NCBI RefSeq assembly: GCF_024521635.1
Contig: NW_026250418.1
Coordinates: 806,001-870,000, forward strand
Reading direction: 5' to 3'
Length of the DNA stretch: 64,000 nt
From: Tricharina praecox
Taxonomy: Eukaryota
Shown here: in pieces, positions 1-64,000 of the stretch
Layout of the letters: every line of letters begins with the position of its first letter
Numbering within the stretch: the first letter of the stretch is position 1
Notes under the pieces: model-generated
Databases searched by the model: none
Seen by the model: only the letters and a program-made list of their open reading frames with translations
What the model was told of the DNA's origin: nothing
Program-made: the position numbers and the translations under genes

Positions 1-897
1 TACGCAATATACCTACGCAATATATGCACCCACACCATCTACGGAGCGGGATTGCGCTTCCAGAACACTTCGCACTGCCACCGCTCGCATCTATCGTGCA
101 ACCAGGTCGGTATGCATAACTAGGAAGCGCAACTGCAATATGGTTGAATGCCGCCGCTCACATGGCGCTCACATGGCGCTCACATGTCCGTCCTTCTCGG
201 CCCGCATGCATGGCGCATGGCGAGACAAATACAGAAGCTTGGGCAATACGATCGATGTCTGTGGCTTCGCTCCGCCCCATCTCGACGCCGGTAAAAGTGC
301 TCCTCAAAAACGGAAAATCACGCAGAGATCATCATCGTCATGTGGTATGCGCTGACATGACGGGCCTAATTACGGTGCCGAGGGCTGTGAAATGGAACGG
401 TGAGACGGAACGGTGAGACGGAACGGTGAGACGGAACGGTGTTGTAGGTATCATACGGTGGGATGATGACGGGTAGGTTTGTAGTAAGTCCTACATACCT
501 CATACCTGTAGGATAACCATTGTACCAAGTCAATCGAGCGTTTGGGGATGAGCCTGCTTTCGCTATGTGGGCGTTTCTGCGTGCGGAGAAGAGCAGTCTC
601 CGAGCTGGCAACCCAGCCGGAAAACGACTGAAGACAAGGGTGCATGTTGTTTGTATTTAGATACAGGCATTTTTTGTAGGCATACCTATAACCATGTCCG
701 GTCCGGTGACACCTGGAGCACTATGAATCGCGCGTTATTGCGATACAATACGCACGTGTGTGGGTACATATCAGAACTCATCAGAGGAGGGAGATAACTA
801 CCGGTATACTTGCGGATATATAGTCGGTACGACGAGATCTGCTGGTTAGTTACCGAGAAAGTGCAGTTCTCGAGAGCAGAATCCGAACGGAACCCAC

Positions 898-1009
898 CCC
901 CGCAGTCTACTCCCCACCCCCGCAAAATAGATTGGAAGGCGGGGAAAGCATGCAAGCAGCAGGAGCGGTCGCGGGGTGTGGAGTGTTTAGCGCGAAAAGA
1001 ATACTCCGC
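898..1009. promoter_or_regulatory. Cluster of SYGGRG (CreA/Cre1 carbon-catabolite-repression-like) sites upstream of alpha-amylase
   Basis: SYGGRG matches on either strand at 898, 912, 918, 939, 971, 978 and 1004, about 1.1-1.2 kb upstream of the amylase ATG. The motif is short and GC-rich, so function is inferred from context only. Confidence 0.4.
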
Positions 1010-2115
1010 GGCTATCGGTTGATTGTGTCGTGTACCGTACCTGCCTATCCGTGTGCAGCCGCAGGAGACAGACAGACAGGGGCAGGCAAAGTGCAGGCAC
1101 AATGCACACACAAACACGTGTCACAGAACATTCCATGCGTGCGGTCCAAGAACCCATTGCATGCAAGGCACCGATAACGTCACCGCAAACACCCAGCATC
1201 ACGAGCAGGTGGAACCACCTGGCAGACATGGACAGTTACCAGTAGCACATAGGTCGATACGTGGAATTCCAGTACCAGCTGCTGGGGTCGGGCCGAGCGC
1301 GGTCGCGGTCGCGGGAAATCGTGGCGCCTCGATTGGGCGGCCCTGCGAGGGTTCATCCCAGTGACACACGCTAGCCGGTCGCGGCCACGCGAATAACCCG
1401 AGCGGATAGGCGGACTGTACCACACTGGACTACTAGTATAGAGTACCATACCGCAGAGTCCGCAACTCAAACGGTTGTAGATTCGTAAGGCACATGGCCT
1501 TTTCCCCTGATCCTTCCATCCACCCACCTACTCACACACACCCGACTGTCGCTTCGCCTCAAACGTGGCCGAACCGACAGATGGCTGACTGGATGGCTGA
1601 CAGCCTGACTGGATGGATGGCCTGCCGGTCGCTCCTGCTAATTTCGTCAGAACATGGTGCTGCAAAGTCGGGAGCTCCTGAATCTTCATGCATGCCGGCG
1701 GTGGGTGGAGAGATATGCCGTGATGGGTGAGCTGGGAGATGAGGGGGGTGAGGGAGGGGCATGGTGAGGGGAGGAAGAGGGGGAGGGCATTCTAGGACCG
1801 CAACCATGCGCTGCTTCATATCGCACCTCATCTTGCACCTCAGGAGTCGGACAGTACTCCGGTCCCAATGGTGTCCCGCAACCCAGTACCAGCACACGCT
1901 ACATCCCAGCGTGCTGGACGACAGCCTGCGCAGTGGTGTATCCGGACTCATTGCAGGAAGGCAGGTCTTCTCATATCCTGGCAGTCCGGCTTGCAACTTT
2001 CGAGATATAAGTCGAGCAACATCTCCATCATTGAATCGATAGCCATTCCAACAGTCTCTTGCTTGCTACGAAGACCTTACCCATTCCTTCCTTTCCGTAT
2101 ATTCCCATCTTCACC

Positions 2116-3778
2116 ATGCGCTTCATCACTCTCCTGAGCGGCATCCTCGGAGCCTTCGCTGCGACCGCCATCGCCGCCGATGCTGAAGCGTGGAAGACGC
2201 GTTCCATCTACTTCGTGAGTATTCGTGTCCTTCGACTCGTCGCGCCTCCCGCCGATGGATGCTAACTATACCTAGGTCCTTACCGATCGGTTTGCAAAGA
2301 CTTCGTCCGACACGAGTGCCTGCACTAGCCTGGGCAGCTACTGCGGCGGAACATGGGCCGGAATGGAGGCTCGTCTCGACTACATCAAAGGATTGGGCTT
2401 TGACGCTATCTGGATCACTCCCGTCGTCGAAAGTGGGTTGTTCTCCCTGGAAAAAAAAATGAAAAAGTATTGACGATTTTGCAGATACCTCCAACGGTTA
2501 TCACGGCTATTGGGCCAAGAACCTCTACAATGTCAACACCAATTATGGCTCCGCCAACGACCTCAAGTCGCTGGTGCAAGCCGCCCACAACAAGGGAATG
2601 TACATCATGGTCGATGTCGTTGCGAACCACATGGGTATCGGAGCCTACAGCGATTTCACGCCCTTCAACAGCGAGGATTACTTCCACAGTTACTGCGTCA
2701 TCAGCGACTACAACAACCAGGAAAACGTTGAGGACTGCCGTATCACCAGCGATCTCCCCGACATCAAGACCGAGGACACCAGCATCCGGAGCACCCTCAA
2801 CAGCTGGGTCAAGGACTTAGTTTCGACCTACAGCTTCGATGGACTCCGCATCGACACCGTCAAGCACGTCGAGAAGGACTTCTGGCCAGGCTTCGTGAGT
2901 GCTTCCGGCGTCTTCTCCATGGGCGAGGTCTATAACGGAGACCCGGCCTACGTCGGCCCCTACCAGGACTACGTGACCAGCTTGGTCAACTTCCCGATGT
3001 ACTACTCCATCCAGGCCGCCTACGCCAGCAAGGGCTCGCTCCAAGAGCTCGTGACGCAACACGACAAGGTCAGCTCCAACTTCGACCGGCCCGAGCTCCT
3101 CGGCACCTTCCTCGACAACCACGACGTCGTGCGCTTCCTAAACGTCAACTCGGACTGGACCGCGCTCAAGAACGCGCTAGCCTACACCCTCCTCGCCCGC
3201 GGCATCCCGATCCTGTACGGAGGTACGGAGCAGGGCTACACGGGCGGCAGCGACCCCGCCAACCGCGAGGACCTCTGGCGCAGCGGCTACAGCACCACCG
3301 GCGATCTCTACGGCTGGATCAAGAAGGCGATGGCGGCCAAGACGGCCGCCGGCGGCCTCGGGGCAAACGACCACTCGCACCTGTACACCACCAGCACGGC
3401 CTACGCGTTCAGCCGCGCGGGCGGCAAGCTCGTCGTACTGACCACCAACGGCGGCAGCGGCACCAGCGGCACCCATTGCTTCAACACCAACGTCGCGTCC
3501 GGCACCGTCTTTACCTCCGCCCTTGGCACCGCAACTTACACCGCTGGCTCGAATGGAAATATTTGCGTGACTGTTTCCAACGGACAGCCCGAAATATTAT
3601 TGTCGTAAGCGGTCAGCTGCTTTCTGTGTCTTTGCTATATTTTCGTCGGACACGTGGGCTAATGAGGTGTTTTTTTGCGCGCCACAGTGGTTCTGCTGCA
3701 ACTGTTACGACTGCTGTGCCGCCGACGAGCGCAACGACTGGGACGTGTGTGACTGTTACGGCTACGGTTTATGTCTAG
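2116..3778 (+). CDS. Secreted fungal alpha-amylase, GH13_1 (Taka-amylase type); exons 2116-2214, 2276-2432, 2485-3604, probably 3688-3778
   Basis: Signal peptide [22 protein letters not shown]13 motifs [41 protein letters not shown] and FLDNHD. GT..AG introns 2215-2275 and 2433-2484 with CTAAC/TTGAC branch points. The unspliced form stops at 3608; splicing intron 3605-3687 adds a Ser/Thr-rich tail. Confidence 0.95.
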
Positions 3779-4060
3779 AACGTGAAAGGAATGGGAAAGG
3801 AAAGCGAAGGAAATGGAAGGGATAATGCGGGTTGATTTTTTGGGATGGTTTTTTGCGCGGATTTGGGGGGGAATTTTGGGTAGGATCCGGATCAATCAAA
3901 AACTGGAATTTTGTTGTGGATTACGGTATTGGGAATTGCGATCGTGATATGAATCAGCCGGCTAGGTGGGCTCTCGGAGCTCAATTCTAAGTGAAGCGCG
4001 AACTCAGACTCGAGTAACGGTATTCCCGGAATGTGGTGCAGTAAATGCAGCGAATCCCGT

Positions 4061-4840
4061 CGACGTGGCTTCCCCTACCCTCTGCCTCGCCTCCCGCGAC
4101 TTTGTTGGGAGATACATGCCATAAGAGATGGCATTCACCCGGCAGCCCGAATCGTCGCTCGCTCCAACAGTCATGGTAGCCCGGCGCCGAAAACCTTCAT
4201 GACAAGTCTGTTCATTCGGCATCACTCGCGACGACTTGCTTGTCCATACGACATCACTCGAAATAGCACGTGGAAGGCATGTTGGAATAACAGAGTAAGA
4301 TATGGTAAGATGTGATAGTGAACAGTGTAGTATTAAAGTGTAAGGCTGTAGCCTCGTGAGAACAGAAGATATATGGAATAGGGGTAAAGGTCCGTGCCTT
4401 CTACCATGACTAATATAGACACATATTACAACAGTGGGACGCACTCACGATCGGCATGGTGGAATATTGCAGTCTCCGATTGCCAAGCTCTGGTCCCGTC
4501 CGGCCACCCGGAAAAATTGCGTAAACCTAGTCCGCCCATTCCACTAATCTCGTGGACTGCAGTCGACTGCAGTCTGATGTGCACTAATTACCACAGTCCC
4601 GCGACAGGCGGTCTGACGTGGCTTCCGCGGCCCTCCGCCTCGTCTCCTGCCTCTTCGCCTGGCGGGGGATTAATGCGGAAAGAGATTACACACCCGGCAG
4701 CTCGAATCGCTCCTCGCGACAACCGTCATGGTAGGGTAGCGGAACTACCCGCCGCCGAAAACCTCCACTGCACGTCCGTCCATACGACATCACTCGTGTC
4801 GGCAAGCCGGTCCATCTTGCATCACTCGTGCTAGCACGTG
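4061..4840. repeat. Diverged ~210-bp direct repeat pair (4061-4272 and 4616-4840)
   Basis: Collinear shared blocks GACGTGGCTTCC, CACCCGGCAGC.CGAATCG, GTCATGGTAG, GCCGAAAACCT, GTCCATACGACATCACTCG and TAGCACGTG. Confidence 0.75.
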
Positions 4841-5978
4841 ATCTACACGTGATCGCACGCAGGAGGGATGGGTTCTGCGGCTTCCACCTCCACTGATGTG
4901 GGCAGACGAATCCCAGAGGTCGCTGGCGAAGATGCAGTCAGCGAGGTGTTCGAGTGGGAGCTCGGAGAGCGGGAAGAGAGGAGGCGAGAGGAGGGTGCTG
5001 CGGCTGAGGCTGCGGCTGAGGAGGCGGGGTCACTCCTAGCACCCGCTTTCATAGCTTCTCCCGATGGGGAGGCAGGAAGCGAGGCGGAGTAGGGAGCGTC
5101 AGCTATTTTTGTTTTTCCTAGTGTTATTTCCTTGGTGCGCTCTACATACTTGCATCGCTGGGACAGCCTACCTATGGCGGGGTGGAGGGCAGGGGAAGCC
5201 GCATCTGGCCTCTCGATGACAGTCGGGTTTTGGACAGTGGTGGGAAACGGCGGGAGGGCTGAGTGGATGTTGCCGTGATCTAGAGTACATAGACAGGTTG
5301 TATGCAATCGTTGATTAACCAAAAAACAAAATATAAAAAGGGTTGTGCGGCTTCCTGTCGTGTTGCTAGTCCTTGCTCCGGTAGTCCACACCACTCTGTA
5401 TTTTGGTATTGATATTGGTATGATAATGGTATTAGTATTTACTGTTTAATCGTTCGCATATTCAGCCGCTGTACAATACATCGAACCTGCCCGCGGAATT
5501 CCGCATTCCGCATCGCGACTCGCGACTCACTCGGCGGGAGTGTACCTACTACCTATAGGCATGGTGGATTAACGTGCGCTTTCGTGATGCGATCACGTGC
5601 TTTTTCTGCACGACAGCTGCAGGCAAGGTGGGATAGGTAATGCGGTGAGCTCCACGGTGCTGACGAACTCTCGAGTTGAACTCGTCGGATTTTGTGGATC
5701 AATAGGTTGGCCGAAAGCGCCGGTGGTTTACAAGTTACGCGTAGCTAGTAGGCCTGTAAAGTAGGCGACACTTTGTGAACGCAGTGAGCCGCAAGATACC
5801 AACAAAGGGCCCATCTTTCCAAGCCTCAACTCCCGCATTATACATTATGAAGCAAACATAAACTAACTGATGAGAAAACCCTCCGATACACAGTGCAATT
5901 TGCAAACACCCAACAGCTCCAACGGCTACGGCAACGATAAAATATATTCCGCCTAATTCCCCAGGACCCTATTCAGCC

Positions 5979-8302
5979 TCATCTGTACTCTCGTGAACAA
6001 GGAATAGGTGTTTGCCAATTGGCTATCAGTTTGCCGACGATCTCAATGCTACTAACATTCCAGTAAACAATAATCAAAAATAAATGCATCAACATCAGCG
6101 TAATCATCCCAGCAAGACTGCCACATGTGACTCCAATCTTCAATGTTCTTGTCCATGTCCCAACCGCGGGAATGTCGCCATACCAGATAAGAAGAGCTGG
6201 GGTGGCCATCAGATACAAGGTAAGTAGCAGGGTTACAATTATTCCTGTATTAGATACGACGTATCCCAACCCCCATAAAATAGTGATAAACAGGAACATA
6301 CAGGCATTCATTCCGGAAAGCGGGATATAGTGCGGCCAGGCCGGGTTGTACGTCCACAATAGCGATGCGGGTATCCCAACAATGACACTGAATAGTAGCA
6401 AGATGCGAAATGGTTTTCTGATTCCGTTCAAATCTCTCGGATTTCGAAACGTCTGAAGGAATGCACAGACCACTGCCACGGCAATGTTGCTAACTAGAAG
6501 CCGGTGCCACAGCTTCCAGTTTCGATTGTGCCATCCAAGTTTCCATATGAGCGCCTGGGGAAAAGCCATCAGCCCTAAAGCTAGCACGTGTCTGAGAATT
6601 GGATGGTCCCGAGCTGATTTGAACCACACCCGTGTGGGGATGTTGCTGCCCTCGCGAACTCCTGATTCTATCGCAACTCTACGTTTGAACTTCTTAAGAC
6701 CCCCTTGGATGAACGTGGAGCGTATAGCAAGGCGGATGAAGTATGCGCCTAGCAAAAGACCGGATGCGAAGCCCCAGAAATGTCCTATACGTGGCTTATT
6801 CACCTCCCATTCCTATGGAAATCAGAGAATGTTGCCGGATACGGGTTTTGATTTTGACGACTTACTTTGATTTCCATCCCAAAGAATGACGTCGCGAAAG
6901 ATAAAGGGATAAAAATGAATGCAAGTTCCGTGAGCTTGCTAATCGACTCTCCTTGGGATACCGCATTGCGACTTTCGATGATCGACATCGTCGACATTAA
7001 TGCTTCGAAGCTCGCCACAATTCGTTGCGCCAGCCGCTTGCGGTCGGCTTCAAGTGCTAGAAGTCGGTCCTTGAGCTGCGGCAACCTATCAGAGCTGAAG
7101 TCCGGTGCCCTTTTCTCCTGGTTGGAGATCCACGACATCGACTGTAGGAGGGATGTTTCGCATTCGGTGAGGAGTCCACGCCAGTTGCACCATAATCGTC
7201 GCCACTCTGGTAATCTACTAGAGACCACAATGTCGTTGGACATTGTTGCATCAATTCCATCCAGAGTGCGGCTGATATTCCACAGAATACAGTCCCACCA
7301 CTCCAGCGTTAGCGCTAGTAGACGGATTCTGGCACGAGTAAGGAGTCCTGACAGCGCGATATTTGAGTCATTGTTGGCCTCTGTCATGTCGTGTAGTAAG
7401 GATTGGAAGATATCCCGAGTACCGGCCTTTGGTGCCGTCGCCGGGGGTGATTCTCCTACAACCATATGTGAAGGCTCGAAAAGGGGCCTAGACTCTTCCT
7501 CCTCCGCCACATCCTCCGAGACGCCGCGGAATCGCCCTCCTCTTTTACTCAAGACGGTGCGCTGCTTGTCAAAAAGAAAGACTGCTACCGCGAAATGTCA
7601 ATTTGGAATACACAAAACCTGAAAGAGGAGGCACGAACCACAATTTTGACCAGCCATATAAAATGTGTCCCGTTCTTCCACAGCACAGATATACGCCGAA
7701 GATTCACCAGTCTTCTCGGCGCCAGTGATGGTCTGATACGCTCGAAATATCCCACAATCAAATCTGGGGCCATCCTTAGTTGCTGCCACCAGAGCCTCTC
7801 CATCCAGTACCGCAGCTGGTGGAATCATGACTCGCTCCCATGCGGCCCTTCGAATTCTATATTTTTCGTTTTCCAGAACGAAGCTCACCGAGGCATGCAT
7901 GCCCAAGCTATAAATTCCGGTACTCCACCAGCTCATCGATGAAATTTCGGCATCCAACTCTAGGCGCCGTCGACTGTGCTGAGCACGGAACTTGCAGGCC
8001 GGGCACTTCTGGTTATCCTTCCATGATGTCCCACCACAAAGATGGTTACCCGCTTCTCCTCCGGAACCATGCTGTATGAAGACTTGGATAGGAATAGAAA
8101 GGTAGCTTCCAAGAAAACTTATTAGCTCTGGCGTGAGGTCTTCGACCAGGAACACAAACGAATCGCTCGGCGGTAACGAGTCTCCTGGCGGTATTGAGTC
8201 GTCCGGCGATTCCAAGCCGCTGGTAACCGATGAGTCGTTTGGCGGTAAAAAGAGGTGCTTCCAAGTTTCTAGATAGATGCCAAGCTCGGATATCGAGGTC
8301 AT
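5979..8302 (-). CDS. CorA-like (Mg2+ transporter-like domain) fungal membrane protein with extended multi-TM C-terminus; exons 8302-7639, 7584-6866, 6812-5979
   Basis: CorA C-terminal signature ESRNAVSQGESISKLTELAFIFIPLSFATSFFGMEIK|EW. Introns 7585-7638 (GTTCGT..TAG) and 6813-6865 (GTAAGT..TAG) join three ORFs in frame. ATG at 8302 (MTSISELG). Confidence 0.8.
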
Positions 8303-8317
8303 AGGTTTGAAATAAAA

Positions 8318-8470
8318 ACGTAACCCTGGAAGGAGAATGGCGAAGATGAAATACGATGAAGAAGTTGAGGTTCTATTGTACCTATTCAACTTCGAGGAGG
8401 CATGATATGTATGGCTCCTCTCTGATGGCTAAGATACAAAGTTGATGCCACTCAATCCGGCTAATCGGCC
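8318..8470 (+). repeat. Dispersed ~150-bp element, copy A
   Basis: CGTAACCCTGGAAGGAGAATGGCGAAGATGAAATACGATGAAGAAGTTGAGGTT...TTCAACTTCGAGGAG...CACTCAATCCGGCTA aligns with the copies at 23760-23896(-), 33280-33357(+) and 44445-44613(-). Confidence 0.8.
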
Positions 8471-8900
8471 CTCCTCCCATGGTGGCAGACAACACATACC
8501 GGTAGTGGTAGGAAACGGTCAGTGGAGGCCGAGGAGCAGACTCGCTTATGCTTCTTCTTCTTGTTTCTGTACCGAGACACACACCAATTGGTTAAATAAT
8601 CAATCTTTTGAACGTCAATCTATCGTCACAATCGCGTCGCTTCTACGTATAGTACCTACAGGGCACTCAACGGTCCGGTCGTCGAACCCCCCACCGCAGA
8701 AACTTCGTACCCGACGCCCTCGATCCTATGCATTTTACACATATGCTCCACACCTACGTCCCCCTCACCCCGAGAGCTCACGAGGAGCTGAAGCTTCACA
8801 ATCACGGACCACCACCTTGTCTTTAGACTTTAGCGCCAAACCTCTTTTTCTTTTTCTTCTTCTCCTCCTTCCAAGTTCCGACAGTCCGTCGAAGTTCGAA

Positions 8901-9597
8901 TAGTGTTCTCCATTATCCATACTCCGGTCCGGACTACAGACCGGACGGGACGGGACGGAGTTCCAACATCCAAGATCCAGTCCCGTCCGGCGTCCGTGCC
9001 TTTTGGAGGACGGGATAAAACTTAAAAGTAGTCCCTCGACTCCCTCCCGTCCGACAATTTGCTGGACGGGGTTGGACTGCACTCGACTGCAGTCCGGTAG
9101 TGAAAAAAAAGTGCCACTCTTTTGAATTTTCAGCACTTGCCCCACCAAATATGATAGCGTGATAGCATTTCCCACTACTCGTGCCTATCGTGTGTTGAAT
9201 TCCATCCAGTGCTATTTTGCAACAGTAGCAACACCGTGAGTGGCGACAACATCTAGGTACGTCCAGTGCTCTACATACCAGCAATGCTGCGCCACAATCT
9301 TCGTCCAGCCTCCAGCAACAATAACCTACGCCACAAGCTGCGCCACAATATTTGGTTACGTTCCTACATAGTACCATCACCGCCGAGGCGTCGTCTTTAC
9401 TCCAGCCCAAGCGCATATATACAGCAGTACTTCCCTCAGCCACTAACTACAACCACCGATAATACCTAAGCCGCGGGCTTTCGTTCGTGATTTCTGTCGC
9501 CTTGTACCAGTCTTTGCAGTCCGTCCCGTCCGTCCGATAGACACCTCCGGACGGACTGGACTGGACGGACTGGACTACATACCTATGGAGAACACTG
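8901..9597. mobile_element. Non-autonomous hAT-like DNA transposon (MITE)
   Basis: Terminal inverted repeats TAGTGTTCTCCAT (8901) and ATGGAGAACACTG (ends 9597), with dense subterminal GGAC/GTCC repeats at both ends. 8-bp flanks match only partly (AGTTCGAA/TCGCCGAA). Confidence 0.6.
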
Positions 9598-10745
9598 TCG
9601 CCGAACCCCCCGCCGAACCCCACACCGCAAACCCCTCGTGCATTATCCTTTCCGCCCCCGTACTTTATCCTCTCCGCCCTCTCCACCTCCACCCTCCGCC
9701 CTCGGTTCACAGCTCCGCAACTCCGTGCCCCGGAGCCGGAACTCAGTGACCAGTCCCTCCGCCCTCCCCCCAAAAGAAAAGAGAAAAAAAGAGGGAAAAA
9801 AAAAACCGAACGAACCGAGTGATCGGTGCTGAACCGGCCCGTATCCAAGATCGGCGTCACCCTGGCCGGGCCGGAATCGGGGCCGGAATCGAGGCCGGAA
9901 TCAGCGCCCCCACGGGCCTACGGACCCACAGGCGGGAATTGTTGGCTGCCGAGAGGTCAGCCGAGAGGTCGGGATGTCGGGTGATGTCACTCGTGTGTGG
10001 TGGTCTGTTGCTGGCCGGCGATACGTACACTGTTCTGTTCTCAGCACTCTGTTCTCGGCACTCTGTTCTCGGCACGGGGATACCTATTGCCATGATCTAC
10101 TAGGTATGTAGGTACTAGATAGGTCGTATGCAATCATGAGTAAACCAAGCCGTTCTCGGCACGGGGTGAGGGTGAGGGTGAGAGTGTAGGTGACAGCCGC
10201 GTAGAAACGAACATGTAATCTGCCATCAATTAGGTACTACCAAAGGTCGAATGTAATGATGATTCTCCCCGGCAGCGTATGGCGGCGTGATATTGCAATC
10301 ACCCCGCTTCATTGGTGGTACGCGGAGAGTTGTCGGAAATAAGCGATACACGATACGCGGAGAATGAGAAGAAAGTCCGCACTCGCCTTTCCAATTTCAC
10401 CACACCTTATCACTCGCACTCGCTCACATTGGCAAATTCAACATCATTTGAGATCTGATTCATTTGGTATCTCCAACTCCCACCCGGCTCCAGCCCCGCA
10501 TCCTCATTCATGACTATCCATATCTACATATCATCGTGCTCAAAAGTATAAAAACCAGGGGGAAAAATAAAGATAAAAAAAAAAGTGAACGATTTCTAGG
10601 TAGCATGACCTAACCAACCCACCGAAACCGAAATCCCCCAACAAGAAAACACACGAAACTCTGTCGCGTAACCAACCCAAAAACCAACAGACTAGAACAG
10701 AATAGAACAGAATAGAACAAGTGCAAAAACATAAAACTAAGCTAC

Positions 10746-12339
10746 TTAGTTCTCAATGTGCTCTCCGTAACCGCTCTTTCCCTTCTCGAGGTTCTCGCGG
10801 TAGTCCTGAGCGGGCACCCAGCCAGGGCTGCGGCGAGCGTTGGGAACAGAGTGGTAGAGCTCGTCGACCTCCTCGAGCGAGAGACCCTTGGTCTCGTAGA
10901 TGAAGAAGTAGACGAAGACGATGGCGACGGCGGTGCAGCCTCCCCAGATGAAGAAGACCTTTGAGCCGAGATCGGCGGACTCGGGACCTTTGTCGACGAG
11001 GTAGGGGGTCGAGTAGGCGAGGGCCCAGTTGAAGAGCCAGTTGGAGGCGGTGGTGAGCGACAGCGACTTGGCACGGGTCTTGAGGGGGAAGATCTCTCCG
11101 GTGACGACCCAGGCGACGGGACCCCACGAGGCGGCGAAGAAGGCGATGAAGAAACAGACGAAGGCGATCAGCACGTTGCTGGCGACGGCTCCATCGGCGG
11201 CGACACCGACGATGGCAACGATGAAGTGGAACACGGTCATGCCGACGGCACCCCAGAGGAGAAGCTGGCGACGTCCGAGCTTCTCAACGAGCCAAAGACC
11301 GGGGATGGTGGCGAAGACGTTGATCAAGTTGGTGATCAAGGCGATGGTGAAGGCGTTCTTGATGCCGGCCGAGATAAAGAAGGTGGTTCCGTAGTAGAAG
11401 ATGAAGTTAACACCGGTGAGCTGCTGCAGAGCCTGGATGGCACATCCGGTGAAGGTTCGCTTGAACATGCCGGCCTTGAAGCAGTCGAGCCAGGTACCCT
11501 TGCCGAGACGCATCTCGTATTCGTGGTTGGCGCGGATCTCGTCGAGTTCGGTCATGAGGGAGTGGTCGTCGACGGGCAACTTGCGAAGACGGCTGAGCGC
11601 CTTGGAAGCTCCATCGTAGTCGTCCTTCATGATCAAGTAGCGGGGAGTCTCGGGGAGGATGAGCATGCCACCGGCCAAGATGATGGCCCACAGGAACTGA
11701 ATGGCGATGGGGATACGGTAGGCGCCACTGTCGTCGCGGTTCATGGAGCCCTGGTTGGCGCAAGATGCAAGGAAGAGACCCATGGTGATAGCCCACTGGT
11801 AACAACCGACGATGGTACCACGGATCCACTTGGGCGCGGACTCGGACTGGTAGAGAGGAACGATGGCGGACAGGAGACCGACTCCGAAACCGGCGACGGC
11901 ACGTCCGGCAACAAACAGGTTCTGCTCAGTGGCGATGGTCTGCAACACGACACCGACGCTGAAGACAATGCACGAGGTGATCAATCCCCATCGTCGTCCG
12001 ATCTTGTCGGCAAGCTGCGAGGCGCCGAGAGCACCGAAGAAGGTACCAGCCGAGAGGATCGAGACGATCAGGGACTGTTCCGACGAGGTGATGTATGGGT
12101 TTCCGTCGGCGTCCCGACTCCGGGCGAACTGCTCCTTGAAGCGGTCCATGGCGAGGATACCGGAGATGGTTCCCGTATCGTAACTGTAGATCGAGTCAGT
12201 TTGACTGTTGTCATGGCAATCGAAGGGAAGTGCCAACATACCCGAAGAGAATACCACCAAAGGCCACGAAGAGACCGATGATGATGGCAGGCGCCGAGGC
12301 ACCGGCCTCATCGGCGGGCTTTTTCAGCATGAAACCCAT
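10746..12339 (-). CDS. MFS sugar porter, high-affinity glucose/hexose transporter type; exons 12339-12242, 12183-10746
   Basis: MGFMLKKPADEAGASAPAIIIGLFVAFGGILFG|YDTGTISG. Motifs DKIGRR, PLYQSESAPKWIRG, PETPR, QQLTGVNFIFYYG and YETKGLSLEE. Intron 12184-12241 (GTATGT..CTGAC..CAG). No long sensor-type C-terminal tail. Confidence 0.95.
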
Positions 12340-13364
12340 ATTGTCGCTATGGATCGGGGTTGTCGGTGAGAGCTATTGAGGGAGCTTTCCAGAAGCGAGG
12401 AGAGTGTGATTGCCAAAGGGCCTCCCGTTTGTTGAATTGACCTGGAGAAGACGGAGGATGTTGGGATGGAGTGGAGAGCGGGGAAGACAGAGCGGGAGGT
12501 CGGCGTTATATACCGTGTTGGGCGGGAGGGAGGGGGATTGGGTGTGGGGAGGGGGGGTTGGATTGGGGACTCCGGGTGCAGGAGGGGGTGGGGTGGTCGA
12601 GAGACCTCCGTCAACCCTGCGCAGTTGCTAGTGACATTCGGAATTGGGGTAGAAAGTCAGATTATGGCGTTTCTGGTCACACATCCATGTACCATACACT
12701 TTCCGCGCCCGAGAGAAGGAAAAGGAAAAAAAAAACGTGGTCCAGACGGGTCTTACCGGACGGCACACCACTCGACATCATCATCACCATCATCATCACC
12801 AACACCAGGCACTCTGCTTGCCCACCAGTGACATGCGTTCCCTTCTGCCGGTCCACACCTCACTGTCACACGGGACGATTTCCCAGCTGCGAATGTGTAG
12901 GGAGGTAGGTACGATTTACCGCATAATCATCATCCGTTCACCGATTCGCCTCCATGAGCGCGCGCCGTGCAGAGAGTGCCCCCTGCGCGCCGCCGCCGCA
13001 CTCACTCAATCCAGCGGGGTATGTACTTACGGTACATAGAGCAACCTGCTGCGAGCAGCGATATCCATCGGCACATCGCATTCGTCTCGTCTCTCGCCTC
13101 CGATCATCGGCATCCGTGGGCCGGCACTCGCAGCGGGTTTTCTTTCCTCGCATTTCTCTCCTGTGCGTGTTTTCCCCCCTTTTCTTTCCTGCCTGTCTTT
13201 CGCTTGCCTGCGAACGAGCTCCTGCTCTCCCCACAAATCCCCCCCGCGCTCTCCTCCTCTCCACACATCACGCACGTACAATCGATAGGTGGGCCATGTA
13301 GCAGGTGCATATCCCCCCCTTCCCCCAACAACAAGGCGGGGAGAGCCAGGTTTCTCCGTTCAGG

Positions 13365-13426
13365 GGTGGTGGTGGTGGTGGTGGTGGTGGTGGTGGTGGT
13401 GGCGGTGGTGGTGGTAGTGGTGGTGG
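13365..13426. repeat. (GGT)n microsatellite
   Basis: About 20 GGT units with few interruptions. Confidence 0.95.
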
Positions 13427-14197
13427 CAGCAAGTTGCGAGCGGGGGGGTTGGAAGGTGGAGAGGGTGGATGGACAGGGTCGGGATGGATGTGGAGCAACA
13501 GCTGCTTCATGCATGCCGACAACATCCCGGAAAAACTTTGTGCCGGCCATCCGGCAAGCAGAAACGGACAAGGCTGGCAGCAATTAATGGACCGCCATTG
13601 AGATCGCGGTGGTTAGCTAGTGGGGCCTGGGCAGCCCCAGGGTGTGCGTTCTTCTTGGAGGGATAGGTACGGTACTAGGTGCTCTATAGCACCGGTAGTG
13701 CGTATCATCATGTCCACACTCTATGAGCTCCGATTCCGTCGAACCATTGTTCTCTATCCCTCACCAAACCGTTCCGTTCGTCGCCCGGGTCAGAGAATAA
13801 AGTGATTTTTCTTCTTTTCTTTCTCTCTCGTCGCCTGGTTCCTGACGAAGCTACTGTACCGTACCTATCTCGGCGGCGGCGGCGGCGAGAACGACGGAAC
13901 GCCACCTATAGCGACCGAGATATTTCTATCGGGCGCCCCTTCTCTTTCCTTGCGTGCACGACTAGTACCATAGAAATACCTCCTATGATACTCCAGTAAG
14001 CGGAAATCCGTCGCAGCGTGAAATCTCAGCATCTGCATGTCTCAGCGGCGCGAAGGCTTCTCTCGCTACTCTAGATTTCTAGGTACTCTAGACCACGCGA
14101 CGGAGCAGGCCGATGTTTGGCTTGGCGGCTAGACCTACTGAGAGCTCCCACATCTGCAGGGGGGGTGAGGGGGGGTGAGGGGGGGAGGGATCTCACT

Positions 14198-14273
14198 TCT
14201 GCTCTGCTCTGCTCTGCTCTGCTCTGCTCTGCTCTGCTCTGCTCTGCTCTGCTCTGCTCTGCTCTGCTCTGCT
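14198..14273. repeat. (CTCTG)n microsatellite
   Basis: Perfect pentamer array. Confidence 0.95.
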
Positions 14274-14802
14274 TCTGTCTGCTTACTTACCCAACCAAGA
14301 TGTGGGCCTCGTGGAGTCGTGTGTCGAGTCGACCCTCTCTCTCTCTCCCTCTCTCGTCCAAATCGTCCAGGTTCAGCGAGCTGCCTGCTTCAAGTGGCGA
14401 CGTCATGCAAGTGTGGGAGGGCGAAGAAAGTGGGAAAACTTTCCGGCCCGCATCCGAGCCTTGGCAGTCGTCACCCCCCTCCCCCCAGTCAGTCGGTCGC
14501 GCCTGCGCGGAAAATGCCGAGTACCTAGAGCACCTACCGGTATGTAAGACGGTAACATTCGCAGGCAACGGAAAGTGGAGCCTTCTGTGCTGTGATCCAT
14601 CCATCACCCATCGCCGCCGCCGCCGCCGCCGCCGCCGTAGGTACCGCGCCGAAAACGAAAGCGACGTCGCTCGGTCGGAGGAGCGCGGAGGGCAGATGCC
14701 CGTGATGGGTGGCGGGAAACAATAAGTGCCCCTCCAGTCTCATGTACCAAGTACCTAGTACCCACCGGCCATGCTGCGTGCGGAATCCATAGCCTCCCCC
14801 TT

Positions 14803-14905
14803 TCTGCCTTCCTGCCTCCCTTCCTGCCTCCCTTCCTGCCTCCCTTCCTGCCTCCCTTCCTGCCTCCCTTCCTGCCTCCCTTCCTGCCTCCCTTCCTGCC
14901 TCCTT
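14803..14905. repeat. (CCTTCCTGCCTC)n 12-mer tandem repeat
   Basis: About 8 near-perfect units. Confidence 0.95.
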
Positions 14906-15839
14906 CATTCCTTCCTCCCTCCCTCCTTTCTTTCTCCCTTCTCCTTTCCTGGCCCCGACACGGCGACACCGACACCCCTCCGACCCCGACCCCGACCCCG
15001 ACACCGTCACAACACCGACTCGACGCCGACGACCACGACGGCGATGACGCCAAAATCGTCAAGGTTTCCTTCCCCAGTAGCGTAGCGTGAGCACCAGGAT
15101 CATCGGATGCACCTGACGGTCGTGTAACGTGTTCCCGAGCGGTCGACTGCAACCTTGGTTGTGTGGGTGGGTGTGTGTGGGTGGGTGAAATCACCGGTGG
15201 GAAATGTGTCAGTGTGGTAGGTGTGTAAACCAAACTCGATCGATCTGGGGCATGTTTTGGCGACGGGGGGCAGGTATCGTGGTCACTTACTGGTGGGGTG
15301 GGGTGAAGTAATGCGGTAAGTTTGAAGCGCAGAGCAGCGGCGCACAGTAGAGAAGAGCTGTGCACAGCAGACAGGGCAGAGCAGAGAAGTGCTCGTGTGC
15401 ACCCACGTCGTCTCTATGCTCTCTCTTGGACAGAGGTGCGATGGTTTCAAATGCCGTGTGTATGTTCTACTAGCGCACACGATACCATCTTGACGCCAAC
15501 AAACAAACCACCACTGCCTCCGGTCACCCATACCTCACCCCTCCCTCTCCCGGGCCTCGTGGAGGGGCGGCTACGCTATGTACGCTGCTCTAGTTGGTTA
15601 CCTCCATAGCACTGAGAAGTCGAGTGATGCCCGCATAGGTGTTAATTACCCGTGGGCTCCGTAGCGCCGTGCAGTGCCAGTACTCTCACATTGCATAGGT
15701 ACATATCCAGCCTATCGCGCTTTCCTCAAAGCTCATTACAGAACGAAACGACGGCGCGGCCGGAATAACTCGTGGTTACCTTAGCTGGGCTCTAGTAGTT
15801 ATCGGTCAGACTCGGGATGGGATGGGATCGCACAGCTGT

Positions 15840-15931
15840 GGCGTTGTTGGCGTTGGCGTTGTTGGCGTTGTTGGCGTTGTTGGCGTTGTTGGCGTTGTTG
15901 GCGTTGTTGGCGTTGTTGGCGTTGTTGGCGT
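15840..15931. repeat. (GGCGTTGTT)n 9-mer tandem repeat
   Basis: About 10 units. Confidence 0.95.
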
Positions 15932-16044
15932 CTCGCGTCTGGCGTTTGGACTGTGGAGTCTGGAGTCGAGACTGTGGAGTCTGGACGAGCCATTTTCGTC
16001 TCGTCTCGTCTGTGTCGTGTGCGCGGACGGTTTCTTTCCCTTTT

Positions 16045-16370
16045 CTTTGCTTTCGTTTCTCTCGTTTCTTTCGTTTCTCTCGTTTCTTTCGTTTCTCTCG
16101 TTTCTTTCGTTTCTCTCGTTTCTTTCGTTTCTCTCGTTTCTTTCGTTTCTTCCATTGCTTTCGTTTCTTTCGTTGCTTTCGTTTCTTTCGTTGCTTTCGT
16201 TTCTTTCGTTGCTTTCGTTGCTTTCGTTTCTTTCGTTGCTTTCGTTGCTTTCGTTTCTTTCGTTGCTTTCGTTTCTTTCGTTTCTTTCGTTGCTTTCGTT
16301 GCTTTCGTTGCTTTCGTTTCTTTCGTTGCTTTCGTTTCTTTCGTTGCTTTCGTTGCTTTCGTTGCTTTTT
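16045..16370. repeat. Compound 9-mer array (TTTCGTTTC / TTTCGTTGC / TCTCGTTTC)
   Basis: About 35 interspersed variant 9-mers, which produce low-complexity ORFs in most frames. Confidence 0.95.
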
Positions 16371-17344
16371 TCGCCACACCTTGTTTCCACGCTGACGGGA
16401 GGCGGCGGCGGCGGCGGCGATAGGCTGTGGATGGTTGGCGAGGGCGAGATGTCCCAGGGCCAAATGCCTCAAGTTTCAACGACTCGTGAAATCCGTCGTG
16501 GCTATCCGGTCCAGTGGCGGCGGGCCGGCGAGAATTCCTATCTATCCAGCTATCTATCGCACGTATGTACGGTATGTACGATATGTTTGCATGCATGACC
16601 CGATTGAAGATGTTCTACATGGCGATGGTTCGATACCTACCCCTCAAAACGTACGGTATGTACGGGTTCTCCATGCTCCACTCTGCTCAAGAGCCCAGCT
16701 ATCTACCCCCGAAAGTACATAAGATACATACCACTACCGGTACCGGTATCACCAACTCCCGCGTGGCGCTGGCTGGGCTGCTGCACGAAAAATTTGTCTC
16801 CTGCAGCCACACCGTAAGCACCACTAGTGGCAGTGGCAGTGGCAGTGGCCGAGGCAGAGGCAGGCAGTGGCCACATGGCTGCAGGCTTTCCCTTCCTCCC
16901 TGCTCACCACTCTGCATACATACCACTGTGCATACCAACGGTAACCAACAACCTAACCAACCGCGTACTGACGCCCCCGACCACCGCAGTCAACACCGAG
17001 CTGGACTTCACCGTATCTCTGAAGATATCTACTCTCGAGTCTAGATACCAGTAGATATCGACCCAGAACCGGAATCAGAACCAGAGCCAGAACCAGCCAT
17101 TCGCCTCCGCAATTGTACTTGCCCCCTCCCTTGCCCCCTCCCCTTCCCTCCCTCCCTTGCCCCCTCTCTCCCCCCGCCCGACCCGCCCCGCCTCGCTCCA
17201 CGCCCCCGCTTCACCCCTCGCTTCACCCCCCGCGCCCCCCGCGTTTGCTGGTTTATCAAGGCTCGACCGATGTTTGCTTCGCTTCCTGGAGCCTGGAGGC
17301 TGGCCGCTGGCGGTGACCTGGTGCAGGGCTACAGGCCATCTATC

Positions 17345-17402
17345 TGGAGCAACCAGTGGAGCAACCAGTGGAGCAACCAGTGGAGCAACCAGTGGAGCAA
17401 CA
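17345..17402. repeat. (TGGAGCAACCAG)n 12-mer tandem repeat
   Basis: About 4.7 units. Confidence 0.9.
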
Positions 17403-18359
17403 AGCGAGCTGCTTCACGAGCGACAGGGGGAGATACATAGTAGATCTCACCTCTCACTTCTGACCGTTTGCGTCGTATGTATAAGCCTCGTGGAGCCGAG
17501 CGGGGGGAGTGCCCGGGGTGGTGAGGGGGTGAGGGGGCTGTTGACGCGGCGTTGGTATGTCTGAATGTCTGAATGTCTGAATGTATGCATGTATCTACAA
17601 TGCATGTATGATATGTACATGTCGACGATATCTATACACGCGGTACTCCATAGTACCCACCGTACTGTATTCCCCCTACTGCTACTATACACCCCCTACT
17701 AATAGGCATGTATAGAGAGTCCCGTATACCCAGCTCCGAGCCCACGAACGAGTGGGAGCGAAGGAGACTCTGGAGGCGAGAAAATTTCGCGCATGCAGGT
17801 GTATGTATGTACGTATCATATGTATGCATCTACACATACCCATACTCAGTATGCATGCACATAGGTATAGGTGTGTGTATGGGTGTATGCAAGGGTATCT
17901 GGATATCTGTACATAAATGTGCCGCATCGCGATCCACGGCCGCATGGGCGGCGTTGATCCCGCACCGAGTACCGTACAATACATACCGTACTTAGATACG
18001 ATACGTACGATACGATATACGTTACGTACGTGCGGGTGCGGGTTTGTTTGTCCGCCCCGTCTCGTCCCAGGACATAGATACCTATGGTACCTACAGTACG
18101 ATCCGCACCTGCTATCAAGTCCCGGACAGTGGAAACTGTAGACTTTGCTTTCCCCTCCCCTCTCCTCCCAGGCTTCCCCTCCCCTCCCCTGTATCCGCGT
18201 GGTTTCCACCGTTCATCCCCGGTTCGGGTCAACGCTCACTCCACCCCTCACCCCTCACCCCCCCTCCCACTCTCACTCCCCACCCACAGGTTCGTCCGGA
18301 CGCAGTATGTACGCTGGAGAGTCAGCGCTGGGTCCACGGTATAGGTATATTACCGGTGA

Positions 18360-18463
18360 AGGCTGAATCCGACACGACAGGCAGGAATGCCCCGCACGTT
18401 CTCCTGGTAGGCTGAATCCGACACGACAGGCAGGAATGCCCCGCACGTTCTCCTGGTAGGCTG
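18360..18463. repeat. Perfect 49-bp tandem duplication
   Basis: AGGCTGAATCCGACACGACAGGCAGGAATGCCCCGCACGTTCTCCTGGT at 18360 and 18409, then AGGCTG. Confidence 0.95.
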
Positions 18464-21400
18464 GTACCGGGACCGGCACATAAGTCATAACGGTGGTTCC
18501 ACCGCCACTGGAGTCGCGAGATCCATGAAGCTTGAAGCAGCTTTTTTTTTGGTCATCCCGGGTTGTGCGTGCTATGGATACGGTATATACGGTCTCTATA
18601 TGCGTATCGCATGTATCGTATTCTTTAGTATGGTACCGCTATGGGGAGAGGGGCAGGAGGGGAGACGTGTCGAGCTACGGCCTATTCCCTGCGCCGTCGT
18701 GCATGGAGGGAAGCCGACCATACCTCTACACACCACGGCGTTCTCGCCGAAGTCCAGCCTTCGAACTTCGAATCCGGACCCGGGCCCCCCGTTGGGCCGC
18801 TGGCCGGAAGGGGGGAAGCCTGAGTACACACGAGAAGAGTCGGCCCGTCTAGGCGTCCTCCCACCACGCCAGTTCGATGTCTATAACCCCATGGGGAGGG
18901 AGGTGAGCTCAGCGCGTCTTTTCGGGGCTGGGGAACCCGCCGCTGGCTGGTTGGTTGCGGAACTGGTTGGCTGGTTGGCTGGTTGGCTGGTTGGAGGAGA
19001 CGACGGAAGGCGCTTATGCACGACGAGACTCGACTTGTCGCGGCGAGGTGAGGCTTCCTTCCGAACCCGCTTCAAGCCTAGGGGAGGAGAGGAGGGTCGC
19101 TACACACTCCGAGTCGGTAACTACTCTAATCTCGCCCACCGGTTCCCCCGCCTCCCCCGCCTCCCCCGCCTCCCCCGTATGTATCCCCCGTATGTATCCC
19201 CCGTCTCCCCCCCTTTTTCCTCAGCGAGCCGGATCGGATAGCGCTGATGCTGATGCTTGGAAGTAGGGTTGTGGGTAGAGTAGAGTAGAGTTGGAGTAGG
19301 TAATAAGAATAGCCACGGTCAAGGAGCCGAGAGCGCAAACGGTGGAGGAGGTATTGAATTGACCAGTTCCGCAGATACCGCCAGAAATAGGCACATAATC
19401 CCTCGAGTGACGAGTCCTGTCATCACGCTCCGGCGTCCGTATTGCGGCACAGCGCATGCAAATAGAGTAGAGTAGGTAAGTCGGCGGTTTCGATCGGTCT
19501 CGGGAGTCGGTCGGTCGAGCTCGCACATCCACATCCACATCCACATCGCACTGTTTCATCGCCGTCCGCGCACGGTACCTACTGTGCTAGCACGTAGAGC
19601 AGAGGAACTAGTTAGTCAAGCAGATACCTGGAGGTTGGATACAAGCATCGCCAAGCAATGCGCTCGACTCCAGTGGCGTCGTGGCGCGGCCAAGACATGT
19701 TGCGCATGAGCGGCCGCGGCGGCCAAGCAAGCAGTACTGTAGCTTGTGCAACTTGTGCGCCCGTCGATCCGTCGGATATTCCGGTTCTCCGAGGGGTGGT
19801 TGCGAGGGAAAGCGCGAGATACGTTAGTACCAACTGAGCAGTCGCACTAGCCGTACGCAGTTGGTCGGTCGACCATGCCTGTCCCTGCCTGCAGACAACG
19901 CCTGCTAGCTCTGGGGAGAAGTCCGCACTCCCACACTAATCCACCGCGACCGGGGGTGTTCCCTACAGGCGCGTGTCCACGGAAATATAATTTTCCATGG
20001 GAGCGGGCTAGCGTTGCGTCTGCGGGCGCGCGGTGCCGGGAAGGGAAGCTCTGAGCAGTAGCCGCTGCAGCTGCGTCCGAGTCGGGTTGTTGTGGTGAAG
20101 CCAGGGCGAGCGAGCGCCGAGTGCAAAATTCGGTGCGATGGTTGGAGTCTCCTGCGAGTCTGCGACCGCAAGAAGTCGGCCAATCGTGCGTGAGGCTGCT
20201 GAGTGAGATTTGCAGCTCCTTCTTCTCTCTCCCACTCTCTCCACACTGGCCGCGACAGATCTTATCCGGTCTCCGATCCGTTGCGTGGGCTGGATGCTTA
20301 CCTGCTGTCTCACCTACATACATATGTTGGGTCTCTCGCGTGGCAAATATGCGCGGTTTGCTCTTGAGCTCTTCCTCTTCCTTGCCGTCGAGATCGATAT
20401 CGACGAGACGAGAGGTTGTTGGTCAACACTCGGTATCGGCATCAGCGGTGATGGCGGCGGTGATGGTGGTGGTGGAGCGTGGAGGTGATGGTGGGGTGCA
20501 TTGACACGGCGGGGGCGAGGCTAGCTGGGTGGGACCTAGGAACACACCCTGGTCTCACCCAAGCCACATGCCATGCTTCTCTCCACGTGAGACATCGCCG
20601 CCGTATGCTCCACTACTGCATACAGCTCTCGACATCCAACGAAATCCATGATCCCCCCTGCAGAACCCTGGTGTCCGGCTCGAGGGCCGTACCCGCCGAT
20701 ATCGCATCGGAGAGAATACCGGTGCTCGGGTTCGGTGGCCAAGATCGTGCTGACTCGTGGATTTGGTAAGGAGCCAATGCTTTCGATGCGGTGACGCGGC
20801 GGAGGAATTCACCCATGTGCGTACTCCACTTCATCAGCTGCGACAGTTCCACGTCCAGTTGCCGCTGCTCTTCACTTCCGACTCCAGTTGCGATTCCAAT
20901 TCCCAGTCCAGTCCAGTTCCCAGTCCAGTCCAGTTCCCAGTCCAGTTCCCAGCGCGGTTCCGTACCAGTTCCGTACCAGTTCCGTGCCAGTTCCAGTACC
21001 AGCCTCAGTCCCAGTCGCAGTTCCAATCCGAACCGGCGGGAAATCCGGAGAACCTGGAATGTACGTAAAGGGCTTGCGAATGTCTCTCTCCCGCCTCCGC
21101 CCTTTGATGGGCAATCCACTCCGATCCATTCCCATCCTGGCGATGCCCGCCGATCTTGCCGGATCCAGTCGTCCTCGCAGGAATACGGTCATGGGTGGCG
21201 ATAAGTAGTGCACTTACATATCGACTGGCTGCTGCCGTGCTGGATGATCGCTACGCAACCGCGATGGACTCTGGAGGGGAGCGAATGGGATGGGGAATGC
21301 GGGGTGTAGTTATCACCATCCGCATCATTGTCTAGCAGTTACTCCTGCTCACTCCTGCTTCCTCCTGTCCATCCGCTTGAAAGCCATCGTGCAATCGTGC

Positions 21401-22953
21401 AGTCGAATCGAGCTCGACTGGCAATTCCAAGTTCTTTCGCAATTACCAGCACCGCAACCGATCTTCCGGCTCAGCTGCACATTCTCATCCGCCAACTCCA
21501 GTTATTGTCCGCAACTGCTAAAAGCCGGATCTCCACACAGCGATACTTGCAGGCGCGCTCGCCAGAGTCGCCACAGTGCAGGAGCCGAGCGCCGCTGACG
21601 AGGGAGCCCGTCAACTGCACGACTGGAGTAGACGCTGCACGGTACGGTAAGCGGATGCTTGTTCCGTCTGTCGCGGCGAGAGTGCTGGCGAAGCTGATGG
21701 AGTGAGTCCGGTTTCGAGGATGCGGGGGCGGGAATCATGAGATGGCACTCGGTAAGATTTGTGATCACTCAGCGATCGGGCGGCTTTGATGGCAGCTATC
21801 TAGGCAATCCTGGCACACAGTGTATCAAGAATCTCAATCATTTCCATCTTGTTTGGTTCTTGTTGGATCGTTGGACAACGGTTTTCAGCTACAGCATGTA
21901 TGTACGAGTCCGAGTGATGCGCGTGACGACTCGACCAATTGTCCACCTCCCTTCGGTCTGCCGCATACCGCTACTTTGATCAACAGCAGACTGCTTAATG
22001 TGGCTCTCTCCAGCCACCTACAAACACCTTACGGAGATTTTCAGCCACGGCTCAGCTGAATTTCGGAGCCATTCTCGACGAAGCCACTTGTGCCGTATGC
22101 GTGAGATTCGAAATGTAATCATGCGCTATCACTCGGCTGGCGGTGATGGAGGAGCGAGTTCCCAGGGAGTGGCCGCACAGCCGGAAGGTGCGATAATGTA
22201 CCGTTATGAGACGTTACATCGTCGACTCTGGAGCGATGTATATAACTCAGAATAGCTTTGAATAAAATAGCCCACAAGAAGACGTTGAACAAAACAGAAG
22301 GCATCAGATCCTTTCACCAGGAGATTTCTAAACTGTACATGGTGCAGACGAAACCGGCAGTTAACTTGCGGGGATACGGTTGCGATCTTAACTCCGGGAG
22401 TTCGCATTATTGCCGACAGAGCGTAGGTCGCGCATACATAGACTTGGCCGCAGAAGCCCATTGACTGTAGCGCGGTTCTATCGTGCCTGCCTACCGTGAG
22501 GTACGGTATTCAGCACTACGCATCACACAGTATCACTCGGTCCGCCACTCGACGCCCGTGGTTCGCAGTGATTGACATGTAGTTTTGGGGGCCAAAGGCA
22601 CACGAAATATACACTATATCCATGCCACAGCATGGATATAGTGGGCTTCGAGAGAATCAAGACAGAAAGTGTCTGGTAGTGATGGAATTAGACAGGAAGA
22701 AAGCTTCTCGGAGCTTATTGCTGTACGGTGACTATGGTGCTATCATACCTAGCACTTAGTTATGGGTCTTCGATGGACCGAGTTTGTACTAGGAAGTATA
22801 CGTTCAACGAATGCCACAGCTTGAGACACGGTATGTAACTGCTACCTCGCGGGCACGGATACTCGCTGCACCTATGTAGAAAAATCGAGCTCATCTGAGG
22901 TTGGACAGATGCGTGGTACAGTCATATTCGCTTTTGCCCAGGATACCACATCG

Positions 22954-23036
22954 TCTCTGTTAGTATAGTGGTTAGTATTTCCGCCTGTCAAAACGATAGT
23001 TCGCGGGAGACCAGGGTTCAATTCCCTGACAGAGAG
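22954..23036 (+). tRNA. tRNA-Asp-GTC: tRNA-Asp(GTC) with 11-nt intron (22991-23001)
   Basis: Acceptor stem TCTCTGT/ACAGAGA, D arm TAGTATAGTGGTTAGTA, anticodon GTC at 22987-22989 in stem TCCGC/GCGGG, T arm CAGGGTTCAATTCCCTG, oligo-T terminator at ~23043. Confidence 0.95.
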
Positions 23037-23759
23037 TTGTTCTTTTTCTTTGGTACCGAAAGCATGGTCTTTTGCTGCTAGTGGAGTAATGAGAAGCTAG
23101 TGGGAGGGCTGGCGATACCACATCCGGTGTTGGGTTGAGGGGTTGGTTCTTTTGCGGGTCGGTCTGGTTGTCTGCCACCACCATGAGAGGCGCGATATAG
23201 ATAGGATAGATTGGGGATGCGAGCCACGGACGAGGTAAGATAAGAGGAGTGGTTAGTATAAGAGGAGTGGCTAGTTTTTTTTTTTTTTTTTTTTTTGTTC
23301 CAAAATCGTAGCATTCGACCTTAGCAGATCATGGCTGTATACACGTCCGATTCCACCGCACTGTCTCCGACCGCTGGCCGCTCGCTCGATGTGAAACGTT
23401 CCCTATTGCCCTCCGCCCGGCCCATCCGCGCCTAACAAAGGGAAAGATAGAAAGAAAGAAGGACAGATGAGATGACAACGGAAGGGAACGGAACGGAACG
23501 GAAAGGGAAAGCGTCAGTCTTTCTCAAAACCCCACCGCATGAAAAGATCCCTAGCCAACTCCTTCAGCCTAGGTATCTAACGCCTCATCTCTTCCCGCGT
23601 ATCTTTGCCGGAATCTCCGGCCGACTATGTAGCCAGTACTCCAATTCCTCCGCTCTTGATCTCACCGCGTTCTAGTCTATCACTCTGCCCGGCGCCCGAG
23701 TTGGGGTTGGGGTTGGGGTTGAGGTGTCTGGTGCCGGAGGAGTGGCTGGTCTGATCGGT

Positions 23760-23896
23760 GGATCCGAACGATGGAGGGCAGCTTGTAGCTTGTAGTAGCA
23801 GATGAGAGCCATATAAGATGGCTCTTCGAAGTTGAAAACAATCTCAACTTCTCCATCATACTTCATTGTCGCCGTTCCCTTTGCCGGGATACGTCA
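23760..23896 (-). repeat. Dispersed ~150-bp element, copy C
   Basis: Reverse complement reads TGACGTATCCCGGCAAAGGGAACGGCGACAATGAAGTATGATGGAGAAGTTGAGATTGTTTTCAACTTCGAAGAGCCATCTTATATGGCTCTC...TTCGGATCC. Confidence 0.8.
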
Positions 23897-24014
23897 AGGG
23901 GTCACGTTATGTATCACTCGGGAGTCGGGGTTGTACCTCGCTGTTGGCGAGGTACATAATTGCAGCGGAAAATTGGAGAGGAATCAAGTCTGCCTCAGAT
24001 GTTGATTTGTAGAT

Positions 24015-24859
24015 GTGAAGATGGGAGATAGCTTGAAGCCGCGAGAGTACGTAAGAACGATTACCTTCTCAGCACAACCGCTCGATGCGACGGCTTCTTC
24101 CCCGTGCGCCCGCGCCGGCATCGCCTGTTTAGTGGTCACTGGGCCGGATCTTCATAGGTTCTTACGCTCCGGCTGCCAGCTGCTGCATGTTGATATTTTG
24201 CGTCTTATTTCCTGTTCCGGAGTCACTGCTACTCAGGGCGGTCAACCGTCCGTCCAGTCCGTTTTTGAGGTTGCCCGAGACGGCCCAGCCACCAAGGTGT
24301 TTTACCCGCCGTGGGCCTATGCCTCTCCGGAGGTGGCGGTTCACGATGTGCTCACCCCCGCCTGAGATGTGTGGTCGCTCGGCTGCTTGATGTCCTTCGT
24401 GATCCTTGGACGGAGTGGGATATGGCGTGGTTTCGACGGCCCCAGAGAGCTTGAAAACATGACCAAATTATTCGGCAGGCTCCCGCAACGGTGGTGGTCG
24501 ATGTGGAAAGCCCGGAATTCGAAAACACCACCCAGAACCGTGAGATAAAGGCGAAGATGCTCGATACATATCATGGGGTGCCCGAAGGCAAGGATGAGAT
24601 AACCCCTAGGGGGCACGAGTGGTTTGATAATAACATGCGCGATGTGGAGGAACTCTTGGGCGAGGATCGGAAGGAGGAGTTCCTGTGGTTCAGGCGGTTT
24701 TTGGCGTCAATCTTCAAACTCGACCCAGAGGAGCGGCCAGTGGCAGCCGATCTGCTCGATGGCCTCCTAGAAGAGTGGTGTACTGTGTCAGCGATGGAAC
24801 GTTCATGGTCCGGACCGACTCTACTCGAACAGAGGCCCCATTACCGTAGCTACTCGTAA
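24015..24859 (+). pseudogene. SRPK-like Ser/Thr kinase relic (internal deletion, stop, frameshift)
   Basis: CLVVTGPDLHRF (subdomain V-like), YASPE...TPA*DVWSLGC (TGA 24363-24365), LFGRLPQRWW, then a frameshift into FLASIFKLDPEERPVAADLL. HxD and DFG motifs are missing. Confidence 0.75.
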
Positions 24860-25066
24860 ATAATAAGACACAACCGCTCAACATTCTGAATGAGCTTGCC
24901 GAGTGGCAATGAAAGTCCAGTAACCACTTTCGTCGCCATTTGAGCACGATCTCTTGTACAAAGCACCATACAGCCCTCTTTCGCCGCGCTCGTGCCACCC
25001 GTTTCCACTCAGCAAGCTCATTCAGAATGCTTAGCGGTTGTGTCTTATTTACGAGTAGATACGGTA
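24842..25066. repeat. Foldback inverted repeat, ~63-bp arms (24842-24906 / 25005-25066), ~98-bp spacer
   Basis: TACCGTAGCTACTCGTAAATAATAAGACACAACCGCTCAACATTCTGAATGAGCTTGCCGAGTGG pairs with CCACTCAGCAAGCTCATTCAGAATGCTTAGCGGTTGTGTCTTATTTACGAGTAGATACGGTA, with a few mismatches and one 3-nt indel. Confidence 0.9.
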
Positions 25067-27579
25067 TCTTCACCGGCGGCATTGAACTCTTTGTTGAAGG
25101 AAAAAGCAGCCAGCAGCAGGAGTAGAAGGGCGGTACGTGAGAATTGATGTCTGTTGCATTACAGGTAGAATGGACAGACATTGTAAATGTTCAAAGTACC
25201 GTACCTATCCAATCGATCATAAGCACCGGGCTGTGGGTGGCTAGAGGTTAAAATAAACTTGGCGAGTGATAATGAAAATGATGCAAAGTGGTGAATATCA
25301 GCTTGCCACTCTTGCAAGGACGCAAGTACTTACCTTCTCCTTCAAAAATCCCCCTTAGGTACCATGGGCAGAATGGAGGGATGAAGATGGGGCGGGGGTG
25401 GCACGGTCAGAATAGGTACATAGCTAAAACTTCCTCCGGTGGGCTTATTTCTTTTTGGGCTTCTTTCACGAAACCAGGCATTGGGTAGTGGTCGATTCGC
25501 TCCACGTCCATGTGACGCGCTGCGGACAGGGCAGGAGAAACGGTATGCCCAGCCGTCATACCAGTCTTTTTCGTGGGTTGGTTGGGAGGACAGTCACTGC
25601 GTCGCCCAAGATCACCCCCATTTTTCGTCTTGGCTGCGTGCGCAACACTCGCTCATGCGAGGTACGGGGGTTCCCACCGAGCGACAGACAAAAGACTTCA
25701 AATATCGGACGGGATCGATCGGAGGATCCTTCGTGGAAGCGCCGCCTTGTGTTCAAGCTCAAACTGATTTATTCATTCGTTGCATGCTCCAGGAGCGCGG
25801 GAACGTAGAGGCGCCTCTGTGCAGTGATGAATGGCGGTATGGAGAAACGTTGTTGTTGTCAGAACGGGTGTGGAGACAGTCGAGACCTTGTTGTTGTCAG
25901 AGCATACCGCGGAGACAGCGTAGTGTGACCCGGGTCAGTGACCAGTCTCGAAGCGGAGGGTCAACGTTCATATATTCTGATCGTATTCTTGTTCTTGCTT
26001 TTATTCCTACTTTTGGTCTCATCACAGGCAGTCACATAATTCATCACCATTTTTGCCTGATCAAGTTTTTGCGTATCTCAATGCGACCCACTCTAGCTAC
26101 TTAGAGTATACGTGACTTTGGTCAACGCCGCTGTCGGCATGGCAGCAACGACCAGCCGAGCAGAGTGAGACTAAGCCAGACCTGGATGATCGCCTGTGAT
26201 CACTAAATATCACTGCGGCGAACAAAGGTATGTTTCTGCCTTCGAACCAGGTACATATCATACAACCAACAAAGTGCGTCAAATGCTCATCCAGTCACGA
26301 CCCACATCACCATATATTTGTTTCTATAGCTGCAAAGCTTTGACGGCGCTAGCGTTCGAATAAAAAATTAATTACCGTCACCAATACACACAAAAGCCGG
26401 ATTCTCTATATAATCATTCCCCAGCAACACACGCCCATTCAGCATTTTTTCAAACGATCGCGCATTTATCCATGTACAAGGCCCTCCAGAAAGGAATCTG
26501 CGATCTGCTTTTTTTTTAGAAACGCCCAATTCGGACACCACACATCGCACAGCACCCCCGATAGTTTTTGCATGTCAAATTCAGTTTCTGCTTGAAGCAT
26601 GGCCGGCAGAGGCTAGACGAAGGATATTGGGAGCCGGTGGTCGAAACGCCGGTATAGAGGGGAGTGAAGGAAGATTTGCAGCAGACGGAGCTGAAAGGTG
26701 GAGGCTAGGTGGAGGCATCATCAAGGAGCGAGATTCGTCACGTACAAGCACTCGGTCAACATCTTTGTTTCGTGTTGGAGATGTTGATGGCGCGGGATCT
26801 TTATTCCAGGGCGGAGGCTGGGGGATCTCACATCGGACCCCCTGCGGATCGACCAGGGTAAGGGACCATTGGGGAAAGCTAGTTTTGACTGTCATAATTT
26901 ATGGGACTAGGTCTAATTTATGAGTTTTTGGTTTTGATTCAATATTGATTGCGTGTGTTCTATTCTGGTTGCGGCGATGTGAGAAGATCAGTGCCCTAGA
27001 GATGTGTGCTAACCATAATTTCAGCTCAGTGTGGTAGTACTAATAGCAGCTTCAAGATTCACATTTACCATTTCTTCAACTATCCATCCTTCTGTCCACT
27101 AACGCCACAGCTAACCGCAAACTCCGGTGAGCCAGAGAGTGTAGTAACCAAGCCGAAACTTCTAAGATCGAGCCAAACGCAACAACTAATATACCTTACG
27201 ATTCACACGCTCCTCAACAAACCCACCATCCTACATAATCGATCGTAGCCACGTGGTACTTGTCTAATGTATTGTATATAAATTCCAGTCCCAGCAACTC
27301 TTCCATAGCACTGTTGACGATTTCCGTCGACAGCAAACTCTTGATGGCGGAAACGACGACACCCTTAGGGCGGTCCGCCGCCCGGACGATATCGAGGACG
27401 AGCCTGGCCTCGCGGGAAGTAAGCGGGGCTAACCTCTCGCTAGGCGGCTTGCTAGGTGCCGTGCAGGAACTGCTCCCTCTTTTCCCCATCTTCTGCTTAC
27501 CTTCCCCCCACTCGTATCCCGCCTCCGCCCATTCGCTACGCCCAAACGAGCTTCCCTCCCCCATCGCCGTGTCTTTCTC

Positions 27580-28182
27580 CTACCCAGCTTCCTCCCTTGT
27601 TGCGTCATCCCGCGCGCGGCTACCCACATTCGTGCAGCCCTCGCTATTTGGCCTCGTACCGCTTTCCCGACCCAACGGCATCCCATTTCCCCTGCCGCTC
27701 ACCACATTCTCGATCGCCACTCCCACGATCCTTCCACCTCTACCCTCCTTCGGGAAAGCCCCTCTCGGAATCCCAGGCAACCTGATTCACAGCACGAAAA
27801 TGAGCAGATTGAAATCCTTGTATCCGTTCTCGGGATCCTCGGCCACCAGGTCCCGCACCAGCGCTACGAACCCGTCCCGCGTGTGCCGTATCCCCGCTGG
27901 GTTGACGATGTGCTCCCAGCCCACGTGCCGGAACACGTGCTCGATGTCTACCATATCTCCTAGGAGCGTGGGGTTCGTGAGGGGATGTGCGCGCATGCTC
28001 GTGTAGAATGTCGACAGTGATGTCAGCGACATCGCGCTAGTGCTCGTACTGGTGGCAGAGGGTGCGAAGTGCGTGAATAGCGAGTCTGCGAGGAAGTAGA
28101 GGGAGGGGTTTGGCGTGCCGTCGTCCGAGAGGAGGTGGTGCCACAGAAGGAGGGCGGATCCTGAGGCGCTTATGGCTGCCAT
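27580..28182 (-). pseudogene. Small fungal hypothetical protein (DUF7514-like motif pattern) interrupted by in-frame TGA at 27787-27789
   Basis: ORF 28182-27787 (...HTRDGFVALVRDLVAEDPENGYKDFNLLIFVL*) continues in the same frame as IRLPGIPRGAFP. The family name is recalled from the motif pattern, not searched. Confidence 0.45.
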
Positions 28183-29985
28183 AGGTACCTAGTTCTTTAC
28201 TTTTTGCGGGTGCGGGACTTTGTGTGATACGCGGTTTCATGGCGGGAATTTGTGTCTCGGTGGTCGTCGCACGGCGAGCAGTGGAAACGTGAAGCACCGA
28301 AATGTATAAAACTGACTGGAGATATGGGCGGGCTAGGTCCTCGCGGCGGGAGGAGCTGCGGGAGGACACGAGTGATGCTTGTAAAGCTGTGTGTACGTTG
28401 ATTTAAGAAAGCGGGGGTGCGCGGGGGCGGGCCGGTGCAAGGATCAGCGATCCTTGCCGACAATTACGGGAACGATGTATATACAACGGCTTCGGCAAGT
28501 AATATGCGGAACGTGATACATGGTACCAGATCCAGTCTCACCCTTTGCTTCCAGAATACATGGTTTCATCATCTTCGTTGTGTCGGACAACGTGCGACAT
28601 CCAAGTGAGTTATGGTGATTTGTGAGAGATTACGAACTACAATTCGTCTTTTTGCTGTAGGACGGTATCTTCCTCCTGACCAATCGTCCTCTCCAAGCCT
28701 CTCTCGCTTACCGCTTTGAATCAGAAATTACCCCACCGAACACCGGAAACAGAAATGACAGTCCACATCTCTCTACTCTATCCTCCCTAGATCTAAAAGT
28801 GAGCCTCCGAAGAGGCTCGAGATGTCCATTGTGTGCTGTGGCGGCGTGTCGTACATAGCCATCCTCTTCCCGCAGCAGAACTTATTCGATCGAAGGCGGG
28901 ATTGGCGAACTGCTAGCCGTCATGGTTCGTCGTGGTCTATGCCCTCCTACTTAAACCTGGATCTGGGGGCAAAGCGAGTGAATTGTTTGCGGCCGTTGTC
29001 TAATTTACAAAACCATGCCTTTGACATCACTCCACTTCCGTCTCGCTTTTTCGATCTTATTTACGTAATCCTTTGCCCTTTCAATAACTGCCTGAAGCCC
29101 TATTGACTCTTAACTCGCCAAGAGGGAGAGGAAGGATGGAATCTTGATATATCACTCGACACACCGCAACCTCTAAATGCATAATTAAAACCTCCTCTAT
29201 CGTGACCCGTCTTTGACGGTGGAGATAATACGGTGTATCTCATCTACGATGATACAATAAGATCAAATACAATGAAAACAGAATGAGAAAAATAATATCC
29301 GTCTGTAAAGTGATGCGAGTCATATTATATGAGTTATAGCCGGGTATGGTTAGTCCATACTCTACCGGCGCTCGTGATTGAACCGGCTAACGCTGGGGAG
29401 TTTAGGTAAGCGTGCAACGTTAGCGTGTAAAATCCTCGGACGGAGACCGGCGAGTGATTCTCCGAACGAAAGGGTTAGATACTCTTTATATCACATTCCG
29501 CAGCGATACTCCTGGATAATTCTGCCCGGTCATGTCCGGTTTAGGATCGTTCTGCGATCTCACCTTCCATTCTCTCCGGCCGGTCCTATTTTCGAATTTT
29601 CTTCTCGCTAATTACGCGTAATTTCTTTGGACAACGAGGCAGCTCGTCAGAGACTGTGCAGATCTATTCGTCAGGCTCCTCCTCGTGCACCTGTGCCTAG
29701 CATAATGGACACAGAGACCGCGGCGGTGTGACTACCGCCTTCATGCGGATCGAACTCCCCAACCACCATCGAGCAGCCTTCCGTCATTGCACTGCCCTCG
29801 CTCAACCCCATGAGCATGCGTACCTACATGCCTCTTCCTTAGACCACCACACGTAGTGTATTTTACATGAAATGAAAAAGGAAACCATGTCAACGGAAAT
29901 ACGAGACGTAGAGAGCTCGAGGAGCCGAGACCTAGAACCTCCCACCGCAGTAAACGAAAGAGAATAGGTAGTCTTCAGCCTAGTC

Positions 29986-31722
29986 TCAGAAGTGGGGCCA
30001 ATAGTTGCTCCATGGAACAACGTCGAACGAGCCCTTCTCCAGGCTTCGAAGACTGATGAAGGATTCGCTTACCATGAAGCCCCTCGCAACAAGGACGAAG
30101 AGGAGAAGCGGAAAACAGAAACACAAGGACACCGTATTCACGACACAGTCACCACCGCCTAGCCACTTCATGCACTTGACCAAGCGCCCCGGTCCGGTCC
30201 TCGTATAGAAATAACGATCGAGCTTCTCGGCGCACAGATAAGCGCCTAAGCCCAGAGGTATACCCACCGCGACCGCAACCGAGGAGATCCTCCAGAGCAG
30301 CAGCTCGATCTGACTCGGCATGTGCGTATTCCACGCTGAGGCATGCGCCCCGCCATAAGCCACAGCAAATGCCACCAGAACCAACCACGAGCCTTGCTTG
30401 TCGTCGTCGAATCGCACGGAGCCCTCCCTCAGCACCATACGCGCCCGGACGCAGGCATTCTCCCGCGAAGAGGCATCGTGGAAGCCGATGTCCTCGGGCA
30501 TGAGGCTAAAAGCCCCCTTGGATCGAATGTCGTAATCCTGCCATCTATTCCTTGCTTTGGAGTCGCCACTGGCTGGCGGCCATAAACAGAACGAGTCGCG
30601 CCAGCCAAAAAAGTTGAAGATGTTGTAGCCCCCGGCAACCCGGATGCGGTGCATGCGTGCACGAACCCGGTTGGCTTCCAGCCGGTCAGGGTATTTCGTG
30701 TCGGCACGCGCCAATTCCGCGTCTTCGCTATGAGGGGAAACGTTGTCCTTTACTTCGGGGGCTACCAGCACATCCGCCACCGCATCTTCCGTGTGAGGGC
30801 CGGAAATCGGTATTTCGAAATCTGGTGCGCCGTAGTTGCGACTTCCATCGAACGAACGGTATATCCTCGCCGCCAGACTCGGTTCGAGGTGCAGTAAGAC
30901 GGGGTACCGGATATCCATCGGCTTGTGCCACCAGAAGGCGTATATCGCCACGGCACAGAGAACGTGCATGATGGTGTGGAGTTCAAGTAGAGTGAGGGGT
31001 AATCCACTCGTCAAGCGCCCAGCTCCCTCGACTACGAGCCACTGGCAGGTGTTAGTACTAGTTGACCTCTCTGCACCTCCTAGAAAGTAGTATGGATTCA
31101 ACCTTACCAGCGCCTGGATACAAACAACGACCTTGGCCAGACCATCGGCCTTGGATTTGTCCTCGATTAACCGTGGCTCAAGATCTTCGGTAACATTGAT
31201 TTCATCTTGTGCGTACAAGAGAGTAAAGCCCTGGGCCGTCAAAGTCACCGGGAGTCCGTAAACCTTCTCAGGCCCGGGATGTACGGCATATCCGCCCATG
31301 AGAACGAAGAACGCGGCCTTCATGTCAAAGCCTTCGATCCGCTCGTCCTGATTTTTAGTCCCCCTTAACTTCGCGAAATTCAGTCGGTGCGTCTGTATCT
31401 TCAGAATGACGTTCCGGATCGCGCGGGCTTCCATGAACTGATCGTAGGCACACCAGAGGACAAACTCCGGAGCGAGCATTCCCAGCAGCAGCCAGGCCAG
31501 CTTGAACAGGAGTAACCGCCCCGGAGTCGGTTGCGGGTTGATGTTTAGGTGTACTGCCGTCCACACGCAGAGACCGAGGGTAATGAGGCACGGAAGCAAG
31601 ATGCCCATGGTCCCCCGTCGCGTAGGTTCCGATCCCCACGATGGCTCTGTTTCGACGACTGGCAATGCCAAAGCCAGCCGGGCATGGATAGCCACAAGTA
31701 ATAGCGTGACGATGGCTCTCAT
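29986..31722 (-). CDS. Uncharacterised fungal multi-pass membrane protein, paralog 1; exons 31722-31108, 31041-29986
   Basis: Signal peptide MRAIVTLLLVAIHARLALA. Family motifs RGTMGILLPCLITLGLCVWTAVHLNI, AFFVLMGG, DKSKADGLAK, LTLLELHT, YGGAHASAWN, LLWRISS and ESFISLRSL. 66-bp in-frame intron 31042-31107 (GTAAGG..CTAAC..CAG). Confidence 0.85.
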   Translation of the reverse strand: MRAIVTLLLVAIHARLALALPVVETEPSWGSEPTRRGTMGILLPCLITLGLCVWTAVHLNINPQPTPGRLLLFKLAWLLLGMLAPEFVLWCAYDQFMEARAIRNVILKIQTHRLNFAKLRGTKNQDERIEGFDMKAAFFVLMGGYAVHPGPEKVYGLPVTLTAQGFTLLYAQDEINVTEDLEPRLIEDKSKADGLAKVVVCIQALVRLNPYYFLGGAERSTSTNTCQWLVVEGAGRLTSGLPLTLLELHTIMHVLCAVAIYAFWWHKPMDIRYPVLLHLEPSLAARIYRSFDGSRNYGAPDFEIPISGPHTEDAVADVLVAPEVKDNVSPHSEDAELARADTKYPDRLEANRVRARMHRIRVAGGYNIFNFFGWRDSFCLWPPASGDSKARNRWQDYDIRSKGAFSLMPEDIGFHDASSRENACVRARMVLREGSVRFDDDKQGSWLVLVAFAVAYGGAHASAWNTHMPSQIELLLWRISSVAVAVGIPLGLGAYLCAEKLDRYFYTRTGPGRLVKCMKWLGGGDCVVNTVSLCFCFPLLLFVLVARGFMVSESFISLRSLEKGSFDVVPWSNYWPHF

Positions 31723-33279
31723 TCTGGCCGCGCTTAGTTTTGGTAGCAACTTGCCGTCGGTGAAGTAGGTACAAATTGCTTGCTCCTTTCGCCGCACTCG
31801 ACTCTCTCCCGGCGTGGGTGGCTTTTCGATATCGGAGGCTCCGCAGACTTTCTACCCGAATGGCCGTCCCCTGGGTAGCTGTTTTCCTTGAATAGGTTGA
31901 AGACTTTCGTGTGCACTAGAATCTATCGTTTCGTTGCTGGGCCCGTTTGTATCGACCGAGGGGCTGGATGCGGACTTGACTATTGGAGAGTTGACAGAGG
32001 TTTCAAGAGATATCACTCTCTGGGAGTAAGAGCCCAACTTCTTATAGTTGAACCTCGTTTTTCCATACAGGCTGCTTTCTTCTCGGGGTACGTACGTGTT
32101 CCACACATGCCTGGTTGAAAAACCACTGTAGCGCCGAGAAGCTGTACAATGCTGCGGGTGTGCTGACACCTCATACGCCAACTATGTAGTTTGTACTCTT
32201 GCCCACTTCACATCAGTGACATCCCCTCAATCGTAGCAAATGTTTTCGACTATCTACTGGTCAAGGCTGGACACTACTGCCCCTAGTCACGCAAGTGTCT
32301 CAAAATAGAGCTCATCGGGATCTGTCCTGTCCGTGGGGGATGCATTGATCTGATTTACCTCCCAGTTTTATCTGCTCCCACCGAGGCCGGAAGGATTCCT
32401 TGTAGAAACCACAGGGCGGAGTTCCCTCTACCACGTTCTACTATGTTCGCAGAGTAAACGATAAGGTGCACAGCGGGGACGTCATTTGTAGCTTTTTTCT
32501 GTTGCGTCTTGTTCTGTGCTCGACTGGTATGTAGTTGACACACGTTCAAAATCGCATGGCTGCCCTCCGGTTGATTAATGGAGAAGTGTCACCGGGAATT
32601 CCGCTGAAGCGCTTGCTGAATTAAAACTTGTAGGAGAGCAGAGATGATTGCATGTGGTTGGTGTGTGTGATGAACGAGGCCAACCAGGTTCTTTGGCGCC
32701 GGTGTATCCTTCACTGGAAGGACATACTCTACACGCAACGAAGTGAAGAAGGTAAGCGACCGAAAAATATACAATACAGAAAAAATACCATGGCTATTGG
32801 CTGTCCCGCGCCTGCGAATCTGCCTTGATAGTACTATTAGTAGGTGCTTCGATTACAGCATGTAGACAACCAACATTAGGTAGGTATACTGAAAGTTGTG
32901 ACAATAAACTCGCCCCAGAAATGTCACGTGCGCTAGTACTACTATATTTCCGCAGGCTCCATCTACATACCCGCACATGTAGCTTCGTGGCGGTGAATGG
33001 CGGTTTAGCGAGGCACTAGTTCGTGGCTAAAAACTTGGGCCACGATCTGATGGGGCTGTGCATGAGGATTTGTTTCGGCCAGGGCCGTCCCGTCCCGTCC
33101 CGCGTCGATCACTAATCAACCGTTCAGCGTGATTCCTTCTTCGGTGCTAGAGCACTTCCGGACATACCAGATGCGCCAAAGCCTTAGCATTAGGAAAGTT
33201 TTCACTACCTATATCAGACTTCGGATTGACCGTTTAAAATACTTCTTCATCTCATAAATTTCTAGTCATAGAGGATCTG

Positions 33280-33357
33280 TGAAGTAGCCCGGGAAGGGAA
33301 CGGCGAAAATGAAGGGTGGTGGAGAGTTGAAGTTCTAGGTATTCAAGCTGGCAGAGC
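33280..33357 (+). repeat. Dispersed element, truncated copy D
   Basis: TGAAGTAGCCCGGGAAGGGAACGGCGAAAATGAAGGGTGGTGGAGAGTTGAAGTTCTAGGTATTCAAGCTGGCAGAGC aligns with the 5' half of copies A-C. Confidence 0.65.
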
Positions 33358-34343
33358 GGGAAAATCACACTGTACCACCAGCTTTTGGTCTCGGTTACCT
33401 ACCGGTATATACTTCTCCTCTCGAACGTTTTGACTGCATGCCGTCGCGCTCGAACCTTATAGCTGTACCCCATTATTATTCCACTGATTGCATACGACCT
33501 CCGCGGTTCTCGAGCGGCGCTTCACAAGTCATCACTCGCACATCGAGTGACGCCTCATGCATCGTTAGAAGCGACAAGCTTCAATAACGACTCTCAGCGG
33601 CGTTTCAGTTCCAACTTCCAAGGACATCGTGAGGTTACTCCTCAAGATGTTTCTCCCCGCTGCTCCCCTTAATTTCTCTTATTCCTCCTTTTTCCTCCCC
33701 CGCCATAAATCGGACGACAACCCCCCCCCCCCCCCCCCCACCACGACAAAGTCGCAACTAAAACCCATTCGAATCCACCACCACGAATTACATATCAACG
33801 GGGACTATGGCTGCCATTACTATCATATTCACCCCCACGACTGTCGCCCCCCAAGACTACCGCCCCCGCTTCCAAGAACATTATTGCAAATAACTGCATC
33901 CTCAGCTCAATGACTTTGCATCCTTTCGAGCTCCGAGTCGCGACGCACCCCCGGTTATGTACCAGATAGTTGTCGTAGGCTCGTACCAGGCTACAGCTTT
34001 GATTATACGGCCACTTCTTCTTAAACCGTCACTGACACTGAGCCCTCCGGCTGCTGGCAAGCTCTTCTTCCCAATTCTCTCCCGATTCACCACATTTCGT
34101 TTTTAGCTATAGTCTAGATAGGCTGCATGCGAAATAAACTGAAGATCTCTCTCTCTCCCGATTCACCGCTACAGGAAATCTGCAAAACATGCTACTAGTA
34201 GGAATGTATCAAGTAGATAGATAGACAGAGATTGCGCACATCTTTACCAAAGCAACTGAAATGAAACTGGCAAACTAGCAAATACATCAACGAAAGGCTA
34301 CAGCGAGAAACGAAGGAAAGTGGCATAATCCGCGACGGTGATC

Positions 34344-35959
34344 TCACAAGTGCGGCCAGTAATTAGCCCAGGGCACAACATCGAAGGCGCCCACTGGGAG
34401 GCTGCGGAGACTAATGAAAGCCTCCACGACTACGAAGCACCTCGAGAAGATGATCAGGAGCGTCACCGCGAACGCGGCAATGGTCACCAAGGGTTTGAAA
34501 CAGACCGTGACCAGCTTGCGCGCAATCTTCCCCTCCACAGCTTCGATCCAAATCAGGCCCTGGCCTGTGAACGCGAACAGCAGCGGCCCGGCAACGAGAG
34601 CCACCGCGGAGATCCGCCACAGCAGCTGCTCGGTGGAAGTGGGCAAATGAGCGCTCCACGCCGTTGCGTGTGCGGCGCCGTATGACATCGCGAAAAATAC
34701 GAAGAAGCCCCAAAACCGTTGTTCCCGGTCCGCCTCGAGGCGCAGGCTGCCTTCGCGCTTCAACATTCGTGCCCGTGAGCACAGAGGTTGCAACGGGAGC
34801 TTTTCGGGAAGTCCAAGATCGCTGGGTTTTTCGGCGAAGGCCGAGTAGTGTGACCAGAAGCTGATGCTGTCTACTCCCGTTGGGGTTAACACGGCCTTCT
34901 GCACTGCTTCGCAGGATTCCGTGTCCGGTGCTACGGCTTCGGTGTGAAGGGTGTAGTCCTGTTTTTCGAGGTCGGGCGAGACGTTCGGCGTTGCACTGGC
35001 CGACTTTTCATCTTCCGTGCGAAGGGCTCCGTGCCGCGTTTCGAGGCCGGAAGCCGCATCGGGTGGAGCCGGAGCATCTTCCGAGGACTCTTTGGTGCTG
35101 CCGCTCGGCGCCCCGTCGAACGAAAAGTATATGTCTGCAGCCAGCTTCGCGTCGAGGTGCAGCACTACGGGATACCGGATATCCATCGGCTTGTGCCGCC
35201 AGTACGTGTAGGTGAGCAGGACGCAGAGCACGTGTACGACCGTGTTCAGCTCGAGTAGCGTGATAGGCAGTTCGCTCATCAAGCGCGCGAAGAATTGCAG
35301 GAGGAGCCACTGGATCTGTTAGCCGGACCGCTCGCGTTTCGAGAGGACCCGCGAGGCTGCCAGAGTATTTATGTACTTACGAGAGCCTGGACACAAACAA
35401 CGAATTTAGCTAGCCCGTAGCCACGCGACTTGTCCTCAATCAGCCGGCCATCTAGGTCTTCCTGCTTGACGTCCCCCTGCGCATATAACAGCGCAAATCC
35501 ATGCGGCGTCAACGTCACCGGGAGCCCCTGAAACTCGCCGGGCGTGGGATGGACAACATATCCGCCCATGAGAACGAAGAAGGCAGAGTGCATGCTGAAG
35601 TCTGGCTCTGCCACCCCCAGGTGGTCTTTCTGTATCTTCATGATAGCCTCCCGGATCGCACGTGCCTCAAAGTATTGATCGTGGGCACACCAGAGGACAG
35701 CCTCGGGCGCAACCATTCCCAGACATAGCCATCCCAGCTTGGACAGGAACAGCCGCATCCTTGTAGGCTGAGGGTTGATGTTCAGGTGGACAGCTGTCCA
35801 GACGCAGAGGCCGAAAGTGATGAGACAAGGCAGCAAGATGCCGAGAGTCCCTCGGTGTGCGGATTCCGGACGCCATCCTGGCTCCATCTCGACCACCGGT
35901 TGCTGGGCCAACATTCGCGGCGGAGAGTAAGTCACCAATAGCGTTGCGGTGGCGGTCAT
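34344..35959 (-). CDS. Uncharacterised fungal multi-pass membrane protein, paralog 2; exons 35959-35381, 35309-34344
   Basis: Same motifs as paralog 1 (RGTLGILLPCLITFGLCVWTAVHLNINPQPT, KPMDIRYPV, FDVVPWANYWPH). Intron 35310-35380 lies at the identical QAL|W position. Confidence 0.85.
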
Positions 35960-38159
35960 CGTTCTGGAAGCGTTTAGTTTTCATTCACGGTAGGGGCTGC
36001 CGAGGGGAGACACAAACCGGATAGCAGCTGTGTCCGAACCGAGCGGTTGTTCGAGAAGGTGACAATGGATATGGCGAGTTCCCCCTCTTGGATGACTCGT
36101 ACAGGACTAGTATGGACGTTTGCGTGGAAGCTTTGCCGTCGTACCCGAGTGCGGTTAAACGTGATGGAAGAGTGGAGTCGTAGATTCCGAGTATGCCGAG
36201 CGTACAAGACCCAAACTCTCGAAACTCTCGCAACAGTCGCAAGCCAACTCTTTTATGTACTCGCACAGCCTTTCTGGCAGATGCGCTGGTTTCTTCTGTG
36301 ACTCGTATTCGATACGAACTGCACTAATGGCGCTACGGGGCCGCCATCCATGGTGTGAGTGTCGAGCACCGCCTCTTGCGTGCACGCCCCATAGGCCATC
36401 TGGGTTGTGGACTCTATATTGGTGGATGCAGGTATTTGTACCATCCAACATTCCGCACAAATGCCGAAACCAACGATAACAATTCAGCGCGAATGTACTC
36501 CAGCAGCAAAATCGCAAGTTAGTAACCGCTGCCACGAACCGAACTTCCTTAGACATCTGGATATGCCCCGCACCCCGCCCCACCGGAACACGATGGATGT
36601 ACTCACAACCAGGATTCCAAATGCCTGTCCCCAAGGCGTACTTTCGTTGGCGGAGGCGATCACTACCTAAGCGAGAGCGACCCCGCCCATGCACCCCCGG
36701 CAAGCCGCAAACCCGAGAATCGACTGCGCAGTGCGCACAGACTGAGCAGTGCACGCGTCATCAAACCGGCTGTACGCTGGCTCAGTAAACACCGTATGTA
36801 GGCGATCATTCCACGCACCCGGAGCACGGGGCGAATTGACTCGCTCCGGAGTCTGCAGTGTGTGCGAATATGATTTATTCGGAATTCCCCCGGTTACGGT
36901 AGCACGGAGTTTTGACCGGGCAGAGGAGTTGATTCTCCCTGCTGCTACATAGTGGGGAGAGAAAAGTAACCCCCATTCGCTCAGCTGGAACAACTCGATT
37001 ACATGTCACATGTGAGCCTGAGGCCCTGCGGTGCGCGCGGCTGAATAAGCTCCTCAATCCTCAATCATCAATCCGTGATAACAGCGCAACGGTTAACTAT
37101 GGCACTCAACCCGTGCACCTCCGCTTGGGAAGTGAGACGATCAGAAGTAGTACTTGCGCATATCCGGCACTCTATGTACTCGGCGACGCTATCAGATCAG
37201 GTATCTGGCTTTAACCATATTTACTTTCTCCGTTTCCGGCCTCCGCGCCTGCAGTGTTGGAATTGAGAGAAGAAATTGACTTGATTGATGTATTGATACG
37301 GGAAAGAAGGGAAAGAAGACTGCTTATAAGGGAAACCAGTTCGTGTAGACGACGAGAAGGCCGGGCCTCAGACAGAGGATTCGACGATAGTCGTCGCCGG
37401 ACTGGGCTGGGGGTTTGCAAGGCGTTCAGCTGACGAGGCTGATTCTGATGAGAAGCCATAGACAATGCTTAGCAGCCACGAAGGAAATGAGGGCGGTATG
37501 CAAAGGACAGTGGAAAGTAGCAGCAGGGCGGTCAACAGTCCGTCCGAACTACAGCCGACTAGTGGAGTGTAGTTCCGTCCTGTCCCAGGCAGGCTTTCCA
37601 GAGGACTGATCCGTCCCGCCCGGAGGATGAAATGCCCAGATACCCTACAGGTACCTATCATAGAAACCAGACAGGATATCTACCCGGAGAACGTCTCGCC
37701 AAACTCTAGGTACATACAAGCAAGTAATTACTTAGTCAGAATACATGCGAGCAACGAAGAAACAAAAACCAAAAATGGACTCGGGAGGTGCAAATTCGCC
37801 GATCTCGTTACAGTCCCAGCAGATCCCTCCGTCTCGGTGCGGTACATGGCGGCTGAGGTTGCGAGACTAGGTTTGCATGTGCGAAACTGTAGCGAGGTGA
37901 GCGCCGGGACTCGGGCGGCCTCACTGCGTCGCTGGCGTAACGGATGAGTAAACGCAATATCCTCACATCACTCGCACCCATCGCGAAGTAAACTGGTATT
38001 CTACTTCTCACTCGCACTATCCATCCACCATACTAAGTCTCCAGATAACAGATCTAGCACGACGCAATCATGTCGTTAGCGGTATTATCAGATGGCAATC
38101 GACCCCACTAGCAAATAAAGGTGTAGCCCTAACTCGTGCGGAAAGAAGTATAAGACAGG

Positions 38160-38460
38160 AGCTTTCTTCTCACCACTCCTCCTCTTCTCCTACTCCCACA
38201 CATCTCACTTCTTCCTTTCACCCCTCTTCCTCCTTTCTTACACACACATCATTTTTTTCTTCCCTCCACCTTTCTCCTTCCACCTTCCTTCCACCTTCCT
38301 TCCACCTTTCTCCTTCCACCGTTCTCCTCCTTCCACATTTTTCCTTCCACGGTTCCACCCCCCTTCCGCCGTTCTCCTTCCCCCATCTTCCTCCCATCTT
38401 CCTTCCACCTTTCTCCTTCCGCCTTTCTCCTTCCCACCTTCCTTCCTACACAACTTCAAA
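38160..38460. repeat. Polypyrimidine low-complexity tract (CCTTCC-rich)
   Basis: About 300 bp, predominantly C/T on the + strand. Confidence 0.85.
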
Positions 38461-38619
38461 TCCTCCTAATACTACGATCTTCACCGACAAAAACTCGTTC
38501 CTGTACAACAGATAAGTACAGATTGCTCAGACTATGCTAGTTACACCGACCGGGTGGGAAACCAATTAATTGAATGGCGATGGCGGTAACGGCAACAACA
38601 GCAACAACAGCGACGATAG

Positions 38620-39170
38620 CAACAGCAGGTCAGCAAACCGGCGGAAGCAGTTCACCATATCGGCGGAAGCAGGTCAGTATATCGGTGAACGAAACGCGCA
38701 ACAGCAGGTCAGCATCACGGCGGAAGCAGGTTAACATCGACGGAAGCAGGTCGGCAATTCGGCGGACGACACGGGCAACAGCAGGTCAGCAATCGGTTCG
38801 ACAGCAGGTTAGTAATTCGGCGGAAGCAGCTTAACATATCGGCGAACGACACGGGCAACAGCAGGTCAGTAATCGGTTCGACAGCATGTCAGCATATCGG
38901 TGGAAGAAGGTTAACAACGGCGGAAACAGGTCAGCATCTCGGCAGAAGCAGGTTAACATCGGCGGAAGCAGTTCAGCATATCGGCGAACGACACGGGCAA
39001 CAGCAGGTCAGCAATCGGTTCGAAAGCAGGTCAGCATCTCGGCTGAAGCAGGTCAGCAATTCGGCGGAAGCAGGTTAACATCGGCGGAAACAGGTCAGTA
39101 TCTCGGCGGAAGCAGGTCGGCAATTGGGCGGACGACACGGGCAACAGCAGGTCAGCACTTCGGCGGAAGG
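38620..39170. repeat. Degenerate ~20-bp minisatellite (AGCAGGTCAGCATATCGGCGGA) with higher-order CGACACGGGCAAC inserts
   Basis: More than 20 AGCAGGT(C/T)A cores at 19-22-bp spacing. The CGACACGGGCAACAGCAGGTCAG block recurs four times. Confidence 0.9.
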
Positions 39171-39378
39171 ACATCAAAAATGCATCCGCCTGCCACGCCA
39201 TGGCACTCAATGCTGTGGTTGTGGAGGGTGCGAAGCCGATGCAGACATGTGGGCATTCCGGGGACCATTCATAGAGATTTCACGCCAGCAACGTGAGCTA
39301 AGCACCATTCCTAGGCCAGGAACGTACTGAAGAGACTCATAGAAACTACCAGATGGCCGGGACAACGGCACCACACCA

Positions 39379-40432
39379 CTAGCAGTGTCCTAGTGTCCCA
39401 GTCCATTCCCGGCCCTGTAAGGTATCCGTTCTCAATTCGCCAGCACGGCAGACTGTAGTCCTTCTTCTCTCTAGCTCGCCTAATTCTGTCCCGTCCTTGC
39501 GGAAGTCGAACGCCATGCCGAAGTCCCTATTCCGTCGTTAGCAGAGTGGTGGCAACAGCAGCCGCAGCCGCAATAAAAACTTTCCGAGTGAAGTTGTGCT
39601 CACGTTATTTTGATAGCGCCAGAGTTGCGGCAGAGCGCCCCCAGAAAAGGGAGAGGTGCGTCCACTACGAGGTATTCCGGCACGTGTGGGCTCGGAGACG
39701 GCAGCCACTTAAACCAAGGGCTCTCGTCGCTCATGAACCGCTTCATCGGCATGCCCATATGGCGACGAAACTCGGTGACCGTCCAGGATTCCATGCCCGG
39801 TACGACCATGAGGATGTTGCCTGGGTGCAGATCCGCATGAACGATACTATGCCTGTGCAGCTCCGCTACCGCGCGCGCTATGCTAACGACCACGTTTTTC
39901 GCCGTGGGTACTGAGAGCCGCTGCCACTGTCTATGTGTAATCTCCGAGGGTAAAAGTGCGAGAGGTAAGGGCCCAGCAGTTCAGTCACTATGCAGCGGTG
40001 GACCCCGTTTGGGCCATGGATGGTGAACGCGTCGAACAGGAGCGGGAAGTACAACACTTCACTAGACCGCTGTGGATGTTGATGGCTGGAGCCCAAGCGG
40101 CGAAGAAACTCAGCCTCTCGATCCATTGGGGTTTCGGTGGTAGTATGTTGACCTTGCTGCGAGACATCATAGGAAATCTTTAGAGCGATGAGTCTATCCT
40201 GGTGAAGTGTATCGACAGCAACCCAAACCGTCGAAAAACCACCGTGGCCGAGCTTATTTTCGATCACGTAGCGGTCGTTGAGAATATCGCCGATGATGAC
40301 TGGATGAAATCCTCCGGGTTGATACATGTGTTTGTTCTCGGTTTGCCATTGTGCCTCCCAGTCAGTTTCATCGTTAAAGGGGCTGCTCTCCGGGCTGCTT
40401 ATTGTGATCGTCGGAATAAGGTCAGATGCCAT
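39379..40432 (-). pseudogene. SRPK-like (Sky1/Dsk1-type) kinase pseudogene, N-lobe to DFG only
   Basis: YQPGGFHPV, KLGHGGFSTVW, ALKI, GPNGVHRCIVTELLGP; frameshift at ~39950; VHADLHPGNIL; IKIT|DFGMAF across intron 39527-39603. No APE motif before the stop at 39379. Confidence 0.85.
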
Positions 40433-41083
40433 GGTGGCGAGGGTCGTGACGGCGGAGGGTTGAGATCCGGCGGAGTTTTTCTTGAGGCTAAATTTCGCTA
40501 TCGGAGTCAGTGCACTGCGGGATGTTGGAGTGCACAGGAAAGATTGTCGCTCGAAGAAGTCAACGATCGAGTCATTATATAGCGATATGTCACTTGAGAG
40601 GTAGCGGTTCTATTGCGATATGTGGCAGTAGGCTTTCGGTATCTGACATCTTGGTGTCCGATATGAAAGACAATTCTATACATCTATTTGTTTTACTTCC
40701 GGCTCGCCCATCGATTTGTTTTCCAAGCGCTAGAAAAACCTATAGACAAATGAGTTGATGCAGTGCAGAGAGTCACGTGGCCCCCAAACAAAGAGCGGGT
40801 TGGCCACCAAACAAAGAGTGATCCCTCCACGATAAGGGGAGCAACCCGCAACGTTTAGACGGATGCAACATGTCGAGACTCGAGTGTTAACGAGCGGTCC
40901 ATTGTCTGAAAAGACGTGTTCCCGCACTTTGCTTACTCCTCTTTGTATTTGGTAAAAATAGTGCGTCACCGAATTATCTCTTTGGTCTTAATATCACATC
41001 GATACCGCAGATCCATCCCCCCCCCCCCAATCCCCTTTGACCGTACTATCATCATCATATAACACATTGAGTACCTAGCTATC

Positions 41084-43082
41084 CTAGTCCGACCAAGGGT
41101 CATAATGGTCGGGATGCGGATACCCCAAATCCTCCGCAATGTCCGCCCACCTTAATATCTCAATTTCGTCTGAGGAGTACTCAACATCGTCGATGTCTCT
41201 AGGCCGTATAGCCTTCGGTTGCTTCTTCATCTTACCATTACCGTTGCCCCCCACGGCGCTGCTGCTTCCCCCCCTCATTCCATCCCCTTGGCCTTCCTCT
41301 CCCGCCTTGGGTAAAGTCCTCTCCGTCTTTATCTTCATTTTCTCCCTCTTATCCGCCTCCTCCTGCCTCTTCCGTTCCTCCTGCTCATTTACCATCTCTC
41401 CCCAACCTGCCAACAATGACGGGTTCTGAAGACACCAGAGCACAACCTCTCGAGCAGCCAGCGCGTCCTCCATGCAATCGTGACCTCTCAGTCCGCCGTT
41501 CTGGATGTCGATGCCCAGGAATTCCCCGCACAGCGCTTTGAGGCCCCATTGCCGAGCGGAGCCGACAGCGTTTCTCGCCAGGATAGCCGAGTCGACCACT
41601 CGGGTGTGTATCATCCTCAGAACGTCAAGATCGTGCTGCAGCGAATGGCCGACCAGGATCGTGTCCGCGTCGACGTGCTTCCACAGCTCGGCGCGCGCGC
41701 CTCGCCACCCATCCAAAGTGTCGCCCTGCTCTGTGGCGGTGGCCATCGCTTCCGCCGTTACGCCGCTGAACCGCGAGCGCCAGTCGACGACCCTGCTGGT
41801 CGGGCGCACAAGGCTGTTGACGAGCGTCTCGCCGGTCATGTAGTCGGCCGCGCAGAGCAGAATCACCTCGGCCTGGCCCCTCGCGACGCCAGCCATCTCG
41901 CAGTCCAGCGTCACGGCGCGGCGCTTGGACGTCTGCGGGTAGGATGCGGCGGGGGTGCGTGCGTACGTTCTGAATTTCTTCAATGACCGCCTGTCCGCAG
42001 GCCCGAAATCATGGACGGGAAGTTGTTTGCAGCCACGGCCTCGCTGGCCGCAGCAGGACGGAGGTAGCCCATTGTTGCTGTTTCGCTTCGGCTGCGTGGT
42101 GGGACCGTGTCAGCAAGAATTTCCGCCAGGTGCTCAGCCGCGAAGGGGTACTCACAGCGGGTTTTCGTTGCGGAGGGTGGAAGATACAGGGATAGCTTGC
42201 TTTCTTCTTACGGTCTGGCAGGTGCGTTTAGAAGATGAGCGTGCGTCGGATGATGGGTCGATGGATCTGAAACTTACCACCACAATTCTTGCACTTGCGA
42301 AGATCGTCGATGTCTTCGGCGGTGACCGGTTTGAGGACGTAATTGTGTTTCAGGAGATCGATCGTGGAATGGCAATGGTTTTTGAGTGCTTGTAGTGCTT
42401 CTGCCTGTTGTGAATCTGGGACGACGGTCCAGTTGTTGTTACCATGCTTGAGACTATCGATGCCACGGACGACGCTAACACTCGCAAATTCATCCACGAT
42501 CGGAACAGGCTGTGATACTGAAGCGACCGCCGGCTGTGAGGGGCGCTGCTGCCTTACCAACTTCTCATGGAACTTCGAGTGATTAATATGAGCCTGCAGT
42601 GCCGCGGGATTCTTAAATTCGCGCTCACAGACATCGCAGTCGTGTGACACTGATGGTCCCTCGGGCGCTAGCATTAGCAGTGTACCGGTGTATAGCGCGT
42701 TGGACGAGGCGGCGTTCGCGGTTGCGGCGGGCCGCGAAATTGCCAAGGAAGTGTTCGGCGCAGACCCCATCACCTCCTGGACCACTTCGGACTGCCGCTG
42801 TCGAGGGTTTCTGTGGAATTTTGAGCTGGCGACATGCATCTGCAGCGCTCCAGGACTTGCGAAGCTGCGATTGCAGTCCTTGCAAAAGTCTGCGGATCGC
42901 GCGGCCGTGCTGGAGGTGGGGGCATGGCCGGTATTGCCATATCCGTGAGCGAGCGCTGGCGACTGCTGTGACCGGTAGGCGGGCCAGTTGTCGCGTCTAC
43001 TCGTCGGCGACGCGTCTAGCTGTGTTGCTCGGAATTGGCGGTAAAAGAGCTCGAGATCTGGGTTCGTGGTGCCGGCGGACAT
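41084..43082 (-). CDS. DEDDh 3'-5' RNA exonuclease (REX/QIP-like) with two N-terminal C2H2 zinc fingers; exons 43082-42278, 42214-42156, 42091-41084
   Basis: Exo motifs LDCEM, LVGHSLQHDL, VVDS and GHDCMEDA. Fingers CKDCNRSF..LQMHVASSKFH and CDVCEREF..LQAHINHSKFH. Introns 42215-42277 and 42092-42155 join the exons in frame. Confidence 0.9.
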
Positions 43083-44444
43083 GATTGCTGTAGGTATCTT
43101 CAACTGTGATGGCGTGGGGTAGGTGTGGGAGCGGGCAGTGTAGACTTCATACACAACGCGGACGCGACAAGCGTGCCGACTTATAAGTTAATACCCGGTG
43201 CGGGGTAGTCGGACCGGCGAGGCTCTAGGCAGGTGGTTGCGGACGAGGCAGCCGACTACACGGCTCTGCATCCCGTGTTCTGCATCCCGTGTTATGCAGT
43301 GTGACACGCCGAGCGGCAGCGGCAACAGGATCTCACCGAATTGTTGCTCACGCCAGATGTTGTCTACCATTCCATGTTCCCGTCTTGAAGCTGAATCCGG
43401 CCACCTACACAAAGTTGCACATATCCGTCATCGGTTTCCCACATCCACCGCCTTCGGATTGTATCCACTCAATCATATGTCGGCGCACAGGTATCCGTGC
43501 TGACATCGCTTCTCTTCACAGCAGTTACTACCGGTATTTGAAACATGCCCCGTCAACCCGTTGTCTTGCAGCTCATCTAGAACCCGTAGACACCTCTGTC
43601 CTTGCACACCAACCGCAGCAGCACAAGGTTTGGGCTCTCACACGAGTTCGCTCCATTCGCGCTAGGCAGACGACCGCGCAAAAAGGCACCTGAAGAGGCA
43701 GACGGCCGAGGAGTCAAGAGTTTCCGGAACGCAACGGAATATGGCAGCACGGACCATCCGCTACCGAAGCCACTGGCAAAGCGCAGACGAGAAGCGACGG
43801 AGGAGAAATGGAAGCAACCCAAGGAATGGGCTGCGACAAGGAACAAAGGAAAAGACGTATGTACAAGTACATACCGTCTCCCGTCCACAAAGAAGCCGGA
43901 CAGAGTAATGGTGGTGGCGAAGAGTAACAAAACAGTCGCAGCGCGGACCGCGATACCATCTACTAGATAAAGATGGGACACGCCTTCATGAGGCGACTGT
44001 CACTGGAGTAGCCTATGGAATCGTAGATCACTTCGGATGTGACCAGGCAGGCTAATAGTGGTAGGGCTGAATTCCTCAACGCTGTGCTGCTCACTAGCGT
44101 GTCCGGTCACCTTTGAAGTGATCTAGACTCTAGAGCAGTTACGAGTACATAGTATGTACCTATCAAGACACGTCCGTGAAGCTTAAAGTCGCTGTCACAG
44201 AACTTTACGGGGACGTTGTGGAATTTGCATACGAGTGTATGTACAGTTTTTGATTGTGGTGAGCGCTCCGCGTCAATGTCGATCCTATTACGATAGCCGC
44301 ATCGCTTGGTGATGCATCGTAACAAGTAGATTCAAGGTAATTACATTTGCATACGGTAGAGATGGAGATCGACCTGTGCTGCCGGTGTCGTCCCCACCGC
44401 TGTCGCGGAGTCCCCACTCTCAGCTGCTTGATGCATGCAGTTTT

Positions 44445-44613
44445 GGATCCGAATGGCGGTGTCAGCCGGACTAGCCGGATTGAGTGACACCGAACGTTGT
44501 AGGCAGCGGAGGAGAGCCATATCAGAGTAGGTAGATGGCTCTTCGAACTTGAATAAAACCTCAACTTCTTCATCATCTTTCATTTTCGCCGTCTTGCTTC
44601 CAGGATTACGTCA
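44445..44613 (-). repeat. Dispersed ~150-bp element, copy B
   Basis: Reverse complement reads TGACGTAATCCTGGAAGCAAGACGGCGAAAATGAAAGATGATGAAGAAGTTGAGGTTTTATTCAAGTTCGAAGAGCCATCT...CACTCAATCCGGCTA...TTCGGATCC. Confidence 0.8.
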
Positions 44614-45532
44614 CCGAATGGGTCCAGCGGGGTTGCCTTCTTCATCTTCATCTTCTTCTCTCTCGATCATCATTTACTGAATAGGGAGACGATCTAATTC
44701 TATCTCCTCTTTATTCTGTGTGTGCTCCCCTCTCGTCCCGCCGCCGGCCTGCAGGGTGCTGGCAAAGGAGCCGTCTGAAAAAGTGGTATTACACTTATCG
44801 TTGCCTCGCTGTAACCATCGCATGTACGGGTATGCTGTGCCCGTCACTTGCGGCGATCTCGCGAGAATAACCAAGGCGGTCTAGGAGGAGGGAGGGTATA
44901 GTGCCGTGATAGATCTTCTTCGATAGGGCAGACTAGCGCACTGCTTTCGTAAGAAATTGAATTTATTTGATGGCAATCTGATCTCACACGTGACGACGGC
45001 TTTTACGTCGCCCACATCCACTGTGAACACGTTATTTTCTCCAAAGGGCATAAGACCAATACCATCCCCAAAATAGATGGAATCTTCGCTATCTTAACAT
45101 CCGTAATTCTTTACCCCCGCCCGGGCAAGTAGTGACTCGGAGAGGTGGATGTATTTGCCATGTCTCTACTGTGGTCCCAAGGCTCTTCTAGGTGAACGCC
45201 GGGATGTCCTGCCGTCTATGGAATAATTGCAGTCCATTCAATTTTTCAGAGCGCGGTGAGGACATAGTTACCATGCATCACTTGAGGGAAATGTTTCTGC
45301 GCCACAGTGGCTGACGCTCTACCCCGAGATTAGCCGTTCCCATTCGCTATTCATGCCGCCTACGGCGCAAGTCTTCTCGCCCTTATTTGAGAATTGGGGA
45401 GACTTTGCGCTATCCCGGACGTCAACAATGGGGTCACATATAATGACTCACCTTCAATCCTGCATCAGTCGCAAGGCTTACAAGCTTCCAACCGATTCCA
45501 GAAAATAACGTCGACATGGCCGGACCGCATGA

Positions 45533-47537
45533 TCATGCGCTCGCCAGAAGCAGGTGATGGGGGCTGGGATGGTGATTAGAGGAAGAATTTCCTTCAGAGC
45601 CCAGATGGCCCTTGCCCAGTGACTTTTCGGAGCCATCCAACGCCCTTTGGTGCCACTCCAAAGCTGTTTCGTAATCCCCTTGGGCGTAGAAGACTTTCGC
45701 AATACTTTGGACGAACTCGAGAGTAGAAGAATGGCCCTTGCCCAGTAACTTTTCGGAGCCATCCAACGCCCGTTGGTGCCACTCCAAAGCTGTTTCGTAA
45801 TCCCGATGGTCCTCGGAGATGTTAACTATTTCGTCGGCGGCGGCGGCGGCGGCGGGAGTGAGGTGGTTGTCATCTTCGAGGATGTTTGTACGGCCCTCCG
45901 GCCAGTCCGGAGCGCTGGTACGAGTTGGGTTCGATTCAAAGTCCAATGAACTTCCATTTCCAGACCTATGACAATCTTGAGACTCATCCGCCTCTGCACC
46001 GACAGATTCTGCTTTCTCTGCGTCTTCATCGTCGCGAGGCATTGGAATAAATAGGGCAATCTGCTTCAGATGGCCTCCCAGGTGTCGCCGGAGTCGCTCT
46101 AAGGAGTGTTTTTCTGGGCACAGCGGACATAGCTGTTCCGACTGTGTTAGTCTCTCGCACCTATCGAGGATGGTCTGTAGCTCGTCAGGGTTGAAGAGAT
46201 TCGAATGCTTTTCCCGGAGGTGTTCCTGGAATTTTGCGTGGGAGGATAATGTCTCGTGACAAGCGTTGCAAAAATACTCTCTGCGATGCATCTTCATCTC
46301 GTGTTGGTACCATTCGTTGCGATTGTCGAAAAGATGATCGGATTTGGGGCACTCTTTGAAAGTGCACACATAGGGACGCAGGTCTCTAAAGAAGTATTTT
46401 CTAGGAAATCGTTAGCATTATGCAAGCTGCGGTGCCACCGATGTATGAGCCTACTTCCAAGATTTCTGGCCTGTCACCGTGGTGATAATAAAGCAATATG
46501 GGCATTGGAACGCTTCTCCTTGGAATGCGCACTGCTGACTGGGCGGAGGCGGCACACGCAGCTTTTCGACTATACCGTAGACAGAGGAGGAATATGATGT
46601 CTGCGAGAAACCTGCATCGGAGAGCTGCTCAAGTGTATTTTCTTCTGTGGTTCGTTCGTAGGCCGTTACTGTGGTTGCCGAAAGCGTATGAGTTGCAGGC
46701 CTTTTCTTGCTCGTTCCTTGAGGAATCTCGTTCCGCTCGTGTTCCCTCGAGTTTGTCATGGCTGATTGATTACCACCCTGACGTGTGCCCTTCTCGACTG
46801 GCCCCGGGACCAATGGCTCAAGACCGTACCGGCCAGCAACTTTATCGTGATGCAGCTCATGATATCTAAGTAGCTGGCGTCGCCTTGTGTTTGACCTTCC
46901 GAGACGTTCCACCAAGTAGGGATGCGCGCCGGGAAACTTGTTGGAAATGTGCTGAATATCGAAGTGCTCGAAATGGGAAACATCGATAACGGACGACTTT
47001 TGAAGTCTGCGAAGCGGGGCGGGGTTTTGAATAGCGATCGAAAACTTGTATAGACATGTTACGACATGTCTCACCTCCCCCAAACATTCGTCTAGTTCTT
47101 CCATCACCGGTTCAGCTGGAGACTGTTGATCGTTTGGGGGCCACGCTGGTGGGCTTGGTGGTGGCGCGACAGACCGATTGTCTGCAGTCGAAACAGTTGT
47201 GAGAGCTAAAAAATTTAGTACTAACTATGATGCACATGCGGGACACAGCTGGAATACCATCTTTTAAAGCTTCGTTGAGATCGCTTAGTAGCTCTATGAC
47301 CATCGCCTTCACATCGGCTGCTTCCCTGAGGCGATAATCCAGGGAAACTCGCCCAACTCGGTGCGCTCCTACATTCTCGGCCCAGACTCTGAACCTGGCG
47401 AACTGTTCTTGAATGGCAGGCAAGATCGCATGATACTGAAGAACTGTTAATTGCAATAGCTCGCTGAAGCTTTGCAGGCAGTCTCGATGTTGTAGAGCGA
47501 TCTCGTTGTGATCTTCCGCTCCCCCGCCATGCGCCAT
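45533..47537 (-). CDS. Helical N-domain + C2H2 zinc-finger protein with short C-terminal TPR array; exons 47537-47258, 47205-46455, 46400-45533
   Basis: RFRVWAENVGAH..SLDYRLREA; RLGRSNTRRRQLLRY; FQCPYCF..WK|KYFFRDLRPYVCTFKEC..HEMKMHR..CNAC..CPLC..HLGGH; TPR units DYETALEWHQRALDGSEK.LGKGH. Introns 47206-47257 and 46401-46454. Confidence 0.85.
45605..45804 (-). repeat. 126-bp-period TPR coding repeat, 74-bp copies with 2 mismatches
   Basis: 45605-45678 versus 45731-45804. Confidence 0.9.
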
Positions 47538-47908
47538 AGTAGATGCGGTCGAAGTTGGAGAGCTGTCTTGGAAGTGAACCTTTTGAAGGAGGCGAGAATT
47601 GAGCTGCGGGGTGATTTTGGGTGGTTGTGTTTGGGCACGGGTCTCCGAATGGAGGAGAAAACCTAGCCCATGCCGCCCCCACCGGGCCGAGTCCCGAGTC
47701 CCGACCCCGCAACTTGTGCTCTACCACTGTCGCACGGCACCACCTTTTGGCTTCTGTTTCCGGATCGCTGCAAATTAAAACTTAACAGCGTTCGGATCCA
47801 ACGCCGATTTTCCAAAAGCGGGGCTAGAACGATTTTCCCATCGACGGTTCCTCATCCTTCGTCCCTCAGCTGCGGCCCTCGCTCGCCCATCGATAGCACG
47901 AAATCGCA

Positions 47909-49852
47909 ATGGTTACCGGCATAGAAACGGCGGGCTTAGTCCTAGCAGTATTCCCGGTGTTTGTTCAGGTTCTCGGCGCGTACCTCGACGCGACCAGCAA
48001 CTTCAGAAACAGAAGAGCTTTGGTGCGGGAGCTGAAGGTGGAGGCCATCTTGTTTACGAACACATGTGCGACTCTTCTCGAGGGACTGGTCCCGCCGGAA
48101 ACCGTGATGCTACTCTTGAGTGGGAAAGGCTGGGACGACCGGAAGATCCACAGTTTGCTCATCGATCGCATTGGAGTGGACGCGGCTGGGGTATTCGTGG
48201 AATCGGTAGAGGCTTTGAGTTTGGCGCTTGAAAAACTCCGTACGAAGCTTGGGCTTGATGAAGATATGAAGGTATTGCTGCGACGGCCTACGCACATAGT
48301 TGGTTGGGGACTGACTGGTGTTGGCAGTCTGCAGCAGACTTCCGGCCGAATCGATGGGACGAAATCAAACTCAGCTTCAAACAGGGAGATTTACTTGGCG
48401 ACATTAAAACGACGAACGAGAACATCACACGACTGGCGAAGGTAACCCCGACCACGTTACCAAAACTTGCCCTACAAACTGCGGCGGCGGCGGACAATTA
48501 CAATCGTATCCGCAACCATGCCAGAGGACTATACGAGGTCTTCCGTCAAAGATTTCAAGTGGCACCTGTCTGCCGGTGCGATCCACACGATGCGAGTCCA
48601 CCATTGCAGCAGATTGCAGTAGACACAGCCTCCCGGGAACCGTGCAGAATCAGGGTGACGTTTTCAAATCCTCCCCTACGCAACCCGTCGACATGGACAT
48701 GGCGCGAGATGGATTTTAAACCAATCGACGGTCAAGTGGCCAACAGCGCTGAGGGCTCTGTCTGCGGCGGTTTGGGGCAGAGCGGGGAAGCTGGCGGCCA
48801 TTGCAATGGAAATATCAAGACTGAAAATAACCACACTTCGCTCTTCCCGTCGAAAGAGAAACAAAAAGGACTACGAAGGATTCTTTCACGAGGAAGGAGT
48901 GGAAATGATACGAAGACTTTCAGCTCGCCGCCAAAAGAGTATTTGATCCCTTCAAGACAACTCAAAAATACCGACACGCGCTAATTGGTGGCGCAGGCTT
49001 CGGAATACGCCAAAAGTCTCTTTCAACCTTCCCAACGAAGACACGAAAACACCGAGCACATTCACCCCCGATCTCGCACAAAGAATAGAGGACTTGTGTG
49101 GCGAAATCGACCGAGCAAAGTCGGACTCTACCTACCTAGGCGTCCTGGAGTTCGATAAAACGTGGCATCGGCTGTGCACGCCTCAATCATCCGCTGCCTG
49201 CCGTTACGCCAGAGAGACGATTTCACTTGAGGAGCTCCTTATCCGCGGATATTTTGACAAGCGGGAACGATTGAGATTAGGTGTGCAGCTTTCATCAGGC
49301 TTGATGCAGCTACACGACACCGAGTGGCTGAACGAAAGCTGAGGGAAACGCGATGTCCACTTCTTTCTTCAAGATGATTTCCGACGCCGTGCGGCAGACG
49401 GCAATTGGTACCCAGAGCCTGTAGCGGACAAGCCATTCCTACGCCGGAGTTTTGATCGTGCTTCCTGGGGCTCATCGTCACAGCAAGCTACACCTGCTTC
49501 GCTTAAACTTCCGCTCATACAATACGACCAAAGCCTCTTTTCGCTTGGAATAGTTCTGGTAGAACTATGGTTCGGAGATTGTCTGGAGGAGCTGCCCGAG
49601 TATCCGAAACCGCCACCAAACGGTTGCATATCGAACAAAGAATCCATAGAGTACCAGACGGCAAGCCAACTGATAGGAAGAATAAACCGCGAGGAAGGTC
49701 CCATTTACGGCGCTGCCGTCCGACGCTGCATCAGAGGTCTTGACTGCAACGCCACAAGTTTGAAAGAAGACGAGCTCAAGAATAAAGTCCATGTGGAAGT
49801 TATTTCGGAGCTGGAAAGGCATTGGAAGGCGTACGACGGTCGAGCGAAATAG
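47909..49852 (+). pseudogene. HeLo-like N-terminus + kinase-like (DUF7580-type) C-terminal domain protein with one in-frame TGA (49340-49342); exons 47909-48271, 48328-48938, 48997-49852
   Basis: MVTGIETAGLVLAVFP; RLRLGVQLSSGLMQLHDTEWLNES*GKRDVHF; LFSLGIVLVELWFG; YGAAVRRCI. The frame is otherwise intact to TAG at 49850-49852. Introns 48272-48327 and 48939-48996. Domain names are from motif recall. Confidence 0.75.
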
Positions 49853-50597
49853 TCACACTACGGTGCTCATCTCTGCGTGTCTGCTATGATAACTCCAACA
49901 ACGCACATTAGGGGGTACCGCAATGCCCTCAGCTCGTGTTTAAACCATTTCCTTTACGATTTCCTTTTCCGTCTCTACGTCGTTCCTTGCTCCACTACAA
50001 AAATTGTCGTCGACGGGCTCTAGAGAATCGGGGCGAAATTCTGGGGCAAGGTCACGAATGGGTCGACTGATCTCCCCCGAAGAATCGTGTGGCGCAGCGC
50101 GCGGTAGCCCAGCGGTCATGGGATGTCGGTGGCGCTACTGTTTCGTCCGTGTAGCGCATGTATATGTACCTATATAGCGACTTTTCTTGTGGCGATTCCG
50201 TAGTTATACCATTCGACAGATGACTGGGGGTGATATTTGCAGAGGTGCTTTCTTCCCCGTCGTCCCCGCTTCGGAGCGCTACACAGCCAACAATGGTGAA
50301 TCTAATCTACGATTTGATCACATCTTATCTTCTCGCATCTCACCGTTTTATCATTTCTCCGGGGATGACATGTGGACAGCACTAGTGTACTTTGATTTGG
50401 AGACGATGTTGGAAAGAGTGCTGTACCAGTCATAACGTCGGTCATCTGGAAAATCTGATTGGTACGTCCTACGTACAGGATGGCACGCCTGACTGCGGCA
50501 GCATCGCGAAGTCCGGATTTTCGACGTGCTCCTCCCACGGCGGCAGCAGCAGCAGCGACTCCCGTTCAGTAATTCCGTGACAGATCGCTTGCATGCC

Positions 50598-53296
50598 ATG
50601 TCAGCAATGCCCCTCTTCGGTCGAATCATTGGCGCCTTAAACCACGTCTGGACGATATTGAGGATCAGAGACGTCTACCGGAGTACTGTCGTCGCATATC
50701 ATAGCTTCCTTGCCCGCTGGATCGCCGACGCAACCTCAACGTCGGCGTCGAAAACAACGCGTCCCTGTCCGAGCCGTCGTCCTTATTTCATACCGTTTAC
50801 CGCGCCGTATCTATGCACCACATCGCACTACGATTTCGACGATCGCGGGTTCTGGGATTTCCCCGAGCGAGTGGGTTGGGCACTCGACGCGACGGGCTAC
50901 CGTAACTTCAGCAACGCGATTGAGTGGGCCCAGAATCTTGCGTTCTTGGACGGCTTGTACACTTGCCGACGGCGGAAGATCCCCGAGGAGCTGTCGTTAG
51001 CGAGACCTCTCGACTCGCTGAAACTCAAGTGTTACCGTATTAACGATGATGCCCCGGGCGGATATCGCTACGCCGGGGTTTCGGAGCAAGTAGCCTTCCT
51101 GCAAGCATGGCTGTTCTTCGGCATGTTGTCTGAGATTTCGTCCATCTGTGGACTCTCGATCGATTTGGAGGCCGAGTTCGTAGTTGCCGGGCCAGCCGGT
51201 TCCCGGAAAGTGTGCACCGCCGCACTGGACGGTCTACCTCAGCGATGGTTGGATGCAGCCGACACGCGAATACTACACGATCCGACGACGAAGCACATAC
51301 TGGATTCCGATCAGGCGGCGCGGATCGTTCGGGTCGTCCAACACGCCATGTCTATGCAGACGCGATATGAGGATCCGCGGAAAAGCGAATCTCGGCGCCT
51401 CACATACCCGGAATGCAAAGTTCTGCTCTCGATACGGATGGTATCGAGAGCTGCGGTGTTGACATTAGCCGCATCGGAGGCGTGCGACATGGTCATCATT
51501 CGGGCCTTGATGGATCCTCAGGTGCAGCAATCATTTCCAGCGCGCTGGGATGAGCTCAAGCAATTCGCCGCAGACGAGCTGCAGCGCGAAGGCTGGTGCA
51601 GAAGCGAGTGTAAGCTGTTGGAGCGCATGGACGGCTCCTACGAATTCTTTGCTACTAGCCTAAAGCGCCAGAGAATGGACCATAGTCAATGCGACGACTT
51701 CAGGTGCTTGGCCGACCAAGTGAATGAAGATGTTTATGAGACGGTCCATGTCGAGCCAGGATGTCGGTGCGCATCTGTTGTCGTGGACCCCGAAGAACTG
51801 CAAGCCGTCCTGGCTAAGGGTAAGGTGCCGAGGATTCTGGTTTCCGAAGACTGCCGACTTGTGGTTACGGAAAATTGCCCGTACGCCGCGATATCACATG
51901 TTTGTAAGTTGAATGACCTTTCCCGCCAGTACGAGTGCCTAGATATATTGCCGTCACTAAGAACAATTCAGGGTCTCACGGCCTAGGAAACCCATTCGAA
52001 AACGCTCTTCCTCGGTGCCAAATACGGCGCCTCAACCAACACATCGCGAAACTCCAAGTCGGCGGCAGTCCCGAAGCACGGATGGCCCTATGGATCGACA
52101 CGCTTTGTATTCCCGTCGCCAAAAGTTTTCGAAGTTACCGCAACAAAGCTATCGTGCTACTCGGAAAGACGTACAAGGATGCCGACGCGGTGTTAGTCTT
52201 GGACCGAGAATTAGAGCAGCTCGATACCGAGAGAGCATCACTACTGGAGCAGGAGCTGCTCATGTCCTTTGTCGGATGGACTCGACGACTTTGGACCCTC
52301 CAGGAAGCAGCTCAAGCCCGGAAGTTATTTGTACAGACGCTGCAAGGGCCCCAGCCGGTTGACGTTGATCATCGCGTTCCGAGTCAAGAACTGGAAGAAA
52401 AAGAACAGGCAATATCACAAATATGTTTTCGCGAAGAGATCCAAGAACTTATCCGCAACCGAATCCCTTCTTTGCCCTCCTTGCAGAAATCTACCTTTCA
52501 AACGGCGGATCGTGGCGTTGGCTTGCCGCCCATCTCGGAGATCAGTACTTCCTACCAACGTCTCTGCTTCGCTGTCAAGCACCGTTCCACTAGCAAGATG
52601 ACGGATGAGGCGATCATCCTGGCAACAATCATTGGCGCGGACACGCAAGAGTTTCTCAACGTGCGGGATGTCAACTCCAGAATGTCGATATTCCATACTC
52701 TGATGCGCGAGATACCCACCGACATCATATTCGGAGACGCCGAGAGAATCGGACGTGCTCCATTTCGCTGGGCACCTCGGTCTCTGCTGAATTTCAACAT
52801 TTTCCGAATCCAATCGTTCGGACCACCTGCGATATGCGATGCACATGGACTTCATGCAACTTACGAGGGCCTCGTACTGGATGGTGGTTCGGGTGCGGAA
52901 GCGGAGGAGGGTAAATACTATGCTGAGGACCATGTTACCGGGATGAAGTATACATTTGCCCTTCGCGGTGATCCCCACCGGTCGTTCAGATTACCCGAAA
53001 GACCTGCGTTTCTTCTGCGGTACTACTGCATCAATAACGATGTGGCGGTGGTAAATATCTTGCGGGCTGTGGACAACGGGGATCTTGAAGTTGGCAACAG
53101 TGCCACAGCCGCAGTTCCATACGTCGGTGGTGGGACAGACGGCACCGGTGGCACAAACTGGGTATACGAGGTGACTATTGTTGGCTACTTGGAATTGGTT
53201 GCGTCCGGCGGTTCCTGGGGTATCGACGGAGAACCTCTGACCGCAAACCTTCAGGGAGCAATGACTGGGGCAGAGCAGAGATGGCTGGTTACGTGA
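50598..53296 (+). CDS. HET-domain (heterokaryon incompatibility) protein 1; exons 50598-51903, 51972-53296
   Basis: FLQAWLFFGML, GWC..H..C..C.ADQVNE, YAAISHV|WSHGLGNP, LWIDTLCIP, TYKDADAVLVLD, WTRRLWTLQEA, RWAPRSLL. Intron 51904-51971 (GTAAGT..CAG). Confidence 0.9.
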
Positions 53297-54342
53297 GGGT
53301 GGTGAGGCAGTAAGTGGGTAAGATGTGTGTACTAGGGTACTATGGGAGCTTTTGCTGAGCATGATGGGCGCCTTAACCTTGTTGTCGTGAACGTCTGTCC
53401 GCCTAGACTGGTATATTTTCCTTTGCAAATCATGGCTGTGTACAGCACCCAAGAGCAGGTATGTGTTCATGTGTGCTGGTGTTGGTGTATTCCAGGTAGA
53501 TAGTGTTCGTGTGCGCGACCGGGGTCCGAGATGACCGGCTGGCGGGCCTTCCACTTGGACCACGAGTGCATGCACGCATAGGTATTTTGATTCCTTGAAT
53601 TCATGCGTGGCGCTCTCGGCTGGGCTTTGGGTGATGGACCCTGAGCAGTTCCGTACAGCACACACGATTTAGTCAATGCGACGTTTTGCGGACGGCGAAG
53701 GGACTTGACTTCTCTTGAACTGGCTCAATTCCGGTTTCAGCCCTACGGCACCCCCGCCTTAACATGTAGGTACATACTCGACGAAAGTTGCAAGAGCCAC
53801 CAATACATAGTTCAGATGTAAAATAATAGCCGAATACTATGTACGTACGGAGACAACAGGCGCAGTCGATTGCGTCCCACGGGATAGGTTGTGCTGAGCA
53901 GGCCTGAAAGGTCCTCATATGATACGGTACCCAGCCTCGGCTTGAGTAACACTCTACATCATACGAGTAGCAATGAGGAGCAAGGGAAGGGTAACTACTG
54001 GTAGGCAAGTATTTCATCAAGCCACACGAGTCTTTACGTGGCAAAGCCGCTGAGCTAACGGCCGACTAAACTCAGCCCGTCGATACTCGTGTTGCGTGGA
54101 GCCAACGCCGACCCGTGAAGCCTGCTCGCCCGCGTAGCAGGCAAATCACTGCGCGAGGTCGCACGCGCCGCTGACGGGGTCGGCGGGGGGCTCATCACCT
54201 TGACGGCCCGATGACGGCGTCTTGGCAACTTACGCGATTCAGCCGTAAACCAGCTGATCGTTGCACCTCCGTCTTTGTACTCGTACAGTTATGCACTTTG
54301 CCGTAGTATAGATACCCGACCGTATTTCCTAACCCATTGACC

Positions 54343-55608
54343 ATGTATCTCCCCGCATCCTCCGCAGCTGCAATGAACTCACTTCCACCAGCTCCAGTCA
54401 GTACGTCGAATCCGTCGCCCCAAGATGCCTTGCGTGAGCAGTTCGTGCGCCCGGGCGACGTGATGTCGGTCCTCCTCATTCTCGGCGGCGATGTCATCCA
54501 ACGCGCGCTCGCGCAACTCTCGGGCGGCCCCGTCACTCCCGTCGCCTTTTCGTTCGGATGGGTTACCTACGCGATAAGCGCACTGCTCGCAGCCGTCGGC
54601 GACAACAAGCTCATCCCGCTGCCGGACTCCCCCGGCCTCGTCATCAACTCGCGCAGCCGCTACAGTCGCCAGAACAACTCGTGGATCGTGGGACGCATAA
54701 TCCGCGACTACGAGTTCTGGCGCGACGCGCGCATTCGACAGGCCGAAGCTGCGTTTCTCAGCAAGGCGGAGCAGGGTCGAAACCTGCAGCTCGCCAACGA
54801 CGCCGCCGCCGCCGCCGCGGAAAAAAACGTTACCGTGCCACCATCCGCCTCCGATGCCAGGCCCATCCGGATCGCGCTCTCGGTTGCCGTCTACGACGCA
54901 AGCCCGCATAAACAAGCGGGCGTACCCGACCACGATTGGTTATACTACAGCGGCGTTCTATGTGCCGTTGTGCAGCTAGGAGTCGCCGCCATACCGTGGG
55001 GACTGTGGGGCGACTGGTCGATCATGATGACCACGGCCATTGGTATCACCTTTGCTTTCGCTTCCGGTTCGCTTCCGCAGTGGAAGGCCGAGAAGTACAA
55101 GTGTCGGAAAGGGACCAAGAAGACGGTGACCCTGACTCGCGGCAATGGCAACAACGATTGCATCGTCATTATCGGCGGTGGATTCGGGATGGATATGGAA
55201 GACCTGGCCGCCGGACAGGGTGTCGATATGCCGCACACGCGCATCTATACTAGCATCATGGCCGTCCTCTGGATTGCGTTGTTGATCGCTGTCTCTGGCC
55301 TGAAGGAGAACCCCTGGTTCTTACTGGTCGTAGGAGTCATCGGTATGATTCAGAACGTCATTGTCTGTGGCGCTCCAAGGCGGCCGGGCGCTTTTGGCGT
55401 TCATATTGAGTACAGGAAGGCATTCGTGGGTGGAAAAGTTATGGAGGTGCTCCAGCAGCTGGAGGAAGAATATCCGCGTTTAGGGAGATCCCTCGTTGAT
55501 ACCTACTTTCCCGGCGGCCTCCGTCCCCATGAGGAGGTATACTGGAAGGAGGCGGAACAGAAGGCGGAGCTGGCGGAGAAGGCAGAGAAGGCAGAGAAGG
55601 CGCAGTAG
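54343..55608 (+). CDS. Uncharacterised conserved fungal multi-TM protein (single exon)
   Basis: 421-aa ORF with strong GC3 bias; PGDVMSVLLILGGDVIQRALAQL, PVAFSFGWVTYA, NNSWIVGRIIRD, LPQWKAEKY, LTRGNG, MEDLA, GMIQN and YFPGGL; several hydrophobic segments. Confidence 0.85.
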   Translation: MYLPASSAAAMNSLPPAPVSTSNPSPQDALREQFVRPGDVMSVLLILGGDVIQRALAQLSGGPVTPVAFSFGWVTYAISALLAAVGDNKLIPLPDSPGLVINSRSRYSRQNNSWIVGRIIRDYEFWRDARIRQAEAAFLSKAEQGRNLQLANDAAAAAAEKNVTVPPSASDARPIRIALSVAVYDASPHKQAGVPDHDWLYYSGVLCAVVQLGVAAIPWGLWGDWSIMMTTAIGITFAFASGSLPQWKAEKYKCRKGTKKTVTLTRGNGNNDCIVIIGGGFGMDMEDLAAGQGVDMPHTRIYTSIMAVLWIALLIAVSGLKENPWFLLVVGVIGMIQNVIVCGAPRRPGAFGVHIEYRKAFVGGKVMEVLQQLEEEYPRLGRSLVDTYFPGGLRPHEEVYWKEAEQKAELAEKAEKAEKAQ

Positions 55609-56273
55609 GCGGGTGAAAACGGGAGGGGGACGGTCTGATGCGTCATGGCTCATGCGTTTTGTTTACGATTCTCATCGCTCACAAGTACGGATGGTGGTCT
55701 GAGCTATGATCGCGCCGGTCAGGCAGTGCAGGATTTGAGCGGGGGGGCGGGCCAAGCCGGGCCCGGCCGGGCGGGTAGGGGATGAGAAATACGAGGATTA
55801 GGGGCCGGAGGACGAAGACCCAATGGAAACATGAGAGAGGCAGGCTGAAGATAGCCTGAGCGGAGGATGACCGGTTTTCTTTTTCTGGGGCGGCGCCAAT
55901 TGGCATGCTCCTTTATGTACGCTATGTATTACATAGTGTGTCCTAGAAGGACGATTATGACGATTATGATTATGACTTAATTGACCTACACATGTTATTC
56001 CATCGGGAAACTGCGGTACTGGGGAGTAATCTCCGAAGGTAGCGATAGTTATTCAAACCCGAAGCTGCGGGTGTGATACCAACGGCGATTTCTTCTATCG
56101 TTAGTAGTCACTACGTAAGCTTGAGTGGACCCCATAGCAGCAGACAAGACTTCATTAAACAAAACAAAAACAGATGCTACACACAGCTCCCAGCGTGAGG
56201 TACCGATATACAACAGAAAATGGGAGGATGTTTTGACCCAGTACCGCTCGTATTTGAAGCGGTGGACGACCAG

Positions 56274-58553
56274 TTATCCCATGCACCACAGTGGAGGAAC
56301 GCCATTGGGCACTCTTTCCACTTTCCCCACCGTAATCACACCCTGCTTTCCAATAAAGTTGTCAACATCGGGCTCAACGAATAAGCGCACCAATTTCAAA
56401 AACCGGCAGAACCGAGTCCCTCCGTCTTCCCTCAATATCGAGACCAGTGCATGCAACCCGACCTTGCGGTCCTGATTGAGAATCACCGCACCCCTCCCGA
56501 TTTCTAGTATCGATTTATCAAACGCCTCCAAGTCCTGTGAAAGCTCATTCCACTCCACTTGATTCTTTCCGGACTTTCGTTCCACCGGCCTCAATGACCA
56601 ATGTCGCTTTCCCGGCCCCTCGGTCAGCGAAAAGTGACGATGCGGCCATGTCGGAGGAGTTATAGAGCGGAACTCCAGGACGGGGAGGTCAAGGTAAACA
56701 CCGTTTTCGTCACGCAATACATCGGCGTTTTCGGCGGTTGCAATGCGGGCGCTCTGCTGAAGGAACGATTTTGGCGCTCAACGATACCCCGCGGTTTCGA
56801 GGCGAGGCGTCGTGCCGAATATCAGGTTCCGTGGGACACGGTCGACCAACGAATAGAAGACAGCCATGCGCTCGTCGGCACTCGCGATCGCGGTGATTTT
56901 AGAGACGTCGTATCCCAACACGGAGGTCAAGCATATGGCCTCGTCTTCTTGCCGACTGGTGCGACGGTATTGGAGCACGCGCGCAAGGTATGTGAGCTTA
57001 ACCGCGACATTGCCATGCAGAGGAAGCATGAGCAAAAGACTGTAGAGTGCGTTTTCCGAGTGCCAGAGACTCTTTGGGCTTCTTAAGAGGTCTTGAAAGT
57101 GGACTGGTCCGTCCGAAAATTGGATTTGCAGCTTGTCGCCGTGATTGCCATTCTTCGAGAGCACCGCTTCCTGGTACGTCCACAGCCGCCGGAACCACGC
57201 CGAGCTAAGGATACGCGTGCATTTCTCCATACGGCTTGCGAGCCGGGAGGTGGTCATCAGGCCTGTGTCGAGAACTAGGACGTGCTCTGATTCGTAGTAT
57301 GTTGTGGCGAGACGGGTGATGGCCACCTTGCGGACTTCTTTCAGACTGGGAGCAACCGGGATGCACAGCGTGTCAACCCAGATAGCGAGCTTGCAAGAAC
57401 TTTTCGGTCCGGAGACGGATGGGTTGAGTTCGCTAATCATTCCTTTAATCCTCGACAACTGGCAGTATGGAAGAGAATTGTTGTGGGCATTCCCCAAGCC
57501 CTGCGCCCAGGCATGCGAAAGCGCGACGTACGGACGGTCCGTGACGACTTCCAACTGGATATTTGGGTGATTATCGACTTCGTGTATGGCCACCAGCGGG
57601 ATCTGGCCTTTCCTTAGAATCGAAACGACCTGCTCGACGTCCACCGAGATATGCTCACAACCTTGACAATCCTCGGTATGTTTCGTTTCGTACGTATCCT
57701 CATCAACCTGGTTCGCGTAGCATTGGACCTTTGTGCAGCTGCTATGGTCTTGTGGGGCAGACGCCGTGCTGTTGAACGTGCGCATACGGCTGGCAATGTA
57801 CAGACTCGTCGTATCCAGCAAATCGTGCAGCATAGTAGTGGCGCTGATACACCATCCGCCTTGCAACATGCGTGCTTGTAGAGGATTCGTAGCCCGATTG
57901 AATCCAACTTTCCCGTCGTCTGCCAGTGCCGAGTCGTACAGCGGGACATGGATCGTTATCTTCGCCAGGTTGATGAGCGATTCGCCCAGCACCTGAATGC
58001 AAAGGATGGCGTCGAGCGGAAGAACGTCGGATATTCGCCACGACGTTGGCGACACCGTGTCCTCGTACCGCGAGATCATCCCAGAGACGAGCTTGAAAAG
58101 CTTTGCAAGGTCTTCGTGAGCCTTAACGCAGGACTTTATTGTTCTCTTGCCGGCATCGATGCATTGCCCGAAGTACTGCCTGGCCGGAAAGGTGGTTATG
58201 CACTGAACGGATCCTTCGGCGGGGCGCACAACGAATTCTTCCAAATCGATGGGGACTTCAAAGATTCGGAAAGCCTCGTGCAACATCCCGAAGAACAACC
58301 ATGCCTGCAAGAAAGCAACTTTCTCTGCGGCCGACGAAGATAGCGTCTTTCCATCTCCAGAGACGCGCACCGGCCCATCATCGGTCGTGTAGTCGATCCT
58401 CCAGCCGTGCCGTGAAGGGTAGTCGAAAAAGCCTTGCTTATCGTAGTCGTTGGGCTCGCAGAGACATGGGATCTTGGGCAAAGCGTCTCCCGGTCAGTGA
58501 ATGTCGGGAACGTGCCAGAGGGGGCCCAGGACATCGGGATCCTTTTGGGGCAT
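56274..58553 (-). pseudogene. HET-domain protein 2, paralog of protein 1, with in-frame TGA at 56778-56780 and 58494-58496
   Basis: FLQAWLFFGML, GGWC, YVALSHAWAQGLGN, IWVDTLCIP, WFRRLWTYQEA. GYR*APKSFL aligns with FRWAPRSLL of protein 1, and the frame continues to 56274. The 5' structure is uncertain (ATG 58553; possible upstream intron). Confidence 0.8.
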
Positions 58554-59260
58554 GATGCGACGTCGTCCGAAAGACTTGTCGCAAAAAGTCAGAGACCATG
58601 GTATCAATTTTAGAACAACATACTTACCCAAGAACACTCTACTAGCGATGTCGATGGTATGTAGTAGTTATCCGGAAAAGCCAGTCCGAGTGTCAACCAC
58701 AGATGGACGCAAGAATACTTCTCAACGCACAACCCCCATCTCTTGTACAACCGTGGTGACCCCGCAATTCTCACACCCGCACGGGAAAGCGAGAGTACCA
58801 ATCGCGATCGAGAACCACATCTGCTAATCATATTTACAGGCAAAGCAGCTACCGTAGAGTAGTTACCGTACTGCCCAGAAGCCCCACCTGGCACGGTAGC
58901 CGCTCCGCTTAAGCGGTCGACCGGGGCGATCAAAGAGGGGCGACAAACCAATGCACAAAATTAGGCTAAGATGGGACAATCTTAGTGGAGATTACGATAC
59001 GGTTAGATACGACTCACGAGTAGACCTGCTCCTGTCGAGAACCGGGAATTCGAGCCCTGCAACACACACACGGAGATTTCAACGTTCCTACTATTCTCTC
59101 AACCATAAATTTTTGGAACCCATCTCTGGGTGTTTGGCCCCATTTATCGGTCCATTGTTCCATTTTTAGGAGCATGTTCAGTGCGGGCGGCTTCACTATT
59201 CCCTGTGCTTTTGTAAGGCCTGCTATTTATTCTCACGTGATTGTCGTCAGCCACGCTAAA

Positions 59261-59518
59261 TATCTAGGGGCTTTAGATTGACCATCTGTTTTTTTTGGTT
59301 TGTTTCACATGCAAATCAAACAAATTAGCAAACCGCCAAAATTCCACGATCTTGCTGCTTTAGACTGGCATCAATTTTACATTGACCGTTTATCTTGGGG
59401 CTTTAAACTCGCACCTATCTCTATGTAGGGGCATTTTGTTTGACATGCAAATCAAACAAATTAGCAAACCACCAAAATACCACAGGCTTCTAGAAAGCTT
59501 GTCATTCATAACTGGCAT
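59261..59518. repeat. Diverged ~130-bp AT-rich tandem duplication
   Basis: TATCT.GGGGCTTTA, ACATGCAAATCAAACAAATTAGCAAACC.CCAAAAT.CCAC and ACTGGCAT each occur twice in the same order. Confidence 0.8.
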
Positions 59519-59907
59519 ATATAATAGCTGGACGTCACTGTGCGCTAAAAATATCTAAACTTCCACTTCGCTGGTTCCATTCCCCTTTCCACCGAGTTTT
59601 GGGCCCCAGTGTAGAGATGTGAGACTGGAACGGTTCCGGAACGTCGGAGTCTTCATAGATATCGAGTATAGAAAAGATGTCACAGCTCGCGGCAGAACGT
59701 TCGAGGAAGAGTGGGAACAGGGGCCGGAAGGCAGTGCGGGGGCAGTGCAAGGGGCTGCGCGGGCGGGAATGCAGGAATGAGAGGGAGGAATTGGGGCTGT
59801 GTGTTGGTAGCAGGGGTAGCGCGGCAGCGCAGGCTGTGAGCCGCTGCAGCGGGGTATCAGCGAGGGGGATTTCTCAGGGTCTGGCACATGCCCACGGTCA
59901 TTGTCAT

Positions 59908-60018
59908 TATAATAAAGTACACTGGGAAAGTACTATACCACTTGACCAAAAGGTATTTTGATGGCTGAAGACCATCATCCCAGTGGCCACTTAAGGCCAG
60001 GATTTCAGAACTGTGACA
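59908..60018 (-). mobile_element. Solo 111-bp LTR of the mini-element family
   Basis: 7 substitutions relative to the LTRs at 63434 and 63732. It abuts and truncates the integrase fragment. Confidence 0.9.
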
Positions 60019-60458
60019 ATGGCGTTGCTTGGTCAGTCGGTCAACAAAAACACAGATGGCGTCAAACCCCTTTGAGGCCGGTAGGCGAGTGACAAAGTCG
60101 ACTGAGATGTGTCGCCATGGCTTCTTAGGTACTGGGAGGGGGTGCAGGACACCATAGGGTGCGTGCCGGGTGGCCTTGGTTCGTCGGCAGGTGTGGCAGT
60201 TTCGGACAAACTGGTCAACGCCCTTTCGCATCTGTGGCCAGTAGTACCTCCGAGCAAGTGGTTCCAGGGTTTTCGTGCGCCCTGGGTGCCCCATGATCGG
60301 GTGTGCTGGTTGCTGCCAACCGGAGCTCTTCCGGTAGGTTGTCAGGTTTCAGGACTGCCTGCTGGTTGGCGAGCAGTCTTTCATCCCCTTCTTTAGGGAG
60401 GTCTCCTGACCTCCTGGTCAGTGCATCCGGTTTTCCTCCCGCTTTGCCTGGCCGGTAG
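60019..60458 (-). mobile_element. Ty3/gypsy pol fragment (RNase H end + integrase zinc-binding and start of core)
   Basis: [78 protein letters not shown]; internal deletion/frameshift. Confidence 0.92.
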
Positions 60459-61150
60459 TGTGACACCCCGATAGGTATCAGAGGTCACCACGGTCGCAAG
60501 AGATGTGATGAGATAGTTCGGGTGATTAGAATAGAGTTGCGAGCCGGAAGGATAGTTAGAAGCGATCAAGGACAAGATAGGAAGGAGGGAGCAAACGGAT
60601 TCCAGAGTCTAGACAGTGATCGGAGATGCGGCAGATCGGGATAACAGTCCAGAGGGCTTTGAGATCTCCGTTCATAGGGCCCCGCAGTAGAAACTCCGAT
60701 CCAGGGAAAAACTGTTATGACGAGAGAATCGAACATCGACCGACGGGGGCAGAGAACTTCGAGCGAAGAACTCTGCCGGCGCATGAGGGAGATAATTGCT
60801 CGGAAACTCCGATCTATCTTGGGCGCGTGGTGCTTACCACCTGCCTAGTCGAGAAGACTATCCAAAGAGAGCTGACGACGACTCGAGGCTAGGCCGCGGA
60901 ACTCCGATGCAAAGGAAGCAACGGAGCTACATTAGGCCGCACTCTAGAGGAATCACCTGCTCAGGATCGGAACGACTATAAGTCGAACCGAGCGGGCAAC
61001 CGAACCAAAAACCACAATCATCGCACCGAACAAACCATCGAAGAAACACCCTTAAGATTATTCCGTTGTGAATTATCGAAATCCCTGACTTTTATTCTAC
61101 ACTCGATATCACCATAGACTCCGACGACACAAACTCGTTCCAGTCTCACA
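60459..61150 (+). mobile_element. Probable 5' LTR (~690 bp) of a second Ty3/gypsy element
   Basis: Begins TGTGACA exactly where pol similarity ends and ends TCTCACA (TGTGA/TCACA inverted termini). TATAAG at ~60977. The gag ATG follows about 40 bp later. Confidence 0.6.
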
Positions 61151-61188
61151 CTGTACTCTTAAGGTTACAGTCACCGATTTCTAACGAA

Positions 61189-63433
61189 ATGGCCTCCTCA
61201 AACCTCGACATGCTCCGCCTCGAACTTACTCAGACCCTGAGCAATGCGCTCGTTAGCATCCCGCAAGCATCCGAAACCGTCGAAGTACGAAACCCGGCAG
61301 CCTGGCTCAGGCTGATGAACTACCAATACCAAACGGCACAAAGAGACCTGCGCCAACTTTACCAAGCATGCGATCAGAAGTTCAACGAAGAGGACTCCCG
61401 AATGCAGGAGATCAGAAGGAACTACGAACAACTCTGCAATGGGGTCAAGTATGTGTGCAACCTCTACGCTCACAATGCCGAAATGAATACAGAATGACTT
61501 CGAACCGAGCTGTCAACGGTAGCGAACACGACACACGCCCTGAGCAGCGACGTATGGGCAGTCATTCGAGAACGTAACCAGAAAGACGAAAACAACCGCG
61601 AGCTGCAAAGCGCCGCAAACGCTCGGCTACAAGACGCAACCGTGTTCCTCGAAACAGCGCAAGTCGAACAACGCAGGGAGCAAGCGGTGTATAACCGCAA
61701 CGTGGAAATATGGGCAGGGAAACAGGAAGAGAAGGCGGAATACCTCTACAAAGAGCAACAGCGAATCAAGAAAAAAATCGCTCGAGCGGAGAAAAAATTG
61801 AAGGTTGTAGAGGTAAGGAGAGGGAAGGCGAAGGAAAAGGCCCAGAGTGGGTGAACACCACCCCAAGAGGAGGATCGAGCAGAAAGATCAGCAACAAGAG
61901 AAACTCCGGCAGGTGTAGGAATGTCCCCTCCTCCTCCACCCCCAAGACGTCCGGTGACTAACCTTGGAGGTGATCCCTCGGATGAGGAACCATCAGATGA
62001 TGACGATTCCATCCCCTTGCCGCGTCGTTCGCCGCCCCGTCACCGAAACGCTCTGCTACCAAGAGAAGACGACGAAGACGAAGAGAGTCGCTTCGCTCGG
62101 ATCATCGCTGCTGCCGTCTCCGCATCGAACCCGAGGGCCATCAAGCTTAAAATGACAGAGCCCGAGCCGTTCGATGGCAAGCAAAGGACAGCCTTCCGTC
62201 CATGGTGGGACTCAGTCGAAGAATATCTTGAGTTCCACCAAGAGACAAACGAGCAGCAGAAGATAGCGTGGGTGGGATCTTGACTGGAAGGAACAGCGGC
62301 AGAATGGCATCAGGCCCGTCGAAAAAGCCTAAGGCAGCTAGACTTGGAAGATACGTGGCAGGCGTACCAAGAGGCACTCAAGGAGGCGTACCGCGACACG
62401 CAGGAGGGAGCGAACGCATTAGGAATGATGTGGGCCCTTGAATACAAAGGAGACATCTAGGCTTACATGACCTCCTTCCGATCGCTCAACATGATCGCTC
62501 GCGCCACTGGCGAACCGCTACAAGACATAGTCAACCAGGCCATGACCACCGACATTGTCGGCATGTGCTTCAACCAGCACACCGAACCCTACGAAGATGA
62601 TGAGGACTTCCTGCAAATGATGCTCAGGGCTGGCAACCATGTGGAACGACGGGACGCGCTGAAAAAGGCAAGGGCAATGAGGAAAGGGGGATCGGGTAGC
62701 CAGGGTTCCGGCGGCGACCGGAAGGGACCTGGCAACGGCCGGCAGGGCCAAGGAAAGGGCAGAGACCCCGGGGGCCGCAAGGAAAGCGGGGAGTCCCCGG
62801 AGGGCCGAAAGGCCAAGGAAGCAACAGCAGTCAGGAAGGGAAGGACAAGGGAAGGGGACATCTACGCGGGAGCAAAGGAGGCTCAGGTAGGGGTTCCTCA
62901 GAAGGAGATCGATGCCCACAAAGCATCCAAATGCGACTGTTGGCGTTGCGGATGAGATGGCAACCGAACCTTCCAATGCTACGCCAGGAAAACAGTCGCG
63001 GGTACCGAACTCCCGGAGAGTCCAAAGGTGTCGTCCGTGACAAAGAGAAAACGGGACACCCAGGATGCCGAACCCACTCGACCGAGGTCCAAGCAACACA
63101 AGGCTGCGGCGGTTGTGGTGGAGGATGAAGCAATGACGGAGGCACCTCCATTCTGGGAGAGGAATGAGAGCAACCTGGAGGATTTTTGAGCGGCCCCAGC
63201 ACTCCGCAGACTGGACGGCCAGGTGTATATATTTGCGGAACGAAGAGACCACGGCCTCAGGATATCGACAGCGAATCCAGAGATAAGCGAAGACGAACGG
63301 ACCAACCTATTTCTACGAGTCCAACAGCGCCGAGTGCCTCAGGGTGCGAGCCCCAAAAACCAGTCAGTGGACCACGACCAATCATAGAAATGATGCTCCT
63401 CTGGTCTGAGCAGTAGCGACGACGGATCCGGGT
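61189..63433 (+). pseudogene. Ty3/gypsy gag (61189-63189, five in-frame stops) and start of pol in the -1 frame, cut by the mini-element
   Basis: PEPFDGK..W..VEEYL..KIAWVGS*LEGTAAEWH; zinc knuckle CWRCG*DGNRTFQC; stops at 61495, 61852, 62281, 62458 and 62953 all in one frame; ends G-GAT-TTT-TGA; -1 frame reads ...RPIIEMMLL..RRRIRV. Confidence 0.85.
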
Positions 63434-63842
63434 TGTAATAAAGTACACTGGGAAAGTACTATACCACTCGACCAAAAGGTATTTTGATGGCTGATGGCCA
63501 TCATCCCAGTAGCTACTTAAGGCCAGGATTTCTGAACTGTGACAGTATCCCCTCTTTAGGGGCTTACTCCAGGAAGCCTTCAAGTAGTTAACCCCCAATG
63601 AGTGATAATTCATGATAAGAGTCATGAACCGTCACTCACTGTAAGCCATGCAATTCCTGAACAACGCTGCAGCAGAGGAATGTAACTGCTCACAGTGGGA
63701 ATTGAACTCATGACCTTTGCAGCCATCAAACTGTAATAAAGTACACTGGGAAAGTACTATACCACTCGACCAAAAGGTATTTTGATGGCTGATGGCCATC
63801 ATCCCAGTAGCTACTTAAGGCCAGGATTTCTGAACTGTGACA
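63434..63842 (-). mobile_element. 409-bp non-coding LTR mini-retrotransposon (TRIM): LTRs 63732-63842 (5') and 63434-63544 (3'), 187-bp internal region
   Basis: Two identical 111-bp TG..CA repeats. PPT AAAGAGGGGATAC (63557-63545) adjoins the 3' LTR. TTTGATGGCTG lies 1 nt after the 5' LTR and is complementary to CAGCCATCAAA inside the LTR. No matching TSD. Confidence 0.9.
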
Positions 63843-63846
63843 GTAG

Positions 63847-64000
63847 TGTAACGGCACGGTCGGGCAAGGCTCCAGGTAGCGAAGTCGGGCTCGGAATCGG
63901 GTTCTAGGTTCGGCAGAGACAAGACAGGTTCAGAGGACAAGGTGAGGCAGGGCTCAGTGCGGACGGCAACTGAGAACAGAGGCAGGGACAAGGACTACGG
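63847..64000. mobile_element. Possible start of another LTR running off the window
   Basis: TGTAAC start 4 bp after the TRIM, and the sequence does not resume the interrupted pol frame. Cannot be confirmed within this window. Confidence 0.3.

Follow-up and report, generated by a model that had tools for sequence, protein, structure and literature searches.

Self-priming of reverse transcription has so far been described for full-length elements of the Tf1/sushi group. In this group the primer-binding site (PBS) has its complement in the element's own LTR and not in a tRNA, as in Tf1 and Tf2 from Schizosaccharomyces pombe, Tj1 from S. japonicus and the Tf1/sushi chromoviruses, and it is this property that the element reported here shares with them. 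According to the available text of PMC7175516, the first 11 bases of Tf1 RNA form a duplex with the PBS, and cleavage by RNase H falls between bases 11 and 12; Tj1 is described as like Tf1 in its priming (PMC4600332, available text). For plant elements, self-priming has been predicted where a complement of at least 10 bp lies 0–5 bp after the 5' LTR (PMC6317226, available text).

A second group for comparison are the TRIMs, defined in the available text of PMC10886601 as multi-copy elements below 1 kb with two short LTRs, a PBS and a polypurine tract (PPT) flanking a non-coding interior, and solo LTRs. Cassandra, Helenus and Ajax have been united there as TRIMp3 (Kojima 2024), that is, as TRIMs with Pol III promoters derived from small RNAs. 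In Cassandra, which contains 5S sequence, the start and stop of Pol III define an R of 18 bp; Ajax carries 5S sequence as well, and Helenus has a tRNA-like unit in its LTR. Helenus elements measure 311–1263 bp. In fungi the available text reports them only from Pucciniales and three Agaricomycetes, where they use tRNA primers (mostly of the anticodon-loop type) and apparently depend on Copia elements. The author of that text saw no complementarity between the tRNA-like part of the Helenus LTR and the PBS, and its discussion states that Pol III transcription of Helenus itself has not been validated (PMC10886601).

The window, by which we mean the whole 64-kb stretch of DNA analysed, contains a 409-bp element on the minus strand in which two identical 111-nt LTRs (TG..CA, TGTCAC...TTACA) flank a 187-nt non-coding interior (Table 1). 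This bears out the preliminary description of the locus, made from the sequence alone, as a miniature non-autonomous LTR retroelement with identical LTRs. The direct repeat itself is 114 nt long (63434-63547 and 63732-63845, 100% identity), of which 111 nt are LTR. The additional three nucleotides (TAC) lie outside it, as the solo copy at 60018-59908 differs at those positions; contigs from other loci in public sequencing runs diverge at 63544 and 63843, a second support for the same boundary. A purine tract precedes the 3' LTR, as had been noted. The longest ATG frame comprises 64 codons and runs through the LTR and out of the element into the flank, so that no meaningful ORF is present, in agreement with the earlier reading, and an ORF scan found no gag/pol coding capacity in the element, its 187-nt interior included. 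Runs of four or more T on the sense strand are limited to one T4 per LTR (63775-63772 and 63477-63474). As had been claimed, nothing longer occurs within the element, and the first T5 past it lies in the flank at 63359. By blastn, no other repeat in the window was found as a source of the interior, and in Rfam no family of tRNAs, 5S RNAs or ribozymes came within E 10 on 63380-63900. A reading of the element on the plus strand was rejected because the purine tract and the LTR-adjacent complement suit the minus strand only. Folding of the whole predicted RNA gave a z-score of -5.43, which marks it as unusually structured.

Table 1 Positions of the element's features and of related sequences in the window.
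Feature	Position	Strand	Basis or remark
5' LTR, 111 nt, TG..CA	63732..63842	-	100% identical to 3' LTR; solo-LTR alignment; contig breaks at 63731/63732 and 63843
3' LTR, 111 nt	63434..63544	-	direct repeat; contig breaks at 63433/63434 and 63544
Interior, 187 nt	63731-63545	-	between the LTRs
Putative U3, 51 nt	63792..63842	-	everything upstream of the self-primer
Putative self-primer (11 nt), with which R and the RNA are predicted to begin	63781..63791	-	perfect complement of 63730-63720
Two predicted U5 hairpins, self-primer to PBS	63733..63778	-	RNA fold
T4 run, the only T run of at least 4 in the LTR	63772..63775	-	T-run scan of the sense strand
A-box-like TGGTCGAGTGG in U5, 19 nt downstream of self-primer start	63762..63772	-	1 mismatch to TRGCNNAGTGG; exact to TRGYNNAGTGG
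Putative PBS, starting 1 nt past the 5' LTR	63720..63730	-	inverted pair with the LTR 11-mer
tRNA 3'-half-like stretch	63687..63716	-	AGGTC, T arm, 7 nt plus A; includes the B-box core
B-box-like AGTTCAATTCC in the interior	63698..63708	-	1 mismatch
Strong interior hairpin	63596..63641	-	weak miRNA-like Rfam matches reflecting the hairpin alone
Polypurine tract AAAGAGGGGA, 10 nt	63548..63557	-	3 nt ahead of the 3' LTR
Solo LTR of the same family	59908..60018	-	7 differences in 111 nt (94% identity); abuts truncated Ty3/gypsy integrase fragment
tRNA-Asp(GTC) gene with 11-nt intron	22954-23036	+	Rfam 51 bits; T5 terminator 9 nt downstream

The central feature of the element is an 11-nt stretch of the LTR that is perfectly complementary (11 of 11, 100%) to the first bases of the interior, exactly as the preliminary description had it. 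The two arms are 50 nt apart and the pairing extends at neither end. By hand estimate, a fixed 11-mer would meet its complement by chance among ~100 LTR positions with a probability of ~2e-5. Upon inspection, the PBS contains no TGG and bears no likeness to a tRNA 3' end; what it pairs with is the element's own LTR. When the stretch 63791-63715 was folded as RNA, an 11-bp duplex enclosed two hairpins at -26.4 kcal/mol with a z-score of -4.81, and none of 200 shuffles folded as well. The comparison with Tf1 is close, the duplex being exactly 11 bp in both (PMC7175516, available text), and hairpins between primer and PBS are predicted for the element and for the Tf1/sushi group alike. The complement of 11 of 11 bp, 1 bp after the LTR, also lies within the bounds given for self-priming in the available text of PMC6317226.

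Other copies allow a view of what is kept. Four public sequencing runs, all of them as contigs, were aligned to 63200-64000 with a likeness of at least 80%, and variants were listed where a difference reached 10% of depth. Among the variants so listed none falls in the self-primer or the PBS, and the letters of the self-primer are unchanged in the solo LTR. Because the anatomy agrees with the plant prediction, matches the 11 nt of Tf1 and folds stably, and because the primer is unchanged in the solo LTR, Tf1-type self-priming appears to be the best-supported mechanism, and the self-primer and PBS signature proposed earlier is thereby supported.

We consider it likely that the element is a non-autonomous, self-primed TRIM of a multi-copy family which follows a Tf1-like cycle with the enzymes of a partner acting in trans. 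In such a cycle the RNA would most likely begin at 63791, and its first 11 nt would fold back onto the PBS 1 nt past the 5' LTR. The RNase H of the partner element would cut after nucleotide 11, as in Tf1, and the freed 3' end of the 11-nt piece would prime minus-strand DNA, again as in Tf1, while the purine tract would prime the plus strand. A Ty3/gypsy partner of the Tf1/sushi type would presumably supply reverse transcriptase, RNase H and integrase. An autonomous partner sharing the LTR ends or PBS of the element was not found within the 64-kb window. This negative result speaks against the explanation, as do the lack of a target-site duplication at this copy, the two flanks that are not contiguous where their repeats occur elsewhere, and the 3 nt that separate the PPT from the LTR.

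How the RNA is made is a separate question, on which two further motifs bear. An A box in U5 and a B box in the interior had been proposed, and both are present with one mismatch each (Table 1), the A box at the proposed 19 nt from the start of the self-primer. The tRNA-Asp with which the B box had been compared is a real gene of the window, and default ARAGORN missed it because of its 11-nt intron. Its A box has the same T at position 4 that constitutes the mismatch in the element, and its B-box core GTTCAATTCC is letter-identical to that of the element, which is one of only two exact matches to this core in the window. As to the likeness to a tRNA 3' half that had been noted, AGGTC at the offset of the variable loop, a T loop, three of five T-stem pairs and then 7 nt plus A are found. 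The Rfam tRNA model reported nothing at E up to 10 on either 521 nt or 116 nt. The tRNA-like region has no counterpart of an acceptor 5' strand or of an anticodon arm. ARAGORN found nothing in the element at default or at a threshold of 86% or higher; at 85% it drew a G-U-rich cloverleaf at 63776-63688, one of 10 such matches in the window, of which by hand estimate ~0.02 would be expected in the stretch of the element.

With at most one mismatch per box and a spacing of 25–70 nt, motifs and tolerances that were chosen after the sequence had been seen, the window contains exactly two pairs of A and B boxes, namely the tRNA-Asp gene and the element. Shuffled windows held 0.17 pairs on average (10 of 60 had any), and shuffles of LTR plus interior yielded a pair in 3 of 20,000 cases. 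Taken singly, each box occurs at chance frequency: 30 A boxes were counted against 25.3 expected (15 of 100 shuffles had as many) and 9 B boxes against 8.8 (57 of 100 shuffles). The form TRGYNNAGTGG has five matches against 1.66 expected in the window, three of the five being LTR copies. In other copies, as judged from the solo LTR and the variants listed, the three variable A-box sites fall on R, Y and N positions and the consensus is kept, a placement with a probability of 4/165 if sites were random (hand estimate). The single B-box variant listed, 63698 C to T in 4 contigs, would restore the T-stem pair 52:62.

A tRNA-type promoter places the Pol III start about 19 nt upstream of its A box. 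Going by the letters of the DNA, the element may tentatively be read, in addition to its self-priming and not in place of it, as transcribed by Pol III. Its type-2 promoter would derive from a tRNA and would be split, the two boxes lying on either side of the LTR boundary, the A box in U5 and the B box in the interior just beyond the PBS. A Pol III promoter would then form solely at the junction of 5' LTR and interior, and with initiation ~19 nt upstream of the A box the RNA would start exactly with the self-primer. The T4 run, a possible weak Pol III stop 16 nt into R, could keep R short (~17–20 nt), much as in Cassandra. Several observations argue for the split promoter. The pair is rare, both mismatches occupy positions that vary in real tRNAs, the B-box core is that of tRNA-Asp, and the A box, whose variable sites keep the consensus in other copies, sits where the start would fall on the self-primer. 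The LTR copies among the TRGYNNAGTGG matches, the restored T-stem pair and the low-threshold cloverleaf point the same way, as do the lack of any T5 run in the element and a U3 of just 51 nt. Precedents exist in Cassandra, Helenus and Ajax, with an R of 18 bp in Cassandra (PMC10886601, available text). On the other side, the single boxes are no more frequent than chance, the motifs were defined post hoc, and both the Rfam model and ARAGORN at 86% or higher are silent on a stretch with neither an acceptor 5' strand nor an anticodon arm. In addition, the A box lies within U5 hairpins that self-priming may itself constrain, the letters of the B box pair with a downstream complement in a long hairpin predicted in the fold of the whole RNA, and the T4 run also follows the proposed start by 16 nt in the 5' LTR. 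Promoter function of the two boxes is thus plausible but unproven. That the self-primed TRIM would be a Pol III gene, with the PBS and the LTR end standing in place of the anticodon arm or intron of a tRNA and splitting the promoter, appears doubtful. Otherwise the RNA of the element would presumably be made by Pol II from the short U3.

Alternatively, the tRNA-like letters may be what remains, without function, of a tRNA gene or of a fragment of a tRNA-derived SINE that was captured, with Pol II transcribing from U3 or from flanking promoters, a reading we regard as somewhat unlikely. The pair statistics, which argue against pure chance, are compatible with it, and so are the T stem degraded to three of five pairs and the failure of Rfam and of ARAGORN at 86% or higher to recognize a cloverleaf. 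A TTAAGTAG stretch lies ~24–31 nt upstream of 63791, and most TRIMs are taken to be transcribed by Pol II (PMC10886601, available text). In a relic, however, one would not expect both boxes to be kept exact while the rest decays, nor an A box 19 nt from the start of the self-primer, and no donor tRNA was identified. We think it unlikely that the likeness to A and B boxes is pure coincidence in an ordinary self-priming TRIM. The chance-level counts of the single boxes, the absence of a tRNA model match and a post hoc search for motifs amid a scan of very many windows would all suit coincidence. Against it stand the 3 of 20,000 local shuffles, the 0.17 pairs expected per window and the additional tRNA-like letters, that is, AGGTC at the offset of the variable loop and the 7 nt plus A after the T arm.

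Irrespective of its promoter, the element is a member of a multi-copy TRIM family and not a one-off deletion, because the public runs show colinear copies as well as LTRs in other flanks. In X10, a large soil metagenome, five contigs (records 4-8) are colinear over LTR and interior with 14–51 differences over 191–351 nt and at most 3 gaps (85–93% identity), and the depth of the LTR bins is ~8–10 times that of the interior bins. In run X11, contigs with the LTR are flanked on either side by unrelated sequence, as in record 9 (568 nt, LTR at 224-335) and record 13 (1187 nt, LTR at 371-483). A further X11 contig of 327 nt spans 63441-63767 with a single difference. X16, a metatranscriptome library, gave a 243-nt contig with 3 differences, which attests presence in an RNA library and not transcription. 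Uncovered bins in X2 and X16 are without meaning, and the small shares in X14-X20 carry no inference on habitat. Five of the seven differences between the solo LTR and the element lie in the putative U3. In two runs a variant contig runs from the LTR end, with 3 letters added, into mid-interior sequence (63634 joined to 63434). Judged by this joint, it would be a variant copy with ~93 nt deleted and without the PBS and the tRNA-like stretch.

Since diverged colinear copies keep the short interior, the interior has been propagated as such. It is therefore very improbable that the element is a full-length element that lost its interior in a single event, or a direct repeat formed by chance, without independent propagation. 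For this reading one might cite the lack of a target-site duplication at this copy and of an autonomous partner, but against it stand copies 7–15% diverged that share the same short interior (X10 records 4-8) and solo LTRs in the window and in other flanks. The preliminary description had named a one-off deletion as the finding that would overturn it, and the colinear copies speak to the contrary.

A 30-nt LTR pattern had 0 matches in JGI metagenomes. A 22-nt LTR stretch had 0 matches in prokaryote genome contigs and 0 in viral contigs, as expected for such collections. A gapped pattern of self-primer and PBS hit 12 loci in the JGI metagenomes, all of which were rejected as unrelated hairpins (blastn and by eye).

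This particular copy does not appear to be a fresh insertion. No target-site duplication of 4–5 bp (5 bp for fungal LTR elements) was found at the element, whose flanks read ..ACTAC and ACCCG.., nor was one found at the solo LTR at 60018-59908. Where public-run contigs contain further copies of the flanking repeats, the sequence that follows the left flank is not that of the right flank. The missing duplications at element and solo LTR are probably due to rearrangement at these copies. As the flanks are not contiguous elsewhere and no duplication is present, this copy would sit at a rearranged junction, and its identical LTRs therefore do not date the insertion. The earlier suggestion of recent activity is accordingly not supported in the sense of a fresh insertion. 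The right flank (63848-64000) is itself a repeat with tandem-like joints that skip ~63–68 nt; its summed depth reaches ~141,000 in X11, with many differing upstream continuations.

A comparison with described families places the element between groups. With TRIMs and SMARTs it shares a length below 1 kb, short TG..CA LTRs, a PBS and PPT, a non-coding interior, multiple copies and solo LTRs. In contrast to described TRIMs, which use PBSs of the tRNA type, its PBS is of the self type, and this copy is without a target-site duplication. Compared with the Tf1/sushi group it has no gag/pol and measures 409 bp instead of ~5 kb, with LTRs of 111 nt. Pol of the Tf1/sushi chromovirus type (RT-RH-IN, chromodomain) is absent, and the element would be only a dependant of that group, to which pol phylogeny does not apply.

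The closest parallel among TRIMp3 is Helenus. Both have A and B boxes of the tRNA type in the orientation of the transcript, neither shows a functional tRNA fold or long T runs, and the 409 bp fall within the length range of Helenus. Nevertheless, the definition of Helenus does not cover the element, since the B box is placed beyond the LTR and the PBS pairs with the element itself. The whole tRNA-like unit is located inside the Helenus LTR, whereas here the A box is in the LTR and the B box in the interior past the PBS, and Helenus is tRNA-primed and paired with Copia, whereas this element is apparently self-primed. The hosts differ too, as the element seems to reside in a filamentous ascomycete, judged by a HET-domain gene in the window. 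The 5S-derived sequence of Cassandra and Ajax is not matched here, nor is the hammerhead ribozyme found in the LTRs of retrozymes (no 5S and no ribozyme family in Rfam at E up to 10). If the element is indeed transcribed by Pol III, the logic of the A/B promoter and a decayed tRNA body would be common to it and tRNA-derived SINEs, but SINEs are without LTRs, PBS and PPT and are mobilized by non-LTR elements.

The combination of these properties had been put forward as undescribed. That claim needs qualifying because Helenus and TRIMp3, and with them TRIMs with tRNA-derived Pol III promoters, have been described since 2024 (PMC10886601, available text). In the main texts of the literature searched, we found no description of a self-primed TRIM, and none of a split A/B arrangement in a TRIM. 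In the available text of a paper on bivalve TRIMs, self-priming is only raised as possible where an element has no tRNA PBS. The novelty would consist in the split promoter, the self-priming and the apparent ascomycete host.

A miniature dependant that keeps just the priming structure shows which features of the RNA are needed by the reverse transcriptase and RNase H of the partner, and the element offers a natural substrate of 300 nt on which these features can be tested. Should the A and B boxes work, the TRIMp3 class would gain a lineage that self-primes and depends on Gypsy elements, with an ascomycete as its probable host, and the split would be a neat route to a promoter at the 5' end only of an LTR element. 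SINE-type transcription and Tf1-type priming would then be joined in one 409-bp element, in a fungal group from which TRIMp3 are unreported. Working boxes would also mean that such elements scatter Pol III/TFIIIC sites across fungal genomes and give rise to false positives that resemble tRNAs.

The element lies among remnants of retroelements clustered at the window's end. A HET-domain ORF at 56781-58493(-) in this neighbourhood suggests a filamentous fungus. The solo LTR is abutted by a truncated Ty3/gypsy integrase fragment (Integrase_H2C2, 59860-60348(-), E 9.4e-17). It is part of a frameshifted Ty3/gypsy pol fragment at 59860-60484(-) that comprises the RNase H end and, of the integrase, the zinc finger and the beginning of the core; this fragment ends exactly at the solo LTR and the integrase is not resumed beyond it. 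The segments 59618-59682 and 61086-61150 form a 65-nt inverted repeat with 75% complementarity. Similar peptides are encoded by its two arms, on opposite strands, and it probably marks two copies of another repeat family around the integrase fragment. Gag-like frames at 61855-62955(+) are acidic and proline-rich and terminate in a zinc-knuckle-like end (CX2CX..C), with no Pfam match. They probably represent the gag of a decayed LTR element in whose continuation the mini-element is embedded.

Elsewhere in the window, a long array with a 9-nt period and at least 35 register shifts of a 162-nt unit occupies 15970-16400 within overlapping long ORFs and is probably a coding region for tripeptide repeats. 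The stretches 30845-31662 and 35113-35899, ~4.25 kb apart and inside long minus-strand ORFs, are 72–74% identical and probably belong to tandem paralogous genes. Finally, a degenerate repeat cluster at 38639-39170 consists of units of ~20–22 nt and ~140 nt that resemble GGCGGAAGCAGGTCAGCA.
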